Shown here: positions 1 through 64,000 of the stretch, one piece after another
Layout: each line of letters starts with the position of its first letter
Position numbering within the stretch: position 1 is the stretch's first letter
IMG/VR virus record: IMGVR_UViG_3300042935_001404
Strand: one strand, 5' to 3'
DNA: 64,000 nt
Source of the DNA: a virus
Taxonomy: Duplodnaviria > Caudoviricetes
The notes under the pieces: generated by a model
Told to the model about the DNA's origin: nothing
What the model saw: the letters and a program-made list of their open reading frames with translations, nothing else
The model's database searches: none
Translations under genes and position numbers: made by a program

Positions 1-64
1 TTTAAATCTGCATTGCGCGGTATTGAATTGTAGGAGTGCCGGTTAGCAATTGGAATGACAAACA

Positions 65-1084
65 TTATAGATATGTTTCTAAGCCGCCTCGGCGTGTCAA
101 GTCCTGTGTACAGCAACTGATGCCACCATCCCAGAAGTAACTATGACGCAGTTCACTAATAATTGGATTGATACGATGCCGTTTACAGAAATCAAACACA
201 TCTCTGTTGTACGCACTGAAGATAACATTTTCTTCGTCCAGCACTAAACAATTGACATCAAACACTGTTTCGGCAACAAAGCCGGTCCATTTGTTCAAGT
301 ATGTGTCAACAAACTTTGTAAACTCCTGTGTGGGGGTTTGTCCTTGCACATACCATGCTCCAGGGCTTTGTTCGTACTTGAACTTGCCTATTTCCATGGC
401 TGCCCAGATACTGCTATCCCAAATCTTTAGCACTTCCCATCCTGGAAAGTCCTTGGCAAGATCTAAGTTGACATCGTGCTTGCTAGACAAAATAACACCG
501 GGCTTGAGAATAGCAAACACAGCATCGCCGTGGCCGTCTGTTACTGCTTCGTGTATACGATACTCTGGGCCCAAGCAGTTGTCCACAATCCAACGTGTTT
601 GTTCTGGCTTTAGATAATCACTGTTGTCAAAGAATACGTCACGCCCTACACGCACAATACAACTAGCACTTGCTTGGTTAAGAATGCAGTCAGCATCCCA
701 CCGACCGTTATGTGGACTGATCACTTGGTCTGCATATTCTGCACAAATGTCGTCCAGTTCTTCCATTGGTAACACACGCAGTAACTTTTGTCCCAGACTA
801 ATTTGCCAATCACGTGGAGTCAACGGAGGCAAAGGTGCACCACCGTTTTCTGTTTGCCACCACACAAATTGATCCTTGGGTGGTAAGTTGGGACGACGTA
901 CACGAGCACCATAGGTTTCGATGGTCTTTTGCAGGTTGTTTAAATCTTCCTCAGTCTCGGCTAGAATTTGTTGTAGTTGATTGCGCACCTGCGGATTGTC
1001 AATAAAGTCAAAATAATCTGGACTGTAAGCACGACCCACAATAACTTCTTCTAAGGGTTGCCAACTGGTGTAGGAATTAATCAT
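65..1084 (-). CDS. Amidinotransferase (glycine/inosamine-phosphate amidinotransferase, pentein family)
   Basis: N-terminal NSYTSWQPLEEVIVG, internal GHGDA and DVN, C-terminal DGGISCCTQDL match GATM/StrB1-type motifs. Confidence 0.85.
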   Translation of the reverse strand: MINSYTSWQPLEEVIVGRAYSPDYFDFIDNPQVRNQLQQILAETEEDLNNLQKTIETYGARVRRPNLPPKDQFVWWQTENGGAPLPPLTPRDWQISLGQKLLRVLPMEELDDICAEYADQVISPHNGRWDADCILNQASASCIVRVGRDVFFDNSDYLKPEQTRWIVDNCLGPEYRIHEAVTDGHGDAVFAILKPGVILSSKHDVNLDLAKDFPGWEVLKIWDSSIWAAMEIGKFKYEQSPGAWYVQGQTPTQEFTKFVDTYLNKWTGFVAETVFDVNCLVLDEENVIFSAYNRDVFDFCKRHRINPIISELRHSYFWDGGISCCTQDLTRRGGLETYL

Positions 1085-2264
1085 TGTGTATTCTTTCTAA
1101 TAGAGTATTTAATCTGTGGGCTTTTGAGCTACAAAATAACTGTTGGTTGTGTTCAACATCTGATCGGCAAGATTCAAACCAGGTGTGCAAGTCTTGCGAC
1201 TTTAGTTGTGCAATTGTTTTACGCACAGCAATCCAACGTTCAGTATTATCTTGTATTGTATCGTAACTGTTGTCTACGACATGATCAAATGTACGATAAC
1301 CTAGGTCTCGCAATGCAGACAAGGATCCAGGGCATCCTACTACAACAAAAGGTTGTCCGTGTTTGATTGCTTTGAATGTTTTTTCAGTTAAAAACGCACC
1401 ACCTGATCCGTCTGCATCAAAGTGTGTTTCTAATACTATATTACAGTAACTATCTGTAAAATGATTGGTTTCTATTAGGTGATGATCGTTGTGTTGTTCG
1501 TGTGTGAGTGCATCGCATGTGTATGGACCGTTGCTTAAAAACTGTTTGATGTCTTCTCGAATTTCAAGAGTATCAACCTCAATGGGATTGTCAGTTTCGG
1601 CTTCATCTGTCACAATGTCAGTTCCGTAACTCCAGTAACTGTTGTCTAGTAATCCCTCACGGTGTAGGTCTGTCATCACAGTGGCCCTCCACCATTTGTG
1701 TGTTCTGCTTAGTACTGTAAAGTCACGCAATCGTCGATTGGTGTGTACAGGTGTTGGGGGTATTTGTTGATTGCGATGCCAGTATAGAAGTTCGTGATCT
1801 GGAAAATACACAAAGCCTGGAATGCCATTGGCTGCTGTATTGCCACTGACAAACCGGTAGCAGTTGGGTGGCAGCAAATGATTTTGACACAGTTCGTCTA
1901 GTCGATCTTTGATACGGAATGGATTGTCACCTTCGTGATAGTAAAACAGCACAGTTAGTTCTTCTCGACGCAACTGACGTCGTACCACCTCAGTCATTAA
2001 AGCAAAGTAATCAACATCAAAGTTAAAAAAGCCTAGTCCTACTGTGTAGTAAGCACCACTTGTAAGATTGCTAAGATCAGATAACTTATACTTGATGCCG
2101 TGTGTGTTGAAATGTTCGTACAACTCAGCAGGAACTGTATTGGGCCAATGCTGTACAAATTCACGCCATTCTGCAGTGTAAGGTTGTGCCTGCCACCGTG
2201 CTAGTGCAGGATATGCTTTGTTACGAACTACGCGGTCAGCAACAAAGTTATTTGCGTAGTCCAT
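1077..2264 (-). CDS. Putative GT-B/GT10-like glycan-modifying protein (TEKT-x-K-x-I-x4-PF family), paralog 1
   Basis: YCNIVLETHF...FLTEKTFKAIKHGQPFVVVG...LRDLGYRTFDHVVDNSYD; overlaps neighbours in an operon. Confidence 0.55.
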   Translation of the reverse strand: MDYANNFVADRVVRNKAYPALARWQAQPYTAEWREFVQHWPNTVPAELYEHFNTHGIKYKLSDLSNLTSGAYYTVGLGFFNFDVDYFALMTEVVRRQLRREELTVLFYYHEGDNPFRIKDRLDELCQNHLLPPNCYRFVSGNTAANGIPGFVYFPDHELLYWHRNQQIPPTPVHTNRRLRDFTVLSRTHKWWRATVMTDLHREGLLDNSYWSYGTDIVTDEAETDNPIEVDTLEIREDIKQFLSNGPYTCDALTHEQHNDHHLIETNHFTDSYCNIVLETHFDADGSGGAFLTEKTFKAIKHGQPFVVVGCPGSLSALRDLGYRTFDHVVDNSYDTIQDNTERWIAVRKTIAQLKSQDLHTWFESCRSDVEHNQQLFCSSKAHRLNTLLERIHND

Positions 2265-3363
2265 GGAGCATGCTAGTTAGTTCTGGCCATAATACGTTTG
2301 TCAGGCCACCCCTGTAAAAATGGCGGAAGTTGTGTTCCACGAGAGGTAAACACGCACGATGTATTGATTGGCGCTCTCTTGCACTTTGATTGTCTAGATC
2401 TTTTAGTAATCGAGCGACCTTTTCCACACGTAGCACGTCGTCGGTTTCGGCATCATAGCTTTCATCAAATATGTCATCAAAAGTTTTAAATCCGTAACTG
2501 CGCATATACTCTAAGCTGTGGGCAGGTGCAACCAATACAAATGGCATTTCTAATGCAATAGCTTTAAATGTTTTTTCTGTTATGTGTGTTCTGCGTCCAA
2601 AGTATACAGTTTCGGTAGGAACATATACCAAACTGTCTTGTGCTTCTGCATAGTTACCTAGCCAGCAACTGGTCATCTGTTGTGATTCTTCTCCTGCAAA
2701 CAATCTTGGCAAGGCAGCATGTTCAAACACTTGCGAAATATCTGGATATGTGTTACAATACTTGTTGGCCACAACACTTATATCAACATTTTCGTATTGG
2801 CATACTCGTGGCACACTGATATGATTGTGTTCTAAACCTTGTTTGAATACATTATACAAAAACAACACACGATGATCACGCTTGCCACCTACAATACGAT
2901 TGGGACTCATAAAAGTCCGTGTGGGCGCACGATCTCTTGCTCGAGGAATTAAGAATGACTTGTCATAACCGCGGAACCAGTCTTGACAGGCCCAGCCGTG
3001 GTAAAAATAATAGTGACTTTTCCATCCGTATGTTTCACATAGACGTTCAACATACTCGCCATGTTCACTTACAACAACATGACCAAATTGGGTTGGCTTT
3101 ACTTGATTATGTTGATGCCACCACAAATCTATATTCCGTCTTGCTACATCATCAAACAATGGCCGATATTCTTCCGTCCAGCACGGCTCTTGATCGTGCA
3201 TCCATACATAGTCAGTTTCTATAATGTCATCACTGCCCAAGTTAAATAAAGCATCCGGGTCAGTTTGTCCTGGCGGATCACAAAAAAACAATCTCGTACC
3301 TGGTAGATTTTTTTCTATCCAAGGCCAAAAAGTATTATTATAAATCTCGTCTATTCTTATCAT
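2248..3363 (-). CDS. Putative GT-B/GT10-like glycan-modifying protein, paralog 2
   Basis: LVYVPTETVYF...HITEKTFKAIALEMPFV...RSYGFKTFDDIFDESYD. Confidence 0.55.
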   Translation of the reverse strand: MIRIDEIYNNTFWPWIEKNLPGTRLFFCDPPGQTDPDALFNLGSDDIIETDYVWMHDQEPCWTEEYRPLFDDVARRNIDLWWHQHNQVKPTQFGHVVVSEHGEYVERLCETYGWKSHYYFYHGWACQDWFRGYDKSFLIPRARDRAPTRTFMSPNRIVGGKRDHRVLFLYNVFKQGLEHNHISVPRVCQYENVDISVVANKYCNTYPDISQVFEHAALPRLFAGEESQQMTSCWLGNYAEAQDSLVYVPTETVYFGRRTHITEKTFKAIALEMPFVLVAPAHSLEYMRSYGFKTFDDIFDESYDAETDDVLRVEKVARLLKDLDNQSARERQSIHRACLPLVEHNFRHFYRGGLTNVLWPELTSMLHGLRK

Positions 3364-6193
3364 GTTTGATGTATTTTATTCTGGAACAAAGCCCAATTTG
3401 TTTGCGCATGAGCAGGCAGTAGATACCATTGAACAGGCACAACAGCAGAGTCGCACTCGTTTCTTTTGGTTTGTAAATTACTTATCTGACTACACCGGCT
3501 TTGATTTTCTTTGGGAACCTGTGCCTTGGCAAGCACACCAGCGACATGCCTGGGCAAGTCAACACCAACCAGATTCGGGCACATATCTTGTGCCTACAGT
3601 AGGCTACACAGATACAAACTATCACACCGATGTAGTATTGCAAAGAATCAACAATGAAGATTCATGGAAAATACACGAAGCAATAGATCAAGAGTCATGG
3701 GATTGGTCCTGGCATCCTGATCCGGCAGAGCCTCCTTACATCTACGTGTTTGGTAATCAGTGGAACTTTCCTGAATACAAGGCCAGTGTAGAGTATGTTG
3801 TACCTGGAGCGACTGAACGCAAGTACATGGATCTAAAAACAACTAGACTACCGCTGCCGCAGTTATTTGCACATAATCTAGCAGTGAGCAAGTTTGATTA
3901 TTCGTGGGAACCTAATCCGTTTGATCCTCCTTATGTGTATGTGTTTGGCAATCAGTGGAACCCTGGTGTACTAGAGCCCACGATAATTTATACAGTACCC
4001 GGAGCAACAGAACACAAGTATGTAGATGACATTGTGGCCACTGTAGCATCCAGTCCTGCAGACTTTGATGTGTTGCACGATATTGCTGACTTTGATTATT
4101 CCTGGAGACCCAATCCTACAGATCCAGATTACATATATGTGTTCGGCAATGAATGGCACACAGCAGAGATCATGCCCACAGTGGAATATCAAGTGGGCAG
4201 TGCCACTGAACGCAAATATGTAGAATACCCTCGAGCTAAACTGCCACAGCACCGCAATAATAAATGGCACACAGTAGAAGATTGTGATTGGAATTATTCC
4301 TGGATACCAGATCCAGGTGATCCTCCTTACACGTATGTGTTTGGCAATCAGCATTGGTCTGCTGAAATTATGCCTACTGTCACATACACAGTTCCTGGCG
4401 CAACTGAACGCAAGTACATGGATTATCCACGTGCTCAACTGTTAGAAACACACCTACACTGGGACACTATTACACATCATGACTATGAGTTTGATCGATC
4501 TTGGCGACCCGATCCTGGTGAGCCGCCTATGATATATGTGTTTGGCAACCAACACTGGCCTGCAGAGAAAATGCCCGTGTTGCGTTACTGTTCCGAGCCT
4601 GCGGATCAAGACTTGCCCATCAAGTACATGGACTACCCTCGAGCCACACTACTGCCCAACAAAACAATGTGGGTGCTACCTGAGGGTGTGCGTGAAGAAC
4701 ACGTGGACTTCTCTTGGGTTCCTGATCCTGGTGAACCTGCCTACATCTATCAGTTTGCTACACAGTGGCAAAAAACCGGCGGCCCACAGTATCATGTGCC
4801 TGGTGCAACTGAAATCAAGTACCTTGAGCATGTAGAAATCAAAATTGAAACTACCACAGTTCCTATTGTGGAGATTGATCACTTGGATGGTAGTGCAGGT
4901 AACATTCCCGATACCGTCAAACGCATACGTTACTTTGACAACTATAGGGATACACTTGTACGTTTAGCCAAAAGTCTAGTTGGTGAGCATGAGTTTGTAT
5001 GGGTATGTAGCAGTATTTGTGACTACACTGACTTTGACTTTTCGTGGCACCCGGAAAAATGGCAAAGCACTATGCTACATGTATTTGCCTCCAATGAACA
5101 AAAGTTTGGAGATACATTCTACATGCACGTTCCTACATTTGCGGCTCGTGCAGAGAAGAAAGCCCTGTTGGAATGGTACAGCGTAAACTATGTGCCACGG
5201 ATTCGTGTTTCACGCAGACCCATGCCTGTGATACAGCACACAGAAGACAGTCATGTAGATGCAGTCAAGAACGCAACATGGTCAGGTCCATTGGCCACAT
5301 TTACCACAACTGATTGTGTGTCGGATAATGTAGTCACAGTTCCGCTGTGGCGCACTGAAACCAAAACTATTGTGCCATTGAGTAAAGGTGCTGCCAGTGT
5401 GATTGTTCCGCGAGTGGCAGTAGGTGATATTCGTACACAGTTATATGATTACCCGTACATTAATAAAACACAACGCATGGGCAAAGAACATCCGTTGGAC
5501 ATTGTGTTTATAAGCAATGGCGAAAAGTATGCTGGTTTTCATGAACAACAGTTATATCGATCAGTACAAAGAGACGGGCTTGACTGCAATCACATACATC
5601 ATTCTACAGGCGTAAACGGTCGAGTGGCAGCATACCAAGCAGCCGCTAGGTCAAGTACAACACCTTGGTTCTTTGCTGTGTTTGCCAAGCTAGAAGTTGA
5701 TCCCAAGTTTGACTGGACATGGCAACCTGATCGTATGCAACAGGCCAAGCACTACATCTTTCACGCATACAATCCTGTGAATGGATTGACATATGGTCAC
5801 CAAGCTATGATTGCATACAATAAGAAAATGGTGTTGGAGAACGTTGGAGCAGGATTAGACTTTACACTGGATCAACCGCATGAAGTTGTGCCCGTGCTCA
5901 GTGGTGTAGCTAATTATAATGAAACACCTTGGACAGCTTGGCGCACTGCATTCCGTGAAGTGCTTAAATTAAAGGCCAGTCTGCCAGATGTAGAAAGTGA
6001 ATACCGACTCCGTATGTGGCTCAGTAATGCTGGCGAAGTTCCAAATGCAGAATGGAGTCAGTGGGGCGCCGAAGATGCAGTAGAGTACTACGACGAAGTA
6101 GGCGGCGACTTTGCGGCTCTAAAGAAAAGTTACGAGTGGACTTGGTTGGCCAGTTATGCGTTTATGCGACGCAGTTTACAACCTGATCGCTGA
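3362..6193 (+). CDS. 943-aa repeat protein with C-terminal glycosyltransferase-like domain
   Basis: Six FDYSWxPDPxEPPYIYVFGNQW repeats; C-terminal LDIVFISNGE...GRVAAYQAAA...WFFAVFAK domain. Confidence 0.7.
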   Translation: MFDVFYSGTKPNLFAHEQAVDTIEQAQQQSRTRFFWFVNYLSDYTGFDFLWEPVPWQAHQRHAWASQHQPDSGTYLVPTVGYTDTNYHTDVVLQRINNEDSWKIHEAIDQESWDWSWHPDPAEPPYIYVFGNQWNFPEYKASVEYVVPGATERKYMDLKTTRLPLPQLFAHNLAVSKFDYSWEPNPFDPPYVYVFGNQWNPGVLEPTIIYTVPGATEHKYVDDIVATVASSPADFDVLHDIADFDYSWRPNPTDPDYIYVFGNEWHTAEIMPTVEYQVGSATERKYVEYPRAKLPQHRNNKWHTVEDCDWNYSWIPDPGDPPYTYVFGNQHWSAEIMPTVTYTVPGATERKYMDYPRAQLLETHLHWDTITHHDYEFDRSWRPDPGEPPMIYVFGNQHWPAEKMPVLRYCSEPADQDLPIKYMDYPRATLLPNKTMWVLPEGVREEHVDFSWVPDPGEPAYIYQFATQWQKTGGPQYHVPGATEIKYLEHVEIKIETTTVPIVEIDHLDGSAGNIPDTVKRIRYFDNYRDTLVRLAKSLVGEHEFVWVCSSICDYTDFDFSWHPEKWQSTMLHVFASNEQKFGDTFYMHVPTFAARAEKKALLEWYSVNYVPRIRVSRRPMPVIQHTEDSHVDAVKNATWSGPLATFTTTDCVSDNVVTVPLWRTETKTIVPLSKGAASVIVPRVAVGDIRTQLYDYPYINKTQRMGKEHPLDIVFISNGEKYAGFHEQQLYRSVQRDGLDCNHIHHSTGVNGRVAAYQAAARSSTTPWFFAVFAKLEVDPKFDWTWQPDRMQQAKHYIFHAYNPVNGLTYGHQAMIAYNKKMVLENVGAGLDFTLDQPHEVVPVLSGVANYNETPWTAWRTAFREVLKLKASLPDVESEYRLRMWLSNAGEVPNAEWSQWGAEDAVEYYDEVGGDFAALKKSYEWTWLASYAFMRRSLQPDR
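3698..4825 (+). repeat. Six intragenic repeats with a 195-213 nt (65-71 aa) period
   Basis: Repeat starts at 3698, 3893, 4091, 4289, 4490 and 4703; protein motif conserved, DNA diverged. Confidence 0.9.
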
Positions 6194-7268
6194 TGTATTC
6201 AACTTCTAAGTCTGTTAGTTCGGGATAGATAGGCAGACTTAGTACACGACGAGCAAGACTAGAACTTGCGGCCAACATGTCTGGGCCAGGATATGCTCTA
6301 TACAACGGTAGTTCGTGCAATGGGTTTATATAATGTACTCGTGTATCAATCTTGCGCAGTGCAAGATTTGCTCGTAGCGTATCACGTCCATCAACATCTA
6401 TAACAAACTTATGAACAGCATGATTGTGTGCATTGGTATCGTTAATCAAACACCGTATGTCTGTATGTTTAAAACGATCACGCCAATGATCTGCAATCTT
6501 TTGTCTACGTGCTTGCCAATAATCAATATGTCGAGATTTAACCAACATGTGCGCACAGTCCAGTTCGCTCATACGACTGTTGGTACCTGGATTTCGATGT
6601 GTAGGTTTACCATTGTCTCGCCATGCTCGGGCATATTCTGCTAGATCCAAATTGTCTGTAACAACGGCACCACCATTGCCATAACAAGCCAAGTTTTTCA
6701 TAGGATCAAAACTAATTGCCGCACCACCTTTGCCTATTCTTGTGCAGTCAGCCGATAACCAATGTTGTGCGGCATCTTCGATTATAAGAGTATCATGTTG
6801 TACCCATTGATGCCAGGCGCGAACATCACCGTGATGCGTAACTGCGGCACCGTACAATCCAACCATTACAATTGCCTGATAACTTAACCCTGTTGGTATT
6901 GAATTAGTGTTTAATAAACCCTGCGCATCTGTATCAATGATGTGTATATCCCAGCCTGCACGTACGAATGCATTGGCAGTGGCCACATAGGTCATTGCAG
7001 GGATCAACACAGTGGGAGGATGCGGCACAGGAGATTCCATGGCCCAGTAATTGGCTAAGATTTCAAGTGCATGTGTGCCTGAATGGCAAGTTACAGCATA
7101 ACGCACATGATTCTTTCGAGCAAGCCATGCTTCAAACTCCACAGTGTTGTTGCCGTTCATGAGTTGACCACTGCGAAGAACTTCGTCAGTCACATCTAGA
7201 ATTTCTGTGCGGAGATTGTTATACTGTTTTTTTAAACCAGTAAACGGGATTGTAAGTCCAGTATTCAT
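6162..7268 (-). CDS. DegT/DnrJ/EryC1/StrS PLP-dependent sugar aminotransferase
   Basis: IPFTGLKKQY, CHSGTHAL, IIEDAAQ, SFDPMKNLACYGNGG (PLP lysine), NSRMSELD; start refined to MNTGL (ORF track gives 7331). Confidence 0.92.
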   Translation of the reverse strand: MNTGLTIPFTGLKKQYNNLRTEILDVTDEVLRSGQLMNGNNTVEFEAWLARKNHVRYAVTCHSGTHALEILANYWAMESPVPHPPTVLIPAMTYVATANAFVRAGWDIHIIDTDAQGLLNTNSIPTGLSYQAIVMVGLYGAAVTHHGDVRAWHQWVQHDTLIIEDAAQHWLSADCTRIGKGGAAISFDPMKNLACYGNGGAVVTDNLDLAEYARAWRDNGKPTHRNPGTNSRMSELDCAHMLVKSRHIDYWQARRQKIADHWRDRFKHTDIRCLINDTNAHNHAVHKFVIDVDGRDTLRANLALRKIDTRVHYINPLHELPLYRAYPGPDMLAASSSLARRVLSLPIYPELTDLEVEYISDQVVNCVA

Positions 7269-7444
7269 GCATTCTTTGCCCAGGCAATATACCCACCATT
7301 GGCATTGCTCCACGGGCAATACTGTTCCCACAATACAGTTGCTTGCTCTGGATTCTCTTTCATCAAGAGGTCTAGACTATGCCTGGTCTTGTATCCATCA
7401 AGACTCCAGTCATGATTTTTCAATGCAGTTTCTAAGTCATTCAT
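7265..7444 (-). CDS. Small hypothetical protein (MNDLETALKNHDWS...)
   Basis: Fills the gap between the epimerase and DegT genes with overlapping stop/start. Confidence 0.6.
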   Translation of the reverse strand: MNDLETALKNHDWSLDGYKTRHSLDLLMKENPEQATVLWEQYCPWSNANGGYIAWAKNA

Positions 7445-7455
7445 TTTGTTTATCT

Positions 7456-8424
7456 TTAAAAAGTAGTTTGCCAGTAGGAAGATTCGCTCAGCCACTTGTA
7501 GTAATTTTGGAATCCCTCTTCTACATCTACTCGAGGATCATATCCAAGCACAGTCCTTGCCTTCGTGATATTTAATGCACCTCGACTGGGAAAGTCCGCA
7601 TCCTTGTCACGACATTCTATTGTTCCTTTGCCAACAATTTTAACAATCATTTCTGCGGCTTCTAACAAACTCACTGAATGTGATTTGGTGATGTTGTAGG
7701 TCATATTTTTACTCATGATACGAGTTGCGGCAGACACAATGCCGTCGGCCGCGTCATCTACATAGGTAAAGTCTAACGTCTCCCCTGCCCCATTAACTCG
7801 GAGAACGCTGCCTCGCATTGCTGTGAGCATAAATTTTGCAACAACTCGGTCCTCCACATCCAAGGGGCCGTATACAGCACTAGGCCTAATAATAGCGTAA
7901 TCAAAAGCGCCGCGACGATGGTAGTCTTTGACAATGTCTTCTCCTGTTAATTTTAAGATGCCGTATTGGCCAATGGGTCGGCAATTGTAGTCCTCTTCAA
8001 CTTGATCTTCAAAGTCGCCATACACCATTGAACTTGAGATGTATACCACACGTTCTACATTGTGAGTTTTGGCACTCTCACAAATGTTAATCAACCCCTC
8101 CATCATAACTCTAGCACCCCAAGCTGGATTGGCATTTACAACCTTTTGTCGGGGGAAACTTGCCATGTGTATTACTACTTCTGGCTTGTGCTCAGCCATA
8201 ACAAAGTCCATGTCACTGGCATCGGTAATATCGTATGGATAAATTTTGGTGTCTGGCGCAAGTTTTTTCATACGCTCGTGCATTAAATAGTCAATTTCTG
8301 ATTGTGGAATAATACCATAGTTGGTTTTTGTATCCACAATTACAACATTGTCTCCTCGAGCTTGTAAACGTTGTACCACGTTGTGACCAATAAGACCCAG
8401 GCCGCCTGTTACTAATATCTTCAT
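7456..8424 (-). CDS. NAD-dependent epimerase/dehydratase (extended SDR)
   Basis: MKILVTGGLGLIG, ISSSMVYG, YGILK (YxxxK), RPSAVYGP, LDFTYVDD. Confidence 0.92.
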   Translation of the reverse strand: MKILVTGGLGLIGHNVVQRLQARGDNVVIVDTKTNYGIIPQSEIDYLMHERMKKLAPDTKIYPYDITDASDMDFVMAEHKPEVVIHMASFPRQKVVNANPAWGARVMMEGLINICESAKTHNVERVVYISSSMVYGDFEDQVEEDYNCRPIGQYGILKLTGEDIVKDYHRRGAFDYAIIRPSAVYGPLDVEDRVVAKFMLTAMRGSVLRVNGAGETLDFTYVDDAADGIVSAATRIMSKNMTYNITKSHSVSLLEAAEMIVKIVGKGTIECRDKDADFPSRGALNITKARTVLGYDPRVDVEEGFQNYYKWLSESSYWQTTF

Positions 8425-8435
8425 TTCTTTCCTTA

Positions 8436-8786
8436 TTATATTAGATGTTGTGCAAGTACCATGCAACTAATCCAGACCCAAATTGTATTAAACCCTACCA
8501 AAGTTGGCAATGCTTTTTTATTGCTAGCCCAAATAAGTGTTAGACTTGTTGCTAGTGTAAAGAAATACAACCACCAAATAGTAATGCCAAAGATCAAGCC
8601 AGGAACAATAATGGTAGCTTTTGCCGCCCAACTTAAAAACTCTACAGTATTATAGTCAGTCCAATATTCTTTTGTAAACCACATGCCATAACATTCTTTA
8701 ATCTTGACAAATGTGATATGTTTGTAGCTGATTAATATCAATACTGCCCACACAACTGTGCCAGCTAACATTTGATTCTCACTCAT
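8436..8786 (-). CDS. Small membrane protein
   Basis: Three to four hydrophobic segments; operonic position. Confidence 0.65.
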   Translation of the reverse strand: MSENQMLAGTVVWAVLILISYKHITFVKIKECYGMWFTKEYWTDYNTVEFLSWAAKATIIVPGLIFGITIWWLYFFTLATSLTLIWASNKKALPTLVGFNTIWVWISCMVLAQHLI

Positions 8787-9342
8787 ATATTTTTCCTATT
8801 ATAATTGATCCAATGAACATTCCTATAGCATACTCTGCCCATAGTAGTAAACTATCCGTCATATTATCCCATTGTGCGTAGCTAATCCAGTAACCGGCCA
8901 TAATACAAGCAGGCAATAAGCTAGACATTCCTGCAATCATAACAATGATGTTGATACGGGTTGCATGATCCCAAAAGTAATTTAATGCCATTCCAAGTCC
9001 AATGGCTATTATAAAATCTGTTGTTGATGGCACAAAATTTTTAGTGAGCTCTGTGGCCAACACAACCGGAAACTGATAAAAATACAACCATCCGACTACA
9101 ATCAAAATTGACACGTATAGAATTAAATGTATTAAATTTTTTATGTTGTTTCTAACAGCACAAATTACAACTGCCATTGGAAATCCGACTTTGCTAGCAA
9201 ATACCAACAGCAAGGTATTATTAACAAACCCCCAACAACATCCGATACCACACAATATACACAGCAATATCTTGGAAGTCAACGACAAGTCGTCAAGTAC
9301 CGTGAATTTCATGTTTTCTTTAAACTCCATTTTAGTGTCCAA
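8779..9342 (-). CDS. Multi-pass membrane protein, possibly DUF389-like
   Basis: About five hydrophobic helices; IAGMSSLLPACIMAG resembles the DUF389 core. Confidence 0.5.
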   Translation of the reverse strand: MDTKMEFKENMKFTVLDDLSLTSKILLCILCGIGCCWGFVNNTLLLVFASKVGFPMAVVICAVRNNIKNLIHLILYVSILIVVGWLYFYQFPVVLATELTKNFVPSTTDFIIAIGLGMALNYFWDHATRINIIVMIAGMSSLLPACIMAGYWISYAQWDNMTDSLLLWAEYAIGMFIGSIIIGKIYE

Positions 9343-9644
9343 AAAGTTTCGTGTTGTTCGCTAAGTCTGGCCATGATACGATACAGGTGTCCGTAACTAG
9401 ACATATCTGCTTGGCGAGTCCAGTAAGGTTTCTCCACAGCATGTTCCATGATAAATTTACCAGCATCGCTTTGCTGCCATTTCCATATGGGATCGGCTAC
9501 CATGATGTCAGGATCTTCTACATCACCCATGCGTATCTCATGAACACACACGTCACGAAACTTTACGGCCCGGTCATTGATAATTTTGACCTGTTCAGGT
9601 TGCCAGTGTTTGTATTCGTCTGGATAAGTGCTTGTTATTGCCAT
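9309..9644 (-). CDS. Hypothetical phage protein
   Basis: Intact operonic ORF. Confidence 0.6.
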   Translation of the reverse strand: MAITSTYPDEYKHWQPEQVKIINDRAVKFRDVCVHEIRMGDVEDPDIMVADPIWKWQQSDAGKFIMEHAVEKPYWTRQADMSSYGHLYRIMARLSEQHETFWTLKWSLKKT

Positions 9645-9664
9645 ACACTAGTATAGCATGAGGA

Positions 9665-10357
9665 TTAGTTTTTAGCAACCAAGTCGGCTGCCATTGGAAA
9701 GATTGCTGTAATGGCTAGAGCGCAAGCTCTTGCAATTTCCATGTGCTCTTTTTGTGTGCCATTGGCCGCACGTAGTTCAATGTAATGAATCCATGAACGT
9801 AGTGTACCATTCATGTACATACGGCTAATGGTAAGGCCTTCTGGTAGAACAGCACGGGCCTGTTCTTTGGCAATGCCATTTTTAATTGCCCAAGAGTATT
9901 CTTGTTTGACACTAAACAGCACACGCCGCTGAGCACGTTCCCATTCAAATGCAATTAACCGTTGCTGTTCATCTGACAGATCTAGTTCTACACTGTTCTG
10001 ACGATTCCGTGTGTCTTGGAATCGTGCTTCACGCAGAACGAACGCTTCGTCGAGTTCTTGTGTAGGATCAGCATAACGCTGAGAGAACTCTTGAAAACTA
10101 AAACTACGATGACGTAAGATCTGTCTTGCAATATCACGTGTGGTTGTAATTTCCATACAGGCCGAAACCATTTCCAGTGGGCTCCAATGTTGGTGTCGAA
10201 CTAGATACTTGATTAGTCGTTCGCTTGTTTCTGTGTTTAACTGATTGGCAGGATTGCTGACACGGGCGCAATACGCAATTAGTTCTTGCGCATCTGCAAC
10301 ACCCTGGTCAGCAAACTCCGTAGTCGGCTGACTGTACGATACGAGTTGAATTTTCAT
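9665..10357 (-). CDS. thyX: Flavin-dependent thymidylate synthase
   Basis: HQHWSPLE, RQILRHRSFSFQEFSQRY (ThyX motif), EQARAVLP, ANGTQKEH. Confidence 0.97.
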   Translation of the reverse strand: MKIQLVSYSQPTTEFADQGVADAQELIAYCARVSNPANQLNTETSERLIKYLVRHQHWSPLEMVSACMEITTTRDIARQILRHRSFSFQEFSQRYADPTQELDEAFVLREARFQDTRNRQNSVELDLSDEQQRLIAFEWERAQRRVLFSVKQEYSWAIKNGIAKEQARAVLPEGLTISRMYMNGTLRSWIHYIELRAANGTQKEHMEIARACALAITAIFPMAADLVAKN

Positions 10358-11043
10358 TTTTGTTTTGGTAAAGTTGTCCAGGAAACAATGGCTCTTTTGT
10401 ATTTAAGTCCATTGGCCAGAAAGTTGTCACTGGTGTGAAATTTTTTGCGGCTTGCGGCAAATAATGATCCCTTGGTCCAAGGAAAAATCTTTTCAATACT
10501 GAACCATTGGAAATCTCCCATTGGGATATGTGAAAAATATTTTTGTCGGGTTTCTTCAGTGATGTGATACTTGCCAGGTTGTTTCAATGGATGTGCATCC
10601 ATGTAGTCTTGCGGAATATTGTTTTCGCTTTCCTGTTCAAACACAATAGTATTGCTATCAAATGTATCCAATGGGATAATGAAAGTCCATGCAGGATCTG
10701 AATCAACTGGATTTGCTCTTAAATTTGAATGATCGTAATCAGTGTGTATGTTGTAAGGATTTACTGAATTGAATATGTGAATCTGTTGCATAAACAAATC
10801 AGCACCAAAGTGCTCGGCAAACTTTGGTGCTAAAATGTCATGAATTATTTTGTTATCTTGATTGTAGAAATCAAAATTGTAATAATTAGCGTACAAATAT
10901 TTTTCACCAGGTTTACCACGAGGATGATCGCCTTCGTGATAACTATCGACCGGATCAACTGTAGTCATAACAAATTTTTCAATTGTTTCAACTTCTTTGT
11001 CAGACAGAAAATTATCAATAACTCTGGTATCAATATTTCGCAT
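10354..11043 (-). CDS. Putative 2OG-Fe(II) oxygenase-fold protein
   Basis: VIDNFLS N-terminus, HTD and distal FH iron-ligand pattern, C-terminal KRAIV. Confidence 0.55.
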   Translation of the reverse strand: MRNIDTRVIDNFLSDKEVETIEKFVMTTVDPVDSYHEGDHPRGKPGEKYLYANYYNFDFYNQDNKIIHDILAPKFAEHFGADLFMQQIHIFNSVNPYNIHTDYDHSNLRANPVDSDPAWTFIIPLDTFDSNTIVFEQESENNIPQDYMDAHPLKQPGKYHITEETRQKYFSHIPMGDFQWFSIEKIFPWTKGSLFAASRKKFHTSDNFLANGLKYKRAIVSWTTLPKQK

Positions 11044-11051
11044 ACAAATAT

Positions 11052-11354
11052 TTATAACCCATTTAGAATTTTATTAGTTTCGGGTTGAACAAGATTGGCC
11101 ACAGCACCAACATCTACCACAAAGTCTATGTCGCGAATTTCGTCATCTAATTCTGCAAGGGTACGAGTCAACATCACCTCAATCTCATCCACACTCATAC
11201 CTTGCTTTTGCAGTGTAGACAAGTTAAACGTCTTCTGACGACCGCCGTGAAATTTAAGAATTACTTTCTTGATACATTCTAACGGTACATCAGTTTTGGA
11301 TACGTCGGCAATAATGTGTTCCCAAGCAGTCAGGAAGTCTTTATTGTGTTCCAT
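11052..11354 (-). CDS. Hypothetical phage protein
   Basis: Intact ORF; start refined to MEHNK. Confidence 0.65.
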   Translation of the reverse strand: MEHNKDFLTAWEHIIADVSKTDVPLECIKKVILKFHGGRQKTFNLSTLQKQGMSVDEIEVMLTRTLAELDDEIRDIDFVVDVGAVANLVQPETNKILNGL

Positions 11355-12090
11355 CGGCAACAGCAGTCTTAACTTTGTTAGGGCCACGTGTGCGTTTTGC
11401 AGGCACAGCCGGCTCGGTTGCTACTGGTTTGCTTTTGCTTGGGCGACTAACTGTGGGATCCATGCGTTCAGCATCTTTCTTCATACGTGCCGCTTCTGCG
11501 ATCATTGACTTGGCATTTGCTTCCATTACCTGTGCTTGTGACAACATGTTGGCAGCAATGTCGCGATCAGTCAACGCACCACCTTCACCGGCTCGCAGTA
11601 CTGGAGGAGCAACATAACCAGGTGCTGACTTGGCAGCCTGTCCGGCTTTGTATTCTGCTTCTGCTTTGCGTTTGACTTCTGGCGCTACCATTCCGCGGCT
11701 GGCATCATTTTGTGCCATACGCTTGATGGCTTCTTCGCCTTGCTTCATTTCATTCAACATCTTGTTGAGTTCATCTAGGCGAATTCTTGCATCGCCGGAA
11801 GGTGTAACAATGATGTCACTAGAACGTACCTTCTTGATCATGCGCTCTTGGTGCAGAGTTTCCAAGATAGGACGACCATCTGGGAAGTAACTGCGATGTA
11901 GCGCATCGGCAAATTCTTCTGCTGATTGACCAATTGTACTTTCCAATACCTTTTGCACAGAATCTTGCCAGTGTGCCTGTAGCGTTTCGGGATAGACAAC
12001 TAGACTCATGTGATCTTCTCCGGGTACCTGACGGAACAAAATGCAGACCTTACGGTCACCGTGTTTACCAACGTGTTTCATAAATGCCAT
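11341..12090 (-). CDS. Hypothetical phage protein with coiled-coil C-terminus
   Basis: 249 aa, SD-like GGAG upstream, operonic. Confidence 0.75.
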   Translation of the reverse strand: MAFMKHVGKHGDRKVCILFRQVPGEDHMSLVVYPETLQAHWQDSVQKVLESTIGQSAEEFADALHRSYFPDGRPILETLHQERMIKKVRSSDIIVTPSGDARIRLDELNKMLNEMKQGEEAIKRMAQNDASRGMVAPEVKRKAEAEYKAGQAAKSAPGYVAPPVLRAGEGGALTDRDIAANMLSQAQVMEANAKSMIAEAARMKKDAERMDPTVSRPSKSKPVATEPAVPAKRTRGPNKVKTAVADGTQ

Positions 12091-12092
12091 TG

Positions 12093-12296
12093 TTACTCTC
12101 CTTGTGTGTTACTGGCCGCAGATTCTTCCTGGGCCTTGGCTTGTGCTACTACTGCTTCAAGGAAACTGGTTAGTTTGTTGTAAACTTCTCCAATCTCCTT
12201 CATTTCTGCGGCACGGAAGGCACCGCGTGTGCTTGCTAAGTCAACGATATCTTTTAACAGATTTAAATCGGCGATAGTAATTTCTTTGTTTTCCAT
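12093..12296 (-). CDS. Small hypothetical protein (ASTRGAFRAAEM motif)
   Basis: Intact ORF abutting the next gene. Confidence 0.7.
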   Translation of the reverse strand: MENKEITIADLNLLKDIVDLASTRGAFRAAEMKEIGEVYNKLTSFLEAVVAQAKAQEESAASNTQGE

Positions 12297-12394
12297 ATAG
12301 ATATTTAATAAAAAAATGTGCAGTGCAAAAGTTTTTTACTGTGGATTACACTCAAAACTGGTCACTTAGGACAAATTGATCATCCTAAACTAGA

Positions 12395-12628
12395 TTAAAA
12401 TTCTACCAATTGCTTTACATCTTTTGTTGGAACCCACATGACATTGTGAATGTCTTGTTTGACTTTTACCGGAAGATCAGCATGCACCAACACACGTTTT
12501 TCCTGTTCTCTTACTACAGTACCGATAAATGGCACTCCAGCAAAACGTCCAAATACTCTGGATCCAAGATCAAACTTTGACCCTGGAGCATCTTTGTTTT
12601 TGTTGGCAAAGTATTCGGCGTAGCCCAT
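12395..12628 (-). CDS. Small hypothetical protein
   Basis: Stop/start overlap with the upstream ORF. Confidence 0.6.
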   Translation of the reverse strand: MGYAEYFANKNKDAPGSKFDLGSRVFGRFAGVPFIGTVVREQEKRVLVHADLPVKVKQDIHNVMWVPTKDVKQLVEF

Positions 12629-12855
12629 TATTCAAAATGCTCTTTTAATGTTTTTACACTTTCACTAATTGTGCATTTAACAATGCCTTGTTGGAATGTG
12701 GTCATGGCACAATGCATAGGTGTTGCATCTACAACTTGAATGCATTCTTCAATTAACAATTCTGCAAATTTTTCCAATGGAATATACACATCGTCGGGTA
12801 AGTTGTCTATTTTTAATCCTGCCTGCAATGCAAGATCGTGTAGTTTTTGTTTCAT
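12628..12855 (-). CDS. Small hypothetical protein (LEKFAELLIEEC motif)
   Basis: 1-nt overlaps with both neighbours. Confidence 0.65.
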   Translation of the reverse strand: MKQKLHDLALQAGLKIDNLPDDVYIPLEKFAELLIEECIQVVDATPMHCAMTTFQQGIVKCTISESVKTLKEHFE

Positions 12856-13175
12856 TATTTAACTCCAAATTCTTGTTCCAGGTCTCCATCATTATAAAAG
12901 AAACCTTGTCCTTGATCGTATTTGTTCTGTGCCAGTTGTTCAAATGTTTCTCCGTCGTAAAATTTCTCAATGACCATACGCCATCGTTCTTCAGGATAAT
13001 CAATTAGTTCAAATTCGTCAACTCGGCCGTAGCCGTCATAGGTGCCACGTACACGATCGCCGTTCTTAAACAGCACAACAACACCCGAAGCAAATGCCCA
13101 AGGTGTGTTTCTTACTGCAACCTCTGCCATTACAGGCTTGTCTGATTTGGCACAACGCCAACTGAAGAATCCCAT
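12855..13175 (-). CDS. Hypothetical protein (MGFFSWRCAKS...GTYDGYGRV)
   Basis: Start refined to the ATG immediately after the VWA gene stop. Confidence 0.65.
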   Translation of the reverse strand: MGFFSWRCAKSDKPVMAEVAVRNTPWAFASGVVVLFKNGDRVRGTYDGYGRVDEFELIDYPEERWRMVIEKFYDGETFEQLAQNKYDQGQGFFYNDGDLEQEFGVK

Positions 13176-13179
13176 TTTA

Positions 13180-14487
13180 TTATGCCTCTTCATCTTCACC
13201 ATAGTAGGCATATTGCCCGAATGGTGGAACAATAGATCTGGTACCGTGCAAGATGAACACTGTTTCTGTATAGTTTTCGTCGCCCCAACTACCAAATGGG
13301 TATCCGTCTGTAAACATAACCAATCTCTTGGGCTCAATTTCGTTGTGTTTCAAGTACTGGTACACGCAATCGAAGTCTGTGCCGCCGCCACCTGCTGGCT
13401 CGTAGTCACAAATGGTATCCAAGTTGTCACTATCGTATTGCACAGGATTGTAAGTCTCTGTATCAAAGCTAACCACATGGATCTTGTATGCCGGGAACGA
13501 TTCCATAATGCCTTGGATCTCACTTAAGAAGTCCTTTAACATGGCCTCGCCAATAGAACCCGATGTGTCGATTGCCACTGCAATATCGATCATGGGCTCC
13601 AGCTTCATACCAGGCATAATAGCATCCATGTCCCAACCTTTACGGCCGGTTCGCATCCAGGTGTAGTCACTCTTAATAGTGCTTTCTAACTGCATACGGA
13701 GCAGTTCGCGCCAGTTCATTTTGGGCTCAGTCAAGTCCTTTAAGATACGACGAACACCTGCGGGCAAGTTACCTGCGCCATCTGCGTCTGCGGCCACAGC
13801 CGACAACATAGCTTCTTTAATCTCGTCTTTAATTTGCTGACGATCCTCGGCACTTAACTTGGGACGACCCTTGCCTTTTTTGTCGCCTTCTTCGCCTTCC
13901 TCACCAGAGCCGCCACTGTCGTCATCACCCTCACCATCCAAGTGCTCGTCAATCATCTGTTCCATCAATTTGCCAATGTCGATTTTGTCTGCTTTTTCAT
14001 ACAAGATATCGTACACTTCCTCGGCACATAGGCCTTCATACTTTTTGTCGTACAAGCAAGGAACACTGGTAATGAACTCGCCGACACCGTGCTTCTTCAA
14101 GTCCCCGTTCACACAATAGTCGTCTGCAATATTCCACAACATGGGATCCCGCTCACCTCTGCGTCCAAAGTGGTCATACACACAATGCAACACCTCGTGC
14201 CCAAACAGGAACTCTACTTCTTTGGGCTTCAGCAGTTTAATAAACTTGCAATTATAATAAAAATTACGGCCATCTGTTGCGGCAGTAGGGCACCATTCGT
14301 CTGCGTTGACAAGCTTCAACCGAGTTGCCAAGTTACCAAAGAAACTGGCCTTAAGCAACAGGCCCACACGGGCAGTGGTCAAAATTTCTCGTACTTCTCG
14401 ATCCAGTTTAGGATCCATTTTACCTACGAGATCTTTAAACTTGTCGTTTTCTTTAGAATCTGCGGTAGTACCTTTTTTGGCGCTCAT
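13180..14487 (-). CDS. Putative metallopeptidase-VWA protein (DUF2201-like)
   Basis: PTAATDG, GHEVLHC (HExxH), IAVAIDTSGSI (MIDAS DxSxS), GGGGTDF, FTDGY. Confidence 0.88.
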   Translation of the reverse strand: MSAKKGTTADSKENDKFKDLVGKMDPKLDREVREILTTARVGLLLKASFFGNLATRLKLVNADEWCPTAATDGRNFYYNCKFIKLLKPKEVEFLFGHEVLHCVYDHFGRRGERDPMLWNIADDYCVNGDLKKHGVGEFITSVPCLYDKKYEGLCAEEVYDILYEKADKIDIGKLMEQMIDEHLDGEGDDDSGGSGEEGEEGDKKGKGRPKLSAEDRQQIKDEIKEAMLSAVAADADGAGNLPAGVRRILKDLTEPKMNWRELLRMQLESTIKSDYTWMRTGRKGWDMDAIMPGMKLEPMIDIAVAIDTSGSIGEAMLKDFLSEIQGIMESFPAYKIHVVSFDTETYNPVQYDSDNLDTICDYEPAGGGGTDFDCVYQYLKHNEIEPKRLVMFTDGYPFGSWGDENYTETVFILHGTRSIVPPFGQYAYYGEDEEA

Positions 14488-14514
14488 AACATTCCTTTTG
14501 TTGCTTATGTATGT

Positions 14515-14543
14515 ATTATAGCAGAATATGCATTATTCGTCAA
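14515..14543 (-). promoter_or_regulatory. Sigma70-type promoter TTGACG-N17-TATAAT
   Basis: Directly upstream of the VWA gene. Confidence 0.75.
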
Positions 14544-14545
14544 GC

Positions 14546-14878
14546 TCAAACAGTGTTAGGATGACTCAACATAAACCAATTTAGTTCTTTGTCTGTGGCC
14601 ACATAGATTCTATAATCATTGTACCGAGCACTGTATGCCCACAAAGGATTGACGTCATCCGGCTCAAACAGCAGGGGATTGGCACTACCGCTTTTGATCA
14701 TGGCAACACGGGTTTCAACATCTTGGCTCCATCCGAATGTCTTATTAAACCATTTCCGACCATGATCAAAATCTAACACACCTGTGCCTTTCCAGTGTGC
14801 CTTTGAGAATTCAATCATGTACTGAAAATATTCTTTTTGACTGTACCGCTTGTCGAGTCTAGTAATTTTGTATTTCAT
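14546..14878 (-). CDS. Hypothetical phage protein
   Basis: Intact ORF. Confidence 0.65.
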   Translation of the reverse strand: MKYKITRLDKRYSQKEYFQYMIEFSKAHWKGTGVLDFDHGRKWFNKTFGWSQDVETRVAMIKSGSANPLLFEPDDVNPLWAYSARYNDYRIYVATDKELNWFMLSHPNTV

Positions 14879-14884
14879 AATAAA

Positions 14885-14906
14885 GAAGCGGTATCTCTAC
14901 CGCTTC
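14885..14906 (-). terminator. Terminator-like hairpin after the AAA ATPase
   Basis: GAAGCGGTA/TACCGCTTC 9-bp stem followed by a short U-rich run. Confidence 0.5.
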
Positions 14907-14911
14907 CTTGT

Positions 14912-15997
14912 TTACGCTCTAGCCTGCAAAATGTACTTGCCGTACTTTTGGTGGAACTCGTCAAAGTTCTTTAGCTTGGTAGGTTGGAATGGCAAGTCGT
15001 ATGTGGTAAGAGCAATACGAGCACCCATAACAACTAGTTCTGTCTCAAAGTTCTTCATCATGTAGCCAAGAAAGTTGTCGGACATGTTATGGAACTCTTT
15101 ATCTGGCACTTTACGAGCCACTGCATCTTTGAGCTCGTAGCACATGGAGATAACCAAACTGTACATGGCACTGACTTCTTTAACAGACAGGTCGGTTACC
15201 TTGCCGCTTAAGATATCCTCGGGCTTGGGCAGTTTAGAACTAATCTTACGATGAGCCATAAACTTAACAGCAAGGCCTTCGCCAATTGTACCAGCAATTA
15301 AGTTGGTCAAAGTATCGTTGTCTGTGTCCTCGTCATCCAACAACTGGCTCACAAAGGTCCATGAGCGTGGAGTAGCAAAGGCACGGCTGGCACTCTTAGC
15401 GTCAAAGTCGTACAGGTCCTGTTTGGCAAAACTCAAATAACCCACAACATCTTTGTGGATGTTGTGTTGAACAGCCCAGGCCTGGTAACTGGCAAAGTCC
15501 ACCTTCATCTCTTGGTGGATGAAACGATTGGCAAGCGGAGTAGGCATACGATAGGTAACGCCTTTGTCGCTTTCTCTGTTGCCGGCGGCCACCATAACAA
15601 CATTGTCCGGCAGTTTATACTTGCCTACACGACGATTCAAAATAAGTTGGTAAGCGGCTGCCTGTACGTTGCCTGCGGCACTGTTCATCTCGTCCAAGAA
15701 CAGCACTACAATAGGATACTGGCTGGCAGTTTCCTCGTCGGGCAGGTCGATGGGCGGTGCCCAGTCCATCTTGCCAATTTCTTTATTGTAAAAAGGAATG
15801 CCTCGAATGTCTGTGGGCTCCATCTGTCCCAGTCGGCAGTCGTACATAATGCCACCTAGCTCGTTTGCAAGTTCCTCTACCAGTTCGGATTTACCGATAC
15901 CGGGAGGACCCCAAAGGAACAGCGGGCGTTTAACTTTAAATGCTTTTAACAAACTCTTGCGAGCCTGCGTAGAGGTAACGGTACGGGTATCTGACAT
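14912..15997 (-). CDS. MoxR/dynein-related AAA+ ATPase
   Basis: Walker A GPPGIGKS, Walker B VLFLDE, AAGNRESD, LANRF. Confidence 0.92.
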   Translation of the reverse strand: MSDTRTVTSTQARKSLLKAFKVKRPLFLWGPPGIGKSELVEELANELGGIMYDCRLGQMEPTDIRGIPFYNKEIGKMDWAPPIDLPDEETASQYPIVVLFLDEMNSAAGNVQAAAYQLILNRRVGKYKLPDNVVMVAAGNRESDKGVTYRMPTPLANRFIHQEMKVDFASYQAWAVQHNIHKDVVGYLSFAKQDLYDFDAKSASRAFATPRSWTFVSQLLDDEDTDNDTLTNLIAGTIGEGLAVKFMAHRKISSKLPKPEDILSGKVTDLSVKEVSAMYSLVISMCYELKDAVARKVPDKEFHNMSDNFLGYMMKNFETELVVMGARIALTTYDLPFQPTKLKNFDEFHQKYGKYILQARA

Positions 15998-16032
15998 AGT
16001 GCTTCCTTGTTGCTAATGTATGTATTATACTG

Positions 16033-16422
16033 TTAAACTGTTTTTCCGTCAACCAGCCTGCGGATGCGTACACCCATGTCTTCTTCTGTGTCGCCTTTGC
16101 CTGTGAGCATGTAGGCAGTGTACTCTACCATGTCTGCTTCTTTAAACTCCAAAGCAATGCCCAAGTTCTTAAACACAAGGTTAACTTGTTTAAGAGTTTC
16201 TTCCACTGTTTTTTGCACAATGTCTACATGGCTGGAGTCTACCTCGTCATCATCGTAGCCCATCTCGTCTGTCAGCACTTTGTGGAAGGACATTTCGTCA
16301 TCCATAATGCAGAACTTACCAAACGCCTTGTTTAGCGTTTCGTCGCCAAAGTCTTCAATGTGTTCACCAATGTCGTTAGTGTCGATATCGCTAAGGCGTT
16401 CTTGTTTTGTGTATGTATGCAT
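16033..16422 (-). CDS. Acidic hypothetical protein
   Basis: GGAG SD and strong promoter upstream. Confidence 0.7.
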   Translation of the reverse strand: MHTYTKQERLSDIDTNDIGEHIEDFGDETLNKAFGKFCIMDDEMSFHKVLTDEMGYDDDEVDSSHVDIVQKTVEETLKQVNLVFKNLGIALEFKEADMVEYTAYMLTGKGDTEEDMGVRIRRLVDGKTV

Positions 16423-16451
16423 AGTTGGCTCCTTTTAGTTACTATACAAGT

Positions 16452-16480
16452 ATTATAGCAAAATGGGAATTATGGGTCAA
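16452..16480 (-). promoter_or_regulatory. Sigma70-type promoter TTGACC-N17-TATAAT with extended -10 TG
   Basis: Consensus match; palindrome 16511-16542 lies upstream. Confidence 0.8.
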
Positions 16481-16535
16481 CCAGGCTAAAAGTGTCTATT
16501 TTTTAAGCAGAATGTAGTGTTGTTTTTACGCAACA

Positions 16536-17138
16536 CTACATTGTGGGTCCGTTGCCGTTTTTAAAGCCTACCGCACCGCCTTCTGCTTCTATGCGTTTGA
16601 TAACGTCTTCAAACAAGATAGGGGCAAAGTCGGTCTGTTCCACGCAGACACAATGGTAACGAGGATCGATGTCATCACTATACAATACAGTACCAGTTTT
16701 AGCATCAACTCCGCGAGCTTTCTTCACACGACTGGCGTGCAAGTGTCCGTGAATGTTGGTACCAAAACGACCTAACGATGCTTCGTGCACCGGGATATGA
16801 CTCAAGATCATTCCGTTCATCACATGGTATGCACGTAATTCTCGGAAGTATTCGCGGTATTCAACATCAGGAAAGATGTCATGGTTGCCGCGGATCAACA
16901 CCTTGTCGCCATTCAATCTAGCCAATGTTTTTAAACTCTTGCGGTTAATAACAACATCGCCTAAATGGTACACCTTGTCGTTTGGCCGAACACGATCGTT
17001 CCAACGCTTTACCATTTCCTCATCCATTTCATCTGGATCAGTCCATGGCCGAATCTTTGTGATCCCGTCTGCTTCTGTGAATCGGCACACGCCGGCATGA
17101 CCAAAGTGTGTGTCGCTGGTTAAAAATACTGCTGGCAT
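16536..17138 (-). CDS. Calcineurin-like metallophosphoesterase
   Basis: SDTHFGH, LGDV, RGNHD, SHIP, HGHLH. Confidence 0.92.
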   Translation of the reverse strand: MPAVFLTSDTHFGHAGVCRFTEADGITKIRPWTDPDEMDEEMVKRWNDRVRPNDKVYHLGDVVINRKSLKTLARLNGDKVLIRGNHDIFPDVEYREYFRELRAYHVMNGMILSHIPVHEASLGRFGTNIHGHLHASRVKKARGVDAKTGTVLYSDDIDPRYHCVCVEQTDFAPILFEDVIKRIEAEGGAVGFKNGNGPTM

Positions 17139-17163
17139 TGTGTGCTCCTTTCTTTAATGTAAT

Positions 17164-17192
17164 ATTATAACATTTTGGGTATATTTGGTCAA
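17164..17192 (-). promoter_or_regulatory. Sigma70-type promoter TTGACC-N17-TATAAT
   Basis: Consensus match upstream of the phosphoesterase. Confidence 0.75.
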
Positions 17193-17674
17193 TCAGCAGA
17201 AAGTATTACTTCTTGCCAGGTGTGATCACCCATGTACTTGACCTGCATTATGTACTGATAATCTTCTGGAGTACCGGTGCTCCAGTCCTTGGGACCATTG
17301 AGCACCAACAGATTTTTTTCATGCCGTCGGTGCCACACTAACCAATAGCAGTTGCCCATGACAATTTGAAAATGGTACTCTGCGGCATACACAGCGTCGG
17401 TTACATCGAGCCGTCGTTTGATCGCTTGTGCTTGTTTTTCTAGTACTGAGACCAGTTCCATGATACGATCATACTCTTGCTGAGCATACATCCTAGCATG
17501 ATTGATCATTACATCCTTTTGCTTTTCAACTGGGATTAGATCAAACTTGGGTCCACCGGATTCAGTGGCATAGGGAGTTACATTACGGTTAAAAAAATGA
17601 ACCAGTGTGTTGCCGGTTGAAACATCAAAACTGTTTCTTCCTTTGGCGGAGTTTGTGTGATCTGAGTCATCCAT
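17189..17674 (-). CDS. Hypothetical protein, DUF2452-like
   Basis: YATESGGPKFDLIP...QQEYDRIME pattern recognised from memory. Confidence 0.55.
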   Translation of the reverse strand: MDDSDHTNSAKGRNSFDVSTGNTLVHFFNRNVTPYATESGGPKFDLIPVEKQKDVMINHARMYAQQEYDRIMELVSVLEKQAQAIKRRLDVTDAVYAAEYHFQIVMGNCYWLVWHRRHEKNLLVLNGPKDWSTGTPEDYQYIMQVKYMGDHTWQEVILSAD

Positions 17675-17679
17675 GCACG

Positions 17680-17901
17680 TCAGCACTCGATGTCAATGTG
17701 TCGACCCTTGTCAAGGTCTAGTCGGAGATTTCTGCTCACACGTTCTGCTATGATTTGATCAAGTCTTCGTTCTTCAATTTTTTTACTGTAATCTTGTTCT
17801 CGTTGTTTGTCCATACGAGTCTGATCTAGTCGATACTGTTCTAGATTGTACTTTATAACGTTTTGTTCGGCTCTTGATATTTGCATTTTGATTAATCCCA
17901 A
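17680..17901 (-). CDS. Small hypothetical protein
   Basis: Operonic ORF. Confidence 0.55.
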   Translation of the reverse strand: MGLIKMQISRAEQNVIKYNLEQYRLDQTRMDKQREQDYSKKIEERRLDQIIAERVSRNLRLDLDKGRHIDIEC

Positions 17902-18239
17902 TACATTTGGTTATTTTTTTGAAAATAATAATCTTTTACTAAATCCGTCATGTCGCTGTGATCAACTCTGTACTGTTGATGATTAACTGATATTCTTACA
18001 TAACTTGCTGGGGCACTTTCGGGCCTGGGCGTTGTGGTTTTGTAATGAATAAACCAATGCTGATTAGGTGTCGTAAAAGAACAACCATTGTTGTCAAGCC
18101 AATTATCTAGTAGATATTCAAACTGTTCTGCAGACATTGCATACGTGTGTGCATGTGCATCTGTGACACGTATGGTGATGTCAACTGACTGCTTGTCTTT
18201 AAACAGGTATATTTTTAACGATTTTTTAAATGCAAGCAT
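17892..18239 (-). CDS. Hypothetical protein
   Basis: Operonic ORF downstream of the tRNA cluster. Confidence 0.55.
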   Translation of the reverse strand: MLAFKKSLKIYLFKDKQSVDITIRVTDAHAHTYAMSAEQFEYLLDNWLDNNGCSFTTPNQHWFIHYKTTTPRPESAPASYVRISVNHQQYRVDHSDMTDLVKDYYFQKNNQMYWD

Positions 18240-18255
18240 GTAACAATATTTTAAA

Positions 18256-18329
18256 TGGAGCGGAGTGAGAGAATCGAACTCTCGACCGAAGATTGGAAAT
18301 CTGCTGTTTTGCCATTAAACTAACCCCGC
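18256..18329 (-). tRNA. tRNA-Gly(TCC)
   Basis: Cloverleaf, loop TT-TCC-AA, CCA encoded. Confidence 0.95.
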
Positions 18330-18338
18330 ATACTAACT

Positions 18339-18413
18339 TGGTACCTGGACACGGTTTCGAACCGCGGACCCTCTCCGTGTAAAGGAGACGCTCTACCCCT
18401 GAGCTATCCAGGC
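18339..18413 (-). tRNA. tRNA-Val(TAC)
   Basis: Cloverleaf, loop TT-TAC-AC, CCA encoded. Confidence 0.95.
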
Positions 18414-18426
18414 TTCTATTCTACTT

Positions 18427-18500
18427 TGGTCTCGGTAGCAGGAATCGAACCTACGCTCGAACGTCCCAAACGTTCAGTGATACCATTTCACCATACCGAG
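18427..18500 (-). tRNA. tRNA-Pro(TGG)
   Basis: Cloverleaf, loop TT-TGG-GA, CCA encoded. Confidence 0.95.
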
Positions 18501-18506
18501 AAAAAC

Positions 18507-18659
18507 TTAACTGGGAATTATATGAGGCAAATACGGAACTGCTCTAGGACCGTGCAGTTGTTGCAACAACTTACGAGCCTCTTCTGCAGAGTCAGCACCC
18601 ACACGAGCCTTAAACTCTCGACCATCTGGTCCTCTAACTGTTGCTTCGTATAATTTCAT
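18507..18659 (-). CDS. 50-aa hypothetical protein MKLYEATVRGPDGREF... (below ORF-track cutoff)
   Basis: ATG to TAA between tRNA-Thr and tRNA-Pro; stops 7 nt before the tRNA. Confidence 0.6.
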   Translation of the reverse strand: MKLYEATVRGPDGREFKARVGADSAEEARKLLQQLHGPRAVPYLPHIIPS

Positions 18660-18674
18660 TTTGTAACTTTAAAA

Positions 18675-18749
18675 TGGTGCCCAATGTCTGATTCGAACAG
18701 ACGACCTACCGCTTACAAGGCGGTTGCTCTACCCCTGAGCCAATCGGGC
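18675..18749 (-). tRNA. tRNA-Thr(TGT)
   Basis: Cloverleaf, loop CT-TGT-AA, CCA encoded. Confidence 0.95.
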
Positions 18750-18756
18750 GTGTTTC

Positions 18757-18764
18757 TATTTATA
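18757..18764 (-). promoter_or_regulatory. T4-type late promoter TATAAATA
   Basis: Exact octamer just upstream of tRNA-Thr. Confidence 0.55.
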
Positions 18765-18767
18765 GAC

Positions 18768-18853
18768 TGGTGCGAGTGGCCGGAATCGAACCGGCACGCC
18801 ATTACAGCGGCAGATTTTAAGTCTGCTGTGGCTACCGATTACACCACACTCGC
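18768..18853 (-). tRNA. tRNA-Leu(TAA)
   Basis: Class II cloverleaf, loop CT-TAA-AA. Confidence 0.95.
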
Positions 18854-18870
18854 ATTTCTAACTTGTATAT

Positions 18871-18899
18871 ATTATACAATAAATCGAGTTAATTGTCAA
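18871..18899 (-). promoter_or_regulatory. Sigma70-type promoter TTGACA-N17-TATAAT
   Basis: Perfect consensus upstream of the five-tRNA cluster. Confidence 0.85.
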
Positions 18900-18909
18900 C
18901 CAGAAGAGA

Positions 18910-19416
18910 TTAACTGTTTAGGACTTTGGCAACCGAATTCATCACTGCGGCAATACGTCCAATATCACGAAGCTGTTCTACTGTGTAGCCTTCTTGCTTG
19001 AGTGTTTCGTAATGTGCCTTAACACAGAAGTGGCACCGGCCAACAATACTTGCGGCCAAACTAAATGCTTCAAAGTTTGATTTGGTAGTTCCACCATGTG
19101 ATGCAATAGCGTTCATGCGTAACTGTGCTGGCAGTCCTTTTAGAGCAGGATCATCAGCCATTTCAATGTAAGGATACCACACATTGTTCTGTGCCATGAT
19201 GCTGGCAGCAGTCATTGCTGACTCTGCGTGTACCGGAGCATCTGCTAAAATTACTGATAGGATCTTTCCGTTACCAGTTGCGGCCAATGCGGCCACGGCA
19301 CAACCCATAGCCACATCTGCATCTAATGTACTACGCAAAAGTACTGCATCAAGATTTAACTTGGTGTCCTTTGCGTAGTCTGGCAATGCACCTTTGACGG
19401 CGTCGATGAAACTCAT
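18910..19416 (-). CDS. ahpD: Alkyl hydroperoxide reductase AhpD
   Basis: LPDYAKDTKLNL, MAQNNVWY, GRCHFCVKAH (CxxC-H). Confidence 0.93.
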   Translation of the reverse strand: MSFIDAVKGALPDYAKDTKLNLDAVLLRSTLDADVAMGCAVAALAATGNGKILSVILADAPVHAESAMTAASIMAQNNVWYPYIEMADDPALKGLPAQLRMNAIASHGGTTKSNFEAFSLAASIVGRCHFCVKAHYETLKQEGYTVEQLRDIGRIAAVMNSVAKVLNS

Positions 19417-20105
19417 TATTTTCTATCTCCAAACAGTTGTAACAGATTGATAAACAAGTTGATAAAGTCCATGTACAAAGTCAATGCTCCGCGAATTTCT
19501 GCCGAGTCACTGGTTTCTACTGACAGTTCTTCACGAATCTTCTGTGTGTCGTAAGCAGTTAATCCCAGAAAGATAATGATAGCCAGTGCGGAGATCACCA
19601 TCTGCATCACGGTGCTGCCAATAAAGATGTTAACAATACTGGCAATCACGATGGCAATTAAGCCAACAAACATGAACTTGCCCATGCTGTCTAGACTTTG
19701 TTTGGTAAAGTAGCCATAGCCACTCATTACTGCAAACAAGATGCCTGCACCCATAAATGCTGACACAATACTACCCATAGTGAACACAGCAAAGATCATG
19801 GAAAAACTCAAGCCCATTAAGGCCGCAAATCCATGCAAGCATAACTGTGCTACGCCTTTGCTGGGATTATTACCTAGCACATAGCTGACACCAAAGATGG
19901 CCGCAAGTGGTGAAAAGATCACAATCCATTTTATCCAACCTGTAAAAAAGAATGCCAGTAACTCTGGACTAGATCCCACAAAGTAACTCACAAACATTGA
20001 TACAATCACAGCAAGACTCATGTGTCCATACACACGGCCCATTGCTGAATTAATTTCGCTGGCAGAACGATATGCAATTCCACCTGTATAACTTGTTCCA
20101 AACAT
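19416..20105 (-). CDS. Bax inhibitor-1/YccA family membrane protein
   Basis: Seven hydrophobic helices; AYDTQKI and GALTLYMDFINLF. Confidence 0.92.
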   Translation of the reverse strand: MFGTSYTGGIAYRSASEINSAMGRVYGHMSLAVIVSMFVSYFVGSSPELLAFFFTGWIKWIVIFSPLAAIFGVSYVLGNNPSKGVAQLCLHGFAALMGLSFSMIFAVFTMGSIVSAFMGAGILFAVMSGYGYFTKQSLDSMGKFMFVGLIAIVIASIVNIFIGSTVMQMVISALAIIIFLGLTAYDTQKIREELSVETSDSAEIRGALTLYMDFINLFINLLQLFGDRK

Positions 20106-20115
20106 GATTTTCTCC

Positions 20116-20739
20116 TTAAAATTTACCTGATGCCAATACGATTTGACAAATATGTTCTAATCGTTCAATGTGTTCAAATGCCCGCCACGGGCTTGTATCA
20201 ATGGCCACAACTCCGTGACCTTTGATGCCTACGATGTCAAAACCAATTGTGCCATCTTTTCTTAGCCAGAGATTTTCATGACAACGGTCTGCAAGCTCTT
20301 GACTGATAGGAGGTACATCTCCTACGTTCTTGGCCACTCGAGTATATCTACTTAGTTCTGGAAAGTCATCAACTATAGTGCTCAAGTCAATGCCGGCGTG
20401 CATAGCAGCCACACAGTATGTAGGATGTAAATGAACCACTACTCTAACATCAGTGCTGTGCTGACCCATTGCTCGTTGTAGGCCAAAATGTAGAGGAATT
20501 TCTCCGCTGGGCTTGAGATTGGCACTGATATCAGAGTAAGGCTCTTCTTTCCATGCCAAACTGCTTACAATCTTGATCTTCTTGAACTGGTCAGGTTGCA
20601 TGGTCTGCTTACGAACGCCACTGGGTGTGATATAAAAGTGATCACGGTCGTGATGACGAATGCTCACATTGCCATCACGACTGGTAATCCAGTTGCGTCT
20701 ATATGCTTCAACCAGTGTGTCGCATATAGTTTCTAACAT
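20116..20739 (-). CDS. Class II aldolase/adducin family protein (FucA/MtnB-like)
   Basis: DGNVS, ITPSG, KPSGEIPLH, VVHLHP, GHG. Confidence 0.88.
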   Translation of the reverse strand: MLETICDTLVEAYRRNWITSRDGNVSIRHHDRDHFYITPSGVRKQTMQPDQFKKIKIVSSLAWKEEPYSDISANLKPSGEIPLHFGLQRAMGQHSTDVRVVVHLHPTYCVAAMHAGIDLSTIVDDFPELSRYTRVAKNVGDVPPISQELADRCHENLWLRKDGTIGFDIVGIKGHGVVAIDTSPWRAFEHIERLEHICQIVLASGKF

Positions 20740-21278
20740 TACAGTGTCTCGCCACCAACTGTACGGTTACAAGCACAAAGCTCGCCAGTTTGTAGTGCAT
20801 CCAATACACGAAGTGTTTCTTCTGGGCTACGACCAACGTTCAAGTTGTTGACAGTAACGTGTTGGATAACGTTCTCTGGGTCAACAATGAATGTGGCACG
20901 AAGTGCGGCGCCTGCTGGAGCATAGAACACGCCCAACTGTTCAATCAAACTCAACTCACCACGCTGTGTGTCAGCATACTGGTGATGGGTGATCTTCTTT
21001 AGATCTGCGTGTGCTGTTTGCCATGCTACTTTGCAGAACTCATTGTCTGTGCTACCAGTGAGCAGGACTGCATCACGGTCAGCAAAGTCTTGTGTTAGTT
21101 TGTCGTAGGCTACGATTTCTGTAGGGCAAACGAATGTAAAGTCTTTTGGATAGTAAACGATTACTTTCCACTTGCCTTCAAAACTTGTTTCAGTGATGGT
21201 ATAGAAAGCGTCTTCTGGTTGTCCGGGCTTAACGCCTGTGACTGCAAATGGGGCTAATTTGTCGCCAACTGTTTTCAT
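20739..21278 (-). CDS. ahpC: Peroxiredoxin AhpC
   Basis: YYPKDFTFVCPTE, LRATFIVDP, GRSPEETLRVLDALQTGELC. Confidence 0.96.
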   Translation of the reverse strand: MKTVGDKLAPFAVTGVKPGQPEDAFYTITETSFEGKWKVIVYYPKDFTFVCPTEIVAYDKLTQDFADRDAVLLTGSTDNEFCKVAWQTAHADLKKITHHQYADTQRGELSLIEQLGVFYAPAGAALRATFIVDPENVIQHVTVNNLNVGRSPEETLRVLDALQTGELCACNRTVGGETL

Positions 21279-21382
21279 AATATCTCCTTTGTGTTGAATG
21301 AAAATGTTTGCAGAAGTTTTTCTGCATGTGTATATTGTACAGTTATTTACATGAGAAATCGACCATCTCTCATGGTTTCTAC

Positions 21383-21419
21383 TGAATATATTTCTATGGC
21401 AGCCATAGAAAAAATCAAT
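21383..21419 (-). promoter_or_regulatory. Candidate OxyR box upstream of ahpC
   Basis: ATTG-N7-CTAT-N7-ATAG-N7-TTCA versus consensus ATAG-N7-CTAT-N7-ATAG-N7-CTAT; TACAAT -10 at 21334-21339. Confidence 0.5.
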
Positions 21420-21424
21420 AAAGA

Positions 21425-21444
21425 AAACCCGCTAAAGCGGGTTT
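21425..21444 (-). terminator. Intrinsic terminator after the porin gene
   Basis: AAACCCGC-TTTA-GCGGGTTT followed by TCTTTT. Confidence 0.75.
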
Positions 21445-21464
21445 GAAATCTACGTTGTGTTAAA

Positions 21465-22490
21465 TCAGAAACTATGTGACAATCCAATGTAACTAGCTGT
21501 ACCTATGTTTGCAGTATCGGCTGCACCAGCGGCAGTTACAGCTTGCTTGGTATCTGATAAAAACGCTTCAAGTTTAGTACGCTTGCTGAAAGAATACACT
21601 GCGCGAACGCCTGTAACACCCTTCTTAGTGTTGGCAGCACCATTGGCACCAATGTTTACATTGTTAGACAACTTAGACAAAGACACATCTAACTTGGCAT
21701 TAACTGGAACTTTAATGCCGTACTCAGTTGACTTATGAGCTGCCATAGAAGTCAAATTGTCTTTTTGATTCATTTGGTTAACTGCAACTTCTGCAAATCC
21801 AAAATTGTAAGCGGCGTTGATAGTTTGCAACTTTTCAGCATTGAGACCAGTGATATTAGCAACTTGAGCTTTTAATCCTCCTGCTGAATAGTTAACACCA
21901 ATGACGTTCACATCATTCATCAACGTTGCTGTGGTTGTAGTGGCAAAACCATTGCCAGGGACCACTACATATTTGTTATGTCTGCCCTTGGCGTTTAATA
22001 AAAATACCTCTGCACCAGCAATCTTAGGCGAAGTGTATTGCACTTGTGCAGAATTGCGACCATAATTCAAGCCAGAATGGGTACCTTTAGACCAGTCTTG
22101 CATATAATGGCCGGCACCGTTTGTGCTGACCAACTGAGTAGAGAAACGACCTAATTTAACATTGCCGAACTTGCTATCCACAAAAATATTAGACTGTTCC
22201 CACAATTGAGTGTTGGCGTCACCAGTTGATGAATTAGCATATGACCCTTGTGCACCAGTTTCGGAACTAAAACGATTTTGTAAAAAAATACCAACTTTGG
22301 TACCACCGCCTAAGTCTTCAGCGGCACTAAAGTTTAAATAATTACGGTCACCTTTGGCAGCGCCAACGGTAGTAACTCCGGCAGCAGACCTTGCTACACC
22401 ATATTGAACCTGACCAGAAATTGTCACGGTTGATTGTGCAAGGACAGCAGTAGATACAGTCAATGCTAAGATTGCGAAGATTTTCTTCAT
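21465..22490 (-). CDS. Gram-negative general porin (Burkholderiales type)
   Basis: Signal peptide MKKIFAILALTVSTAVLA, VTISG, AAEDLGGG, YSFSKRT, C-terminal IGLSHSF. Confidence 0.9.
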   Translation of the reverse strand: MKKIFAILALTVSTAVLAQSTVTISGQVQYGVARSAAGVTTVGAAKGDRNYLNFSAAEDLGGGTKVGIFLQNRFSSETGAQGSYANSSTGDANTQLWEQSNIFVDSKFGNVKLGRFSTQLVSTNGAGHYMQDWSKGTHSGLNYGRNSAQVQYTSPKIAGAEVFLLNAKGRHNKYVVVPGNGFATTTTATLMNDVNVIGVNYSAGGLKAQVANITGLNAEKLQTINAAYNFGFAEVAVNQMNQKDNLTSMAAHKSTEYGIKVPVNAKLDVSLSKLSNNVNIGANGAANTKKGVTGVRAVYSFSKRTKLEAFLSDTKQAVTAAGAADTANIGTASYIGLSHSF

Positions 22491-22623
22491 TAGTTTTTCC
22501 TTTAGATTAAATTAAAATCAACAGATTGTCGACTTTATCAACAGACTGTCGATATAATATTTAGTCACGCAACATGATCCCTGACTTTTTGTCAACGAAA
22601 TCCATCAAAAATAGAGGTTCTGC

Positions 22624-23943
22624 TTATTGAGATCTTAACCACTGAATTAGTCGTCGATGTAAATTATAAAGTTTTTTACTAGATCCTGGATCTTGTTTTA
22701 ATATTTTTTTTCGTATCGCTCTTCGAAATATGCCACGTGGTTTTTTGACGAGTCGAAATGCATCTATAAAATTTGTTTTTAATTCTTCAATTACCTGTTG
22801 TTGAAATGCATCGCTAAAAAAATGTTTTTTGTTAAAATCCGCTATGCGTCTAATTTCTAGTAAAAATTGATCAAACTCCGGTGCGCCAAGAGAATTAATT
22901 TTATTCAGGCTGTTGATAATTTTTTCAAGTCTTAACAAACTATTTGTCTCTTGATCATAACTTTCGTCAATCCAAGGAGCAAATGTTCGAAATCCGTAAC
23001 TTCTTAGATATTCTAAACTATGCGGGCCTGCTGCCAACACAAATGGATGTCCGCAGGCAATTGGTCTCAGTATCTTTTCTGTCAAGTGAATTCTTGAGTC
23101 GTCAAATATAGTTTCCAAAACTACACTTATTGCAGTTGAATTAAAATCATCATGATTGTACTGTGCGCTTTCGTTGCTGTCACTGTGATTGTCTTCAAAC
23201 AGATCTAGTACAGTGCTGTCTTTGAGCGCAAAATTAATATTTTTAAATTTGTGGTCCCGGTAATGATACCCTTGATCGCCTTCGGACCGTCTTGATATAC
23301 TGATTTTACTTTGTTCATGCAATCCATGTTTGACCAACAACTCTATAAACTTTAATCTGTATTCTCTAGTGTTGCCCCAGGCACGATTGTATATTAGGAA
23401 TTTTTTACAAACTTGAGATTGCGTTGTTAGCCGAGTATCTATCTCGGCAAATCTATACCAGTCACGAGCAATAATTGCATGGCACCAATAATAAACTGGT
23501 AAAAAATTATTTTGAGAATACTGTTCTAAGTCAACAGAATTTTTTTCAGAATGCAGTAAAATTGCCTGTTCATAAAGAGATCCACACAACAATGGTATTG
23601 ACAATAAATTTTTATCAACCGCCGCTTGACTACTTATTTTGGCCACAGTGGGTTCGTTTAATGCAATGTGTAATGACACAGGATCAATATTTGTATAAAA
23701 ATTATAATGCAATGGCTCTTGGTCGTGTGCAACAACTGGAATGTTAATAAAATATGTTAGGCCGTCAACACCATTGGCGCCAAGAGCAGTCAATGCATCA
23801 AGATCAGTTAATGTATCAATATCAGTCAATGGTCTGAGGTCAGAAATATCTTTACTACCGTGAGGATAAAATCTGTAAAATGCTGTCGGAACAGGTATAA
23901 TCGATTGCACCCAGTGGTACAAATTGTCTAAGGGAATGTTCAT
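22624..23943 (-). CDS. Putative GT-B/GT10-like glycan-modifying protein, paralog 3
   Basis: ISVVLETIF...HLTEKILRPIACGHPFV...LRSYGFRTF...DESYD. Confidence 0.55.
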   Translation of the reverse strand: MNIPLDNLYHWVQSIIPVPTAFYRFYPHGSKDISDLRPLTDIDTLTDLDALTALGANGVDGLTYFINIPVVAHDQEPLHYNFYTNIDPVSLHIALNEPTVAKISSQAAVDKNLLSIPLLCGSLYEQAILLHSEKNSVDLEQYSQNNFLPVYYWCHAIIARDWYRFAEIDTRLTTQSQVCKKFLIYNRAWGNTREYRLKFIELLVKHGLHEQSKISISRRSEGDQGYHYRDHKFKNINFALKDSTVLDLFEDNHSDSNESAQYNHDDFNSTAISVVLETIFDDSRIHLTEKILRPIACGHPFVLAAGPHSLEYLRSYGFRTFAPWIDESYDQETNSLLRLEKIINSLNKINSLGAPEFDQFLLEIRRIADFNKKHFFSDAFQQQVIEELKTNFIDAFRLVKKPRGIFRRAIRKKILKQDPGSSKKLYNLHRRLIQWLRSQ

Positions 23944-23970
23944 GCCATTGGATTTTGTCTTTGAATAAAA

Positions 23971-24003
23971 GGTAATTTAATTCTGTTACGAGGATAAATT
24001 ACC
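23971..24003 (-). terminator. 3' hairpin/terminator of the tmRNA coding piece
   Basis: GGTAATTTA/TAAATTACC 9-bp stem followed by TTTT. Confidence 0.6.
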
Positions 24004-24280
24004 AAAAACCCTAGGCAGTGTTTAGACTGCCAATGCTTCCTTGGCTGTACGAGCAGAGAACTTGACGTTCTTACCAGAAACAGTTACGGTTTTGTTTACG
24101 TTTGCATTTACGTTTTTTGCTTGATTAACGGTCATCGCCTACCGTGCTGTCCACTTGTTTACTTGTTGCCCTGTCGAATCTAGTGCTCCCCCACCTAAAT
24201 ATACTGAATACATTTAGGTGGAGGAGGGGGGATTCGCACCCCCGTCCAAGACACTTTTCTCTTTGCTTCATACAGCAATA
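23971..24280 (-). ncRNA. ssrA: Circularly permuted (two-piece) tmRNA
   Basis: Acceptor piece (~24280-24217, T-arm GGGGG-TGCGAAT-CCCCC then CTCCTCC-A-CC) precedes a 24-nt spacer and the coding piece starting GGGGGAG-CACTAGATTCGAC (24192); G3.U70 pair; tag 24105-24022 ANVNKTVTVSGKNVKFSARTAKEALAV* with the stop codon in a hairpin loop. Confidence 0.92.
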
Positions 24281-24285
24281 ACTCT

Positions 24286-24293
24286 TATTTATA
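24286..24293 (-). promoter_or_regulatory. T4-type late promoter TATAAATA upstream of tmRNA
   Basis: Exact octamer about 6 nt before the acceptor piece. Confidence 0.6.
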
Positions 24294-24295
24294 AT

Positions 24296-24370
24296 TGGTT
24301 GCGGGGGAAGGACTCGAACCTCCGGCTTCCAGGTTATGAGCCTGGCGGTCTACCACTGACGTACCCCGCG
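24296..24370 (-). tRNA. tRNA-fMet(CAT), initiator-like
   Basis: C1:A72 mismatch, loop CT-CAT-AA; anticodon stem ends AGG/CCT rather than GGG/CCC. Confidence 0.88.
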
Positions 24371-24376
24371 ATAAAT

Positions 24377-24466
24377 TGGCGGAAGCGGTGAGATTCGAAC
24401 TCACGAGGGACGTTGATCCCTGCTGGGTTAGTAATCCAGTGCCATCGGCCACTCGGCCACGCTTCC
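24377..24466 (-). tRNA. tRNA-Ser with ACT anticodon
   Basis: Long variable arm, G73, loop TT-ACT-AA, A31:C39 mismatch. Confidence 0.85.
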
Positions 24467-24476
24467 TGCAGTTGTT

Positions 24477-24710
24477 TTATGGCAAAATTTCGCTAGATAC
24501 CACACCAGGTTGTGTGGCCGCCCAGTTCGTATATTCAGTTGCTTTCTCAAGTGTGGGCCATGTTCTTTCCCATATTGTATCACCGTTTTCGAGAGTTGTA
24601 AATGTTGGGAACTCACCCACGCCGTTTGGCCATGCTAAAGATATAAGAACATCTCTTGCCTCATTTGTCAATGAGGTTCCTGCTTCCACAACTATTTTTG
24701 TTTTAATCAT
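24477..24710 (-). CDS. Small hypothetical protein
   Basis: AGGA SD; stops 10 nt before tRNA-Ser. Confidence 0.6.
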   Translation of the reverse strand: MIKTKIVVEAGTSLTNEARDVLISLAWPNGVGEFPTFTTLENGDTIWERTWPTLEKATEYTNWAATQPGVVSSEILP

Positions 24711-24739
24711 AATATTTTCCTATAAAAAATCAAAGTATG

Positions 24740-25240
24740 CTAGAATTTTTCATTAACTTTAGCACGATAACTAGCAGTTGATAACCCTTTAAATCGATCT
24801 GCCGCATAACTGGCAGCAAATGCATTGGGTTTAACTGATGGCGTCACATTACATGTTCCTTTAATGTAGCCAACAGCCTGTGATATCACACAGCTCGACC
24901 CGTATTTATCGTCAGGATTGATATCTAAGTGCACCTCAACATGACGATTTTCCAACACTTCGCCCAATTTCAAATACAGTTCAGATACTTTGTAAACTTC
25001 ATTCATCAGGCGCATGCTTGGACGCGATGTTTTTTGATCAAAGTCCCGTTCGCGGTGTACTTCTCCAAACAGTTTGCAACCGTTGTTGCCGTTGATATGC
25101 ACCACAATGGCCACCACGTAGTCAGCATACCAAACACCGTTTACACGATGACGTTCTGAGTCACACCCAAGATAAATCTTAGTCTCAGGAGTTTGTTCTT
25201 CAATGAACCTTTTTACTTTAACAAGATTTATCTTTTCCAT
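24740..25240 (-). CDS. RNase H-like YkuK (DUF458) family protein
   Basis: KIYLGCDS, RLMNEV, EVHLDIN, FAASYAAD. Confidence 0.85.
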   Translation of the reverse strand: MEKINLVKVKRFIEEQTPETKIYLGCDSERHRVNGVWYADYVVAIVVHINGNNGCKLFGEVHRERDFDQKTSRPSMRLMNEVYKVSELYLKLGEVLENRHVEVHLDINPDDKYGSSCVISQAVGYIKGTCNVTPSVKPNAFAASYAADRFKGLSTASYRAKVNEKF

Positions 25241-25252
25241 AATATTTTACCT

Positions 25253-25337
25253 TGGTGCGGATGGAGAGATTCGAACTCTCACGATTTTACTCGCTGGAAC
25301 CTAAATCCAGTGCGGCTACCAATTACGCCACATCCGC
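25253..25337 (-). tRNA. tRNA-Leu(TAG)
   Basis: Class II cloverleaf, loop TT-TAG-GT. Confidence 0.95.
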
Positions 25338-25348
25338 ATTGTTTTTAT

Positions 25349-26284
25349 TTATTGACCGAGTTTTGTTGCAAATGATTCAAACATATGGTCCATGGTTTTG
25401 ATATTTTGCAAATCTAATTTGTAGTCACCAGACTTGCTGACCAGATGTTTTTGAACCAAGTCAGGCATGGCCAGTTTGATTGCTTGATTCAGATCCTTGA
25501 CAACTTGATCTCGCACTTCTCGGGGAGTGTCTTTTCTTATAAAGAAACTGTATCCTGCCACTAAGTTTTGGTAATCAGAGAATCCGGGACTTGTTAAATT
25601 AGGCAAATCTGGAAAGTCAGTTGACTTTTTGTTGTCAAACACAAACAGCGGTGTTAGTGTTCCGGCAGTGATGTGTTGATTAACATTGCCGTAGCTGATA
25701 ACAGCAAAGTCAAGTTGATTGTTTAAAATATCTACAATCACCTGAGGTATACTTTTGTAGTTGACCAAAATTCCGTTGACTTTCATCTTGTCTATGGCTA
25801 ATGATCCGTAAATGTGAAGAGGACTTCCTGTTATAGTGCTACCATATGTTAGTCCTTTTTGTTTGCCTAGTTCTGCCAGATCATTGAGATTCTTGATGTT
25901 TCTTTTGCTGTTGGTAACCAATACCCATTGTGGAGAATAGAAATGTGATACCGGTTCGAAATGCCGTTCGTAATCAAATCCTGTTGACGGTTTTGCACTG
26001 GCATAGGCAGTTGATGCGTAGAACAAAATTGTATGGCCATCGGCCGGGGCCGACAAGACATGTTGAGACGCTATGGCAGCGGCCCCACCTGGTTTGTTCA
26101 TTACCACGACACCGGATTTCCAGATCCCGTCTAGTTTTTCTGCCACAGTTCTTGTGATAAGATCAAGTCCACCGCCTGCTCCTGTGGGAACAATTAGTTG
26201 TACAGGTTTCTCAGGAAACGCTGATACAGAGACACTAACACTCATAACAAGTGCGGTTAATAATGTTGATACAATTTTCTTCAC
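25349..26284 (-). CDS. Bug/TctC tripartite tricarboxylate transporter substrate-binding protein
   Basis: Signal peptide, FPEKPVQLIVPTGAGGGLD, NKPGGAAAIA, APADGHTIL. Confidence 0.9.
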   Translation of the reverse strand: MKKIVSTLLTALVMSVSVSVSAFPEKPVQLIVPTGAGGGLDLITRTVAEKLDGIWKSGVVVMNKPGGAAAIASQHVLSAPADGHTILFYASTAYASAKPSTGFDYERHFEPVSHFYSPQWVLVTNSKRNIKNLNDLAELGKQKGLTYGSTITGSPLHIYGSLAIDKMKVNGILVNYKSIPQVIVDILNNQLDFAVISYGNVNQHITAGTLTPLFVFDNKKSTDFPDLPNLTSPGFSDYQNLVAGYSFFIRKDTPREVRDQVVKDLNQAIKLAMPDLVQKHLVSKSGDYKLDLQNIKTMDHMFESFATKLGQ

Positions 26285-26305
26285 GGTTGCTTTCTTTAAA
26301 ATTAA

Positions 26306-27439
26306 TCACGATCCAATGTCGTATTCCTTGCTCCAAATAAACGGCAAGTCATATAACATATTTTGCCGTTTAGTTCGAAATAGATTGTTATGCTTAAAAT
26401 GATTTACTAGTGTTGTTTGGGTGTATAGATTATATACGCCTTTTAAGAAGTTTGCGGCCTCAGGTCGTCCAGATCTTAGATCTTCAACCAGAAATCTACT
26501 CTCCGGTGATGCTGTCTCGATGTCTTGCCAAGAACCGGTTAGATTTACATTTGAAATTCCTGCTAAACGTTCACTTAGCACTTTCTGCGATCGACTCACT
26601 CCATAGTTTAATTCCTGGTGTCGCCCGCAATCTAAACTCATTTGTTCAAATCCTTTGGTGGTTTTTTTATAATTGGCCTCGGCTAGCCCGCCATTGTGTA
26701 ACTTTAGTTGATTTTGTTGAATGTACTTTTTAACATTGTTCTTGAACACATGACTTTGTTTAACAGCCAGCACTGTATCTAAAAAGAACGCTTCGATATG
26801 TGGCCTATTAAACCCTTGATCTAAAACCATTGCCAGTTGTCTACTAAACCATCGACCGTTTCTATAAACAAGTCTGGGTTTTTCGTACCCTGTGATGCAT
26901 TTGAAAGTGTGCCCGCTGTACTTTTGGTATACCGCATCTTCTGTTGTGGTAAATGGAAGATTAAAATATCTAACTAACTCTGTTCTCTTGCTATTAAAAA
27001 TCCAGTCTTCGCTGTTGACAAATGGATTGTGTTTGTTAGGTGCTCGGGCATCCAGCAACGTTATTTCGGTATGCGGATCCCAGTGATTCTTTTTTACCCA
27101 TTCATACGCACTGGTAGGGAACCATGCAAATTCTTCTGCGGCAGCAACAATTATCTCATCTAGGTGTATTTTATGTTTGGCAAACACATTGTAAATGGTT
27201 TGGCTGTCAAACCCACCACTGTAGTATAGCACTAATTTTTCGTATTTGTTCCTGAGCTCAAAGGCTCGATACGCCATTAAATTATCAAATGAATCAGTTG
27301 ATTCTGTAGTCCAGTCAACCTTATCGTATTGATCTTCGTTTAGATAGAACTTGACTGGATGACCAGTTTCAGTAGAGTTTATCCAAGCAAGATATACATT
27401 GTTATAAGGTTGGTTGTTTACAGTGTAAAAAGCGTTCAT
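26306..27439 (-). CDS. PP-loop (N-type ATP pyrophosphatase-like) hypothetical protein
   Basis: LVLYYSGGFDS motif; ITGYEKP. Confidence 0.55.
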   Translation of the reverse strand: MNAFYTVNNQPYNNVYLAWINSTETGHPVKFYLNEDQYDKVDWTTESTDSFDNLMAYRAFELRNKYEKLVLYYSGGFDSQTIYNVFAKHKIHLDEIIVAAAEEFAWFPTSAYEWVKKNHWDPHTEITLLDARAPNKHNPFVNSEDWIFNSKRTELVRYFNLPFTTTEDAVYQKYSGHTFKCITGYEKPRLVYRNGRWFSRQLAMVLDQGFNRPHIEAFFLDTVLAVKQSHVFKNNVKKYIQQNQLKLHNGGLAEANYKKTTKGFEQMSLDCGRHQELNYGVSRSQKVLSERLAGISNVNLTGSWQDIETASPESRFLVEDLRSGRPEAANFLKGVYNLYTQTTLVNHFKHNNLFRTKRQNMLYDLPFIWSKEYDIGS

Positions 27440-27455
27440 TTATTTTTAATTAAAT

Positions 27456-27531
27456 TGGCTCCCCAACGTGGGCTCGAACCACGGACCAACAGATTAACAG
27501 TCTGCTACTCTACCGACTGAGCTATTGGGGA
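27456..27531 (-). tRNA. tRNA-Asn(GTT)
   Basis: Cloverleaf, loop CT-GTT-AA. Confidence 0.96.
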
Positions 27532-27537
27532 ATACTC

Positions 27538-27693
27538 TTACTTGCGTTCTTTAGACGAGAATGATGCAGGTGTTGCCTGTGCGTCAATCATGGCTCTTTT
27601 AAATCCGTTGCGATCGTGTTGATCTTTAAACTTTAACAATGCCATCAATGTTTTTGTTCGTTTGCTGAGTTTAAATGTAGATGTTGTTTTCAT
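27538..27693 (-). CDS. 51-aa basic hypothetical protein MKTTSTFKLSKRTK...FKRAMIDAQ
   Basis: AAAGGA SD; stops 7 nt before tRNA-Asn. Confidence 0.65.
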   Translation of the reverse strand: MKTTSTFKLSKRTKTLMALLKFKDQHDRNGFKRAMIDAQATPASFSSKERK

Positions 27694-27744
27694 TTGTTTC
27701 CTTTGGGGTATTTATTTGGGTTAAATTGCGATATAAATATCTGT

Positions 27745-27930
27745 ATGCAAACGCAAACACAAGATTTTATTTCAGTTAGTGGACATCTACAAGTGCATCT
27801 GTCACTCAGTGAGTATAACACATCTTATATTTTTGTCAATGATATTTTCAATGATCGGCTAATTATGCGTTACTTTGGTGATCATGAATCTGCAGTCAAC
27901 TGGATCAAGACTCTTAAAGACCACTATTGA
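27745..27930 (+). CDS. 61-aa hypothetical protein on the opposite strand
   Basis: Preceded by TATAAATA at 27732-27739. Confidence 0.5.
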   Translation: MQTQTQDFISVSGHLQVHLSLSEYNTSYIFVNDIFNDRLIMRYFGDHESAVNWIKTLKDHY

Positions 27931-27938
27931 TCACATGC

Positions 27939-28014
27939 TGGGGAGAAGTATGGGAATTGAACCCATATTAACGGAATCACAATCCGTGGTGTTGACCTTT
28001 ACACTAACTACTCC
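27939..28014 (-). tRNA. tRNA-His(GTG)
   Basis: G-1:C73, loop TT-GTG-AT. Confidence 0.93.
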
Positions 28015-28018
28015 GTGT

Positions 28019-28093
28019 TGGTCTCGCTTGCAAGAATCGAACTCACATTCAAGAGGTAGAAGCTCTTTGTATTATCCATTATACTAAAGCGAG
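28019..28093 (-). tRNA. tRNA-Arg(TCT)
   Basis: Loop CT-TCT-AC, CCA encoded. Confidence 0.93.
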
Positions 28094-28095
28094 AA

Positions 28096-28173
28096 TGGCA
28101 GAGGGTACTGGATTCGAACCAGTGATCATGGAGTCAAAGTCCAATGCTTTAGGCCAAACTAAGCTAACCCCCA
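28096..28173 (-). tRNA. tRNA-Gln(TTG)
   Basis: Loop CT-TTG-AC, G73; U1.U72 and G3.U70 in the acceptor stem. Confidence 0.9.
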
Positions 28174-28184
28174 GTAATAATTGT

Positions 28185-28258
28185 TGGAGCGGGATAGGAG
28201 AATCGAACTCCTGACTAAACCTTGGCAAGGTTTCGTTTGACCATTAAACTAATCCCGC
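28185..28258 (-). tRNA. tRNA-Gly(GCC)
   Basis: Loop TT-GCC-AA, U73. Confidence 0.95.
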
Positions 28259-28261
28259 ATG

Positions 28262-28336
28262 TGGTGGTGATGAGTAGAGTCGAACTACCACCGGACTCCG
28301 TATGAAGGAGGCGCACTACCGTTATGCTACATCACC
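28262..28336 (-). tRNA. tRNA(CAT), elongator Met or lysidine-type Ile2
   Basis: Fully paired acceptor stem, loop TT-CAT-AC; identity cannot be resolved by eye. Confidence 0.88.
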
Positions 28337-28338
28337 GA

Positions 28339-29073
28339 TCAGTCGAAGTAGTATTCGAGATCAGAGAGACCGACCACGTTAGAATAATCTAAGCCGTGTA
28401 TGTAAGACTCGCGACGCAAGTCATTTCCGGGCACCAAGTCTCGGCGAATGTGTGTCAGTTCCATACATCCAAAAACGCCATCAGTGTCATAGCTCACGTG
28501 ATTGTTGCCGTGTACGTGTACAATGGCATAGTGCTCTTGCCACCGCTCCACAGCCTGGTGCCATTGTTTGCTACGATTGGCACAGTTGTGCCATTCCATT
28601 GCAACGCCTACAATGCGATCGCGATGTTGTACGATGCTTTCAATCAAACTGTATTCACCACCTTCGATGTCCATCTTGATGAACACCTGGTCTACGCCCA
28701 TTCTGTCTAGGGCCCGAACAAAATTTTCTGGCCCAATAAACTCTGGCCAATGTTTTACGTTATCTTGAAAGAATTCATCGTACATGGCTCGAATATCCAA
28801 GTGTCCACGAACCGGCGTATTGATGCTGATACGCATGGTATCTCTAGTGACACTGGCATCATACATCTGAATCGGATCTGTAGGTTTGAGATTATGCCAG
28901 TCTTGATCAAATGTAAAATCGTCACCTAGTCCAAAACTTAACAGACCCTGTGCTTGGTCCACTGCTGAACGTGGCAAAATGTAGCCGCCGTCCATTTTTC
29001 CACCTAATCTAATTAGGTCAGGCACTGCAACAGGGCAGAGCCAATGTAGTTCTTGGGGTAGTTTAATTTTCAT
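28339..29073 (-). CDS. FkbM-like SAM-dependent methyltransferase
   Basis: RLGGKMDGGY, LLSFGLGDDFTFD, FIKMDIEGGEY, HVHGNN. Confidence 0.75.
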   Translation of the reverse strand: MKIKLPQELHWLCPVAVPDLIRLGGKMDGGYILPRSAVDQAQGLLSFGLGDDFTFDQDWHNLKPTDPIQMYDASVTRDTMRISINTPVRGHLDIRAMYDEFFQDNVKHWPEFIGPENFVRALDRMGVDQVFIKMDIEGGEYSLIESIVQHRDRIVGVAMEWHNCANRSKQWHQAVERWQEHYAIVHVHGNNHVSYDTDGVFGCMELTHIRRDLVPGNDLRRESYIHGLDYSNVVGLSDLEYYFD

Positions 29074-29101
29074 AATTTTATTTATTAACTGGTTTTACAC
29101 A

Positions 29102-29194
29102 CCATATAAAAGCACACTATATGCGCCCTGGTTGTTAAGCGCCACTAACAGCCTGCAACCACGCAGGGTAGCCGTGTAATGTGCTTTTATATGG
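29102..29194 (-). ncRNA. Candidate structured ncRNA immediately 3' of tRNA-Lys
   Basis: 15-bp closing stem CCATATAAAAGCACA/TGTGCTTTTATATGG enclosing two internal hairpins. Confidence 0.45.
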
Positions 29195-29265
29195 TAGGGG
29201 TGCAGGGGAACGATCCCTGTTTTACGGATTAAAAGTCCGTTACTTCACCTTAAAGTTTCACCCCC
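29192..29265 (-). tRNA. tRNA-Lys(TTT)
   Basis: Loop CT-TTT-AA; atypical T-loop ATCGTTC; G1.U72. Confidence 0.9.
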
Positions 29266-29388
29266 TAATGGGCTTTGTTTTTGTGCTCGACGCAGAGCCT
29301 TGTTGCTCTTACGATGCGAACCTGCTTTGCGGAACAGTGCAAGACGAACGAAGCAGTTACGTTCGCGCACGATCGATTTACGTTTCAT
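29245..29388 (-). CDS. 47-aa basic peptide reading into tRNA-Lys (possibly ArfA-like)
   Basis: AAAGGA SD; MKRKSIVRERNCFVRLALFRKAGSHRKSNKALRRAQKQSPL|GGETLR*; stop codon lies in the tRNA D-loop. Confidence 0.7.
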   Translation of the reverse strand: MKRKSIVRERNCFVRLALFRKAGSHRKSNKALRRAQKQSPLGGETLR

Positions 29389-29407
29389 ACAGTTTCCTTT
29401 TATAAAA

Positions 29408-29483
29408 TGGTGGAGGATAACGGATTCGAACCGTTTGCTCCTGGTTGCAAACCAGGTGTGTTAGCCAAGTATACCAATCCCCC
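29408..29483 (-). tRNA. tRNA-Ala(TGC)
   Basis: G3.U70, A73, loop TT-TGC-AA. Confidence 0.96.
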
Positions 29484-29484
29484 A

Positions 29485-29724
29485 ATATGCTCTGCATCCC
29501 CCGGCGGTAATTATAGAGTATCAACATAGATTAATCCGGAATCTAACTCAACTAAGGTTAGCGATTCTATGCATCACACACTCCTTCCACCCGCTTCCCG
29601 ACAGGGACCGTTATCGCATTGCTAGCGGCCTTTTGGTAAGAAGACTACCACCCTTGAGTAACGAACTCACTTCTCTCGTACGGGTCATACTAGCCAGGCG
29701 TTACCCCGACGGGTTCTTCTCTCA
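29485..29724 (-). ncRNA. Candidate ~240-nt structured ncRNA directly upstream of tRNA-Ala
   Basis: GC-rich, no credible ORF, consecutive hairpins with GUAA and GCAA tetraloops and a T-loop-like TTCGTTA. Confidence 0.55.
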
Positions 29725-29768
29725 AATAAGCATAAGCATAGTATTCTTTCATACCTTGACGAGAATCT

Positions 29769-30530
29769 TTACAACCTAGATTCTATCATAGGAGCAATAA
29801 AATCAGCAATCTGAATATGAGCTTTTTCTGTAGGATGATGTGATATTGGATTTAACAATCCAATATCAACTAAAAACGCTACTCTATTGGAGTCTACAAC
29901 CCAATTTGAATAATGATAGTTGTTATCAACATTTTTCATGTTATTTCTCAAACACAATTGTGACATTAAATCTCTATCAGGTATATCAATCATATTGTCG
30001 ATGGGTTGATGATACAGATGATGATTAAATGTATCAACCCATATATTTTTGACCCCCATTGACTTATAAAAAACATTCCAAAAATTCATCTCAACTTCTA
30101 ATTGTTGTACTTCGTGATTATGATCATATGAATGTTTAACCATAAACTCGCTAAATTTATTTGGCATATTATATTTGCAATGTAACACAGACATTGTGTC
30201 TAAATCAAAAAATACATTTCGAGCAGTTGATGTGATTGCATGCAATACAATAATTTTATCATATGTTTCTTGATCACATTTGAAATCAATTTTACTAAAA
30301 TATCTTTTAGCATAATTAAATTGAGCTTGATTACTGCTTCCACCATGTGCAAAATTTTTGTTATCTAATGCAAAATTTTTAGACAAAACACCACGAAATG
30401 ATTTTGTCCCACAAATGTCTGAATTCCATGCAATAGAATTATACACAGCAGTGGATTGCTCAATTTGATATCCTACACCAACTCCATAGGTCCAACTGCA
30501 CCCAAACGTGATAAGCAAATTTTTATTCAT
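29769..30530 (-). CDS. SGNH/GDSL-like protein
   Basis: ITFGCSWTYG, GGSSN, HHPTEKAH. Confidence 0.65.
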   Translation of the reverse strand: MNKNLLITFGCSWTYGVGVGYQIEQSTAVYNSIAWNSDICGTKSFRGVLSKNFALDNKNFAHGGSSNQAQFNYAKRYFSKIDFKCDQETYDKIIVLHAITSTARNVFFDLDTMSVLHCKYNMPNKFSEFMVKHSYDHNHEVQQLEVEMNFWNVFYKSMGVKNIWVDTFNHHLYHQPIDNMIDIPDRDLMSQLCLRNNMKNVDNNYHYSNWVVDSNRVAFLVDIGLLNPISHHPTEKAHIQIADFIAPMIESRL

Positions 30531-31179
30531 GTTTTTGTAGTACCATTCTTAATGTTCCCTCGGCCATGTTAGATCCAATATGAGTATCATCAAGTTCAAA
30601 ACACAAAATCTCATCTCTAAAAATTTCAATTTGATCACGTATGTATGTTGATGCAGTATTTTTTATTTCTGTAGTCTCTGCACCTATCATATGACACACA
30701 TTCATCATGATAAAAATTTTACCACCTGGTTTGGTCATTTGTAAGACTTGATTGATCCTGTTAGAAAATTGCGACAATGGAATAAAATGCAAAGCATTCA
30801 TACTCATGATATTTTCAAATTTTTCTGTATTTTCCTTGACAAACGCATCATCTACAAACCCAACCTGGTCAGCATAAAAATTTAATGATTTTGAATCAAT
30901 GCCGATTATGTTTGGAATATATTTTTTATATATGTTCCACCCACATCCAATATCATAAATTTTAGAGCTTGATGCTAATTGTAAAATATAGTAAAAAGGA
31001 ACCATTGAAAATATTCTTTTGCCACGATATTCGCGCGGCGTCATTCCCATAAAGCCCAAAGTTGGTATATTAGTTTCCCAAGTCAACAAATCAAAATCTT
31101 GTTTTACGTTACGTGCCAAATCAGTTGATTCAAAGCTTTTTCGAAAATTTTCTAAGTTATATGCGTTTAAATTGTTCAT
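30523..31179 (-). CDS. Class I SAM-dependent methyltransferase-like protein
   Basis: IYDIGCG, IIGID, MNALHF, KPGGKI. Confidence 0.7.
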   Translation of the reverse strand: MNNLNAYNLENFRKSFESTDLARNVKQDFDLLTWETNIPTLGFMGMTPREYRGKRIFSMVPFYYILQLASSSKIYDIGCGWNIYKKYIPNIIGIDSKSLNFYADQVGFVDDAFVKENTEKFENIMSMNALHFIPLSQFSNRINQVLQMTKPGGKIFIMMNVCHMIGAETTEIKNTASTYIRDQIEIFRDEILCFELDDTHIGSNMAEGTLRMVLQKHE

Positions 31180-31198
31180 ACATTATATATGATAGATA

Positions 31199-31283
31199 TG
31201 GTGGAGATGATAGGGATCGAACCTATTGTGACCGAAGTCGGAAGATTTACAGTCTCCTGCCATACCATTACGGCGGCATCTCC
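31199..31283 (-). tRNA. tRNA-Tyr(GTA)
   Basis: Class II cloverleaf, loop CT-GTA-AA. Confidence 0.95.
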
Positions 31284-31288
31284 ATGTC

Positions 31289-31363
31289 TGGTACTCGATA
31301 GCGGAGTCGAACCGCTCTTGCCTGGATGAAAACCAGATGTCCTAACCGATAGACGAATCGAGC
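31289..31363 (-). tRNA. tRNA-Glu(TTC)
   Basis: Loop TT-TTC-AT. Confidence 0.95.
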
Positions 31364-31371
31364 AAAAAGAG

Positions 31372-31436
31372 GAGAGCCACGGTTGCAGGACCTAGTGTCT
31401 CGTTGCCGAGAGAAGTGTCCAGGCGATGTGGCTCTC
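31372..31436 (-). ncRNA. 65-nt rod-like hairpin between tRNA-Glu and tRNA-Asp
   Basis: GAGAGCCAC/GTGGCTCTC closing stem, GGAC/GTCC inner helix, TCTCG-GCAA-CGAGA apex. Confidence 0.45.
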
Positions 31437-31442
31437 AAAACT

Positions 31443-31517
31443 TGGCGGTCTGTGGGGGAATCGAACCCCCGTAAGTGGATAGACAATCCACAGTAATAAC
31501 CTCTATACGAACAGACC
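31443..31517 (-). tRNA. tRNA-Asp(GTC) with U37
   Basis: Stem GTGGA/TCCAC, loop TT-GTC-TA, G73. Confidence 0.92.
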
Positions 31518-31525
31518 AAAATCTA

Positions 31526-31758
31526 CTATTTTAAAACATACTAAAGGAACCATTGTGCATCTATGTCTACCTATAGGACCGTCTCCTATAGACCTGCACG
31601 GTCATTACTGCCTACATGCTCCGCCGCTTTTCTGGACATTTCTGCCCGGTTTCATGGACCTAGCTTGAGCGTGGGCGGCCCCACAGTCCTCGCCTTAGAT
31701 CCCTAACGGTGTAGGTAACCTTTAATACGTTTTAAAATAGCAACCCTTACGGGTTACC
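31526..31758 (-). ncRNA. Candidate ~230-nt multibranched ncRNA
   Basis: CTATTTTAAAAC/GTTTTAAAATAG closing stem; several internal helices with GAAA and GUAA tetraloops; no credible ORF. Confidence 0.6.
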
Positions 31759-31784
31759 AAAAACAACAACTTTTTAAAGAACGT

Positions 31785-31975
31785 CTAGTTAATTTCCTAA
31801 CTAGTCTCTAGTATAACACAATGGCTATATCTAGTCAATTTGTTTTGCAAAGTCCCTACACTGTGTAGGGTTATTTGCAGATCCAGCTAATTTCTTAACT
31901 TGTTTCTATTGTAGCAAAATGGCGTTTAATTGTCAACTTAGTACTTTAGTATACCCTACGCACTGTAGGGTTATT
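31785..31975 (-). repeat. Two ~100-bp tandem promoter modules (palindrome + sigma70 promoter + leader hairpin)
   Basis: CCCTAC-N5-GTAGGG at 31854-31870 and 31954-31970; TTGACT-N17-TATACT (31810-31838) and TTGACA-N17-TACAAT (31908-31936). Confidence 0.8.
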
Positions 31976-31977
31976 AT

Positions 31978-32051
31978 TGGCGTACCTCCAAGGACTCGAA
32001 CCTTGACTGACGGTTTTGGAGACCGCGGTGCTGCCATTACACCAGAGATAC
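31978..32051 (-). tRNA. tRNA-Trp(CCA)
   Basis: Loop CT-CCA-AA, G73. Confidence 0.95.
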
Positions 32052-32058
32052 ATTAAAT

Positions 32059-32132
32059 TGGTAGCCTGTCAAGGTAACGATCCTTGGTCGCTCGATTATC
32101 AGTCGAGTGCTCTACCTTTGAGCTAACGGGCT
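32059..32132 (-). tRNA. tRNA-Ile(GAT)
   Basis: Loop CT-GAT-AA; atypical T-loop ATCGTTA. Confidence 0.9.
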
Positions 32133-32137
32133 ATGAT

Positions 32138-32212
32138 TGGCGGGTCCTGCAGGAATCGAACCCACACCGCTTGGTTCGAAGCCAAGCATGATATCCATTT
32201 CACCAAGGACCC
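32138..32212 (-). tRNA. tRNA-Arg(TCG)
   Basis: Loop CT-TCG-AA. Confidence 0.93.
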
Positions 32213-32217
32213 TTAAC

Positions 32218-32307
32218 TGGCGGTGCGACTCGGATTCGAACCGAGAACCCGGATTACGCCGAGCGACAGATTAGCAATCTGCTCTAATACCATTATAGGA
32301 CCACACC
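32218..32307 (-). tRNA. tRNA-Ser(GCT)
   Basis: Class II cloverleaf, loop TT-GCT-AA, G73. Confidence 0.93.
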
Positions 32308-32313
32308 GTTGTT

Positions 32314-32405
32314 TGGCGGAAGACGGAGGAGTCGAACCCCATCCCTGTTAAGAGAACCTGGTTTTCAAGGCCAGTCGCAGGACCGGTCCCGCTGCATCAT
32401 CTTCC
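32314..32405 (-). tRNA. tRNA-Ser(TGA) with 8/4 acceptor/T-stem fold
   Basis: GGAAGATG pairs with CGTCTTCC (8 bp); T-stem GGGG/CCTC (4 bp); no U8; loop CT-TGA-AA. Confidence 0.88.
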
Positions 32406-32414
32406 TAAAATGTG

Positions 32415-33176
32415 TTAAAGATTTTTAAAAACTTTTTTTATAATTGCACTGCGATCCAGTTTGGAACTGGCACCCAGCACAATGACTGCGTACTGTTGTT
32501 TGTTGTGTTCTACCAGCATGGCCACACACCATCCAGCAAGATTAGTAAATCCAGTCTTGCTCACGTCCACACGGGTAAACTCTGCCAACAGTGGACGGGA
32601 TGTGTGAACCAGGTTCACAGAGCTGCCGCCTATTTTGTCAAGTTTTTTCAACAGCACAGTTGACTGCCCACTGGCTTCTTGTATAAACCAATAGTTGGCA
32701 GCAATCTGTACCATTTCTATTAGATCCCGTGCAGTGGACACATTGAACACACCCAGGCCTGACGGATCTACAAATTTAGTATTTCGAAGATTCCACATCC
32801 GGGCATGTCGATTCATTTCAGCTACAAAGGCAGATCGGCCTCCGGGGTAGTTCTGTGCAATGGTTTCGGCTGCTCCGTTGTCACTGCTGACCAGCATGGC
32901 CAGCAACAACTGTTCTCTGGTGTACCTGCCGGGCGGCAATCGACTGCCGGTGTTTTTTCTCAGCACCAACTGCTGTTGAAGATCTCTGTTGTGATCCAAT
33001 GCAACCATGGCAGTCATCAACTTGGTCACACTGGCCATTGATCTGATTTGATCACTATTTTGACTCAGTTCCGTGCGCTGTGCATTGATGTTGTAGACCA
33101 ACACTGTGGGCTCACGTGCGTGGGCCGTTGCATTGGATAAAACTGTACAAAAAAGTACTGCGGCAAATAATTTCAT
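32415..33176 (-). CDS. D-alanyl-D-alanine carboxy/endopeptidase (peptidase S11, PBP7-like)
   Basis: Signal peptide; ASVTK (SxxK), SDN (SxN), FVDPSGL, KTG. Confidence 0.92.
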   Translation of the reverse strand: MKLFAAVLFCTVLSNATAHAREPTVLVYNINAQRTELSQNSDQIRSMASVTKLMTAMVALDHNRDLQQQLVLRKNTGSRLPPGRYTREQLLLAMLVSSDNGAAETIAQNYPGGRSAFVAEMNRHARMWNLRNTKFVDPSGLGVFNVSTARDLIEMVQIAANYWFIQEASGQSTVLLKKLDKIGGSSVNLVHTSRPLLAEFTRVDVSKTGFTNLAGWCVAMLVEHNKQQYAVIVLGASSKLDRSAIIKKVFKNL

Positions 33177-33194
33177 ATCTTTATTTTGTAAAAT

Positions 33195-33269
33195 TGGAAC
33201 ACAGGACAGGACTCAAACCTGCATGATACGGATTTGCAATCCGTTGCGTAATCATTCCGCCACCTGTGC
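33195..33269 (-). tRNA. tRNA-Cys(GCA)
   Basis: Loop TT-GCA-AA, U73. Confidence 0.92.
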
Positions 33270-33280
33270 ATATACGTCGA

Positions 33281-33415
33281 ACACACTGTTTCCAATGTGT
33301 GTATTAAAGCACTCTAAAATACTTAGGCTGCCTGTTCTTAAAGAATGCTTTAATACGAACTAATTTTTCCTCCCACACAAGGGATTCCATCCTAGTCGCC
33401 GCCCGTTCGTGCTTG
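33281..33415 (-). ncRNA. Candidate three-domain structured leader/ncRNA upstream of tRNA-Cys
   Basis: ACGAAC/GTTCGT domain; 15-bp GTATTAAAGCATTCT/AGAGTGCTTTAATAC stem; ACACATTG-GAAA-CAGTGTGT hairpin. Confidence 0.45.
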
Positions 33416-33420
33416 TTTAT

Positions 33421-33450
33421 AGTGTAGCACAGGACCTCGTTTCCTGTCAA
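33421..33450 (-). promoter_or_regulatory. Sigma70-type promoter TTGACA-N18-TACACT with extended -10 TG
   Basis: Consensus match. Confidence 0.6.
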
Positions 33451-33461
33451 CACTTTAGGAT

Positions 33462-33623
33462 TTATGTCCAAAGTTGATTCTTGACTCGCATGCGAGTTTC
33501 GAGTTCCAACCTAGCACGTTCCAACTTTTCCCGAATCAACTTTTCACGTTGTTCCGGTGTCAGTGTGTGCTCTGTTGTGTACTTTACTTCACGCATTCGT
33601 TGTTTTAAATCTAATTTCTTCAT
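33462..33623 (-). CDS. 53-aa highly charged helical protein, first gene after the attenuator
   Basis: AAAGGA SD; MKKLDLKQRMREVKY...LETRMRVKNQLWT*. Confidence 0.7.
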   Translation of the reverse strand: MKKLDLKQRMREVKYTTEHTLTPEQREKLIREKLERARLELETRMRVKNQLWT

Positions 33624-33641
33624 TTTTCCTTTTCTAAAAAC

Positions 33642-33673
33642 AAAAAACCCTAGGGTTTTTAATCCTAGGGTCC
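33642..33673 (-). terminator. Attenuator terminator
   Basis: ACCCTAGG/CCTAGGGT 8-bp stem followed by a U-tract; its 5' arm can instead pair with 33711-33722. Confidence 0.8.
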
Positions 33674-33698
33674 TTGGAGTTTGTGTGTAAACTTTTAT

Positions 33699-33839
33699 TT
33701 ACGACATGGTCTCCTGGACCCTGGTACCCTCTGGTGTGCGATCATATGACATGCTATTGATTGCCGACCAAATAGAGGGCGCGAAGCCGGCCTGTTTGGC
33801 TAAACAATTTGATATAGAATGTAATACGTTTGTTTGCAT
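33699..33839 (-). CDS. 46-aa leader peptide containing all 20 amino acids
   Basis: MQTNVLHSISNCLAKQAGFAPSIWSAINSMSYDRTPEGTRVQETMS*, between a promoter and a terminator. Confidence 0.7.
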   Translation of the reverse strand: MQTNVLHSISNCLAKQAGFAPSIWSAINSMSYDRTPEGTRVQETMS

Positions 33840-33887
33840 TTTTGTTTCTTTAAATTTATATACACCTTTTTATTGGCGCATGTGTGT

Positions 33888-33916
33888 ATTGTATAGGTTT
33901 ATTTATACAAGGTCAA
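33888..33916 (-). promoter_or_regulatory. Dual promoter: TTGACC-N17-TACAAT with an embedded TATAAATA (33900-33907)
   Basis: Both consensus elements upstream of the leader peptide. Confidence 0.75.
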
Positions 33917-33974
33917 CCACTTGGTTGTTCAAAATGCAAATTTTTTTCAAGATATTTGCCTTAATAAGTACACT

Positions 33975-35069
33975 ATGCAACAAGCATTCAACGGAGTACA
34001 CAGCGGCGAGATTTGGAATCAAAGCCAATGTCTAGTACACGAATACAACATCAATAACACAATATATCAAACACTACGCGATACCGGGTTTAGTGTAACT
34101 GACAATCCACGGATATGGAAAAAATCAAACCAAACAGTGATCGTTTGCCTGGTTGACGATATACGAAGTTGTAGTACAGACTATCACAGTGACTTGCCCT
34201 ACTTGTTTGATGCCAATACCACAGTCATAACCGACAACTATATCACTTGTCCCACGCAGTACCATGTGATAAGATTGCCCGCTAGTTTCTTGGGAATCTA
34301 TCACTATGTGCCCAGCAACCAAACATGGCAGCCAGAACGAGATTTTTCTTTTGCAGTAAATCGAATTGACCAACGCAGATTTATGCTGATGTTGGAAATC
34401 GGACTCAGAGTACATTTGCACAAAGGCCATGTAAATTTCAACTGTTATCGTCCAGGAAATTCCGTAGTGTCAGACCCTGCTCTTATTTCCACAACCCGGG
34501 CATTAGAACATTGGAATAACCATTGGAACCAGACCAGCAACGAAGACAAATCAAAATATCAAAAAAGTTATGAATTGCTAACAGCACAAATGCCTGTGCG
34601 CAATTATGAAATAGAACATGATGAAATTTTTAATCGGTCATATGTTAACATTGTGGCCGAAACCTACAGCAGTGACAACAACATATCACTGAGTGAAAAA
34701 ATATTCAGAGCATTGGTAACACCTGCTCCGTGGACCGTATCGTCGGGTCGATACACAGTGGCCTATTTAACTAGCTTGGGATTTGATACTGTGTCAGATC
34801 TAATAGACCACAACCATTACGATAGACTAATAGAAGTGCAAGAGAAGCAACGCATATTTGTATGGAAAAGCCTTGAAACTATTAAATCATTGAAGTCTCA
34901 AGATCTAACTCTGCTACAAGACAGATGTCAACGTGCTGCCACACACAATCAAACTGTATTGGCCGCAATGGCTGCTCGGTGGCCCAATGATTTTGCTCAG
35001 TGGATCAGCATACTTACACAAACGCTAACCAATCCACAGGCGATCGAACCCATTCAGTGTCAAATTTAA
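33975..35069 (+). CDS. Putative GT-B/GT10-like glycan-modifying protein, paralog 4
   Basis: YVNIVAETY...LSEKIFRALVTPAPW...LGFDTV (ORF track start 33921). Confidence 0.55.
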   Translation: MQQAFNGVHSGEIWNQSQCLVHEYNINNTIYQTLRDTGFSVTDNPRIWKKSNQTVIVCLVDDIRSCSTDYHSDLPYLFDANTTVITDNYITCPTQYHVIRLPASFLGIYHYVPSNQTWQPERDFSFAVNRIDQRRFMLMLEIGLRVHLHKGHVNFNCYRPGNSVVSDPALISTTRALEHWNNHWNQTSNEDKSKYQKSYELLTAQMPVRNYEIEHDEIFNRSYVNIVAETYSSDNNISLSEKIFRALVTPAPWTVSSGRYTVAYLTSLGFDTVSDLIDHNHYDRLIEVQEKQRIFVWKSLETIKSLKSQDLTLLQDRCQRAATHNQTVLAAMAARWPNDFAQWISILTQTLTNPQAIEPIQCQI

Positions 35070-35667
35070 AATTCTTAACTTGACCGTCAAGATAATTTTG
35101 CATCATTGTCAATCTAAGATCAATGTTATGTAGATGATGTGTAGTGCTGTGATCGCCAATTTCCAGCCAATCAAGTCCATGGTCGGCACCAGGCTGGGAA
35201 GGTGTAACTAATATTGTTGTATGGTTAGTATCAAACTTGATCAATCTTATCAAGTCTTGATCGTTGTTAATTTGCTGCCAAGTGTTGTATTGTACAGCGT
35301 TCGATGCTGTGCATGTTATAACAACACTGACTGTGGATATTTTGGGATTTAGTTGCAGTGTCATCAGTCGTGTGTCGCCACAATCAACTATGTACTGTTC
35401 ATGTTGTTGGTGTATCAACAAGGGCTTTCGTATGGGCTCTTTGTGTAAATTTTGATAAAAATAGTTGACCCGCAGTAATTTTGCAATTTCGTTTTGCAGT
35501 CCTGCTGGCCAAGACAACAAATCAGTGCCATACAAATCTAATGCTTGATTTACCACAGAACAAGATCCTTCGAGTGTCTGTACCGGAGTTAGTTGTGCAA
35601 TGGGAAATGCTGGATGGTAAAACATGCAGTATGTTGACCCAAGTGCTGTTTTTATTATATCTGTCAT
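35014..35667 (-). CDS. Hypothetical protein
   Basis: Start refined to MTDII; upstream part overlaps the + strand gene. Confidence 0.6.
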   Translation of the reverse strand: MTDIIKTALGSTYCMFYHPAFPIAQLTPVQTLEGSCSVVNQALDLYGTDLLSWPAGLQNEIAKLLRVNYFYQNLHKEPIRKPLLIHQQHEQYIVDCGDTRLMTLQLNPKISTVSVVITCTASNAVQYNTWQQINNDQDLIRLIKFDTNHTTILVTPSQPGADHGLDWLEIGDHSTTHHLHNIDLRLTMMQNYLDGQVKNFKFDTEWVRSPVDWLAFV

Positions 35668-35694
35668 ATTGGTATTTACTTGTAAATATAAACA

Positions 35695-36624
35695 ATGATT
35701 GAAATACACGGTCCTACTTACACCTACTCTGGCGAGATTCTGTCCAGCCCCGAAATTATTTTGGTTCGTGACCACCACTATAATCCCGACGAACATTGTT
35801 ATCATGTGGAAAAATTATTGGAAAACAGTTCATGTGATCCGCAACAGCATCTGTTGGTATTTGATCACGTCAATATGCAAGAAGGATTAACCCAATATCC
35901 GCATGTTTGTTTACCTATGTTTTTGGCCCGAGAAAATAAAGAATTTATACATCAAGACATACAACCAGATTGGAGTTGTAAAACAACTACATTCAACTTT
36001 ATGATCAACAAACCCAGACCCAACAGACGTCGATTGTTGGCATTAATCGAACAACATAAATTAACCAATTATTGTCATTCTCTTGCGTGGAAAACAAATG
36101 ACATTAATACCATACCTGTAACCAACTATGTCTTTGGCCCCGAAGTTGCAATGGATCAAGGAGTTCGTAACGGTTCATTTAAAAATGCACACACCTATAA
36201 TAAATTGTTGCAGAAAACAGTGTTTGAGCCTGCTTGTGTTTCTTTGATAACTGAACCTGCGTATTATGAAAAAGAAACTATAGTAACAGAAAAGACGTTG
36301 ATGGCATTGTATGCAGGAACTATTCCAATTTGGGTTGGCGGTTGGCGCATAGCAGATTATATGGCCAGCATGGGATTTGATGTGTTTAATGACATTGTTG
36401 ATCATAGTTACCAAAGCGAACCAGATCCTGAACTGCGATGCAACTATGCTGTAGAACGCAATCTTGAACTGTTGACAAATTTTGATCTAGCTTTTGTCAG
36501 CATTGAGTTAACACGCCTACAGCACAATTATGATCTGTTACAACAAAATGTTTTTTTAAAAGATGTGCTAGAAAAAACTCAACGATCAGAGTTACAGTCA
36601 ATAGTTGCGCAGGAACTTTTCTAG
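35695..36624 (+). CDS. Putative GT-B/GT10-like glycan-modifying protein, paralog 5
   Basis: VSLITEPAY...VTEKTLMALYAGTIPI...MGFDVFNDIVDHSY. Confidence 0.55.
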   Translation: MIEIHGPTYTYSGEILSSPEIILVRDHHYNPDEHCYHVEKLLENSSCDPQQHLLVFDHVNMQEGLTQYPHVCLPMFLARENKEFIHQDIQPDWSCKTTTFNFMINKPRPNRRRLLALIEQHKLTNYCHSLAWKTNDINTIPVTNYVFGPEVAMDQGVRNGSFKNAHTYNKLLQKTVFEPACVSLITEPAYYEKETIVTEKTLMALYAGTIPIWVGGWRIADYMASMGFDVFNDIVDHSYQSEPDPELRCNYAVERNLELLTNFDLAFVSIELTRLQHNYDLLQQNVFLKDVLEKTQRSELQSIVAQELF

Positions 36625-36963
36625 ATCACCATACAGTTGTGACATGACTGCTTCGCGACTACCAAACATATAAACACTGGTTGGTATGCGTTTGTCAATT
36701 CTAATATAATACGGACTTTGCAGTTTGCGATCAAGAGTTAACACAATGCGTCGATTGCCCGGGGTTGGTTTGATCTCTAGTTCATAATGTGCTAAATCTA
36801 ACACACGACTGAACACATAAAATCCATGTTCGGTAAGACGCAGGCCACCGGTCTTACGAATGTTTGCCCACCAAGTCTTGACAGCAACTTCAACGGGCTC
36901 GGCAAATTCTTCTGGCAGATTGGCCACCAGTGCTTGGGTTAATTTTAGTTTATCACGCACCAC
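36598..36963 (-). CDS. Hypothetical phage protein (GGLRLT motif)
   Basis: Operonic ORF. Confidence 0.7.
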   Translation of the reverse strand: MVRDKLKLTQALVANLPEEFAEPVEVAVKTWWANIRKTGGLRLTEHGFYVFSRVLDLAHYELEIKPTPGNRRIVLTLDRKLQSPYYIRIDKRIPTSVYMFGSREAVMSQLYGDLEKFLRNY

Positions 36964-37249
36964 TGGGCTGAACTGTGTCGCCCTGGGTCAACAATACCAC
37001 AGTGAACTTGTCGGTCTTGAACTGTGCGTTTAGTTTCTTTGAAAGATTGTGTGCATGGCCGGGATTGGAGAAACTGACTTTCTTGTACTTGGGCCCAGGG
37101 TGTTGCACCAACATGTTGCTGGTTTTGAGATTAATAGGAGAGTTGTTGTAGAACACAGCCCACACCCCTGCTGACGATAAAACCTGTTCAGTTTTGTACG
37201 TGGTTTTATTTGTCAGTTCTAGAATAACTTTGGGTTTTGGTCTTGACAT
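36953..37249 (-). CDS. Hypothetical phage protein (MSRPKP...KYKKVSFSNPGHA)
   Basis: AGGAG SD, operonic. Confidence 0.75.
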   Translation of the reverse strand: MSRPKPKVILELTNKTTYKTEQVLSSAGVWAVFYNNSPINLKTSNMLVQHPGPKYKKVSFSNPGHAHNLSKKLNAQFKTDKFTVVLLTQGDTVQPSGA

Positions 37250-37292
37250 TCATTAAACTCCTACATTTATTTATGACAAATATAGGGACTTT

Positions 37293-37499
37293 TTAAAATG
37301 CTCCACCCTTCATTTCCACTGTAATTTCGCTTTCTTGTGCGGCATTTACAGCAGATTCTCTTGCGGCCTGTAGTGCGATCAACAGCCTTGTGAGGTCAGC
37401 ATGGAGATCCTTGGCATCTTTGATGGGCATGGTAAAGTCTCTGGCACCACGTGCTTCAAATCCTTGAAGACGTTCGATAAATCGTTGAATGTGTATCAT
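37293..37499 (-). CDS. Small hypothetical protein
   Basis: Overlaps the stop of the upstream gene. Confidence 0.6.
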   Translation of the reverse strand: MIHIQRFIERLQGFEARGARDFTMPIKDAKDLHADLTRLLIALQAARESAVNAAQESEITVEMKGGAF

Positions 37500-37864
37500 C
37501 TTGTCAAGTATCCTTTTAAGTCTGGCGGAGTCCATCCCTGAGGCTTGAGCACTTTGCCATCTTCGCGTTTACGCACCCGGCCTGTTTCGCGATCAACCTT
37601 GGCAAAGTTGGTTGCCATAACTTCTTTCCATGCACCTTCGCCATCAAAGCCTGCTGAATGAATGGCTCCAATTGTAACAACCAAGATGTCAATCAGTGCA
37701 TCCAGTTGTTCAGTCAAGTCGTTGGCTTCGACGGCTTCTCGAAGTTCTCGATGCTCTTCGTCTATTAGATTCAAATACATCTTATATTGTGAAATAGAGT
37801 AGGCATCGACCTTTTGGTCACAGGCCTTCATGAACTTTTCTTGATCTCGGAATGGATTTGTCAT
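37496..37864 (-). CDS. MazG/PRA-PH-like nucleoside triphosphate pyrophosphohydrolase
   Basis: EEHRELREA...EQLDALIDILVV, TNFAK, REDGKVLKP. Confidence 0.85.
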   Translation of the reverse strand: MTNPFRDQEKFMKACDQKVDAYSISQYKMYLNLIDEEHRELREAVEANDLTEQLDALIDILVVTIGAIHSAGFDGEGAWKEVMATNFAKVDRETGRVRKREDGKVLKPQGWTPPDLKGYLTR

Positions 37865-38298
37865 AGTGTCACTTGTTCTTTGTTCTTAAATGGGCCTTGG
37901 TAAGGATAGCGTTGTAGTGCAATCAGTTTGGGATCCTGAATGATCTTCCAATTTCGTCCACGCTTGATAGAATACCATCCTGCGGCAAACCAACTTTTGC
38001 TTTTGGCAGTCTTGGTGTAGATTGGCAAGTGATGCACCACGTCCCACACAGGATTATAACAACGACCTGCTACCGGATATCCGTGTACAGAGGTATTGTC
38101 AGGTTTGGATGTTGTTTGTTCTTTGGCAAATACAATGTTTGATTCTTTGGCCGCAAGTTTGATTGTTTTAAATTGCTTGACTTGATTGTTGATACGAACT
38201 TGATATCCGCCATTCCATGCTTCGATGTTGCCAACTTTGCGATCATCTTCTTGTAAGATCCAAAACTGTTTGTCTGCTACGACTTTAGCTACTAACAT
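37861..38298 (-). CDS. Hypothetical phage protein
   Basis: Operonic ORF. Confidence 0.7.
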   Translation of the reverse strand: MLVAKVVADKQFWILQEDDRKVGNIEAWNGGYQVRINNQVKQFKTIKLAAKESNIVFAKEQTTSKPDNTSVHGYPVAGRCYNPVWDVVHHLPIYTKTAKSKSWFAAGWYSIKRGRNWKIIQDPKLIALQRYPYQGPFKNKEQVTL

Positions 38299-39292
38299 TT
38301 AAAACTCCTTTATATGTTTCATTCAACCAACGGCCAAACCCTTCGGCGTTTTCACTACATCGTACTAGATCATACTTGCCGCAAAATTGCATAAACCTTA
38401 CGCCCACCTGTCCGATATCCTTGTGCGAGATCTGTTCAATGATAGCAAGATCCACTGTGTCTTTTACTGCCTGTGGTTGATGTGTAAGATCAATCAACTG
38501 ACGATTGCGTTCATAGTCATCCAACACACGATGTTCTTCACCGTTATGGTCTGTCCATCTTTGCAACATCATGTTGTTCCAGTTGTAGCCTTTGGTTGTA
38601 CGGTCTGCAAATGCTTCTTGTAGACCCACCTTGTTCTTGGTGCCTTTTGTTCGCACACCAGGAAATGCAGAGAACACATTGTCGCTGGTATCGCCACGCA
38701 TACATTTTTCGAACAACAACCATGCAGGATCAGGAATCTGTTTGGGTTCCTTGGTCTTCTTATCAACTACAGGTCTACCTTTGGCATCATAAATGCCTTC
38801 TGTGGTGATAAGTTCGTCTGTGATACCATTGTATTGTTTTACGTTTGCGGCCAGCAACTGCACAAAATCTGTGTCGCTACTGATCACAATGTGTTCGTCT
38901 TGGGGATGTAGGGTAATCCAACGGGCAATAATGTCATCGCCCTCTGCAGTGGGACATCGAATCACACTGCAATTGGTTCTTTCTGACAAGTATTTAGTCA
39001 AATTATCATACGTTTCCCAGAACATTTTATCTTCTTCTGCTTCTGTTTCTGTAAGAGCGGCACGGGCTACAGCACGGTTTGCTTTGTAGGGTTTGTAGTG
39101 ATCTTTGCGCCAGCTACGTCCCTCCAGTGCAAAAACAACATGGTCTGCTTCAAAACGTTTAACAACCTTGTTAGCACTCATCAGCGTTGTGTGCAGTGCT
39201 ACCCCAACTTTTTCCCATGGATCTGACGCACGAAATGCAGTGTGCCTTGCACGAAAAAACATATTAGCTGTGTCAATTAACACATAACGCAT
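38285..39292 (-). CDS. rnh: RNase H / 5'-3' exonuclease (T4 RNase H-FEN family)
   Basis: VLIDTAN, SWRKDHY-PYKANR, AEGDD, ISSDTDF-QL, GDTSDN. Confidence 0.9.
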   Translation of the reverse strand: MRYVLIDTANMFFRARHTAFRASDPWEKVGVALHTTLMSANKVVKRFEADHVVFALEGRSWRKDHYKPYKANRAVARAALTETEAEEDKMFWETYDNLTKYLSERTNCSVIRCPTAEGDDIIARWITLHPQDEHIVISSDTDFVQLLAANVKQYNGITDELITTEGIYDAKGRPVVDKKTKEPKQIPDPAWLLFEKCMRGDTSDNVFSAFPGVRTKGTKNKVGLQEAFADRTTKGYNWNNMMLQRWTDHNGEEHRVLDDYERNRQLIDLTHQPQAVKDTVDLAIIEQISHKDIGQVGVRFMQFCGKYDLVRCSENAEGFGRWLNETYKGVLNVSS

Positions 39293-39300
39293 AGAGAACC

Positions 39301-40002
39301 TTAGACTTTGTTGTGGGTATTGATATATTGTAACATAAAACGATTCCAAAAGCTATGGCCATCCTTGCCAAAATGCCATGAATTGGGTGCAACTGTTTCT
39401 ATTCCTGCGGCTCTGATTCGAGCATTATATGTGCCTTCTGAGTTATACGGGTCAATGTAACTGTTGCCCCATTTTTTTGGTTTCTTAATACTACTAAAAT
39501 CATTATTACCATTGAAGAAGATATGATTAACACCCAGTTTGTTTAGTTCGGTATGTAACTTCCAAATTTCATCGTGTGCTTGTTGAGTTTTTTGTTTCCA
39601 ATCTACACTGACTACAAACTCTTTGTAGCGTTGTTTATGCTTGTCGGGAACATCATCCTGGCCACTGGCACCAATTTGGTAATATACTCCGTCAATCAAC
39701 CATTCTTCTCGTTCCCAGGTGCTCCACTGTATTACCATCAGCACTTCTTCAACATGATGTATTTTTTTTAACCAATCTCTGGTTGTGCGTAAAATTCTAG
39801 TGTTACTGCTGGCACTTTCAGCATCACAGTGAAAACTGGCTCGTAGTGCATCGCTTAACCGCCTGCCCCAACTCACTGCTAAATTTTCTGGATGCGGAGC
39901 ACGACCCATGTAAAACAACTGTCCATCGTCCATGGCAAATGCATGCGGATTAACTGCTTCGGCAGCCGCAGTGTGGCTATCACCGTTTACATAAAGAATC
40001 AT
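39301..40002 (-). CDS. SGNH/GDSL-like protein
   Basis: LYVNGDSHT, SASSN, QWSTWER, WHFGKDGH. Confidence 0.65.
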   Translation of the reverse strand: MILYVNGDSHTAAAEAVNPHAFAMDDGQLFYMGRAPHPENLAVSWGRRLSDALRASFHCDAESASSNTRILRTTRDWLKKIHHVEEVLMVIQWSTWEREEWLIDGVYYQIGASGQDDVPDKHKQRYKEFVVSVDWKQKTQQAHDEIWKLHTELNKLGVNHIFFNGNNDFSSIKKPKKWGNSYIDPYNSEGTYNARIRAAGIETVAPNSWHFGKDGHSFWNRFMLQYINTHNKV

Positions 40003-40685
40003 ACAATGTTGTGTTTTGTAATATGGTCATGCATGACATTTGCCCATTGAGTGTGAGCCGCACTTTCGTAGTGTTGCCATCCTGGAGTTATTTCTTTATA
40101 ACCTTGGCGCTGGCACCATTCAGTGTAGATTAATTCTTTAGAGTAAGGTGTTAAAAATGCATTGTTCCAGTCAAGTTGGTTTACTTCACTTGGCAAAATA
40201 AACTCATCAAACGCATTGAAAAACAAATGCGGAATTTTTTTGTACTCTAACAACTTGTGTATGTTAAAAATTTTATTGTGCCAATAAGCACCTTGTACCA
40301 ACCGCCAGTAACCATCAGGTTGCACATTTTCAACATAATGTTTGTATCGATCTTTATATTCCTCAGGAACAGGAATACCTACTCCAATTTGGTTTATTTC
40401 CCAAAATCGTCCCTTGCCCCACTCGTCAACTAAAAACCATTGTACGCGATTAAACTGTGTCCATCCAACCACTACTAGATCAGGTTTTGGACTGCTGGGA
40501 TTGTTTAAAAAATCCAGTGTTTGTTCGTAAATTAAATCATTACTTGCACCCGGGGTTGCATCGTTGATAAATTTTGTTTTGTATTGCCCGTTGAATCTTT
40601 CGGCTAACTTAGGTGCCATTCCGTGAGTAGACTCCGGCAACTCTGTACCTGCTACGTTACTATCACCGTTGAAATATATCAGCAT
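39999..40685 (-). CDS. SGNH/GDSL-like protein
   Basis: IYFNGDSN, PGASN, GWTQFNR, QHYESAAH. Confidence 0.65.
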   Translation of the reverse strand: MLIYFNGDSNVAGTELPESTHGMAPKLAERFNGQYKTKFINDATPGASNDLIYEQTLDFLNNPSSPKPDLVVVGWTQFNRVQWFLVDEWGKGRFWEINQIGVGIPVPEEYKDRYKHYVENVQPDGYWRLVQGAYWHNKIFNIHKLLEYKKIPHLFFNAFDEFILPSEVNQLDWNNAFLTPYSKELIYTEWCQRQGYKEITPGWQHYESAAHTQWANVMHDHITKHNIV

Positions 40686-41068
40686 TATGACACTTCGGAT
40701 CGGCCATCCCCTATGTCGCGACTTTTCACCACACGATTGGGATTGTTTGCCATTTCTTGTTCCCATGTTTCCATCACAACATGACGACAAACATTCTGGA
40801 ACCAACGATCAACAATGTCTGAATCTTTGTCGTCGGGTTTGCCTTGATATCCAGCACGAATCAAATTGGCAACAAACTTGTCGTTCCAGTCCAGTTCAAA
40901 TGCACCTTGATGCATGTTCTCGGGATCCACTTGCATGCTGAGAATTGCCACATAGGGCTCGCCTTTTTCTGTGGCAATTTCTTTTTCAGTTTTTACTGGT
41001 ACCTTGGGCTTGGGATCAGCCTTGGGTTTAGGTTCAGGTTTCTTTTTAAATCTATCAAAAAATCCCAT
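40685..41068 (-). CDS. Hypothetical phage protein (AFELDWND motif)
   Basis: Operonic ORF. Confidence 0.7.
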   Translation of the reverse strand: MGFFDRFKKKPEPKPKADPKPKVPVKTEKEIATEKGEPYVAILSMQVDPENMHQGAFELDWNDKFVANLIRAGYQGKPDDKDSDIVDRWFQNVCRHVVMETWEQEMANNPNRVVKSRDIGDGRSEVS

Positions 41069-41077
41069 ATAGTTTCC

Positions 41078-42178
41078 TTAGAATAAATCCACAGTTTCCC
41101 AAGGCAAATAGTTTTTGCCAAAGTGTCCGTAGTTGGTTGTGCTACTGTAGATAGGACGGAAGAGATCAAATCGTTCAATAATGCCTAGAGGTGTTAGATC
41201 AACGTTGTCTTGCACCCACTTGGTCAATTCACGACTTTGTGGTTTGTGGTCTGTTTCGACGTAAAAGCTCATGGGCTGTGCCATGCCAATAGCATAACTG
41301 ATCTGTACAGTTGCCCAATCTGCTCGACCACTGGCCACAATGTTCTTGGCAATCCAACGTGTCAAGTAGGCAGCACTTCGATCAACCTTAGTGGGATCTT
41401 TTCCTGAGAAAGCCCCGCCACCATGAGGACTATACCCGCCGTATGTATCCACAATAATCTTGCGACCAGTAAGCCCAGTGTCACCATCAGGACCACCAAC
41501 GACAAATCTACCAGTGGGGTTAATATAAAATTCGGTTTGATTATCAACATAATTTTTAGGAAGAATATTACGGATAATTGATTCTACTTTGTTGCGGAGT
41601 AACGCTGTTTCAATATCATCGCTATGTTGCGTAGAACAAACAACTTTAGCAACACGTTTGGGTGTGCCAGCATCATTGTACTCAAATGTCACTTGGCTCT
41701 TGGCATCTGGGCCTAGCCATTCAATGCCCAGTTCCTTGCGTTGTCGTGCAAGTTCTTCCACAATACGATGGCTCCAATAAATGGCACTGGGCATGTGTGT
41801 ATCGGTTTCGTTACAAGCATATCCAAACATCAGTCCTTGATCGCCTGCACCGAATGTATCTGTGCCCAGTGCAATGTCTGCACTTTGACCATGTAACAAA
41901 TTGGTGATCTCAACAGTGCGCCAATCAAACCCAGACTGTTCATACCCAACGTCTTTGATAACTCTGCGTACTGCTGATTCAACTTCTTCGGCATGTAAGA
42001 TGCCTTTGTATTCGCCAGCAACCACAACACGATTGGTAGTCACTAGTGTTTCACAAGCACAGCGTAGTGCAGGATTTTCCTTGGACATTACCAAGTCCAG
42101 AACAGCATCGCTAATAGCATCTGCAATTTTATCCGGATGTCCTTCGGATACACTTTCACTTGTAAATAGATAACTCAT
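41078..42178 (-). CDS. metK: S-adenosylmethionine synthetase
   Basis: FTSESVSEGHPDK, GAGDQG, GGPDGDTGLTGRKIIVDTYGG, GGAFSGKDPTKVDRS. Confidence 0.97.
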   Translation of the reverse strand: MSYLFTSESVSEGHPDKIADAISDAVLDLVMSKENPALRCACETLVTTNRVVVAGEYKGILHAEEVESAVRRVIKDVGYEQSGFDWRTVEITNLLHGQSADIALGTDTFGAGDQGLMFGYACNETDTHMPSAIYWSHRIVEELARQRKELGIEWLGPDAKSQVTFEYNDAGTPKRVAKVVCSTQHSDDIETALLRNKVESIIRNILPKNYVDNQTEFYINPTGRFVVGGPDGDTGLTGRKIIVDTYGGYSPHGGGAFSGKDPTKVDRSAAYLTRWIAKNIVASGRADWATVQISYAIGMAQPMSFYVETDHKPQSRELTKWVQDNVDLTPLGIIERFDLFRPIYSSTTNYGHFGKNYLPWETVDLF

Positions 42179-42188
42179 TAATTTCCTT

Positions 42189-43043
42189 TTATTTTCCCCA
42201 TCCGTTACCCCACAGATCAACGTGCAATCTTGGAGTATAGTAGTATCCACGCACAAGTGCCCAGTCTGCAACATTCACACGGTTCTCTGCATATGGAGCA
42301 ACAACACCACCTTGTGGCATAACATATACCACGCCTTCAAATCCTGCGGCACGATAAGCGGCCACAGCACGATCTACTTCTTCAAAGTGTACTTCGCTGT
42401 CAATCACAAACTTAAGATACACAGTACCAAAGTTTTGATAGTCTGCCACAATCTCGGGTTTAATTGCCTCTGCCCATGCTTCTCCGCTGGCACTGAGTTT
42501 GGGACTTACAGAGAATGTAAGTTCATTGTGTCCTGCCAGCCATGTGTTAAGATATTCTCTAAACTTGGGCTGTAACTTTTGAGTACCATTGGTCTCAAAT
42601 GTAACATTCTTAATGCCACGCATATCGTCATGATCAAACAAGTCTTGATATGTACGTTGCCATCCCAGCAATGGCTCACCGCCTGTGATCACAAGATGTG
42701 TGTCATTGCCTGTGCGATTGGTCCAACGACGGTCAGGAATCAAGTCTAGCATTTTGTTTACTAGTTCATCAATCTCATATGTAGGGCTAAGTTCTTTGAA
42801 GTCTGGATGCCAACTTGCATAACTGTCGCAACCGGTGTTCACAAGCGGCAGTTCTTCAAATGTTTTATACAAGTGTACACTCTTGGCAACTTCATCTGCT
42901 TCTGTGCTTTTCTCCCCAGGCCGGCACCCGAAACCTGCACAGGTAAAGTTACAGCCAAATGTGCGTAAAAACACACTGGGTACACCAATAAAGCGACCTT
43001 CGCCTTGTGCCGAATAGAATAGTTCTGATACTTTTAATTTCAT
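42189..43043 (-). CDS. queE: 7-carboxy-7-deazaguanine synthase (radical SAM)
   Basis: SELFYSAQGEG, FLRTFGCNFTC...GCDS, VITGGEPLL, ETNGT, SVSPKL, RLHVDLWG. Confidence 0.92.
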   Translation of the reverse strand: MKLKVSELFYSAQGEGRFIGVPSVFLRTFGCNFTCAGFGCRPGEKSTEADEVAKSVHLYKTFEELPLVNTGCDSYASWHPDFKELSPTYEIDELVNKMLDLIPDRRWTNRTGNDTHLVITGGEPLLGWQRTYQDLFDHDDMRGIKNVTFETNGTQKLQPKFREYLNTWLAGHNELTFSVSPKLSASGEAWAEAIKPEIVADYQNFGTVYLKFVIDSEVHFEEVDRAVAAYRAAGFEGVVYVMPQGGVVAPYAENRVNVADWALVRGYYYTPRLHVDLWGNGWGK

Positions 43044-43048
43044 ATGCT

Positions 43049-43078
43049 ATTATATACTAATCAGTTAAGACTTGTCAA
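43049..43078 (-). promoter_or_regulatory. Sigma70-type promoter TTGACA-N18-TATAAT upstream of queE
   Basis: Consensus match. Confidence 0.7.
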
Positions 43079-43976
43079 CTAAATTTTTAATAATTCGTTT
43101 GACACCTTGCTCGAATGACATTGGTTTATAATCGGACATGACCGATCTCAGTTTGTCAATGTTGGGTCTACGTGTTGCAGTACTGCCGGCCTTGCCAGGA
43201 GAGGAAGTCCACTCAGGGTCAGTGTGACCCAGTTCTTCGGCAATGACTTTTACTGCATCCCGAATGGTAATTTCTCTATCATTGCCTATGTTGAACAATT
43301 CACGTGTTTGTGTTTTGGCGCAGAATATGCTGGCTCGAACAGCATCTTCTACATGACAAAAACTGCGTGTTTCTTCCGGGCCAACAACTTCAAATATACC
43401 ATTTTGAATCTTGGCAATTTGATCTGCCAAGAAATGACCAGCCTTGCTGTTGTCACCATACACATTAAAGTACCGTATCATTACATAGGGCAACGGTGAG
43501 TTGGTCAAGTAGTTTTCTGCACAGATCTTGGGCAAACGATAACTCCATCTAGCATTGTGAATATTGTTGATCGTGATATCTGTATGCTCAGCCACAGGAC
43601 TAACCGGATCGTCACTTACTACTTCACTGGAACTAGCGTACACTAGTTTTTTTAACTGTTTATTCATGCCGGCAAATTCAAATACATTGAAGTCGCCGAC
43701 CATGTTGTTCCATAACACTTGGTTGGGACGCTCGTAAAAGTTCTTGGTTCCGTTGATTGCACCATAGTGATAGATGTAATCAAAGTCCACAGGCAAGTCT
43801 GCGTAGGCCACATCGCCTGCAGTCAAGTCCACATCGATAAACTTGTCACAGGGCGGTATGGTTGAGCTACGACTATGGTTGTCCATGGCCCATACTACAT
43901 TTTTTTTATCGTGTTTGAGTTGGCGGCAGATTTCTGTGCCCAACAAGCCGCTGGCACCGGTTACTAATATTTTCAT
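43065..43976 (-). CDS. NAD-dependent epimerase/dehydratase or NDP-uronate decarboxylase-like SDR
   Basis: ILVTGASGLLG, YASSSEV, RWSYRLPK, RYFNVYG, RSFCHVED. Confidence 0.9.
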   Translation of the reverse strand: MKILVTGASGLLGTEICRQLKHDKKNVVWAMDNHSRSSTIPPCDKFIDVDLTAGDVAYADLPVDFDYIYHYGAINGTKNFYERPNQVLWNNMVGDFNVFEFAGMNKQLKKLVYASSSEVVSDDPVSPVAEHTDITINNIHNARWSYRLPKICAENYLTNSPLPYVMIRYFNVYGDNSKAGHFLADQIAKIQNGIFEVVGPEETRSFCHVEDAVRASIFCAKTQTRELFNIGNDREITIRDAVKVIAEELGHTDPEWTSSPGKAGSTATRRPNIDKLRSVMSDYKPMSFEQGVKRIIKNLVDKS

Positions 43977-44746
43977 TTGATAAATTTCTCGTTGTCGTCA
44001 ATTACACTTTGAATCAGTTTGAAGTCAAGACCCAGTTTCTTGATCAAGTTATTCCACGCACTGGTGTCTTTGGGCAAGCAATGGCCTCCGTAACCACGTG
44101 TGTTTTTATTGGCCATCAAGTATGCAGGATTGATACAGTCACGTTGCGTGATGGCATTGTACACATTCATGTAGTTGGCGTCTAGTTTTTGACAAACTTC
44201 ATAAGTGACGTTGGCAAAGGTCACCTGCATGGCATGGTGTACGTTGTTAAAATACTTGACAATTTCTGCTTCTGTAGGTTTAACGCAGGCCACATGCTTG
44301 GGATAGAAACCGTGAATCTTTTTAATCAACTCAAAGTCTTCTTCACGATAGCTGCCAATGATCAACAGATCATGATTGTGAATAAAGTCTGCCAGTGCAG
44401 TCTTGGCACGTAGGAACTCTGGCACACTACAGATTTTCATACGTGGATACTCTGCACTGAGCCGTTCGCTTGTGCCCGGTACCACTGTGCTTTTAACTGC
44501 AATCAATCCTCGGTAGTTTAGTCCATCAAGGTCTTTGATTACATTTTCTACAATGCTGGTGTCACAGTCTCCGTTCGGTGCTTGATTGGTTGGCACACTG
44601 ACAAAAACACAATCAGCGTCTATAACGTCCATGATAGATGATCCTTCGTATGCAGGATCAAAGAAGCACATGTTATGGCCCAGATACTCTAGTCCTTCGT
44701 ACACTGCTTTGCCAACAGTACCTTTTCCAATTACACCCACGTTCAT
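43973..44746 (-). CDS. UDP-glucose/GDP-mannose dehydrogenase family protein (short form)
   Basis: GVIGKGTVG, VSVPT, KSTVVPG, PEFLR, AEIVKYFNN, GYGGHCLPKD. Confidence 0.92.
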   Translation of the reverse strand: MNVGVIGKGTVGKAVYEGLEYLGHNMCFFDPAYEGSSIMDVIDADCVFVSVPTNQAPNGDCDTSIVENVIKDLDGLNYRGLIAVKSTVVPGTSERLSAEYPRMKICSVPEFLRAKTALADFIHNHDLLIIGSYREEDFELIKKIHGFYPKHVACVKPTEAEIVKYFNNVHHAMQVTFANVTYEVCQKLDANYMNVYNAITQRDCINPAYLMANKNTRGYGGHCLPKDTSAWNNLIKKLGLDFKLIQSVIDDNEKFIK

Positions 44747-45159
44747 TTGTCATCTCCTGGAATGATTGAATCTACTCTGTACGTGTCAGTTTCGTAGTCT
44801 TCTCCGCCACGTGGACCTTCGGCAAAGGCAATAAATGTACAGCCATCCACTGTGGTTTTCATGGCATGAATCTCATTGGGTGGGCTGATAATAAAGTCAC
44901 CTTTTCTAGCCAAGAATTCTGTAGGTGTTACGTCACTGTCTACGGGTTTGCTGTAGTACACCATACTGCCTGTGAGCACATAGGTATATTGAGTAGTGTG
45001 TTTGTGATAGTGATTACCACGTACTGCACCGGCTGTGTTGGTAATCAAGCAAGCGTGATTGATACCGGCCTTGTAAAAGATATCTGTAATTGTGCCACGG
45101 TCGTCGCTGAACGTTCCTAGCCCTGTTTCGTTGTTGTTGTAAATGTTGTATTGTTTCAT
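44743..45159 (-). CDS. Cupin (RmlC/FdtA-like sugar epimerase or isomerase)
   Basis: FSDDRG, VRGNHYH, PPNEIHA. Confidence 0.8.
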   Translation of the reverse strand: MKQYNIYNNNETGLGTFSDDRGTITDIFYKAGINHACLITNTAGAVRGNHYHKHTTQYTYVLTGSMVYYSKPVDSDVTPTEFLARKGDFIISPPNEIHAMKTTVDGCTFIAFAEGPRGGEDYETDTYRVDSIIPGDDK

Positions 45160-46388
45160 TGTGATATAAACCTTGTGTTGGGATTGATGCGTAATAATGC
45201 TTGCTTAAGACCTTCGCCAATGTTCCAACTTAAAATTAGAGCGTATGGATTGGGATACTTTGCAAATTCATTATCATCTAAGATTGGTATACGGCTAAGA
45301 GGAGTATACTTACCTTGCTTGTGTTCACTAGCATCGGTAATACAATGCAGGTGTGTTTTATTTAGGCCATGCCACGCAAGCCATGTATTTGCTTTGGCGG
45401 CAGCACCCACGCCAATGATCACAGCGTCAGGTTCGTCTTGTAGTATTTGATAAAATTTAGCCAACCATGTGTTGCGTTGTTGTTCAAACTTCTTTTGAAG
45501 GCCCACGTAAAAGCCTGGATCAAATAGGCCAGCAGTGGTTTCTGTGTGGATAGCATTCGACACCTTTTCCGGCACTCCTGCACCTGTGCTTTTTCTTGCT
45601 ACCACACGCAAACTACCACCATGATAATCAACCACATCAAAGTCCGCAATTTCTAATCCAGCCTCTGCCAACAAGTTGTGCAGGCTCTTGATAGTAAAGT
45701 AACTGATGTGTTCATGATACACCATGTCAGTGAAGCGTCCGCTACGAACCATTTCCAGCCAGTATGGAACTTCAAACACAAATACACCATCCGTGTCTAG
45801 TAGAAAACTTACACCATGTGCAAACTCTGTAGGATCGTTAGCATGATTGAATACATTGTTGGCAATGACAACTGAGGCACGACCATGTTTGGGAACAAGA
45901 TCATAAGCAACATTGGGATGAAATAATGCCTGTACTGCATCAACTCCTTGTGATTTGGCCAACTCACACATTGCACTGCTGGAATCAATGCCCAACGTGG
46001 CGGTTGATTCATTGTTGAATTGTCGGATCAAGTATGCATCGTTGCTGCCAATTTCCACCACAAGACCCGCAGTGTTGTATTTTGATTTGATAGTTGTGGC
46101 AAACTCGTCCCAGTGATCTCTTGCTGTCTTTGAGTTGCTGGATGTGTAACTGTAACTGTACAAGTTGTATCTTGCTTCGGCATTGCTGACATACCCCAAT
46201 TGCAACATGCCTGAGTTGGGATTCAAATGTACTTGCAATGGAAACACTGGCTCACTTAGATTCAACTGATCCCGGGACACAAACGTGTCTGCGTAGGCGT
46301 GTTGTCCAAAGTCCAATACCTTGGTCACTGATTCTGTAGTGATTAAACATGTGTCCAACTGTCTGCTGTGTGTTATGTCTGTTGTCAT
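45156..46388 (-). CDS. NDP-sugar C-methyltransferase (EryBIII/TylCIII/NovU-like)
   Basis: VVEIGSNDA, ANNVFNH, VFEVPY, VYHEHISYF, HGGSLRV, GAAAKANT, KQGKYTP. Confidence 0.92.
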   Translation of the reverse strand: MTTDITHSRQLDTCLITTESVTKVLDFGQHAYADTFVSRDQLNLSEPVFPLQVHLNPNSGMLQLGYVSNAEARYNLYSYSYTSSNSKTARDHWDEFATTIKSKYNTAGLVVEIGSNDAYLIRQFNNESTATLGIDSSSAMCELAKSQGVDAVQALFHPNVAYDLVPKHGRASVVIANNVFNHANDPTEFAHGVSFLLDTDGVFVFEVPYWLEMVRSGRFTDMVYHEHISYFTIKSLHNLLAEAGLEIADFDVVDYHGGSLRVVARKSTGAGVPEKVSNAIHTETTAGLFDPGFYVGLQKKFEQQRNTWLAKFYQILQDEPDAVIIGVGAAAKANTWLAWHGLNKTHLHCITDASEHKQGKYTPLSRIPILDDNEFAKYPNPYALILSWNIGEGLKQALLRINPNTRFISQ

Positions 46389-47206
46389 TTTGGAAGTTTA
46401 AATTGTGTTGTTTGATTGTTTGGATCGTTGGCCTTCATAAGTGCCCATGGATCAATTTTTCCTGCGGCTGCCGCATCCCAGTGGGCGGTGTCGATATTTT
46501 TAGATCGCATATACGCAGCCAGTTTACCAACATCCACAAGCCGATTGTGTGTGACGTACTTGTTATGGAAGTCTTCGGGATTTTTTGGATTGCCTTCAAA
46601 GTACTTTTTCTTTTTGGCATTTTCATCTGCATTATTACCAGTTAAATCATGACGGTCGTGTGTGACATCTACTTCAATGATTTTCATTATGTCCAGCAGA
46701 TAAGCCATTTGACTAACTTCAGCATCAATCAATTGATGCTTGCTAAGATAACCTGTTAGCTCTGGCCACTCTGCTGGTATAATGGGAAATATACTGTATG
46801 GATGTTCATTGTGAGTGTGTACTTTTAACAACTTGAACTCTCCAGTGCATTCTATAATACGTTGGTCCCATGCTTGTGTTGACATGATGGCATCGTCGCA
46901 CCAAACAAACAACCAATCAGCATTGGCATGTGTGGCAAGTGTATTAAAATAACGATTGAGTGCTCCGTAACCTAACGGTTCAAACTCCAGTGCAGTATAC
47001 GTTACATCTCGTTGGTCTAGTACGGGTTGAATCGCATTGACAAAATGTTCACACCCAATTTCATCGTTGCTGTCAATGCCAAACACAAATTGTATTTGAC
47101 TCAAGTCGTGGGCATTATCCAGCAGACTAAACACACTGCGGCTCAGTGCATCTGTGCGTTTGTGCGTGGGAAGTAGTACGGCTATTTTAAATTCACGATT
47201 TGTCAT
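46385..47206 (-). CDS. Glycosyltransferase family 2-like
   Basis: IAVLLPTHKR, VWCDDA, SIFPII. Confidence 0.75.
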   Translation of the reverse strand: MTNREFKIAVLLPTHKRTDALSRSVFSLLDNAHDLSQIQFVFGIDSNDEIGCEHFVNAIQPVLDQRDVTYTALEFEPLGYGALNRYFNTLATHANADWLFVWCDDAIMSTQAWDQRIIECTGEFKLLKVHTHNEHPYSIFPIIPAEWPELTGYLSKHQLIDAEVSQMAYLLDIMKIIEVDVTHDRHDLTGNNADENAKKKKYFEGNPKNPEDFHNKYVTHNRLVDVGKLAAYMRSKNIDTAHWDAAAAGKIDPWALMKANDPNNQTTQFKLPK

Positions 47207-47813
47207 GGGGAGTTATTGTGATTTGTTCTATCTTGTATTTAATAGCAGTTGCAATGGCCTCAGCAATATCTGCAGGTGTCAGTGCAGGACCTTTGGCATA
47301 GAGTTTTTCAATTTCATCTGGGGTTTTTGCACCTTGATAATTTTGTTTTAACATATTGCTACGTATTTTACCAGGCCTGATTTCTGTAAAGAGCACGTTG
47401 GGATACTGTTTCTTCACTGTATTCATACTGTAATGCAATGCGGCCTTGGCGGCAGTGTAGAATATGTTATACACAATAGGATCATCAATGTTACTGCTGG
47501 TGATATAAATGAAATGTCCGGTGGCACGTTGCTGAACATATTGCTTGGCCAACAGCAATGCGCCTGTGAAGTTTACATCAACTTGATTTTGCTGATTTTG
47601 CCAGGTGTTATCTTGCCAGCCCCGGAACGCACCTACATTAGCACCGGCACAGTTAATAACAATGTCGTATGGAGATAGATCCAATTGATCTATTGCTTCA
47701 AAATTGGATAAATCTAGTTCGTTCCTTGTTGGCGCTGTAATTGTGTGTTGGCCAAACAGTTTGACACATGCTTGACCGACACCAGAACTACCGCCGGTGA
47801 TGAATATGTTCAC
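47193..47813 (-). CDS. Short-chain dehydrogenase/reductase
   Basis: ITGGSSGVG, INCAG, VNF, YTAAK (YxxxK), PG. Confidence 0.88.
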   Translation of the reverse strand: MNIFITGGSSGVGQACVKLFGQHTITAPTRNELDLSNFEAIDQLDLSPYDIVINCAGANVGAFRGWQDNTWQNQQNQVDVNFTGALLLAKQYVQQRATGHFIYITSSNIDDPIVYNIFYTAAKAALHYSMNTVKKQYPNVLFTEIRPGKIRSNMLKQNYQGAKTPDEIEKLYAKGPALTPADIAEAIATAIKYKIEQITITPHDKS

Positions 47814-48316
47814 GCAAACAGATCCTCATTCCATTCACGATGACCTTCACGGAAAGCCATGTTAGCTTGTGTCTCACGTACTTCTACTCGATAGCACCAC
47901 AAACGAGCTGCCTCTCCTGGACCCCACATTTCGGGAATGTACACTCCATTCACATACTTGTACAACATGTCACTGAGTCCTTCGCAGCCTAGGCGAGGTA
48001 ATACTACAACCTTGGCCATTTTCTTTTCCACTAACAAGTTGTATGTGGCCATTTCTGGATCATCCGCTGCCACAATTAGTGTATGATCAAATTGGTCTTC
48101 TAATGTCTTTTTAAGTTCTTTAAGTCCACCGTAATCAGCGGCCCAGTTGCGAACATCCAGTTCATTGGTACCAAAGTAAAATTTCATACTGAATGAATAT
48201 CCATGTATCAAATTACAATGACTGTCTGCCCTCCACTGTCTATACGCACATGGAAATGCGTCGTGATACTCTTTAGTACTTGTATATTTGTAAACTACGG
48301 GATTTAATGTTGTCAT
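47810..48316 (-). CDS. queD: 6-carboxy-5,6,7,8-tetrahydropterin synthase
   Basis: CNLIHGYSF, DYGGLK, FDHTL, CEGLS, VEVRET. Confidence 0.85.
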   Translation of the reverse strand: MTTLNPVVYKYTSTKEYHDAFPCAYRQWRADSHCNLIHGYSFSMKFYFGTNELDVRNWAADYGGLKELKKTLEDQFDHTLIVAADDPEMATYNLLVEKKMAKVVVLPRLGCEGLSDMLYKYVNGVYIPEMWGPGEAARLWCYRVEVRETQANMAFREGHREWNEDLFA

Positions 48317-48323
48317 GCTGTTT

Positions 48324-48362
48324 CTCCTATGTTATTGTAGCATAGGCAGCAGAGTTTGTAAA
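48324..48362 (-). promoter_or_regulatory. Promoter TTTACA-N17-TACAAT overlapping an SD-sequestering hairpin upstream of queD
   Basis: CCTATG (48346-48341) pairs with CATAGG (48331-48326), covering the SD AGGAG; the -10 lies in the loop. Confidence 0.55.
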
Positions 48363-48406
48363 GCGGGAATGATGCCGAAGACCGCTGTAAAGAAATATTT
48401 ATCGTA

Positions 48407-48826
48407 TCACACATCGGGATGCGTATAACTGCCTGTGCGATAGTTGCCTTGGCCGGGAATGGTATTCCTAACACCGCCAATGGGATCCTCTACGTCGCCA
48501 GTTCTTCGTGGAATCAAGTGTACGTGTGGCCAAGGCACTGTCTGCCCGGCTGCCGCACCATAGTTTAATCCAATGTTAAATCCATCCCAGGCACCCAATT
48601 CGACCTGCGATTGCCCGTGATAGATTGCATCTTGCACAGCATCCATCAGCACACCCACTGTGTTGTATTTAGGTACAAACAACAGGTGTCCTGGGGTCAC
48701 AGGATAGATATCCTCGAACACTTGTACATGAAAATCTTCACGTACCAATTCAGTCCAAGGCGCATGTTGTTTGTTAATTTCCTGCGGCAACCCAGGAACG
48801 ATTTCTTTTGTGTGTGGTAAAGTCAT
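48407..48826 (-). CDS. HIT family nucleotide hydrolase
   Basis: DIYPVTPGHLLFVPK, GAAAGQTVPWPHVHLIPR. Confidence 0.93.
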   Translation of the reverse strand: MTLPHTKEIVPGLPQEINKQHAPWTELVREDFHVQVFEDIYPVTPGHLLFVPKYNTVGVLMDAVQDAIYHGQSQVELGAWDGFNIGLNYGAAAGQTVPWPHVHLIPRRTGDVEDPIGGVRNTIPGQGNYRTGSYTHPDV

Positions 48827-48837
48827 AATTGATCCTT

Positions 48838-50115
48838 TTATTTGACAGTGGTGTAACCCCAAGGCTTACTAAAATATTCCGACAGTTGAATCTGTGCAGA
48901 TTCGTTGTTTAACAAATCAAATCCGTGATACTGAGCGTAATAAAAGTCCCAGCCAACACTGTGTTTGGGATTTTGTATCCATTCGGCCCGACTCCATGGC
49001 ATATACTCGGACCATTGTACCCCAGAAACTCTGCTGTTAAATTTGGATCCCAACAGTTCAAACACCGCCGCAATTTTGGTTCGTTGCAGTGCATAGTCGA
49101 GCGGTTGGTTAACCCAAGGTACAACACTGGGATCTACGTCTTTGCCAGTTGCACCAATGTGGATGGTGTCTAATAGAATTGGTTTTTGATACAGGGTAGC
49201 AATGCGCTGAATGTCAACAATCAAATTAAATATCACAGTGTCGTTGATTACACTGGCCAATGTGGTGCCACTGGACTTGGTCACTTGTGTGCCAACATGC
49301 ACTGCAACAAGATCTACTCGATTCCATACCTGGGTAGTACAGCGATCGCAGGATTCATAAATCAATTTGCCTGTGTACACAGTTTTGATCTGAGCAATAA
49401 CGTTGTCCCAGTCGGCCATGTAAGGGGTTGTATCAAGCCCGAGGTTCATGGTTCCGATATAAAACCCGTCCACTTTGTATTTCTCTGCTTCTGTGGCCAA
49501 TACTCGTTGATACGAGACTAAAGTGTTAAAGAAATTTGCGGTAGAGAATGTAGGTGGCAATGCAAATGTTGAACCGGTACAGCCAGGACAGATATTTACA
49601 TCATTGATGTGATTGACTGGAATTGCTTTGATAAACACACGGAGTCCTCGGTCTTTGGAGTACTTGACCAGTCGCCAAAAATCTTTAGGTATGTTCTTAT
49701 CACGGTTGTAGGCAATTGGGCTTGAGTCATACAATTCTAAATGTCCAGTTTTGACATCAATGGGAATATTGGTCTGAAAAACAATTGTATCAAATCCAAC
49801 ACAATCAATCTTATCAATAACCTGAGACACAGCATCGTATCCTACTACCAATTTACCGTCCGCGGTATAGTCAATTTGTTCGAATCGCATGTCCACGATT
49901 GCACTGCGGTATTTGTCAGAGCTTATTGCAGGCTTTACTATGCAATTAGTAAGAGCCGAAACTGTGTGTGTAGTAGGGGCAGGTGTGGACGCAACTGCTA
50001 TAGTAGTTTCTATTGCAGTGGCACCAGGCCCGGTTATCGGAGTTCCAGCCCCACCTCCGCCACCACACCCAGTTAGGAATAAAACCAGCCCAATTGTGCT
50101 AATAATAAAACGCAT
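48838..50115 (-). CDS. Predicted lipoprotein with GH113-like TIM-barrel domain
   Basis: Lipobox LTGC, Gly/Thr/Pro linker, GLRVFIK, KVDGFYIGTM, KTVYTGKLIY. Confidence 0.6.
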   Translation of the reverse strand: MRFIISTIGLVLFLTGCGGGGGAGTPITGPGATAIETTIAVASTPAPTTHTVSALTNCIVKPAISSDKYRSAIVDMRFEQIDYTADGKLVVGYDAVSQVIDKIDCVGFDTIVFQTNIPIDVKTGHLELYDSSPIAYNRDKNIPKDFWRLVKYSKDRGLRVFIKAIPVNHINDVNICPGCTGSTFALPPTFSTANFFNTLVSYQRVLATEAEKYKVDGFYIGTMNLGLDTTPYMADWDNVIAQIKTVYTGKLIYESCDRCTTQVWNRVDLVAVHVGTQVTKSSGTTLASVINDTVIFNLIVDIQRIATLYQKPILLDTIHIGATGKDVDPSVVPWVNQPLDYALQRTKIAAVFELLGSKFNSRVSGVQWSEYMPWSRAEWIQNPKHSVGWDFYYAQYHGFDLLNNESAQIQLSEYFSKPWGYTTVK

Positions 50116-50149
50116 AATACTTTCACCAAGAGTTGTTTAATGTACACGT

Positions 50150-50178
50150 ATTATAACAAATTAAGAATTATTGGTCAA
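50150..50178 (-). promoter_or_regulatory. Sigma70-type promoter TTGACC-N17-TATAAT
   Basis: Consensus match upstream of the lipoprotein gene. Confidence 0.75.
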
Positions 50179-50767
50179 CTAGCCATTTTTGATAAACTTG
50201 GTGCAATTCTTCCCAATTTAAGATTAATTCTTTGTAATTTCTTGGATTTTTAATACTTTGGTGTGTGTATTCGGAATTTACTATGTAATCAATGCCCAGT
50301 TGGTCGGCCACATACTTTTCTGGAACAGCGGCACCCACTAAACTATTGTAGTCGATGCGGATCACACTGTTGTACCTTGACATAACTTCTGAATCGACCA
50401 ACTGATATGTAATATGCAACCCATGTAATAAATTTGTAAAGTCGTCAGGATCCACATTGAATGGAGCCACTGGGGTATCTGTATAGACAAAAAATTCATC
50501 TGTGTGTTTTGCCACAAAATAACTGACAGCCACATCAAAATAATTTGACCGATCACAAACAACCAATGTAACAGAATCTCTTATCTCTCGAGGTATTTCC
50601 AATAACTCGTCAACGTTGTTGGTGTGATATATCCAACTGCCAGGCAAAAGAGTACAGTTTGAATACCGGAATGCAGTTGGTGCTAATAATCCGATCAACA
50701 AAGATTCAACCCAGTGGCTACCAGTACGCCCTGGGCCGTAAATGACAAAGTTTTTATATCGTTCCAC
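50168..50767 (-). CDS. Sulfotransferase-like protein (Stf0-type P-loop)
   Basis: [12 protein letters not shown][10 protein letters not shown], IDYNSL. Confidence 0.6.
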
Positions 50768-51086
50768 GGTCTAAGTGCTGTAGTTTATCTGGTACATTGG
50801 TCCATTTTTCATGGTCTGGCAGTGGTGCCTTACTTTTGGTAATAACAGGCCATAGCTTTGCCAGCTCAGCATTGATAGCTATAAATGCCCGTTGCGTTTC
50901 CGGAACATCCTCTTCAGCATAAATTGCATTTACTGGACATTCTGGAACACATACTGCACAGTCAATGCATTCGTCTGGATCAATGGCCAAAAAGTTTGGT
51001 CCTTCGACAAAACAATCTACCGGGCATACATCAACACAGTCTGTGTGTTTGCATAAAATGCAGTCGTCAGTTACAACATAGGTCAT
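50754..51086 (-). CDS. fdxA: 7Fe ferredoxin (FdxA type)
   Basis: [25 protein letters not shown]...[12 protein letters not shown]. Confidence 0.96.
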
Positions 51087-51913
51087 CTTGGAGCAAAGTC
51101 CTGTTGTAATTTAATATTGTCAAAAAACTCTTTCTTTGTACTTTGATCTGTGTTAAACGCACCTTTAAGCACAGTGGTCTGTGTTAGACTACTGTGTGCC
51201 ATAATGCCGCGATTCTCGCAACATCCATGTACTGCTTGAATATAAACACCAACGTCTGTGGCATCTGTGGCTCGCATTATTTCGCGGGCAATGTCATTAG
51301 CAAGTTCTTCTTGTAGTGTGCCACGACGAGCACACCACTGAGCAATACGAGTGTACTTGCTAAGGCCAATGAGCTTTTGAGCGGCAATAATCCCGATATA
51401 AGCAACGCCACTGACAGGTTGGTGGTGATGACTGCACATACTGCGAAGCTCACTACGCACCACAAGCATTCCTTCATATCGATCCGCTGAGTCATTTGGG
51501 AAAGCGGTTGCATCTGGTTCTGGTTCATATCTACCTGCCATAATTTCGTTAAAATACATTTTAGCAAGACGTCTTGCTGTGCCTTTTGAGTTGGGATCTG
51601 TTTCACGATCAATCAGCAATCGATCCAGCACTGTTTCAAATGCTTCTGCGGCTTCGTCAATTAGTTGTTCTACATCACCTTGGTGCAGGTAGTCACTGAC
51701 GTTATCGCCTGCCCAGAAACGTTTGTTGTCACGTTTCATCTTGAAGCGAATAGCATCGCCTAGGTAACCTTCTTGGTAATCTTTGTCTGACATAATTTCA
51801 GTTGCTGTTGTAATTGTGGATGATTCCGTGGCATTGTTGCCAAAGCGGTCTGGTGTAAATTTCTTTTTAGTATCCGAGTGAAACACTGGATCTGGTGCAA
51901 ATTCTTTTTTCAA
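51083..51913 (-). CDS. folE: GTP cyclohydrolase I
   Basis: [33 protein letters not shown]. Confidence 0.96.
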
Positions 51914-51954
51914 TCATAGTCTCCGATGTTAAGGCAGTGGATTGCCATTGTGTT

Positions 51955-51983
51955 ATTATACAGGGTATTTAGGTCGTTGTCAA
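51955..51983 (-). promoter_or_regulatory. Sigma70-type promoter TTGACA-N17-TATAAT upstream of folE
   Basis: Perfect consensus. Confidence 0.8.
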
Positions 51984-52576
51984 GGAACAATGGTTATTTT
52001 TCTGCAATCTGGGTAATCAACCGGGATTGGCTTCGGCCGATTTACTTTTACATCTTCCAACAACTCTAGGCCACGAACAGCTTCTTCGATTGTGGGCTTG
52101 TAATGATATCCAACTCGGAACACTTGTTGTGTTTCCCACGGCGATATGGTCAAATCTCTACCATCATATCGTTGTGCCAATATAGTATCATATGCAACAA
52201 CATCATCCAACAAGATTGCTCCACCACGCCCAATGTGCAGGGGTTTACCGTAACCAAAACTCAAGCATTGCATGGCGCCTTCACGGTACATGCCCTTTTC
52301 AAGTCTACGTGCTGAATCCCAAATGCGTGTTTCTAGGAAAGGATATTCACCTACCCAACGTTGCCATTCATGGTCTAGCAGTTCGTACTTGATGCCTAGC
52401 TTGTGCATGGTCATTGGAATACTCAAATAGGTGTAAGGAGTAAACTTGCACTCTGTGACTTGATCATAACGTAAACACAGTTCAATAGCATGTGTACAGC
52501 AATCAGTCATCACAGCATACGGAGCACCTGTAAACTCTGCCAGTGCTCTTTCAAACTGTAGTATTTTATCGAACAT
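51980..52576 (-). CDS. Compact DegT-family aminotransferase (198 aa)
   Basis: DCCTHAIEL, WDSAR, LSFGYGKPLHIGRGGAIL. Confidence 0.8.
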   Translation of the reverse strand: MFDKILQFERALAEFTGAPYAVMTDCCTHAIELCLRYDQVTECKFTPYTYLSIPMTMHKLGIKYELLDHEWQRWVGEYPFLETRIWDSARRLEKGMYREGAMQCLSFGYGKPLHIGRGGAILLDDVVAYDTILAQRYDGRDLTISPWETQQVFRVGYHYKPTIEEAVRGLELLEDVKVNRPKPIPVDYPDCRKITIVP

Positions 52577-53513
52577 ACCATGCCCAAGCGTGTTGAATCA
52601 TATCATCTAAGCTATGCGATTGCCATGCACCGGCCACCGCATTAAACTTATCTGCACTGGCAGTGAGCATGGGAGGGTCACCCACACGTTGTTCACCTAC
52701 TGTGACCGTTAATGTCTTGTTGGTAATGCGTTCAGCAGCCGCAATGATTTCGCGATTGCTGGTGCCCATGTTTGATCCAAGATTGTAAATGCCTGCAGGA
52801 ATTGTTTGATCCAACGCCAACACATGAGCCCGAGCAATATCATCCACGTGTACATAGTCACGAATGCATGTTCCGTCTGGCGTGGGATAGTTGTCACCGT
52901 ATAGTGTAAACTCTTGATTGTCACGAATGCTTTCTAACACACGAGCAATGATGTGTGTGGCACCGGGCTCTTGTCCATGACGCCCTCGGGGATCTGCACC
53001 ACAGGCGTTGAAGTAACGAAACGAAACATAGTCAAGCCCATATGCTCGATGGTACGATTCCAACATCATGTCAATCATCAGTTTACTTTCGCCATACGGG
53101 CTAACTGGCTCAGTGGGATCAACTTCGTCACACGGGACCATCACAGGTTCGCCGTATGTGGCCGCACTGGAACTAAAGATAAACCTAGTTTGAGGCATGG
53201 CTCGTGTTATGAAAGTAATCAACTCCAGTGTTTTGGCCACATTGTTAAAGTAGTATTCACTTGGATTCTTAATACTAGGACCAACCAAGCTGGTTCCTGC
53301 ACAGTGTACAATAGCATCAGGTCGTACGTTTAATAACTTTTTAAATGCAGTATCACTGTCAAAGTCTGCCAGTACAAAACTATCAAGCAGACCTTTTTGA
53401 TGTTTTTGTAAAGGTCTGCGATCGATGCCCACAACTGTATGCCCTGCGTCTTTTAACTGCAAGGCAACTTGTCCACCAATGTATCCAGCAACGCCTGTGA
53501 CTACTGTGTTCAT
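52566..53513 (-). CDS. galE: UDP-glucose 4-epimerase
   Basis: GVAGYIGG, VGPS, FSSSAATYG, YGESK, RYFNACGADP, DGTCIRDYVHV. Confidence 0.92.
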   Translation of the reverse strand: MNTVVTGVAGYIGGQVALQLKDAGHTVVGIDRRPLQKHQKGLLDSFVLADFDSDTAFKKLLNVRPDAIVHCAGTSLVGPSIKNPSEYYFNNVAKTLELITFITRAMPQTRFIFSSSAATYGEPVMVPCDEVDPTEPVSPYGESKLMIDMMLESYHRAYGLDYVSFRYFNACGADPRGRHGQEPGATHIIARVLESIRDNQEFTLYGDNYPTPDGTCIRDYVHVDDIARAHVLALDQTIPAGIYNLGSNMGTSNREIIAAAERITNKTLTVTVGEQRVGDPPMLTASADKFNAVAGAWQSHSLDDMIQHAWAWYVR

Positions 53514-54712
53514 TCTTCGATTCTTCTCACTTGGTACTTCTCATGTGCAGTATGATCACGATAGCGATTGCCTGCACGATTCCATTGCTCGCCTTGTCCA
53601 GTCATAATATCAATCACTCGATCAATAGTGCCGTTGTTCCAGTCTGAGATCAAGCCCATGTTGTGATGTGGTTCACGCAATAGGTTTTGCATCTTGTGAT
53701 AGGCATCATCTATGCTCCAAGGCACGTAGAGCCTATTAGGGTCATTAGCGAATGTTTCGGGGAAACTACGATAAGCAGGATATAACACATTACACCCAAG
53801 AGTATCGGCTTCAGAAACAGTGTTAGATACCCAGTCTTGTAAAGCACAATTGAATAGCACCCGAGTATCATTAACAAGATTATAGTAGTCATTTTTGCTT
53901 AGATTATCATAAATTTTTAACTTGCCTTCTTGCTCGTACATTCTAGCACGTTCAAGATACTTGGGATTGTTACTGCGCAATGGACCACCAGAGAAGATGG
54001 CAAACTCGCACGGTTCTTTGGTCATGTATCCATACATTTCAATCAAGTCCATGTAGAAGTCAGGTTGCTTCTCTTGGTCAAACCGTGCGGCAAAGCCTAC
54101 ACGACGTTTGCGTTCGCCAAATGGTCGGATATTCTCTGCACCACCAATTCGCTCTAGCACTTCTTCTTTGCCAAATGCTAGGCCACTAATATTATATATA
54201 GGAGCACGCCATCCAGCAATGCGCATATGAGCAACCATCTCTTCGTTTGTGGCGAGAACTCCTGTAACGAACTCATTAACCATGTGTTCGTAGAGTCCCA
54301 TCCACTTTGCCATACCCCATACATGTACGAAATCATCAGGATCAATGGACTGAGCAAGACAGCGCACATATACCCTGGGACGCTGATCAGCAGGAATTTG
54401 ATCAAATATATATGGTAAGCTCTCAATGCCTGGTTGAAACATGTCCTCAAAGTAGATAACATCTTCACTTGTAACTTCTCCTTTGCGCATCATTTGAACC
54501 AAGTTCATCATCTGGCTCATGCTGAAATAACTGCGACCATGTGCGTCTAGCACTTGTCCTACAGAGATTGCCTGTGAGTTGTCAATGGTTGTGCCAGGAA
54601 CATAAACTACATCAAGCCCACGTCTATCAAACACACGCCGGTTCCACTCTGTAAGTTGTAGTGTATAGCGAGCCTCGTAACTCTCGAGACCCATGTAGAA
54701 TAGTTTTCTCAT
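53510..54712 (-). CDS. GT-B (GT4-like) glycosyltransferase within the deazaguanine gene cluster
   Basis: FAARFDQEKQP, FNCALQDWVSNTVSEADTLGC, PAYRSFPE. Confidence 0.7.
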   Translation of the reverse strand: MRKLFYMGLESYEARYTLQLTEWNRRVFDRRGLDVVYVPGTTIDNSQAISVGQVLDAHGRSYFSMSQMMNLVQMMRKGEVTSEDVIYFEDMFQPGIESLPYIFDQIPADQRPRVYVRCLAQSIDPDDFVHVWGMAKWMGLYEHMVNEFVTGVLATNEEMVAHMRIAGWRAPIYNISGLAFGKEEVLERIGGAENIRPFGERKRRVGFAARFDQEKQPDFYMDLIEMYGYMTKEPCEFAIFSGGPLRSNNPKYLERARMYEQEGKLKIYDNLSKNDYYNLVNDTRVLFNCALQDWVSNTVSEADTLGCNVLYPAYRSFPETFANDPNRLYVPWSIDDAYHKMQNLLREPHHNMGLISDWNNGTIDRVIDIMTGQGEQWNRAGNRYRDHTAHEKYQVRRIEE

Positions 54713-54713
54713 G

Positions 54714-54935
54714 TTAGATATTTCTATTCAAACGACGAGCGTCCTCTGCCCACATGTCACGAGCATTTTTGCCCTGTGAGTACTTGTTGTATTGTTGCCA
54801 TGCATAACTCTTGAAGTTATACAGGTCTGCTTCGTTGAAGCGATATCCAAAATCGCGACAGAAGTCTAGAAAGTGATCCAGCTCATCCTGTGCGGCCTGG
54901 GCCTTGGGGTTAGAATATACTGCTTGTTTACCCAT
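54714..54935 (-). CDS. Small hypothetical protein
   Basis: AAGGA SD, operonic. Confidence 0.7.
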   Translation of the reverse strand: MGKQAVYSNPKAQAAQDELDHFLDFCRDFGYRFNEADLYNFKSYAWQQYNKYSQGKNARDMWAEDARRLNRNI

Positions 54936-54946
54936 GGTAGTTCCTT

Positions 54947-55399
54947 TTAAATTTTAATGTTAAGATTGGGACGAGAAATTTCATATTTGATCAAAGCGCC
55001 GTTCTCGCCATCCTCGGCCACTTCAATCCACACTGCACGGTCAGGATACCGAGCGGCAATTTGTAAGTACAGATCATCGCTGATCATTTCACAACTCTTA
55101 AAGTTCAGTTCCAGTGTTCCGCCTGCGTAGAGATTCTCTAGCCAGCGTTTAAACTGAATAAATTCAATGTCACGATCGTTGTGAAATACATTAATCCAAA
55201 CACGGAAATGAAAGATATGTCTATGCGGCACGCCAAGAAAGCTGACATCATACTCGTCACCTGTGGCCAATGCAGGATCATCTGCGGCAGCCGGATACTT
55301 GTGGATGCCTTCTTTGCGGAATGTGATCCAGATTTTTCTTTCTGCCTGGTTCATGATTCTAATAGATTGTTCTACCAGTGCCTGTTCTCTTTGTGTCAT
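54947..55399 (-). CDS. Second QueD-like T-fold protein
   Basis: EGIHKYP, HRHIFHF, DRDIEF, SCEMI, IEVAEDGENGA. Confidence 0.75.
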   Translation of the reverse strand: MTQREQALVEQSIRIMNQAERKIWITFRKEGIHKYPAAADDPALATGDEYDVSFLGVPHRHIFHFRVWINVFHNDRDIEFIQFKRWLENLYAGGTLELNFKSCEMISDDLYLQIAARYPDRAVWIEVAEDGENGALIKYEISRPNLNIKI

Positions 55400-56529
55400 A
55401 AATTACTCTCTATAGATTTATATACGTCGGGGAAAAGTTGTCTACTATTTAGATTTCTGCGATCATCAATGTTTTTTAATGCGTCAACAAATGTTACACT
55501 AATTTGTTCAGTATTTGCAAGACTTTTGACAACATTTTGATAACCAGTTATATTGGAATAATCTTTTTGTTGCATACGCTCAATCACTTGATTTCGGTAC
55601 TCAACACTTAGACCTTGAGGATCAAATGGTCCAGGACCTGTACCGTTATGGTATACTGTTAATGAAGCTGTTTGGAGTCGGAATCCTTGATCACGTAACC
55701 AATCAATTGTGTTCCAAACTGACATTGCATTCAAAGAGAGAAAAACCATATTAAACGAAATACAATGTAACGGAACGTCACGTTTGAGTTGCAAAAGATT
55801 ATTTTCAAACTCTGTCCATTTGCCCGGCCAACGCAGGTACTCGTATTCGACACCAGTAGCATCAAAACTAACCAACCATCTTACATTAGTCATGTTAATC
55901 AAACGTTGGTAAATCTTAGTATCGGTATTCAGTAAATTTGTATTAATTAAAAGTTTACAATCAGGATTGCGAACAGCAAGTTCATCAAGTAATAGTTCGT
56001 TTTCCTTCATTAGCAGCGGTTCGCCGCCAGCTAAGTACACTTCTTTTAAAGATTCTACGTTGTCTAGCACGTATTTCAAAAAATTGTTTTTGTCTCTGCG
56101 CTCAATTTTAATAGTGCGCCCAAGTTCTTGTGCCCACAGCGAACTAACAGTAGGATGACAATACACACAGGCCAGGTTACAAGTATTACTCCATCGTGCA
56201 TCTAAATACCTAAGATCAAACGTCCCAACTTGATATATAGAATCATCCTTGTTAGGAAAATTCTGTAGCATGTTTACTTGCAGGGTATTTAGTCCGCCAT
56301 CTATTCCGCCATGACACCAAGCACAACCAGGCACAACCTGATCGTTCAACATACTACGTTGAATGTTAATATTGGTTGGACCAGTTAGCATTTCCGCAAC
56401 CGAATCAACTTCATCTAAATTGCCAAGATTGTTGCGGCCAACACAACAGTTATCTACTCGTCCACTAGGTTCAACATAGACACTAATCCATGGCGCCGGA
56501 CAAAAATTCTTATTGCCGGGATCGATCAT
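55396..56529 (-). CDS. Radical SAM protein with SPASM/Twitch domain
   Basis: FCPAPW, CAWC, SNTCNLACVYC, YLAGGEPLL, INTN. Confidence 0.88.
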   Translation of the reverse strand: MIDPGNKNFCPAPWISVYVEPSGRVDNCCVGRNNLGNLDEVDSVAEMLTGPTNINIQRSMLNDQVVPGCAWCHGGIDGGLNTLQVNMLQNFPNKDDSIYQVGTFDLRYLDARWSNTCNLACVYCHPTVSSLWAQELGRTIKIERRDKNNFLKYVLDNVESLKEVYLAGGEPLLMKENELLLDELAVRNPDCKLLINTNLLNTDTKIYQRLINMTNVRWLVSFDATGVEYEYLRWPGKWTEFENNLLQLKRDVPLHCISFNMVFLSLNAMSVWNTIDWLRDQGFRLQTASLTVYHNGTGPGPFDPQGLSVEYRNQVIERMQQKDYSNITGYQNVVKSLANTEQISVTFVDALKNIDDRRNLNSRQLFPDVYKSIESNL

Positions 56530-57065
56530 AATTTCTCGTCCTTTGTGTATTTAGACCATGGAGTGAATTTGTTTCGATTTTGTAATGTGTGTAGGCTATG
56601 GCACCAAACACCAGGGTTGGTTGCCGCAAAGTCTCGATCGTCTATTTTAAGTGTGGTATTATACCCCAGCAGACGGATGTAAGGAAGTTTTACAGAGATC
56701 ATTGGAATAAAGTTATTGTGCTCGCACAATCCACCTTCAAGCAATCCCTCAACACACTTGATATCAATGTCTAGTGTGCATAGATGTCCTTTGTTTAAAA
56801 AATGTTGGATCATCTGTTCCCAGGGAGACCAAAACACAGAATCATTGGTTTGTATGCTAGAAGGAAAACTCTGATTGGCACCAAAATAAATGTGCTCAAT
56901 GTGTTGTGTTGCATCTTCATACAAGGCAAAGTCATCTAGCCAATCTTGAATTTCACTGACTGGCTGTAACCCCACTACAAACAATGTTTTCTTACCAAAT
57001 GCTGGAGTATGTTCTACTTCTGTGCCTGTGAAAAACTTAACATTTTCGTGGCCTGCTCGGTTCAT
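56526..57065 (-). CDS. Hypothetical protein adjacent to the DpdA-like gene
   Basis: FFTGTEVEHTPAFG...HIYFGANQS...NPGVWCHSL; operonic. Confidence 0.75.
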   Translation of the reverse strand: MNRAGHENVKFFTGTEVEHTPAFGKKTLFVVGLQPVSEIQDWLDDFALYEDATQHIEHIYFGANQSFPSSIQTNDSVFWSPWEQMIQHFLNKGHLCTLDIDIKCVEGLLEGGLCEHNNFIPMISVKLPYIRLLGYNTTLKIDDRDFAATNPGVWCHSLHTLQNRNKFTPWSKYTKDEKL

Positions 57066-58630
57066 TTAGATTGTTCCTGTTCAAGTTTATCCAAATTGTC
57101 TACAGACAATTCCTCTTCATCTGATTGTACACTATCTTCGGTATCTGTGTCAACAGTTTCGAACAGGCTGTTGAATTGAGTGTGTGCGTTCTTGGCTTTT
57201 TTGCCTTTGAACCCACGTGTGCCCACAATGTCCATCCAATAACGATCGTAGGATTCAATAATGGCTTCTGCTTCGGCACGATCAGCAGTGGCAAAGATTG
57301 CTTCTACAATGTCCTCAAACTTGGTATGGTCACCGCATGTGTCCCACATCATTCGAGGCCTATTGCCAGCATCAAATTCACGATTGGCACGTTGTACAGA
57401 CTCTAAGTGTAACCAAACATTATGGCCCATTAGCAAAGCATACGAGAAACTGTCCCAACTGGTTTTGCCTTCCTTACCAATCTTATTTAGGTCACCTGGC
57501 TTGTAATAGCAAATATCTTTCATTTGTAAATGCTGACTGATAGGACTGTCTTCAAATGTATCAACCAATCCATCTGCCACAACACCTTGACTGAATGGGC
57601 GTGTGTCTGCGGCATATTTCTTGTCATCCACAATGGGGTTCATTCTGTAACTCCACTTGCCGTTGTGTGGCAACACAATCTCGTGGTACACTTGTCCGTT
57701 GGCTGTGGCAAGGAATGGGCTGGCACAATCAAAGGAAATAGTAAATTGTGGATTCACATACTTTCTAACAGCCCTTTGAATCACGGTGAGTAACACAGCC
57801 CATTCCAACTTGCTTGTGCCCAAGAAATGCATCCAATCATGAACACCCGGTTGCAACAAGTTATCATGACGCAGTGCTACCAATCGTCGTAGCACCAAAT
57901 GCACATCGCACATGTTCTGACCACCCATTGACCACCCATTAAAGTGTGTGTCGGGATATTTTATCGGATCACAGTACTCTTTCATCATGTCATACCAGCG
58001 ATCTGCATCAGCATGATTGGCACCTTGCAACACATTCAAGAATTTGGCACCACCATTCTTAACACCTTTACGATGCTTCATAAAGTAATCGTTGTTGAAC
58101 TTGGTAGCGTCAACTGCTTCTTGCAGTGTGGTAATTTGACAAGCCGCCGATGCTTTCTTGTCATGAATGACCCAGGTTGGAATATCTAGGATCATGCCAT
58201 AGTCAGACACACCGTCTAACCATTTAAGCACAGCGTCACGTTTCTTTTGTGCTTTGGCACAGCCTGAGTTGGCTTTCCAATCGCCTTCCCATAAGCCTTT
58301 AGCAATCTGGAATCCACCTGAGTCGCCTAATATTACAGTGCCAGGTTCTCGATTACGAACCATGTCCTCTGACCAGTCCTGCTTGGTCAAATCCAAATTA
58401 GCATGACCACCGGAGTACAAACTCCACCGATATGGGAACAGACCCGTTTGACTGTTGAGCCAATTCATCTGTTCCATGTCCGGCATGCCCTGTGGCATAC
58501 GTGCAGGTTCTATGTATGGCCCATTAACTGGGTCACGTTGCTTGCCTATGAACGTGGCATAGAATCCTGAAATGGCAGGCAAGAACACAGCATAGTCATT
58601 CTGTTTGGCAGTTAAGTTATCTTGCGTCAT
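57062..58630 (-). CDS. dpdA: TGT-fold guanine transglycosylase, probable DNA 7-deazaguanine-inserting DpdA
   Basis: ILGDSGGFQIAKG, MILDIP, LNVLQG, HFLG, SFDCASP; co-located with folE/queD/queE and replication genes. Confidence 0.75.
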   Translation of the reverse strand: MTQDNLTAKQNDYAVFLPAISGFYATFIGKQRDPVNGPYIEPARMPQGMPDMEQMNWLNSQTGLFPYRWSLYSGGHANLDLTKQDWSEDMVRNREPGTVILGDSGGFQIAKGLWEGDWKANSGCAKAQKKRDAVLKWLDGVSDYGMILDIPTWVIHDKKASAACQITTLQEAVDATKFNNDYFMKHRKGVKNGGAKFLNVLQGANHADADRWYDMMKEYCDPIKYPDTHFNGWSMGGQNMCDVHLVLRRLVALRHDNLLQPGVHDWMHFLGTSKLEWAVLLTVIQRAVRKYVNPQFTISFDCASPFLATANGQVYHEIVLPHNGKWSYRMNPIVDDKKYAADTRPFSQGVVADGLVDTFEDSPISQHLQMKDICYYKPGDLNKIGKEGKTSWDSFSYALLMGHNVWLHLESVQRANREFDAGNRPRMMWDTCGDHTKFEDIVEAIFATADRAEAEAIIESYDRYWMDIVGTRGFKGKKAKNAHTQFNSLFETVDTDTEDSVQSDEEELSVDNLDKLEQEQSK

Positions 58631-59318
58631 AAAATTTCACTGACTCTATTAGATCGTAATCTATTTTATAGTATTCTTTGAGGTGGACCATATGTGTTGG
58701 ACAGGTATTTAGATGTTCGGTAAGCATATCTTTTATTTGTTGTTGCGTCCAGCCAACAACTGTTTTAGATTTATCATACCATCCTGGAAATTGGTTAGCT
58801 TTTCCTAATGCAGATATATTGTATGGATTATGAATATCTGTATGCCATTTTGATTGTTTCCTAGGAACGATTTTATCAACCGCCCAGTGATTCCATGTTT
58901 CGGACAAAAAATTATCACAATTAAACCATACAGTTCGTGCATGATCTATATTGTCTAAAAACATGGTTTGTGGTGCTGTGTGTTCGTCAAACACTATATG
59001 ATCAAATATATCATTGAATCCTATATTTAGAAAAAAATGAGGATTCTCCGGAGAGCAGCCAACAAAGGCCTGCGCCGCACCTGAGATCCATCGGTCTATC
59101 GGATCTTTAAGCACAACCACATACGTAGCATCATCAATGGGATCTTTAATATAATTAATATTATTTCCATTAAATTTGTCTTTCATCCAAGTACTAGCAT
59201 TTTTTGGAATGTTTATATATATGTAATTTTTATTATTGACTCCAAGATGATGTATCCCTTTACCCCGGCCGTTCCAATCGGTAATTTTCCAACCAAGAGA
59301 AAGAAGAGGATTACCCAT
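58617..59318 (-). CDS. Sulfotransferase family 2-like protein
   Basis: YINIPKNASTW (PAPS loop), LKDPIDRWISG, DEHTAPQ, YKIDY. Confidence 0.75.
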   Translation of the reverse strand: MGNPLLSLGWKITDWNGRGKGIHHLGVNNKNYIYINIPKNASTWMKDKFNGNNINYIKDPIDDATYVVVLKDPIDRWISGAAQAFVGCSPENPHFFLNIGFNDIFDHIVFDEHTAPQTMFLDNIDHARTVWFNCDNFLSETWNHWAVDKIVPRKQSKWHTDIHNPYNISALGKANQFPGWYDKSKTVVGWTQQQIKDMLTEHLNTCPTHMVHLKEYYKIDYDLIESVKFYDAR

Positions 59319-60040
59319 TACTTGCTCTGTGCAGGTAAGATGTAGTTGTAAACAGCAAGACCAGAGTCAACTGTGATCATTGCGGCACCATCATCGCTGA
59401 TCTTGACAACTTTGTCGCCTGTTAAATCCATGATAGAAATAAATGTCTTGATGGGCCATGACCACGCACGTTTCAATTGACCAGTGATGCCTGGTTGGAA
59501 CACAAAGTTGCCTGCGTGTGTTGAATGGTCACCAAAGAAAAACATTAAATTGCCATTTTCTGTTTTTGCTTGGAAGTTTGTTTCTTCACTGTTGGCCTGT
59601 GCCTGCATTTTTAAACGCATGACGCTGGCATTGGTTGGCTCAAACTCAATGTGCCAGTTGACACCTTTGAACTTGACAGTTTTAAGTTTCTCATTCACAA
59701 TCTCACTGGCCATAAAGCGATAACTGTTTTTAAAGTCACCTAACTTGTTTTCAAAGTTAATGCCGTCGGGCTCGCCGGTACTACGCCGTGTGATGCTGAG
59801 TTTGGCATCTTCACGATACTCTTGCAAGTTCAACAAGATTTTTAGTTTGCTCAAGTTAGGCATGCCGAAGTTGCCAACGAAGTCTGGAACTGGATTGGCA
59901 AACTTGCCCTCAACTACTACAGACCTGTCTTCTGCCAGCCCAGAAATAACTGTGTCTTCTTCTGTGCCTGTAATTTTTACCAAATCGATTACACCCAAAT
60001 CAAGTGTGTGTTCGACTAAGTCTAATAAATGATCTCTCAT
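59318..60040 (-). CDS. DNA polymerase sliding clamp (T4 gp45-like)
   Basis: 240 aa, two-domain beta-rich pattern, C-terminal YNYILPAQ, close to the polymerase. Confidence 0.75.
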   Translation of the reverse strand: MRDHLLDLVEHTLDLGVIDLVKITGTEEDTVISGLAEDRSVVVEGKFANPVPDFVGNFGMPNLSKLKILLNLQEYREDAKLSITRRSTGEPDGINFENKLGDFKNSYRFMASEIVNEKLKTVKFKGVNWHIEFEPTNASVMRLKMQAQANSEETNFQAKTENGNLMFFFGDHSTHAGNFVFQPGITGQLKRAWSWPIKTFISIMDLTGDKVVKISDDGAAMITVDSGLAVYNYILPAQSK

Positions 60041-60090
60041 GTTTAATTCTCCTATTGTGTATTGTATATGGTTTATTTAGATTTTGCAAG

Positions 60091-61056
60091 TTATTTGTTA
60101 ACTATTTTTGCCAAAGTCTGTCCACCACGGATGCTTTCAAGCTCGCCAGGTTTACGCAGTTCTAGCCAGGTTAGATTGCCCATGTCTGTCCAACTGAACA
60201 TTTGTCGGTATCCAATTGATTTTGCAATTGCTTTTACTCGGTTTCCCGGAGTATAGAAACAGAAATTCTTTTCAACCAACGCAACACAATGTGCTCGGTC
60301 GCAGTCGTTGAATGTCATTGCCAATATACCACCTGGGCGTAGTTTATTAAAGATGTTTCGTAAGTATTGCTCCACCACTTCGAGTGGGGTAAACTCAAAA
60401 AAGTTAAATGCAAGACACATGCCAAATTGATTGTCTGGCAGTGCGTCTAGCACGTTGGTTGAGCATGGGTTTTGTTCGTATACTCGCAGTCTGCGTTGGT
60501 ACTCTTCTGGAAAAGTACTCAATGCTGGCTGCAATAGTTCCGCGCTGTAGTCAACAAGGTATAGAGGATCCAGTGCTACCAAGTCACTTATAAATGTTTC
60601 AACTCCGGGGCGAATAATTAGGCCAGGATATTTCCAATCAACATAGCTCTTAATGCGGTTAGAAATCATTTGTTGAACGTCTGCAGTCATTGGCATGCGA
60701 CGATCTAGAATTTGTTGATTGACCTTTTTATTAGTAGGCTCGTCAAGTCGACCATACCGTGCTACCGCTTCATTGTATAACCTGGTGCTTTCGGCATACT
60801 GTGTTTTTTCAGCCGTCTCAATCATGCTGTCTAGTTCGCTTATTAATTCAACCAGTGTAGAACTAAAATGATCAAAAGCAGTTATTACACGAGTTTGATC
60901 TTCCTGCAGAGTTTGTGTAAATGCACGTGGCTGTATCACACTGTTCTGTACATTATACACAATTTCTTCTAGCTTATGCCGTGCAGTATATTGGATGGTG
61001 TTAACATCAAACTCTGACAAATGATTGCGGTATGCAACTAATTCACTAAGTTTCAT
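60091..61056 (-). CDS. Hypothetical protein with C-terminal methyltransferase-like domain
   Basis: FNFFEF...KLRPGGILAMTFND. Confidence 0.6.
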   Translation of the reverse strand: MKLSELVAYRNHLSEFDVNTIQYTARHKLEEIVYNVQNSVIQPRAFTQTLQEDQTRVITAFDHFSSTLVELISELDSMIETAEKTQYAESTRLYNEAVARYGRLDEPTNKKVNQQILDRRMPMTADVQQMISNRIKSYVDWKYPGLIIRPGVETFISDLVALDPLYLVDYSAELLQPALSTFPEEYQRRLRVYEQNPCSTNVLDALPDNQFGMCLAFNFFEFTPLEVVEQYLRNIFNKLRPGGILAMTFNDCDRAHCVALVEKNFCFYTPGNRVKAIAKSIGYRQMFSWTDMGNLTWLELRKPGELESIRGGQTLAKIVNK

Positions 61057-61059
61057 AGA

Positions 61060-63717
61060 TCACCATTCAAATAAAGTTTGGAATGTATTCTCTGTGTTGG
61101 TGGCACTTGCCAAGTCCCAATCCAGCACACCCAACAAGTTGTCAATTTTTTGATCCACAACAGTGGCCTCCATCAATCCATCATCAAATGGCAGTTCTGT
61201 GAACCAAGCAGGCAAGCGTTGTTCATCTGTGGGATAACCAATTGACGTCCACCCAAGAGCATTGCTTTTAAGTTTACACACAATAGTTTTCATACCATCA
61301 ACAATTTGCATACTGTAGTTGTCGCCATTCATTTTCCGCATGTTGTTCCAGTTCATGGCAGCTCGCACATGTCCTGGCATATTGGCTTTGCCAAGCCTTG
61401 CCTCTTCTGCACCATACTTGGTCAAGTTGTTCACACGCTTGGGCGACCCTTTTTCCCAGCCCGGACGTTCCATAAACTCATATTTGAATTCACGAATACG
61501 TGCTACAATGGAATCTCTGTCAGCACCATGCAATGTACTATTTAGAATTTCCAACAAGAAGTCTTGAATTACCTTAGGTGTATCACTACGCTTCAAGTCC
61601 AGGCCCATGGCCTTGGTCTTGCCCTTCTTGCCTTCCACATCCAGTCGCTTGCCTTCCAAGTCAATGATGTTCACAGCATAGCGTTTCTTTGTGATAAACA
61701 GGCCACGATCTGCCACCAGTTCTCGACCTGCCGCAATCAACGCACCCATCTCTCTTGGACAGTGAAATGCCTGTTCCATGAAGCCTGGAAAACTCTCATT
61801 CACTTGTTCAGCAATAGAGTCATACAAGGCAATGGCAGTTTCCTTGTTCCACGCCATACGACCTTCTGCTACTTCTTTCTTCAGCACTGGCCACGCAGTA
61901 AAGTAGCAGGAGTCTGTGTCACCATAGATGATGGCTTCGCCGGTGTGATCATACACACCTGTGATACATTCGTTGATGTGTGCATCCATGTGCCGGGCAA
62001 TGGCACGACCAGTTAGTGTAGTGCTTTGTCCAATGCGATGATCGAAGAACCTGCAACCAGGATTTAAAATAGCACCATATAACGAGTTCAAGTTAATCTT
62101 CTTGACCAACTGTCGCTTGTCCCAGAATGCTTCTTCTTTCTTGTCCCGGGCTGTTTTCTTTTTGGCCTGTAGTTCTTTACGTTCACTGTACCAACGTTCC
62201 AACAAGCCTGGGATGATACCCTTCTTTTCGTATGTGAGAATAGTACCGTTAGCACTCATGATCCAAGGCTGATTGCTGTCAAACATGATGGTCCAGATCT
62301 CTGCGGCACTGTGTGTGCTTTCTGTGCCATCTTGCCAGTCAATAGTGATCTCTGTGCCACGTTGCTGTTCCATTACCGCAGTGTATTCCAAACTGCCAAA
62401 CAAGCCCTCCCAGGCAGCCGCAAAACTTGCACCCTTGGCAATTTTTTCTTTGATGTAGTGATCACTCATGATGGGACGCAGTTGGCCTACTACAGTTTCT
62501 GGTCCCATGTTCATGGCACGAATGGCCGATGGATATAGACTGTTGATGTCGACTGATCCAATCCAGTCATGCAGGCCCTTCTTTGGATACGCAACATACG
62601 CACCTGCGGCCTGGGTGTCATCGTCTGTGAGTCGTTGCTTGCGATTGGGCACTACCATGCCACGTTCGTGCGCTTCATTGATAATGGCCTGCTCAGTCAC
62701 TGCCACAGCACCCATTGTGGTTTGTAGTAGCACAGTATTGGCGTGTGCCAGTTCGCTGGCTAGACTCAAGAACTGTAGTTTACGATCCAGTTTGTGCAAC
62801 AACAGTGTATCTTGTCTGTTGTATTCAATAAACTTTTTAAAGTGTTGGTTGTACAAAGCATCCAGGGTGCCTTCAAACTGTGTCTTGCGTTCGTTGAGTT
62901 CGTACTCGCCAATGGCATCTAAACTGTACGAATGGCGTTCTTCATATGTGTACTTGCGATACAGTTGCATATAGTCCATATGCACACGACCAATCAAGTC
63001 ATATGTTTGGCTTTCACTGCCAAAGCGTTCAAACATACGCATCTTGGGCAGTTGTCCCCACAGACAGAACTTACGTGTGTCGTCTTTGCTCAGCACACGA
63101 GTGCAACGATTCACAGTGTAGGGAATATCGTAGCCTTCTGAGTTCCAGCCACTCAGCACGTCTGCATCTTCGATCAAGTCCAGGAATGTTTTGATCATGT
63201 CCTCTTCTCGTTCAAACAAGATGGTATTTTCAAAGTCCTTCACAAGATCTTGTGCAGTTGCCCACGATAGACCTTTGGGCGGAACTGCCAGTGTGACCAA
63301 TTGATCCAACCAGTTCAGGTAGACTGAGATTGCAGTGATGGGATTGAATGGATCATCCACAGGCGAGAAACCTCGCTCCTTGTCAAAGTCTACCTCAATG
63401 TCGAAAAATGCAACATTGAGTTCTGGGGCGTCTTGGTCTTTGTAGTTTTCTTCCAAGCAACGAAAGATGGGATTGATATCACTTTCATACAATTGCTTGC
63501 TGGAGTGCATGCGAACTTCCTTGCGGAATTCTTTGTTGTTGCGTGTGCTGAAGCGACTCACAGGTGTTCCGTAGATGCTTTGGAACTTGCCTCTGGCATC
63601 GTCGTAATAGAAGATGTAGTTGGCAGGATACTCTTGGTATTTCCTCACGCCGTCTCGGCGTTCTACAACATGAATGCGATCGTGTTCACGATCAAATAGT
63701 GCGTCAATATAACTCAT
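61060..63717 (-). CDS. Family B DNA polymerase (T4 gp43-like)
   Basis: Exo I FDIEV, GWNS-GYDIPY, YSLDAI, YN-QD; polymerase DINSLYPS, KINLNSLYG, YGDTDS, KKRY. Confidence 0.97.
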   Translation of the reverse strand: MSYIDALFDREHDRIHVVERRDGVRKYQEYPANYIFYYDDARGKFQSIYGTPVSRFSTRNNKEFRKEVRMHSSKQLYESDINPIFRCLEENYKDQDAPELNVAFFDIEVDFDKERGFSPVDDPFNPITAISVYLNWLDQLVTLAVPPKGLSWATAQDLVKDFENTILFEREEDMIKTFLDLIEDADVLSGWNSEGYDIPYTVNRCTRVLSKDDTRKFCLWGQLPKMRMFERFGSESQTYDLIGRVHMDYMQLYRKYTYEERHSYSLDAIGEYELNERKTQFEGTLDALYNQHFKKFIEYNRQDTLLLHKLDRKLQFLSLASELAHANTVLLQTTMGAVAVTEQAIINEAHERGMVVPNRKQRLTDDDTQAAGAYVAYPKKGLHDWIGSVDINSLYPSAIRAMNMGPETVVGQLRPIMSDHYIKEKIAKGASFAAAWEGLFGSLEYTAVMEQQRGTEITIDWQDGTESTHSAAEIWTIMFDSNQPWIMSANGTILTYEKKGIIPGLLERWYSERKELQAKKKTARDKKEEAFWDKRQLVKKINLNSLYGAILNPGCRFFDHRIGQSTTLTGRAIARHMDAHINECITGVYDHTGEAIIYGDTDSCYFTAWPVLKKEVAEGRMAWNKETAIALYDSIAEQVNESFPGFMEQAFHCPREMGALIAAGRELVADRGLFITKKRYAVNIIDLEGKRLDVEGKKGKTKAMGLDLKRSDTPKVIQDFLLEILNSTLHGADRDSIVARIREFKYEFMERPGWEKGSPKRVNNLTKYGAEEARLGKANMPGHVRAAMNWNNMRKMNGDNYSMQIVDGMKTIVCKLKSNALGWTSIGYPTDEQRLPAWFTELPFDDGLMEATVVDQKIDNLLGVLDWDLASATNTENTFQTLFEW

Positions 63718-63775
63718 AGTCTCCGTTTGTGGCCGGTAAGCCGTGATTCATGCTCGTAAAGTGAGCGACTCGTTG

Positions 63776-63967
63776 TTACTTATTAAGTAAATCTGGTAAG
63801 TGTATTTTTGTATCAAACATGTATACCTTGTTTAATTTACACTGGTAATAATTTTGTTCCGCAAATTTTTTGCACTTGTCTTGATTATCAGAATCTGAAA
63901 TAATAAAATCAGTGGGCACACAATCGTAATTCATTAATTGCCCAATGACAAAACATACCCAAAACAT
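63776..63967 (-). CDS. Small hypothetical protein
   Basis: Intact short ORF. Confidence 0.5.
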   Translation of the reverse strand: MFWVCFVIGQLMNYDCVPTDFIISDSDNQDKCKKFAEQNYYQCKLNKVYMFDTKIHLPDLLNK

Positions 63968-64000
63968 ATTATCAAAGTTCTCATATACACCTAATGGATT

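What the first reader, a model, noticed from the sequence alone, without database searches (positions are those of the whole stretch)
29485..29724. Unnamed ~240-nt ornate ncRNA abutting tRNA-Ala
Seen: a GC-rich island between AT-rich genes, ending 2 nt before tRNA-Ala so RNase P would define its 3' end. Helices include GGG-GUAA-C(G)CC, TGAG-TTCGTTA-CTCA, GGTAG/TTACC, GGCCG/CGGTC capped by CGC-TAGCAAT-GCG, and CTAAC/GTTAG. Known: large structured RNAs such as GOLLD, ROOL and manA occur beside tRNAs in aquatic phages; I cannot match this one by eye.
Basis: partly seen in the sequence, partly recalled or inferred. Interest (0 to 1): 0.65.

Follow-up and report, generated by a model that had tools for sequence, protein, structure and literature searches.

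The report
Triply knotted RNA among phage tRNAs
The flagged stretch is a real gene for a roughly 200-230-base, tightly folded non-coding RNA that hundreds of uncultured lake jumbo phages carry among their tRNA genes; it matches no catalogued RNA family, its sequence turns up in lake RNA samples, and its job is still untested.

Summary
Real and conserved; function unproven. The RNA lies on the minus strand at 29716-29488 (229 nt) and ends 4 nt before tRNA-Ala. It has no Rfam match and its folding energy alone is not unusual (z +0.65). However, 305 homologous hits (244 distinct RNAs, median about 200 nt) occur in uncultured phage and metagenome contigs. Compensatory changes support eight helices and a loop-to-junction pair. 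A P1-P3 kissing loop and two pseudoknots rest on few independent events. Neighbours vary: a tRNA follows within 12 nt in only 79 of 232 contexts, so RNase P is not the general 3'-end maker. It was not found in cultivated phages or in about 550 Burkholderiales-group genomes sampled. Family sequences are in four freshwater metatranscriptomes. Best guess: a stable RNA released from tRNA-array transcripts that acts by shape on host translation or RNA-defence machinery (0.4). It is not GOLLD, ROOL, manA, T4 rnaC/D or an HDV-like theta ribozyme. This scan already reported the family on other genomes.

The parts
29488..29716 (-). Whole structured ncRNA (229 nt in this copy; family median about 200 nt, range about 155-279)
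   Evidence: CM R1 hit 29486-29720, 185 bits, the only copy in the window; shared boundaries in homologues
29711..29716 (-). Unpaired 6-nt 5' leader with a near-invariant C; in about half of the relatives it starts right at the upstream tRNA's CCA
29693..29710 (-). P1 hairpin; its loop (29704-29699) kisses the P3 loop (KL1; 6 complementary nt in this copy, 3-4 in most)
   Evidence: P1 pairs co-substitute, E 3e-7 to 2e-3; loop complementarity 3.48 vs 2.77+/-0.10 bp in permutations, 0/2000; three KL1 pairs nominal p 4e-4 to 3e-3, not significant after all-pairs correction
29678..29690 (-). P2 hairpin; its loop (29686-29682) pairs with 29653-29650 (pseudoknot PK1)
   Evidence: P2 E 5e-12 and 3e-7; PK1 seen in five sequence versions; one position pair co-changes 4/4 times, E 0.011, but 6 of the 13 variant sequences are a U-C mismatch there
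29654..29677 (-). Purine-rich J2/3 and P3 hairpin (loop 29665-29659, kissing partner of P1)
   Evidence: P3 E 4e-10 and 6e-6
29628..29653 (-). PK1 3' strand, PK2 5' strand (29649-29647), 1-nt linker that takes 29-61-nt insertions in relatives, and P4, whose loop (29637-29635) closes an H-type pseudoknot PK2
   Evidence: P4 E 9e-5 to 3e-3; PK2 inverted in one lineage of 8 RNAs, a single event; insertion lengths
29611..29627 (-). P5 (3 bp, conserved 7-nt loop) and J5/6; last loop base 29618 pairs with 29611 (single tertiary pair)
   Evidence: P5 E 5e-7; tertiary pair U-A to C-G 6/6 times, E 2e-4. Note that search pattern 2 fixed much of this segment.
29591..29610 (-). P6 5' strand, 2-nt bulge, P7a, NGRA bulge, P7b 5' strand
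   Evidence: P6 E 3e-6 to 9e-5; P7b middle pair C-G/U-A/A-U 12 co-changes, E 2e-6
29508..29590 (-). Variable distal arm (P8 with a tandem G-A, kink-turn-like motif in 123/236, plus a lineage-specific cap); dispensable, 6-92 nt in relatives
   Evidence: (minimal L432)
29488..29507 (-). P7 and P6 3' strands and unpaired 3' tail AGCA (AGC near-invariant)
29408..29483 (-). tRNA-Ala(UGC), downstream neighbour in this copy, after a 4-nt spacer (29487-29484)

Best explanation
A stable, trans-acting, compactly folded non-coding RNA of Rak2/Atu_ph07-like freshwater jumbo phages. It is encoded as one slot in the polycistronic tRNA array. SHOWN: conserved boundaries, non-coding character, covarying helices P1-P8, a tertiary pair, tRNA-array context, and family sequences in RNA libraries. 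PARTLY SHOWN: kissing loop and two pseudoknots. INFERRED: it is co-transcribed with its neighbours and freed by host tRNA-processing nucleases (RNase E-type cuts after an upstream CCA; RNase P where a tRNA follows), then trimmed back to the fold, and it accumulates during infection. GUESSED: it works through its 3D surface, not by base-pairing to targets, most likely as a decoy or ligand for host translation or RNA-surveillance factors, helping keep translation running. Layered odds: real structured RNA 0.97; stable trans-acting product 0.75; shape-based translation/defence role about 0.4.
For: Structure: (unbiased MI scan). Non-coding: lengths fall in all three frames, and arms expand or shrink only at two peripheral sites. 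Array context: 70 of 73 well-flanked contexts have tRNAs within 2.5 kb, 64 on both sides, none antisense. The CCA-to-P1 distance (5-8 nt, mode 6) equals the usual tRNA-tRNA spacer mode of 5-7 nt. Neighbours on both sides vary freely (12 tRNA types, other ncRNAs, ORFs), which argues against control of one gene. No long conserved single-stranded tract exists; near-invariant bases sit in junctions, loops and bulges. Family sequences are in 4 of 4 laid freshwater metatranscriptomes, including exact 94-nt and 75-nt matches to this copy. The locus also holds 24 tRNAs and a permuted tmRNA. Precedent: GOLLD, ROOL (10.1101/2024.12.08.627333) and T4 RNAC/RNAD (PMC3014915) are tRNA-region phage RNAs of unknown function.
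Against: No partner, target or activity was identified, and no neighbouring gene is conserved. Expression rests on assembled contigs from runs chosen for holding the stretch: no strand, ends or level can be read, relatives are pooled, and DNA carry-over is not excluded. The three long-range pairings rest on 1-4 independent events and mostly miss all-pairs significance. My parser chose P1 and P4 partners by pairing, and two search patterns fixed parts of P5 and P7. Invariant junction bases fit a catalytic or ligand pocket equally well.
Confidence: 0.4

Rival explanations
1. A ribozyme of a new fold that cuts at its own 5' leader, freeing itself and trimming the 3' trailer of the tRNA (or ncRNA or mRNA) in front, as theta ribozymes are proposed to do.
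For: 125/238 contexts start within 4 nt of a tRNA end. CCA-to-P1 distance is 5-7 nt in 108/114, against 50% for the best three bins of ordinary spacers. Theta ribozymes show a similar 58% tRNA association (PMC10879173). Compact core with crossing pairs and near-invariant unpaired bases, including a C in the leader.
Against: The first helix starts 6 nt after the CCA, which is the normal array spacer. HDV/theta topology (G1 opening P1, nested double pseudoknot) is absent. The other tRNAs in these arrays have no such element behind them. The tight spacing can be inherited from one ancestral junction, with upstream tRNAs swapped by recombination (inference). At about 200 nt it is far larger than known small self-cleavers (own knowledge).
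Confidence: 0.14
2. An RNA-only homo-oligomer (dimer or cage, like GOLLD/ROOL/OLE) in which the covarying loop-loop pairs form between molecules.
For: Same genomic niche as GOLLD/ROOL, whose cages use kissing loops (10.1101/2024.12.08.627333). Covariation cannot tell intra- from intermolecular pairing. Most copies have a 4-8-nt palindrome at the 5' end.
Against: About a third to a quarter of their size. The similarly sized raiA RNA (205 nt) is a monomer (same paper). The 5' palindrome is missing in about a fifth of copies, including this one.
Confidence: 0.14
3. A cis-acting element of the long tRNA-array transcript (antiterminator of put/EAR type, stabiliser or processing signal).
For: Always co-oriented and nearly always inside the array; about one copy per genome (1, 1 and 2 in three near-complete genomes).
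Against: It lies mid-array (median 5 tRNAs upstream and 7 downstream within 2.5 kb), not promoter-proximal. Sharp conserved ends on both sides. A run of 5 or more U follows within 12 nt in 57/305 hits. Contigs in RNA libraries pile on the RNA core (weak evidence).
Confidence: 0.1
4. A small-molecule or ion-binding aptamer (sponge or orphan riboswitch-like sensor).
For: Kissing loop, pseudoknots and conserved purine-rich junctions resemble riboswitch pockets (own knowledge). 49/232 copies have a possible SD plus start codon close downstream.
Against: No conserved downstream gene or expression platform; most copies are followed by tRNAs or other ncRNAs; no Rfam riboswitch match.
Confidence: 0.1
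5. Not a functional RNA: a conserved spacer or DNA element whose helices are chance.
For: Single-sequence folding z-score is not significant.
Against: Dozens of independent compensatory changes on a tree. G-U pairs point to the minus-strand RNA. Insertions are confined to structurally tolerant sites.
Confidence: 0.02

Closest known systems
GOLLD and ROOL RNAs (Rfam; cryo-EM in 10.1101/2024.12.08.627333 / PMC12286853)
   Same: Phage-encoded, near tRNA islands, several pseudoknots and kissing loops, abundant, function unknown.
   Different: They are about 600 to over 800 nt and form nanocages; this RNA is about 200 nt with another helix order, and there is no CM match.
Phage T4 RNAC and RNAD (species 1 and 2; PMC3014915, PMC9697503)
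   Same: Stable-RNA slots within a phage tRNA cluster; role unknown.
   Different: 139 and 119 nt. RNAD ends in CCA and RNAC has a T-arm-like hairpin near its 3' end; this RNA ends in AGCA with no T-arm. Model R1 gives at most 6 bits on the T4 region.
Theta (HDV-like) ribozymes (PMC10879173)
   Same: About half of the copies begin at a phage tRNA 3' end.
   Different: Minimal HDV fold with G1 at the tRNA end, mainly in gut phages; here an unpaired 6-nt leader, a simple hairpin P1 and about 200 nt. Cleavage untested.
raiA motif RNA (PMC10861870)
   Same: About 205 nt, two pseudoknots, optional peripheral helices, function unknown.
   Different: A bacterial chromosomal RNA. From my own knowledge its ends pair in an enclosing P1, which this RNA lacks. 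No Rfam hit.
manA RNA (Rfam)
   Same: About 200 nt, next to tRNAs in aquatic phages (own knowledge).
   Different: No Rfam match even at E up to 10.

Membership tests
GOLLD / ROOL | Match to the Rfam covariance model | tested here: not met
   none among the 150 best rows listed
GOLLD / ROOL | Length of about 600 nt or more | tested here: not met
   about 155-279 nt, median 201
GOLLD / ROOL | Phage tRNA-island context | tested here: met
   70/73 well-flanked contexts
GOLLD / ROOL | Homo-oligomeric cage | not testable with these tools
   needs cryo-EM or mass photometry
manA | Match to the Rfam model | tested here: not met
raiA motif | Match to an Rfam model; 5' and 3' ends paired in an enclosing helix | tested here: not met
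   no Rfam hit; no covarying 5'-3' helix (enclosing helix of raiA recalled from own knowledge)
T4 rnaC/rnaD | Located in the phage tRNA cluster | tested here: met
T4 rnaC/rnaD | Sequence or structure homology | tested here: not met
   R1 with filters off on the T4 tRNA region, best 6 bits; blastn of phage records negative
T4 rnaC/rnaD | tRNA-like 3' end (T-arm and/or CCA) | tested here: not met
   tail is AGCA in 221/236 and AGCU in 8; compare
Theta / HDV-like ribozyme | 5' end within +/-5 nt of a tRNA 3' end | tested here: met
   met in 125/238 contexts, but not in this copy
Theta / HDV-like ribozyme | G1 opens P1; nested double pseudoknot P1/P1.1/P2/P3/P4 | tested here: not met
   covariation-derived topology has an unpaired leader and a simple hairpin P1; no Rfam HDV hit
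Theta / HDV-like ribozyme | Self-cleavage | not testable with these tools
   needs an in vitro assay
RNase P RNA, SRP RNA, 6S RNA, tmRNA, riboswitches, group I/II introns | Match to Rfam models | tested here: not met
   the weak tmRNA rows come from the flanking tRNA T-arm
Fremin et al. 2023 IMG/VR candidate structured RNAs (PMC10690425) | Presence of this RNA or a fragment in their 8,495 models (29-151 nt) | not testable with these tools
   supplement not held; their maximum length is below the full RNA, but a fragment may be listed

The most novel reading that the evidence does not exclude
A new large ribozyme class with a triply knotted core, widespread in lake jumbo phages, that processes RNA in tRNA arrays (cuts at its own 5' leader after the upstream CCA, or acts in trans on tRNA precursors).
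Probability: 0.14. Interest if true: 0.92.

Novelty: new variant of a known kind. Interest (0 to 1): 0.62.

Why it matters
Large, highly knotted RNAs of unknown function are the pool from which new ribozymes and RNA machines have come. This one is a new fold of convenient size with a defined minimal core (about 155-160 nt, L432). It has over 240 natural variants for structure-guided work and appears in RNA samples from several freshwater studies. It makes an open question directly testable: why phages from T4 to jumbo phages put orphan stable RNAs in their tRNA arrays. Its interest is capped because no function is shown and no cultivated carrier was found.

Tried and rejected
Rfam at gathering and E-value level on this copy, a typical copy and the minimal copy: nothing. 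Single-strand MFE folding, whole and by domain: not better than shuffles. blastn of 50,697 cultivated-phage records with two variants: chance matches only. R1 on five cultivated jumbo phages nearest by DNA polymerase: one 13-bit hit inside an Atu_ph07 CDS, rejected as chance. R1 on 151 genomes of an Ideonella isolate's family and a pattern on 401 genomes of a Nitrosomonas isolate's order: none found in those searched. No sigma-70 promoter or terminator next to this copy; a T4-late or -10 motif lies upstream in only a few non-tRNA contexts. Literature searches, including exact sequence words, found no description; the Minerva preprint does not cover it. Lack of read cover on flanking ORFs is not used as evidence. 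My first P7 register was replaced by the four-pair register with a bulged A after divergent copies were seen. A prevalence test by DNA polymerase gave only two near-complete relatives; both carry the RNA, too few to call it a core gene. Antisense, tRNA-mimic (no CCA) and coding readings were rejected on anatomy.

Full report
1. The observation. The window is part of a large phage: a family B, T4 gp43-like DNA polymerase at 61060-63717 is closest among cultivated phages to Sinorhizobium phage Phosso (51%), Atu_ph07 (46%) and Asteriusvirus/Mimasvirus jumbo phages (42%). An array of 24 tRNAs and a permuted, beta-type tmRNA lies on the minus strand between 18256 and 33269. TctC and porin genes and the tmRNA type suggest a betaproteobacterial host (inference). 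The flagged stretch is on that strand between a 253-aa ORF and tRNA-Ala. It has no Rfam match at gathering level or at E up to 10. Alone it folds no better than shuffles (z +0.65). Its G+C of 0.50 contrasts only with the upstream ORF (0.30), not with the downstream side (0.46-0.51).

2. It is a large family. Three further viral patterns anchored elsewhere and one metagenome scan added more. Model R1 scored 305 near-full-length hits, 244 distinct RNAs, from 73 to 242 bits. The window has one copy (185 bits); three near-complete genomes have 1, 1 and 2. Homology begins at 29716 and ends at 29488. Nothing was found in cultivated phages or in about 550 sampled genomes around two Burkholderiales-group isolates; cellular genomes were not scanned exhaustively.

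3. Structure. An unbiased mutual-information scan of the MAFFT alignment picked out Watson-Crick pairs first. The 58-pair model is 95.9% paired, with 33 doubly changed pairs, 0/500 shuffles and 38-47% in slid controls. Because relatives share history, I also counted co-substitutions on a tree. P1, P2, P3, P4, P5, P6, P7 and P8 each have pairs at E below 0.05 after correction for all column pairs. A single pair between the last P5-loop base and J5/6 switches U-A to C-G six times out of six (E 2e-4). A non-canonical link between the end of P3 and the P4 loop also co-varies (E 0.007). Three crossing interactions are supported less strongly. The P1 and P3 loops are complementary across 56 loop combinations (3.48 vs 2.77 bp, 0/2000 permutations, not tree-aware), with three pairs at nominal p 4e-4 to 3e-3. 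The P2 loop pairs with the strand after P3 in five sequence versions. The P4 loop pairs with the three bases before P4, and this is inverted in one lineage. Length varies at two peripheral sites only: a 29-61-nt insertion in the PK2 linker, and a distal arm of 6-92 nt that often carries a kink-turn-like motif and is almost absent in L432. Lengths occur in all three frames, so it is not coding. Caveats: my parser chose the P1 and P4 partners by pairing, and two patterns fixed parts of P5 and P7.

4. P3 and P5 are right. The distal helix is present but lineage-specific. The GUAA mini-hairpin is the kissing loop of P1. Only three pairs of the third helix hold, and they are PK2. The fourth helix is refuted, at 60% paired in variable sequences against 94% for P4.

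5. Context. Of 73 contexts with 2.5 kb on both sides, 70 have tRNAs nearby, 64 on both sides, none antisense. Upstream, 125 of 238 start within 4 nt of a tRNA end, of 12 types; most others follow another ncRNA-like element or a stop codon. The CCA-to-P1 distance is 5-7 nt in 108 of 114, the same mode as ordinary tRNA spacers but tighter. Downstream, a tRNA follows within 12 nt in 79 of 232. So the RNA behaves like one slot of the array. RNase P can make its 3' end only in a third of copies, and here would leave four extra bases (inference).

6. Expression. Twenty-four RNA runs from 19 studies, mostly freshwater, hold a small share of the region. In four laid runs the contigs pile on the RNA core, with single contigs at depth 762, 1497 and 3024, and exact 94-nt and 75-nt matches to this copy at depth about 30-36. 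These are contigs from selected runs, pooled over relatives, so they show presence in RNA libraries, not strand, ends or level.

7. How it most likely works. I commit, at about 0.4, to a stable trans-acting RNA released from the array transcript by host tRNA-processing nucleases and acting by shape on host translation or RNA-defence factors. Reasons: free neighbours, sharp ends, no antisense tract, conserved bases concentrated in junctions, and a locus otherwise filled with translation-related RNAs. The target is a guess. Rivals are a new ribozyme acting at the 5' leader (0.14), an RNA-only oligomer (0.14), a cis element (0.1) and an aptamer (0.1).

8. Comparison with what is known. It shares its niche with GOLLD and ROOL, T4 RNAC/RNAD and theta ribozymes, but fails each membership test that could be run: size and Rfam models; homology and tRNA-like end for T4; HDV topology for theta. 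No paper in the library describes it. A fragment may sit among the unnamed IMG/VR candidates of PMC10690425, which I could not check. Earlier notes of this scan flagged what appears to be the same family on other genomes; they are not independent support.

9. Verdict. A real, uncatalogued family with a new fold within a known kind (orphan structured RNAs of phage tRNA arrays). Interest 0.62.

Noticed in passing
window 31526-31758 (-): Second uncatalogued multibranched RNA of about 200-230 nt closed by a long AU-rich stem; no Rfam hit. A look-alike lies directly downstream of the present RNA in L030 and L049.
   Followed up: partly
window 31368-31436 (-): About 65-nt conserved structured motif just after tRNA-Asp; look-alikes lie directly upstream of the present RNA in L022, L251, L281, L091, L371 and L403. 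No Rfam hit.
   Followed up: partly
window 29102-29180 (-): Small element closed by a conserved stem right after tRNA-Lys; similar stem-closed ncRNAs follow the present RNA in 31 of 232 contexts.
   Followed up: partly
window 24022-24277 (-): Circularly permuted, betaproteobacterial-type tmRNA (130 bits); also in L044 and L109.
   Followed up: no
window 29245-29388 (-): 47-aa basic ORF between tRNA-Ala and tRNA-Lys whose end overlaps tRNA-Lys; no Pfam or PHROG hit.
   Followed up: no
window 25349-26284, 21465-22490, 32415-33176, 24740-25240 (-): Host-like genes inside the tRNA array: TctC receptor, Gram-negative porin, D-Ala-D-Ala carboxypeptidase S11, RNase H-like protein.
   Followed up: no
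L011, L246, L063, L332, L365, L073 (upstream of the RNA): Further unnamed RNAs ending in CCA, some with a T-arm-like hairpin (T4 rnaC/D-like slots), abut the RNA's 5' end like tRNAs do.
   Followed up: no
G005 (IMGVR_UViG_3300027749_002876) 119581-119798 and 424189-424394: A 524-kb record carries two divergent copies on opposite strands; it could be a true duplication or a chimeric assembly.
   Followed up: no
L291:1554-1644, L089:1142-1230, L058:1404-1554, L432:3709-3829: Weak second R1 hits (18-26 bits) a few hundred bases from a full copy; the one read (L291) is a truncated 5' piece with P1-P2 only, suggesting relocation within arrays.
   Followed up: no
window 24377-24466 (-): ARAGORN calls a tRNA-Ser with the unusual anticodon ACT.
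   Followed up: no

What the first reader, a model, noticed from the sequence alone, without database searches (positions are those of the whole stretch)
31526..31758. Unnamed ~230-nt multibranched ncRNA directly downstream of the tandem promoters
Seen: a long closing stem (12 perfect bp plus extension) encloses CCTACA/TGTAGG, GTGGG-GCCG-CCCAC, GGGCA-GAAA-TGTCC, CCGC/GCGG, CA-GUAA-TG and a long GTGCA...CTATAGG-N7-CCTATAG...TGCAC arm; an AACCC-GUAA-GGGTT hairpin precedes it. Multiple GNRA loops suggest tertiary docking. It lacks RNase P, group I/II intron and hammerhead signatures.
Basis: partly seen in the sequence, partly recalled or inferred. Interest (0 to 1): 0.68.

Follow-up and report, generated by a model that had tools for sequence, protein, structure and literature searches.

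The report
Uncatalogued kissing-loop RNA of giant lake phages
The flagged stretch is a real gene for a tightly folded, roughly 220-base non-coding RNA from an uncatalogued family that uncultured giant freshwater phages carry once per genome, usually beside their aspartate and glutamate tRNA genes; its function is still unknown.

Summary
The RNA lies on the minus strand, window 31742..31524 (219 nt). It folds far better than shuffles (-82 kcal/mol, z -5.4) and matches no Rfam 15 family.

I collected 142 distinct homologues, all from uncultured freshwater phage or metagenome contigs. Three (near-)complete 320-347 kb genomes each hold one copy. Nothing turned up in 50,697 isolate phages. A motif scan of 185,579 prokaryote genomes gave one hit, which the family model rejects.

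Covariation is strong: 27 to 35 of 49 modelled pairs change on both sides, and 95-97% of cells pair against 31-46% in slid controls. The fold is a closing stem, a three-way junction and two domains. A contact between a GNCG tetraloop and a near-universal GACGK pentaloop probably locks the domains together.

It is non-coding. In many relatives a consensus sigma-70 promoter ends 5-13 nt before the closing stem, and a tRNA starts 0-8 nt after it. The first downstream tRNA is Asp or Glu in 42 of 48 cases.

Most likely it is a stable, trans-acting RNA matured by the tRNA-processing machinery; its target is unknown. T4 rnaC/rnaD, GOLLD/ROOL and the SRP Alu domain are analogues, not relatives. This scan has already met the same family on other DNA.

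The parts
31524..31742 (-). The RNA gene itself (219 nt, from the first to the last base pair of P1)
   Evidence: MFE -82 kcal/mol, z -5.37. CM R1 hit of 195.8 bits over 31730..31536. No Rfam match.
31719..31742 (-). P1, 5' strand of the 24-bp A/U-rich closing stem
   Evidence: Pairs with 31524-31547. About 51 of 87 variants have a 20-30 bp P1 in at least four unrelated sequence versions; the others have 4-6 bp. Covariation, helices 1-2.
31524..31547 (-). P1, 3' strand; it ends 6 nt before tRNA-Asp
   Evidence: The G-U pairs (U41-G225, G38-U228, G25-U241) are valid only on the minus strand.
31716..31718 (-). J1/2, invariant UUA
   Evidence: Invariant in alignment A3.
31705..31715 (-). P2 and P2a, 5' strands (CCUACA, CCGUU); they pair with 31611-31616 and 31621-31625
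   Evidence: helices 2 and 3: 99.8-100% paired, with C-G<->G-C and G-C<->A-U swaps.
31656..31702 (-). P3 arm with the P3a hairpin; the P3a tetraloop GCCG is at 31676-31679
   Evidence: helices 4 and 5: 8 of 10 pairs change on both sides. The loop is GNCG across the family.
31649..31655 (-). J3/4, conserved AUGAA(A/G)C
   Evidence: A.GAA is >=97% conserved in 142 variants.
31634..31647 (-). P4 hairpin GGGCA-GAAA-UGUCC, a variable-length peripheral arm
   Evidence: helix 6: all 3 modelled pairs covary. The segment between J3/4 and P2a that holds the arm is about 12-84 nt long, and the loop is GNRA in about half of the members.
31604..31610 (-). J2/5 joiner CAGUAAU (GUAAUGA is nearly invariant)
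   Evidence: >=97% conserved in 142 variants. The first base varies without compensation.
31548..31603 (-). 3' domain: P5 (GACCGUGCA / UGCAC-AAU-GGUU), the conserved 3'-side internal loop GUAGACAUAGA (31560-31570), and the P6 hairpin (31570-31594)
   Evidence: P5 is invariant in the first set, which was biased by the search probe, but covaries in the independent set (helices 12-13: 8 of 9 pairs). P6 covaries in both sets.
31579..31583 (-). P6 pentaloop GACGG; C185-G186-G187 pair with G90-C89-C88 of the P3a loop (31676-31678)
   Evidence: AGACG in 127 of 139 members, AGAUG in 5, GGACG in 3, even where the 3' domain is remodelled. Kissing pairs are 95.3% paired against <=42% in slid controls. 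A GGCA/GAUGC lineage has all three pairs changed together.
31742..31755 (-). Leader hairpin AACCC-GUAA-GGGUU just upstream of P1
   Evidence: relatives keep it through G-U changes and GUAA->GCAA. It is present only in part of the family.
31771..31804 (-). Leader: GAAA-loop hairpin (31785-31804) followed by the boxA-like CGUUCUUUAAAAA (31771-31783)
   Evidence: Sequence. GUUCUUUAA is conserved upstream of the RNA in several sub-lineages.
31810..31838 (-). Proximal sigma-70 promoter TTGACT-17-TATACT
   Evidence: 10/12, TG-extended.
31908..31936 (-). Distal sigma-70 promoter TTGACA-17-TACAAT
   Evidence: 11/12, TG-extended.
31443..31517 (-). tRNA-Asp(GUC) directly downstream; its 5' end should define the 3' end of the RNA through RNase P
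   Evidence: Adjacency recurs across the family.

Best explanation
This is an independent gene for a stable, highly structured non-coding RNA of an uncatalogued family. The family is confined to uncultured giant freshwater phages (about 320-350 kb), with one copy per genome.

Shown:
- It is transcribed on the same strand as every nearby tRNA.
- It is non-coding.
- It folds into a closing stem P1, a three-way junction and two domains: P2-P2a-P3-P3a-P4 and P5-P6.
- The most conserved bases are unpaired joiners: UUA, UAGG, AUGAA, GCGRYGGA and AGUAAUGA.

Well supported but not proven: the GNCG tetraloop of P3a and the GACGK pentaloop of P6 pair with each other (2-3 C-G pairs). This would lock the two domains into a compact body.

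Inferred maturation: host sigma-70 polymerase makes the RNA early and in large amounts. In many relatives a perfect consensus promoter places the start at the foot of P1. In this phage two strong promoters lie 67 and 165 nt upstream, behind an rrn-like boxA leader, so the 5' leader must be trimmed, plausibly by RNase III in the 24-bp P1. The 3' end would come from the RNase P cut at +1 of the tRNA-Asp that begins 6 nt after P1. Both ends are then buried in a long helix, which should make the RNA long-lived.

Inferred function, with low certainty: it acts in trans. No protein neighbour is shared between the window and a divergent relative locus, so the conserved junction surface probably binds a conserved host component. 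The persistent linkage to tRNA-Asp and tRNA-Glu points to translation or tRNA metabolism.
For: - Fold and strand.
- No known family.
- Homologues: 87 distinct cores from probes in the 3' half. A further 70 distinct sequences came from an independent 5' probe, including members with a remodelled 3' domain. Together they make 142 unique sequences.
- Covariation: 96.9% of cells paired and 27/49 pairs changed on both sides, against <=14 in slid controls. On the second set, 94.8% and 35/49 against <=20.
- Kissing contact.
- Non-coding: a stop-free frame crosses the core in 1/87 variants (sense) and 17/87 (antisense), and core lengths fall in all three residue classes mod 3.
- One copy in each of three 92-100% complete genomes.
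- Promoters. In 35/87 relatives a sigma-70 promoter ends within 60 nt of P1, in most of them 5-13 nt, and many are 12/12 matches.
- tRNA context: all 367 tRNAs within 1.5 kb are co-oriented. The first tRNA within 300 nt downstream is Asp in 32, Glu in 10 and other in 6 cases, across at least eight gene orders.
- No neighbour protein is shared between the window and L026-type loci.
- Absent from isolate phages. A conserved-motif scan of prokaryote genomes gave one hit that the model does not match.
Against: - There are no expression or end-mapping data. Every processing step is inferred from gene layout.
- About 30 of 87 variants have only a 4-6 bp P1, so a long RNase III-type stem is not essential to the family.
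- 79 of 127 variants have no tRNA within 300 nt downstream, so RNase P cannot be the general 3'-end maker.
- The outer kissing pair fails in a sizeable minority: GCCG with GACGU in 18 variants and GACG with GACGG in 10. Covariation also cannot tell a contact within one molecule from one between molecules.
- The Asp/Glu linkage could be inherited gene order rather than function.
- The search probes bias which positions look invariant.
Confidence: 0.5

Rival explanations
1. It self-assembles into an RNA-only dimer or larger cage, a small analogue of ROOL/GOLLD/OLE. Both conserved loops carry the self-complementary step CG, so the P3a and P6 loops could pair between molecules rather than within one. 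The long P1 would act as a strut.
For: The loop-loop complementarity covaries, but covariation cannot separate a cis contact from a trans one. The RNA sits in phage tRNA arrays, as GOLLD and ROOL do. RNA-only assemblies of such RNAs are reported in bioRxiv 10.1101/2024.12.08.627333 (listed).
Against: It is three to four times smaller than ROOL or GOLLD. A 2-3 bp contact is weak for assembly between molecules. The two-arm geometry around a three-way junction is exactly what an intramolecular kiss needs. There is no Rfam similarity.
Confidence: 0.1
2. It mimics the SRP Alu domain or a tRNA elbow and docks on the host ribosome or a tRNA-handling enzyme to reprogramme translation. The shared plan would be a closing helix, two arms whose loops pair through G-C pairs, and a conserved GUAAU-type joiner between them.
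For: The topology and the near-invariant GUAAUGA joiner resemble the Alu 5' domain with its UGUNR turn, as I recall it from memory. The phage block is otherwise full of translation parts: 25 tRNAs and a two-piece tmRNA. The RNA is linked to tRNA-Asp/Glu.
Against: No SRP family scores at E<=10 on the region. RF01854 finds nothing in a complete relative genome. The joiner reads AGUAAU, not UGUNR. The same topology occurs in purine and lysine riboswitches, so it is not diagnostic.
Confidence: 0.1
3. It is a cis-acting leader or sensor (riboswitch-like or T-box-like) that controls read-through into the tRNA genes downstream.
For: In this window it is the first element after two strong promoters and a boxA-like leader. 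Its architecture, a junction closed by P1 and locked by kissing loops, is typical of large aptamers.
Against: There is no conserved expression platform. In many relatives the next feature is another promoter, and in others the RNA sits between two tRNAs 6-7 nt away on each side. 79 of 127 variants have no tRNA within 300 nt downstream. No riboswitch family matches.
Confidence: 0.08
4. It is a ribozyme, either self-cleaving to free itself from the operon transcript or acting on tRNA-Asp/Glu.
For: About 34 positions are >=97% conserved, many of them in junctions. The fold is compact and pseudoknot-like. The RNA lies tightly beside particular tRNAs.
Against: No known ribozyme family matches. No conserved cleavage-site context is evident at either end. 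RNase P and the transcription start already account for the ends in many relatives.
Confidence: 0.07
5. The invariant GAC of the P6 loop is a codon-like specifier that pairs with the GUC anticodon of tRNA-Asp.
For: tRNA-Asp is the commonest immediate neighbour. The neighbouring tRNA-Asp often has the unique loop UUGUCUA, whose GUCU is complementary to AGAC. The only common loop variant, GAU, is also an Asp codon.
Against: The C and G of GACG already covary with the P3a loop: G-C becomes A-U in the GGCA/GAUGC lineage. That explains both the conservation and the C-to-U variant. The loop does not change where Ser, Leu or Glu tRNAs are the neighbours. Most members have no nearby tRNA. U37 can be explained instead by evasion of anticodon nucleases (PMC10264068).
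Confidence: 0.05
6. It is not an RNA gene: a small protein gene, or a DNA-level inverted-repeat element such as a MITE or a protein-binding site.
For: Antisense ORFs of >=60 aa overlap the element in 36 relative loci. The long inverted repeat resembles terminal repeats.
Against: Frames are broken in most variants and indels are not multiples of three. Compensatory changes occur in seven helices, with many G-U pairs valid on one strand only. There is one copy per genome.
Confidence: 0.02

Closest known systems
Phage T4 rnaC and rnaD (species 1 and 2 small stable RNAs in the T4 tRNA cluster)
   Same: Non-tRNA stable RNAs encoded inside a phage tRNA gene cluster. They are co-oriented and abut tRNA genes, so they are matured together with tRNAs, and their function is still unknown (annotation).
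   Different: No homology: the family model scores at most 6.8 bits anywhere in the T4 region and does not hit rnaC or rnaD on their strand. The T4 RNAs are 139 and 119 nt, against about 195-220 nt here.
GOLLD (RF02032) and ROOL (RF03087), large ornate RNAs of phages and prophages
   Same: Intricately folded orphan RNAs with long-range loop contacts, often next to tRNA genes in phage DNA. The name GOLLD itself includes 'lake-derived'.
   Different: They are three to four times larger. No Rfam match at gathering score or at E<=10. Oligomerisation has not been tested here.
Junction-plus-kissing-loop folds: purine and lysine riboswitch aptamers, and the SRP Alu 5' domain
   Same: A closing helix, a multi-helix junction with the most conserved bases in the joiners, and two arms tied together by a few loop-loop base pairs.
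   Different: There is no expression platform and no constant downstream gene. No match to any riboswitch or SRP model. The joiner is AGUAAU, not the Alu UGUNR motif, which I recall from memory.
rRNA operon layout (tandem promoters, boxA leader, long RNase III processing stem around the mature RNA)
   Same: In this window there are two tandem sigma-70 promoters, a hairpin plus a boxA-like GUUCUUUAAAAA, and then a 24-bp stem enclosing the structured RNA, with tRNAs following.
   Different: The enclosed RNA is about 170 nt and unrelated to rRNA. Many relatives lack the leader and start transcription at the stem. Binding of Nus factors and RNase III is not tested.

Membership tests
Any Rfam 15 family (4227 models) | Score at or above the family's gathering threshold | tested here: not met
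   the window's only hits are tRNAs and tmRNA; nothing on the minus strand of 31524-31742 at E<=10.
tRNA / tmRNA | Cloverleaf or tRNA-like domain recognised by ARAGORN or by RF00005 | tested here: not met
   the flanking tRNAs are found, but nothing inside the element.
RNase P RNA; group I/II introns; known self-cleaving ribozymes; 6S RNA | Match to the Rfam covariance models | tested here: not met
   Searches give no hit, even at E<=10.
T4 rnaC / rnaD | Detectable sequence and structure homology | tested here: not met
   model R1 run with filters off on T4 69000-74000 gives at best 6.8 bits, and not on rnaC or rnaD.
T4 rnaC / rnaD | Stable non-tRNA RNA encoded in and processed from a phage tRNA cluster (functional analogy) | tested here: inconclusive
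   The gene layout fits. Stability and processing cannot be tested with these tools.
GOLLD / ROOL | Match to RF02032 or RF03087; size >500 nt | tested here: not met
   The element is 195-220 nt.
GOLLD / ROOL | Homo-oligomeric RNA-only assembly | not testable with these tools
   Needs native gels or cryo-EM.
Riboswitch (cis-regulatory aptamer) | Constant position 5' of a regulated gene, with an expression platform | tested here: not met
   The downstream context varies: a tRNA, another promoter, or small ORFs. No conserved terminator or RBS-sequestering element.
SRP RNA Alu domain | Match to SRP covariance models | tested here: not met
   One search shows no SRP hit. RF01854 finds nothing in the complete relative genome G003.
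SRP RNA Alu domain | Two hairpins with paired loops joined by a conserved U-turn | tested here: inconclusive
   The topology is shared, but the joiner is AGUAAU. I could not fetch a bacterial Alu-domain sequence for direct comparison.
The new family itself (model R1) | Full-length hit to R1 with P1, P2, P2a, P3, P3a, P4, P5 and P6 and the GACGK loop | tested here: met
   The window scores 195.8 bits, E 1e-52.

The most novel reading that the evidence does not exclude
The RNA is a phage-made effector of host translation. In this reading it is a compact body, locked like a tRNA elbow or an Alu domain, that docks on the ribosome or on an enzyme handling tRNA-Asp/tRNA-Glu, or acts catalytically on those tRNAs. 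Giant phages would then remodel the host's decoding of acidic codons with an RNA rather than a protein.
Probability: 0.15. Interest if true: 0.85.

Novelty: new variant of a known kind. Interest (0 to 1): 0.6.

Why it matters
Orphan structured RNAs of this size and conservation are rare, and they have repeatedly led to new biochemistry: riboswitches, ribozymes and RNA-only cages.

This one is well suited to experiment. It is short at about 200 nt and has a well-supported secondary structure. A specific tertiary contact can be tested by compensatory mutation. Its ends are defined by a consensus promoter and an adjoining tRNA.

Its single-copy conservation across giant freshwater phages, together with its stubborn linkage to tRNA-Asp and tRNA-Glu, suggests a role in the phage's takeover of translation. 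Fifty years after T4 rnaC and rnaD were found, the function of non-tRNA RNAs in phage tRNA clusters is still open. A tractable second example would make that question testable.

Tried and rejected
1. Known families. Rfam at gathering score and at E<=10 gave nothing. ARAGORN found nothing inside the element.

2. Isolate phages. blastn of three divergent variants against 50,697 phage records gave no match. megablast of the 8-kb neighbourhood also gave none.

3. Prokaryote genomes. A gapped-motif scan of 185,579 species gave one hit, in a Terrimonas MAG, which the family model does not match, so it is a chance hit.

4. Protein-coding reading. Rejected.

5. Partner protein by neighbourhood. The 218-aa neighbour gave no relatives. 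The small ORFs conserved near L026-type copies are absent from the window.

6. GAC loop as a specifier for the tRNA-Asp anticodon. I took this seriously, then demoted it once the same bases proved to covary with the P3a loop.

7. GNRA docking as the main tertiary lock. P4 is variable.

8. Homology to T4 rnaC/rnaD: none.

9. SRP Alu membership: none.

10. Literature. Searches for the motif strings found only unrelated papers. The 2023 catalogue of viral structured RNAs covers motifs of at most 151 nt and its supplements are not held, so overlap with one of its unnamed motifs cannot be excluded.

11. A possible extra pair between positions 108 and 138 rests on two clades only, and I did not pursue it.

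Full report
**What is there.** The flagged interval lies inside a block of 25 tRNA genes and a two-piece tmRNA, all on the minus strand, so the element must be read on the minus strand.
- The stretch 31765..31518 folds to -88.7 kcal/mol (z -4.84).
- Trimmed to the closing stem, 31742..31524 (219 nt) gives -82.0 kcal/mol and z -5.37, with 0 of 200 shuffles as good.
- The plus strand folds worse, because several pairs are G-U on the minus strand only.
- Two near-consensus sigma-70 promoters with extended -10 TG lie upstream on the same strand (31936-31908 and 31838-31810).
- They are followed by a GAAA-loop hairpin, a boxA-like CGUUCUUUAAAAA and a small GUAA hairpin.
- tRNA-Asp starts 6 nt after the last pair of the closing stem.

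**Not a known family.** Rfam 15 gives nothing on this strand at gathering score or at E<=10. ARAGORN finds nothing inside it.

**Relatives.**
- The window's own assembly is not held. The nearest record shares 23% of its 31-mers.
- Close copies (95-100% identity) and one at 77% came from an exact-word scan and from loci found through a neighbouring peptidase gene.
- Two 14-mers from the 3' half, and a gapped version of them, then recovered far more copies. They yielded 149 full copies and 87 distinct cores.
- Because those probes bias the 3' half, I ran an independent probe from the 5' half. It gave 93 further loci, and model R1 matched 90 places in them. 70 of these are distinct, scoring down to 32 bits, and they include members whose 3' domain is rebuilt.
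- Together there are 142 distinct sequences.
- All come from uncultured freshwater-type phage or metagenome contigs.
- Three variants found nothing in 50,697 isolate phage records.
- A motif scan of 185,579 prokaryote species gave one hit, which R1 does not match.
- Three genomes that are 92-100% complete (320-347 kb) hold exactly one copy each. Two shorter contigs that carry the RNA are rated 11% and 29% complete, so they are fragments of similarly large genomes.
- One contig has two tandem copies.

**It is an RNA.**
- On the first set, 96.9% of cells pair and 27 of 49 modelled pairs change on both sides. Controls with slid partners give 31-45% pairing and at most 14 such pairs, and no shuffle reaches the observed values.
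- On the second, more diverse set the figures are 94.8% and 35 of 49, against at most 20. The P5 helices, invariant in the first set, now covary (8 of 9 pairs).
- Many pairs are G-U and therefore valid on one strand only.
- A stop-free frame crosses the core in 1 of 87 variants on the sense strand and 17 of 87 on the antisense strand.
- Core lengths fall in all residue classes mod 3. The antisense ORFs seen in some loci are therefore by-products of conservation.

**Anatomy** (RNA position p = 31766 - window coordinate).

| Element | Positions / sequence |
|---|---|
| P1 | 24-47 with 219-242 |
| J1/2 | UUA |
| P2 | CCUACA / UGUAGG |
| P2a | CCGUU / GGCGG |
| P3 and P3a | arm ending in hairpin P3a, GNCG tetraloop |
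| J3/4 | AUGAA |
| P4 | variable-length arm |
| J2/5 | (C/A)AGUAAU |
| P5 | GACCGUGCA / UGCAC-AAU-GGUU |
| Internal loop | conserved purine-rich loop, 3' side |
| P6 | hairpin capped by A-GACGK-U |

- P1 length is bimodal. About 51 of 87 variants have 20-30 bp, in at least four unrelated sequence versions; about 30 have only 4-6 bp.
- 34 positions are >=97% conserved over 142 variants, mostly in joiners.

**Tertiary lock.**
- The P6 loop motif is nearly universal: AGACG in 127 of 139 members, AGAUG in 5 and GGACG in 3. It persists where the rest of the 3' domain is remodelled.
- C185-G186-K187 are complementary to N88-C89-G90 of the P3a loop. In the first set the three pairs are 95.3% paired against <=42% when slid, and the outer pair is A-U in 62, C-G in 11 and G-U in 4 variants.
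- In the diverse set the inner G-C becomes A-U in the lineage with GGCA and GAUGC loops, where all three pairs change together.
- The outer pair fails in a sizeable minority, so the reliable contact is 2-3 pairs.
- Covariation cannot say whether the contact lies within one molecule or between two.

**Gene context.**
- All 367 tRNAs within 1.5 kb of any copy are co-oriented with the RNA.
- Of 127 variants with enough downstream sequence, 48 have a tRNA within 300 nt. It is Asp(GUC) in 32, Glu(UUC) in 10, Leu in 3, Ser in 2 and Gln in 1.
- The linkage survives at least eight different gene orders: RNA-Asp-Glu-Tyr, RNA-Glu-Tyr-Asp, RNA-Glu-Asp, Glu-RNA-Asp with 6-7 nt spacers, RNA-Asp where Asp is the only tRNA, and others. 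It also holds across three different tRNA-Asp bodies.
- Where a tRNA follows, it begins 0-8 nt after P1.
- In 35 of 87 variants a sigma-70 promoter, often a perfect TTGACA-17-TATAAT, ends within 60 nt of P1, in most of them 5-13 nt. There the transcript starts at the foot of the stem.
- Other copies lie among small ORFs of unknown function and are followed directly by the next promoter.
- The window and those loci share no neighbour protein.

**Interpretation.**
- Secure: this is a single-copy gene for a structured non-coding RNA of a new family specific to giant freshwater phages.
- Likely: the two domains are tied by the loop-loop contact. The RNA is made early from host-type promoters. Where a tRNA follows, RNase P sets the 3' end.
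- For this phage, the 67-nt leader from the proximal promoter needs trimming. The 24-bp P1 behind a boxA-like leader mirrors the RNase III stems of rRNA operons, but this is untested.
- Function remains inference. The RNA is the only element shared by otherwise different neighbourhoods, so its partner is probably a conserved host component or the RNA itself. The Asp/Glu linkage and the surrounding translation genes point to translation or tRNA metabolism.

**Idea considered and demoted.** The GAC in the P6 loop, the adjacency to tRNA-Asp and the unusual anticodon loop UUGUCUA (U37) of that tRNA suggested a codon-anticodon contact.
- The same loop bases covary with P3a.
- The loop does not change with the neighbouring tRNA.
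- U37 can be read as evasion of anticodon nucleases, as proposed for phage tRNAs in general (PMC10264068).

**Comparison with known RNAs.**
- T4 rnaC and rnaD are the nearest analogue in gene context but are not homologous.
- GOLLD and ROOL share the habitat, but neither size nor sequence.
- The junction-plus-kissing-loop plan recalls purine and lysine aptamers and the SRP Alu domain, with its GUAAU-like joiner. No model of these matches, and there is no expression platform.
- No paper held in the library mentions the motif strings. A 2023 catalogue of viral structured RNAs is limited to motifs of at most 151 nt, and its alignments were not available for checking.
- Notes of this scan show that the same family was met before on other DNA.

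Noticed in passing
window 31443-31517 (-); anticodon loop 31480-31486: The tRNA-Asp(GUC) next to the RNA has the anticodon loop UUGUCUA, with U at position 37 and A at 38. Among the distinct tRNAs near family members, a pyrimidine at 37 occurs only in tRNA-Asp (8 of 15 distinct Asp sequences), and in two unrelated tRNA bodies. This may be evasion of an anticodon nuclease, or a specialised role.
   Followed up: partly
L075, L043, L015, L270, L321 (tRNA-Asp 23-27 nt after the RNA core): Some relatives carry a second, odd tRNA-Asp type in the same position. It has a normal UUGUCAC anticodon loop but an atypical D-arm and a T-loop reading AUCGUUA instead of UUCGAAU. L270 and L321 carry both Asp types.
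   Followed up: no
window 31364-31442 (-): An 80-nt irregular hairpin lies between tRNA-Asp and tRNA-Glu. It has a 9-bp base GAGAGCCAC/GUGGCUCUC and a GCAA-capped tip, and is followed by CCUCUUUUU. It folds to -31.8 kcal/mol with z -4.26. It could be a terminator or attenuator inside the tRNA operon, or another small RNA. It is present in the window's close relatives but not in the Asp-Glu pairs of other clades.
   Followed up: partly
window 31953-31971 and 31854-31870: A near-identical palindrome (CCCTAC-N5-GTAGGG on the minus strand) sits 15-17 nt upstream of the -35 hexamer of each tandem promoter. The scan tool calls them terminator-like on the plus strand. They could be operator sites or bidirectional terminators.
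   Followed up: no
window 31771-31804 (-): The leader resembles an rrn leader: a GAAA-loop hairpin followed by the boxA-like CGUUCUUUAAAAA. The GUUCUUUAA core is conserved upstream of the RNA in several sub-lineages.
   Followed up: partly
L425:89-287 and 315-518 (-): This contig has two tandem copies of the RNA. The second copy has lost the GACG loop (GGAAAGG instead) and scores lower (116 against 143 bits), so it may be decaying or diverging.
   Followed up: partly
L363, L447, L403, L365, L357, L410, L446 and others (3' half of the RNA): A sub-family replaces P5/P6 with a differently built 3' domain (AGUAAUGA-GAAGGCA...GGAGUUCC) that still presents a hairpin with the GACGG loop. This is useful natural mutagenesis for defining the minimal core.
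   Followed up: partly
window 24022-24345 (-): A two-piece (permuted) tmRNA scores 129.9 bits with RF04321 and also matches the betaproteobacterial tmRNA model. This hints at a betaproteobacterial host.
   Followed up: no

What the first reader, a model, noticed from the sequence alone, without database searches (positions are those of the whole stretch)
33642..33916. Attenuator with a leader peptide using all 20 amino acids: a candidate sensor of the whole tRNA pool
Seen: dual promoter, then a 46-codon ORF containing every amino acid (single W, C, H, K, F, Y, D) with high synonymous diversity (all three Ile codons, four Ser codons, three Ala codons, CGC and AGG), then an intrinsic terminator. 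The last leader codons AGGGTCCAGGAG (33722-33711) can pair with CTCCAAGGACCCT (33679-33667; 7 bp + 1x2 loop + 4 bp), which overlaps the terminator 5' arm. A ribosome reaching the stop codon would mask this strand and allow termination; a stall upstream would allow antitermination into the tRNA array. Known: amino-acid attenuators use runs of one codon type, while generic uORF stall sensors control whiB7/wblC. A phage leader that samples all amino acids ahead of a tRNA array is not something I know to be described.
Basis: partly seen in the sequence, partly recalled or inferred. Interest (0 to 1): 0.92.

Follow-up and report, generated by a model that had tools for sequence, protein, structure and literature searches.

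The report
Twenty-amino-acid leader gating phage tRNAs
A family of lake-water giant phages puts a ~47-codon mini-gene that almost always contains all 20 amino acids in front of their tRNA genes. It is wired to an RNA switch that should let transcription run on only when a ribosome cannot finish reading it, which would make it a built-in test of the cell's whole tRNA supply.

Summary
The 46-codon ORF (33839..33699, minus strand) contains all 20 amino acids and is followed by an intrinsic terminator. The terminator's 5' arm can instead pair with the last leader codons.

In this window alone, full coverage is not significant: about 3% of 46-residue stretches of the phage's own proteins have it. 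The ORF, however, belongs to a large family found only in uncultured freshwater jumbo phages.
- 114 of 126 distinct homologues (42-55 aa) keep all 20 amino acids.
- 101 of 137 cluster representatives (median pairwise identity 34%) also do.
- Single Cys, His, Tyr and Lys residues sit at different positions in different members.
- Column-shuffle and tree-aware nulls give far lower coverage.

The antiterminator helix covaries (A-U 64, G-C 56, G-U 9, no A-C). It is read in different frames. Its GGGTCC arm ends 14-18 nt before the stop codon in 121 of 130 versions. It is always more stable than the terminator. All 115 loci with enough downstream sequence carry a same-strand tRNA within 1.1 kb.

Best reading: a ribosome-dependent attenuator with whiB7-uORF logic that releases a structured RNA and tRNA array when any charged tRNA runs short. 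Translation and termination were not tested. The scan had not noted this on other DNA.

The parts
33888..33916 (-). Sigma-70-type promoter TTGACC-17-TACAAT that drives the leader
   Evidence: scores it 10 of 12. TTGACA-17-TAtAAT is present at the same place in every relative. Metatranscriptome contigs end at about 33869-33872, just downstream of the predicted start.
33856..33882 (-). 5'-terminal hairpin of the leader transcript (long-5'UTR class only)
   Evidence: It folds at -8.1 kcal/mol, z -3.6. An equivalent hairpin with a different sequence is present in relatives. It is absent in the leaderless subclass.
33699..33839 (-). Leader ORF: 46 codons plus TAA, with all 20 amino acids
   Evidence: The ORF is intact in all complete relatives. 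Synonymous changes occur at conserved residues. 114 of 126 distinct homologues have all 20 amino acids, and so do 101 of 137 representatives of 50%-identity clusters.
33726..33776 (-). Possible hairpin within the ORF, pairing the Trp-codon region with the DRTPE codons (weak evidence)
   Evidence: RNAalifold predicts it, but the pairs are invariant, so there is no covariation. Single-sequence z is -1.2, not significant. It could explain the near-invariant codons GAT CGY ACA CCA GAG.
33711..33724 (-). Antiterminator 5' strand (segment 2): CC-AGGGTCC-A-GGAG, leader codons 39-43
   Evidence: It pairs with 33679..33664. GGGTCC is read in frame 0 in 74 versions, frame 2 in 54 and frame 1 in 2. It ends 14-18 nt before the stop codon in 121 of 130 versions.
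33684..33706 (-). Apical hairpin of the antiterminator, which contains the stop codon
   Evidence: Equivalent hairpins of different sequence occur in relatives. At least 2 stop-codon bases are paired in 85 of 117 versions.
33664..33679 (-). Shared strand (segment 3): CTCC-AA-GGACCCTAGG. It pairs either with segment 2 or with the terminator 3' arm
   Evidence: The closing pair with segment 2 is A-U in 64 versions, G-C in 56, G-U in 9, one C/U mismatch and no A-C. The second pair is C-G in 126, U-A in 3 and U-G in 1.
33636..33672 (-). Intrinsic terminator: 8-9 bp stem, conserved 9-nt loop ATTAAAAAC, then T6-G-T5
   Evidence: It folds at -13.6 kcal/mol, z -3.4. 97% of cells are paired across 30 relatives, with C-G, U-G and U-A variants.
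33462..33623 (-). 53-aa charged small ORF, the first gene after the terminator in this lineage (16 amino-acid types)
   Evidence: It is absent or replaced by other small ORFs in many relatives. There is a weak match to phrog_20536, of unknown function.
33275..33455 (-). Conserved structured RNA of unknown class between the attenuator and the first tRNA
   Evidence: 22 of 31 predicted pairs show compensatory changes across 12 relatives. No Rfam family matches.
33195..33269 (-). tRNA-Cys(GCA), the first tRNA of the array downstream of the attenuator

Best explanation
This is a ribosome-dependent transcription attenuator at the head of a phage stable-RNA operon (a structured RNA plus tRNA genes).

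Proposed mechanism:
- Host RNA polymerase starts at a strong sigma-70 promoter and transcribes a ~47-codon leader ORF.
- The last codons of the ORF (GGGTCC..GGAG) can pair with the 5' arm of the downstream intrinsic terminator. This forms a three-tier antiterminator hairpin whose tip holds the stop codon. On naked RNA this hairpin is about 10 kcal/mol more stable than the terminator, so the default state is read-through.
- A ribosome that translates the whole leader melts this hairpin and sits on the stop codon, 14-18 nt past GGGTCC. The shared strand is then free to form the terminator, and transcription stops.
- A ribosome held up anywhere earlier leaves the antiterminator intact, and polymerase runs on into the RNA/tRNA array.

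The leader is kept by selection as a near-complete 'pangram' of the 20 amino acids, usually complete within the first ~37 codons and with excess codon diversity. Shortage of any charged tRNA, from starvation, host shut-off or tRNA-cleaving defences, should therefore switch the array on. That gives negative feedback on tRNA supply.

Shown here: the anatomy, its conservation and covariation, selection for full amino-acid coverage, and the linkage to tRNA genes.
Inferred: that the ORF is translated, the direction of the switch, and the physiological trigger.
For: Family and ORF:
- There are 112 relatives in viral contigs, more than 120 in metagenomes, and 180 clusters at 50% identity.
- The ORF is intact in every complete copy. 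Conserved residues show synonymous variation.
- One subclass is leaderless, with the ATG 1-4 nt after the predicted start site.

Amino-acid coverage:
- 56 of 60 peptides have all 20, against 20.9+-2.9 under a column shuffle.
- 8 of 10 representatives below 60% identity have all 20, against 3.2+-1.3, P=0.0008.
- A tree-aware simulation gives 26-31 +-9 of 60, against 56 observed.
- 114 of 126 peptides have all 20, and 94 of 126 reach it by the DRTPE motif at about residue 37.
- 101 of 137 cluster representatives have all 20, against 27.6+-4.3 under a column shuffle.
- In that set His is missing once (32.7 expected) and Tyr once (20.6 expected). Both occupy many different alignment columns.
- Phage genes have all 20 in 0.6% of 37-aa windows and 3-4% of 46-48-aa windows.
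- Leaders use 36.2 distinct codons, against 33.4 expected from the peptide and the phage's codon usage.

RNA switch:
- Antiterminator helix: 99% of cells paired; 0 of 500 shuffles reach the observed score.
- Closing pair: A-U 64, G-C 56, G-U 9 and no A-C. The reading frame of the element varies. The spacing to the stop codon is tight.
- The antiterminator is more stable than the terminator in 121 of 121 versions.
- The stop codon lies inside the apical hairpin.
- RNAalifold selects the antiterminator as the consensus fold.

Context:
- A same-strand tRNA lies within 1100 nt downstream in 115 of 115 loci. Only 15 of 131 have one upstream. No tRNA is on the opposite strand.
- The hairpins of the downstream RNA covary, so they must be transcribed from upstream.
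- The leader is present in RNA libraries.

Precedent:
- The whiB7 uORF has the same logic. Its amino-acid content sets which starvations are sensed, and a single Trp codon is enough (PMC10274678).
Against: - There is no direct evidence of translation, of termination at the T-run, or of any response to stalling. The RNA data are assembled contigs summed over relatives and cannot give a termination ratio.
- A pure 'sampler' does not explain the strongly conserved peptide core (KQAGF..W..DRTPE) or the near-invariant codons there.
- 10-26% of members lack one amino acid, mostly Cys or Val, so the constraint is strong but not absolute.
- Glu, and often Val, lie so close to segment 2 that a stall there may mask rather than free it.
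- In 6 of 130 versions the stop codon is more than 18 nt past GGGTCC.
- In this window the 15-kb array has further promoter-like sites, so the attenuator may gate only its first part.
- Leader codons are not enriched for those read by the phage's own tRNAs: 36 of 46, equal to the gene average of 78%.
Confidence: 0.6

Rival explanations
1. The attenuator is real, but the sensor is the conserved nascent peptide (W...DRTPE) acting in the ribosome exit tunnel, as in TnaC, SecM or ErmCL. It would stall or slow release in response to a specific ligand or state. The complete amino-acid set would then be secondary.
For: W24, D33, R34, T35 and P36 are invariant, and E37 nearly so, across 70 diverse members. 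The motif lies 9-13 residues from the C-terminus, which is tunnel-constriction range when the stop codon is in the A site. That placement follows from the spacing. Its codons are nearly invariant.
Against: This does not explain why rare residues occupy different positions while coverage stays complete. There is no sequence match to known arrest peptides or to any family. The invariance could instead reflect an RNA hairpin. The two ideas are also compatible: a slow-release motif would help the same attenuator.
Confidence: 0.15
2. The ORF encodes an ordinary small trans-acting phage protein, for example a two-helix DNA- or RNA-binding peptide. It is followed by a plain, leaky terminator. Full amino-acid coverage is a by-product of purifying selection plus compensating contacts.
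For: The amino-acid sequence is conserved with synonymous changes. AlphaFold2 proposes two helices, residues 2-18 and 21-30. Some residue swaps (Tyr 23/32) could reflect contact compensation.
Against: The model has low confidence: pLDDT 62.6, pTM 0.22. No family or structure matches. Cys, His and Tyr occupy 16-26 different alignment columns, usually as a single copy, yet are missing far less often than column independence predicts. That is not how structural residues behave. GGGTCC is conserved in different reading frames, covaries with the terminator arm, and outcompetes the terminator in 121 of 121 versions. None of this is needed for a plain terminator.
Confidence: 0.1
3. The long hairpin is mainly a processing or stability element, for example an RNase III site or the 3' end of an abundant small RNA that acts in trans. 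It would not be a translation-controlled switch.
For: Depth is high over the conserved hairpin and terminator in metatranscriptome contigs. Attenuator-derived small RNAs with trans functions are known, such as rnTrpL (PMC6614838, listed).
Against: That depth sums many relatives over the only conserved 50 nt. The idea explains neither the intact ORF, nor the ruler-like distance to the stop codon, nor the amino-acid coverage.
Confidence: 0.05

Closest known systems
whiB7 / wblC uORF attenuator of Actinobacteria
   Same: A short upstream ORF is followed by a Rho-independent terminator. Efficient translation gives termination, and impaired translation gives an antiterminator and read-through. It is a general translation-stress sensor. 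The amino acids present in the uORF determine which starvations are sensed, and a single Trp codon suffices (PMC10274678).
   Different: The whiB7 uORF is 25-40% alanine and variable in content: the M. smegmatis uORF lacks Cys and the M. tuberculosis uORF lacks several amino acids. It controls a transcription factor in a cellular genome. Here the leader is not Ala-rich (about 3 of 47 residues). Complete coverage is itself conserved, with rare residues at varying positions. The element is phage-borne and the output is a structured RNA plus tRNA genes. There is no sequence relation.
Classical amino-acid operon attenuators (trpL, hisL, leuL, thrL, ilvL, pheL)
   Same: They combine a leader peptide, mutually exclusive antiterminator and terminator hairpins, and an intrinsic terminator. 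Ribosome position decides the outcome, and a ribosome at the stop codon favours termination.
   Different: They use runs of one to three cognate codons and control biosynthetic genes. They also have a 1:2 pause/anti-antiterminator hairpin, so no translation gives termination. Here every amino acid appears, mostly once or a few times. No convincing 1:2 hairpin was found, so no translation should give read-through. The genes controlled are tRNAs.
Multi-signal sensory uORFs such as E. coli toiL, and antibiotic-sensing leaders (ermCL, vmlR, mef/msr)
   Same: Short ORFs in which ribosomes stalled at different positions remodel the downstream RNA structure. toiL responds to at least five antibiotic classes (PMC12121999).
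   Different: toiL acts through ribosome-binding-site occlusion and Rho. None is reported to be selected for a complete amino-acid set or to control tRNA genes.
Leaderless polycysteine short ORFs of mycobacteria
   Same: Leaderless short ORFs as the first cistron that act as amino-acid-responsive attenuators (bioRxiv 10.1101/834739, listed). One subclass here is also leaderless.
   Different: They sense a single amino acid (Cys) and belong to a different host and a different gene class.
T-box riboswitches
   Same: They couple tRNA charging status to an antiterminator/terminator choice.
   Different: T-boxes bind one uncharged tRNA directly, without translation. No T-box or other Rfam family matches here.

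Membership tests
Ribosome-mediated (leader-peptide) transcription attenuator | A short ORF in the leader transcript that is translated | tested here: met
   The ORF is intact in all complete relatives. Conserved residues show synonymous variation. The start context is conserved, or leaderless in one subclass. Actual translation could not be tested with these tools.
Ribosome-mediated (leader-peptide) transcription attenuator | An intrinsic terminator between the leader ORF and the downstream genes | tested here: met
   A stem of 8-9 bp plus a T-run at 33672..33636, z -3.4. 97% of cells are paired across relatives.
Ribosome-mediated (leader-peptide) transcription attenuator | An antiterminator that is mutually exclusive with the terminator | tested here: met
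   The two structures share the ACCC(U/C) strand. The helix is 99% paired and covaries: A-U 64, G-C 56, G-U 9. It is more stable than the terminator in 121 of 121 versions.
Ribosome-mediated (leader-peptide) transcription attenuator | The ORF end is placed so that a terminating ribosome blocks the antiterminator | tested here: met
   The stop codon lies 14-18 nt after GGGTCC in 121 of 130 versions, whatever the reading frame. It lies inside the apical hairpin.
Ribosome-mediated (leader-peptide) transcription attenuator | Read-through rises when ribosomes stall in the leader | not testable with these tools
   This needs reporter, Term-seq or in-vitro coupled assays.
Classical amino-acid biosynthetic attenuators (trpL/hisL type) | Tandem or clustered codons for the cognate amino acid(s) | tested here: not met
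   All 20 amino acids are present and seven occur once. No residue is enriched in runs.
Classical amino-acid biosynthetic attenuators (trpL/hisL type) | A 1:2 pause/anti-antiterminator hairpin upstream of the antiterminator | tested here: inconclusive
   A hairpin between the Trp-codon region and the DRTPE codons is predicted. It is invariant, so there is no covariation, and its z is -1.2. It does not involve segment 2.
whiB7/wblC uORF attenuator | An alanine-rich uORF upstream of a WhiB-family regulator in Actinobacteria | tested here: not met
   The leaders average about 3 Ala in 47 residues. Downstream lie a structured RNA and tRNAs. The host is probably betaproteobacterial. The element works like this system but is not a member of it.
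T-box riboswitch | A specifier loop and T-box sequence that bind uncharged tRNA | tested here: not met
   No Rfam family reaches its threshold in the region, and permissive hits are noise.
Peptide-arrest leaders (TnaC, SecM, ErmCL) | A conserved arrest motif acting in the exit tunnel at a defined stall site | tested here: inconclusive
   The conserved W...DRTPE motif lies 9-13 residues from the C-terminus. It shows no similarity to known motifs or families. Arrest cannot be tested here.

The most novel reading that the evidence does not exclude
The leader is a dedicated 'whole-alphabet' probe of the charged-tRNA pool and closes a feedback loop. When any tRNA species fails, the phage derepresses its own tRNA and structured-RNA island. 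Causes could include host anticodon nucleases such as PARIS/AriB, PrrC-like or retron-linked tRNases, host shut-off, or starvation. The island also carries a two-piece tmRNA further along, at 24022-24345. This would be the first described regulated, damage-sensing control of a phage tRNA array. It would also be the first case where completeness of the amino-acid alphabet in a peptide is itself the selected trait.
Probability: 0.4. Interest if true: 0.92.

Novelty: new variant of a known kind. Interest (0 to 1): 0.85.

Why it matters
Phage tRNA arrays are usually discussed as constitutive codon supplements or as spares against tRNA-cleaving defences (PMC10264068, PMC12409363, listed). How they are regulated is essentially unknown.

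This is a large, conserved family in which array expression appears to be gated by a translation test that needs every amino acid. If that holds:
- It shows that a peptide can be selected for the completeness of its alphabet rather than for its sequence.
- It gives a natural, compact, genetically simple reporter of shortage of any charged tRNA.
- It predicts that these phages sense and answer attacks on the tRNA pool.

The idea is directly testable with a ~300-nt synthetic construct, even though no member has been cultured.

Tried and rejected
- Rfam, at gathering and permissive thresholds, finds no family over the leader or the downstream RNA.
- DNA and tblastn searches of 50,697 deposited phage genomes with two family members find nothing. 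No cultured phage in that collection carries the element.
- The word-indexed protein search finds nothing. Pfam, PHROGs and the PDB profile search give no meaningful match for the peptide.
- AlphaFold2 with 70 homologues gives a low-confidence model: pLDDT 62.6, pTM 0.22. I did not send it to fold searches.
- The 'dual promoter' is rejected. Only one consensus promoter is found and conserved.
- The sigma-70-like site at 33450..33421 is rejected as the general promoter of the array. Its -35 is not conserved in relatives, and it overlaps two covarying hairpins that must be transcribed from upstream.
- The idea that the leader uses codons matched to the phage's own tRNAs is rejected. It uses 78%, equal to the gene average.
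- A 1:2-type hairpin within the ORF is not significant.
- My early idea that the ORF is a non-coding RNA with paralogues, based on weak tblastn hits with in-frame stops, was dropped. Those hits lie in other genes' positions, and the ORF proved to be coding.
- Metatranscriptome contigs show the region in RNA libraries. They cannot quantify termination, because depth sums many relatives over the conserved 50 nt.

Full report
**1. What is in the window**

All features below are on the minus strand.
- A consensus sigma-70 promoter, TTGACC-17-TACAAT, lies at 33916..33888.
- It is followed by a ~40-nt 5'UTR with a terminal hairpin.
- A 46-codon ORF occupies 33839..33699.
- After a ~20-nt spacer comes an intrinsic terminator: stem ACCCTAGG/CCTAGGGT, a 9-nt loop, then T6-G-T5 ending at 33636.

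The ORF has all 20 amino acids. W, C, H, K, F, Y and D each occur once, and the ORF uses 34 distinct sense codons.

Only one promoter is supported, not two.

**2. Chance**

Taken alone, the 'all 20' property is weak evidence.
- 3.0-3.2% of 46-residue windows in the phage's own long ORFs have it.
- A model drawing residues independently from that composition gives 4.3%.
- 2 of 171 ORFs of 40-52 aa in the window have it.

A reader scanning 64 kb would meet such an ORF by chance. The question therefore had to be settled with relatives.

**3. Relatives**

The window is from an uncultured freshwater jumbo phage. The closest held record is 97% identical. Related contigs reach 347 kb.

No deposited phage genome carries the element, and the word-indexed protein search found nothing. 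Other searches were productive:
- Anchoring on neighbouring genes and then on a peptide alignment gave 112 relatives in viral contigs.
- The same pattern gave a single hit in a genome collection, on a 6-kb contig of a Polynucleobacter MAG.
- A profile search of 1.84 billion cluster representatives found 180 clusters at E<=0.001.

The ORF is intact in every complete copy, at 41-55 codons. Conserved residues show synonymous variation, for example Ala GCC/GCG/GCA, Gly GGC/GGT, and Leu with five codons. It is therefore a real coding sequence.

**4. The alphabet is conserved**

| Data set | With all 20 | Null expectation |
|---|---|---|
| 60 distinct peptides from viral contigs | 56 | 20.9+-2.9 (column shuffle) |
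| Representatives below 70% identity | 15 of 18 | 5.2+-1.7 |
| Representatives below 60% identity | 8 of 10 | 3.2+-1.3 (P=0.0008) |
| Same 60 peptides, tree-aware simulation | 56 | 26-31 +-9; one of 1200 runs reached 56 |
| 126 distinct peptides with metagenome copies | 114 (90%) | - |
| 137 representatives of 50%-identity clusters (median pairwise identity 34%) | 101 (32 more have 19) | 27.6+-4.3, maximum 41 (column shuffle) |

The tree-aware simulation used column-specific rates and frequencies.

Of the 126 peptides, 94 (75%) are already complete by the DRTPE motif, at a median of 37 residues. Only 0.6% of 37-residue windows of the phage's genes reach that.

The rare residues sit at different positions in different members.
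- In the 60-peptide set, Cys occupies 9 alignment columns, His 9 and Tyr 8. Each is present exactly once in 90-93% of peptides and is never absent. Column independence predicts 17.7, 12.1 and 9.1 absences.
- In the 137-representative set, His is missing once (32.7 expected) and Tyr once (20.6 expected).
- Close relatives show direct swaps. One has ..PSSW..SLSYD.. and its sister has ..PSYW..SLSND...
- When the core KQ becomes AQ, a Lys appears upstream.
- When the usual His is lost, one appears inside the core.

Leaders also use more distinct codons than the null expects.
- Leaders average 36.2 distinct codons.
- Same-length windows of the phage's genes give 29.9+-2.6.
- The expectation from the peptide and the phage's codon usage is 33.4, and 94% of leaders exceed it.

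As an internal control, the neighbouring 53-aa ORF has only 16 amino-acid types.

**5. The RNA switch**

The element GGGTCC, inside the last leader codons, and GGACCC, the 5' arm of the terminator, are present in all members. Evidence for the pairing:
- In 130 distinct versions the closing pair is A-U 64, G-C 56, G-U 9, with one mismatch and no A-C. The next variable pair is C-G 126, U-A 3, U-G 1.
- On a 30-sequence alignment the helix is 99% paired, and 0 of 500 shuffles reach the observed score.
- The partner in the terminator 3' arm is mostly G, giving U-G or C-G. The segment-2/segment-3 covariation is therefore not a by-product of terminator covariation.
- GGGTCC is read in frame 0 in 74 versions (..RV..), frame 2 in 54 (..GS..) and frame 1 in 2. 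The constraint is on RNA, not on the peptide.
- GGGTCC ends 14-18 nt before the stop codon in 121 of 130 versions. That is about the trailing edge of a ribosome with the stop codon in its A site.

The full antiterminator is a three-tier hairpin.
- The base is GGGTCC/GGACCC.
- The middle tier is GGAG/CUCC or CUUC.
- The tip is a variable but maintained hairpin that contains the stop codon.

In the window it folds at -25.4 kcal/mol (z -6.2), against -13.6 (z -3.4) for the terminator. Across 121 versions the means are -26.1+-2.5 and -15.1+-1.1. The antiterminator wins in every case and is in the minimum-energy fold in 109. RNAalifold on whole leaders also selects it.

**6. Context**

Every member has a TTGACA-17-TAtAAT promoter. 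There are two designs.
- One has a ~45-nt 5'UTR with a terminal hairpin.
- The other is leaderless, with the ATG 1-4 nt after the predicted start site and a tRNA gene just upstream.

All 115 loci with at least 1100 nt of downstream sequence carry a same-strand tRNA within 1100 nt (median 486 nt). Only 15 of 131 have one within 1100 nt upstream. No tRNA is on the opposite strand.

Between the terminator and the first tRNA lies an optional small ORF and then a conserved ~190-nt structured RNA. The small ORF is the 53-aa ORF in this lineage. In the structured RNA, 22 of 31 predicted pairs show compensatory changes.

The first two hairpins of that RNA overlap the sigma-70-like site at 33450..33421. 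They must therefore be transcribed from upstream, through the terminator.

Metatranscriptome contigs contain the leader. Their ends lie near the predicted start site, and one contig from a relative spans the terminator into the structured RNA. These data cannot quantify termination.

**7. Mechanism**

Naked RNA folds into the antiterminator, so the default state is read-through. A ribosome that completes the leader must melt the two upper tiers and abuts the base helix while it sits at the stop codon. The shared strand then pairs with the 3' arm, and polymerase terminates.

A ribosome stalled earlier, or absent, leaves the antiterminator in place. Because the leader needs every amino acid, lack of any charged tRNA should induce the downstream RNA/tRNA array. 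That is a feedback on tRNA supply.

The anatomy, its conservation, and the selection on the alphabet are shown. Translation, the direction of the switch and the trigger are inferred.

**8. Comparison with what is known**

The logic is that of the actinobacterial whiB7 uORF.
- Efficient uORF translation gives a Rho-independent terminator, and translation stress gives an antiterminator.
- The amino acids encoded by the uORF decide which starvations are sensed.
- Converting the single Trp codon to Ala strongly reduced the response to Trp deprivation (PMC10274678).

That paper also shows what differs from the present case.
- whiB7 uORFs are 25-40% alanine.
- They vary in content: the M. smegmatis uORF lacks Cys and the M. 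tuberculosis uORF lacks several amino acids.
- They control a transcription factor.

Here completeness is itself conserved, the element is viral, and the output is tRNA genes.

Classical trp/his-type attenuators differ in using runs of cognate codons and a 1:2 hairpin. I found no convincing equivalent of that hairpin. Literature searches found no description of a whole-alphabet leader or of an attenuator on a phage tRNA array.

**9. Open points and rivals**

The peptide core (KQAGF..W..DRTPE) and its near-invariant codons are not explained by a pure sampler model. They may reflect one of three things:
- a nascent-chain effect that slows release at the stop codon;
- an RNA hairpin within the ORF;
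- a second, trans-acting role of the peptide.

AlphaFold2 gives only a low-confidence two-helix model, pLDDT 62.6.

Leader codons are no more matched to the phage's own tRNAs than are ordinary genes: 36 of 46, against 78%. The probe would therefore read the combined host-plus-phage pool.

**10. Verdict**

This is a new variant of a known regulatory kind, and it is of high interest.

Noticed in passing
window 33275-33455 (-): A conserved ~190-nt structured RNA of unknown class sits between the attenuator (or the 53-aa ORF) and the first tRNA. It has a hairpin with loop AACGAGG, a hairpin with loop GCACTATAAACA, an AACGGGCGG stretch, and a long closing stem TATTAAAGCA.../...TGCTTTAATA. 22 of 31 predicted pairs are compensatory in 12 relatives. 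No Rfam family matches.
   Followed up: partly
window 24022-24345 (-): A two-piece (permuted) tmRNA gene lies inside the tRNA array. It matches Rfam tmRNA_permuted at 129.9 bits and beta_tmRNA at 96.5 bits. The betaproteobacterial type fits a Burkholderiales host.
   Followed up: no
L249 (Polynucleobacter sp. MAG contig JBBAKF010000113.1), 5825-5901: This is the only hit of the leader DNA pattern among 185,579 species genomes. It lies on a 6.2-kb contig binned with Polynucleobacter. It is probably a mis-binned phage fragment and so a hint to the host.
   Followed up: no
window 33421-33450 (-): A near-perfect sigma-70 site, TTGACA-18-TACACT with TG, overlaps the first two covarying hairpins of the structured RNA. 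Its -35 is not conserved in relatives. It is either lineage-specific or coincidental.
   Followed up: partly
window 33462-33623 (-) and equivalent positions in L072, L080, L088, L098, L117: The first small ORF after the terminator differs between lineages. Several versions share a motif like ..EF..QHTLT.. near the N-terminus. This is a possible family of small charged proteins. In many relatives the ORF is absent.
   Followed up: no
L066 ~1930-2015, and similar stretches in L077, L078, L082, L089, L110: ARAGORN did not call tRNA-like genes with a long variable arm, an anticodon-loop sequence CTGTAAC and a ...GGTTCGATTCC...CCACCA 3' end that lie upstream of the first called tRNA. This suggests non-canonical tRNAs that standard scanners miss.
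   Followed up: no
window 32415-33176 (-): A 253-aa D-Ala-D-Ala carboxypeptidase / PBP7-like peptidase gene is embedded in the tRNA array (phrog_5304, E 4e-21).
   Followed up: no
window 33655-33663 (-): The 9-nt terminator loop ATTAAAAAC is conserved across nearly all family members, far more than a terminator loop needs. The reason is unknown.
   Followed up: no
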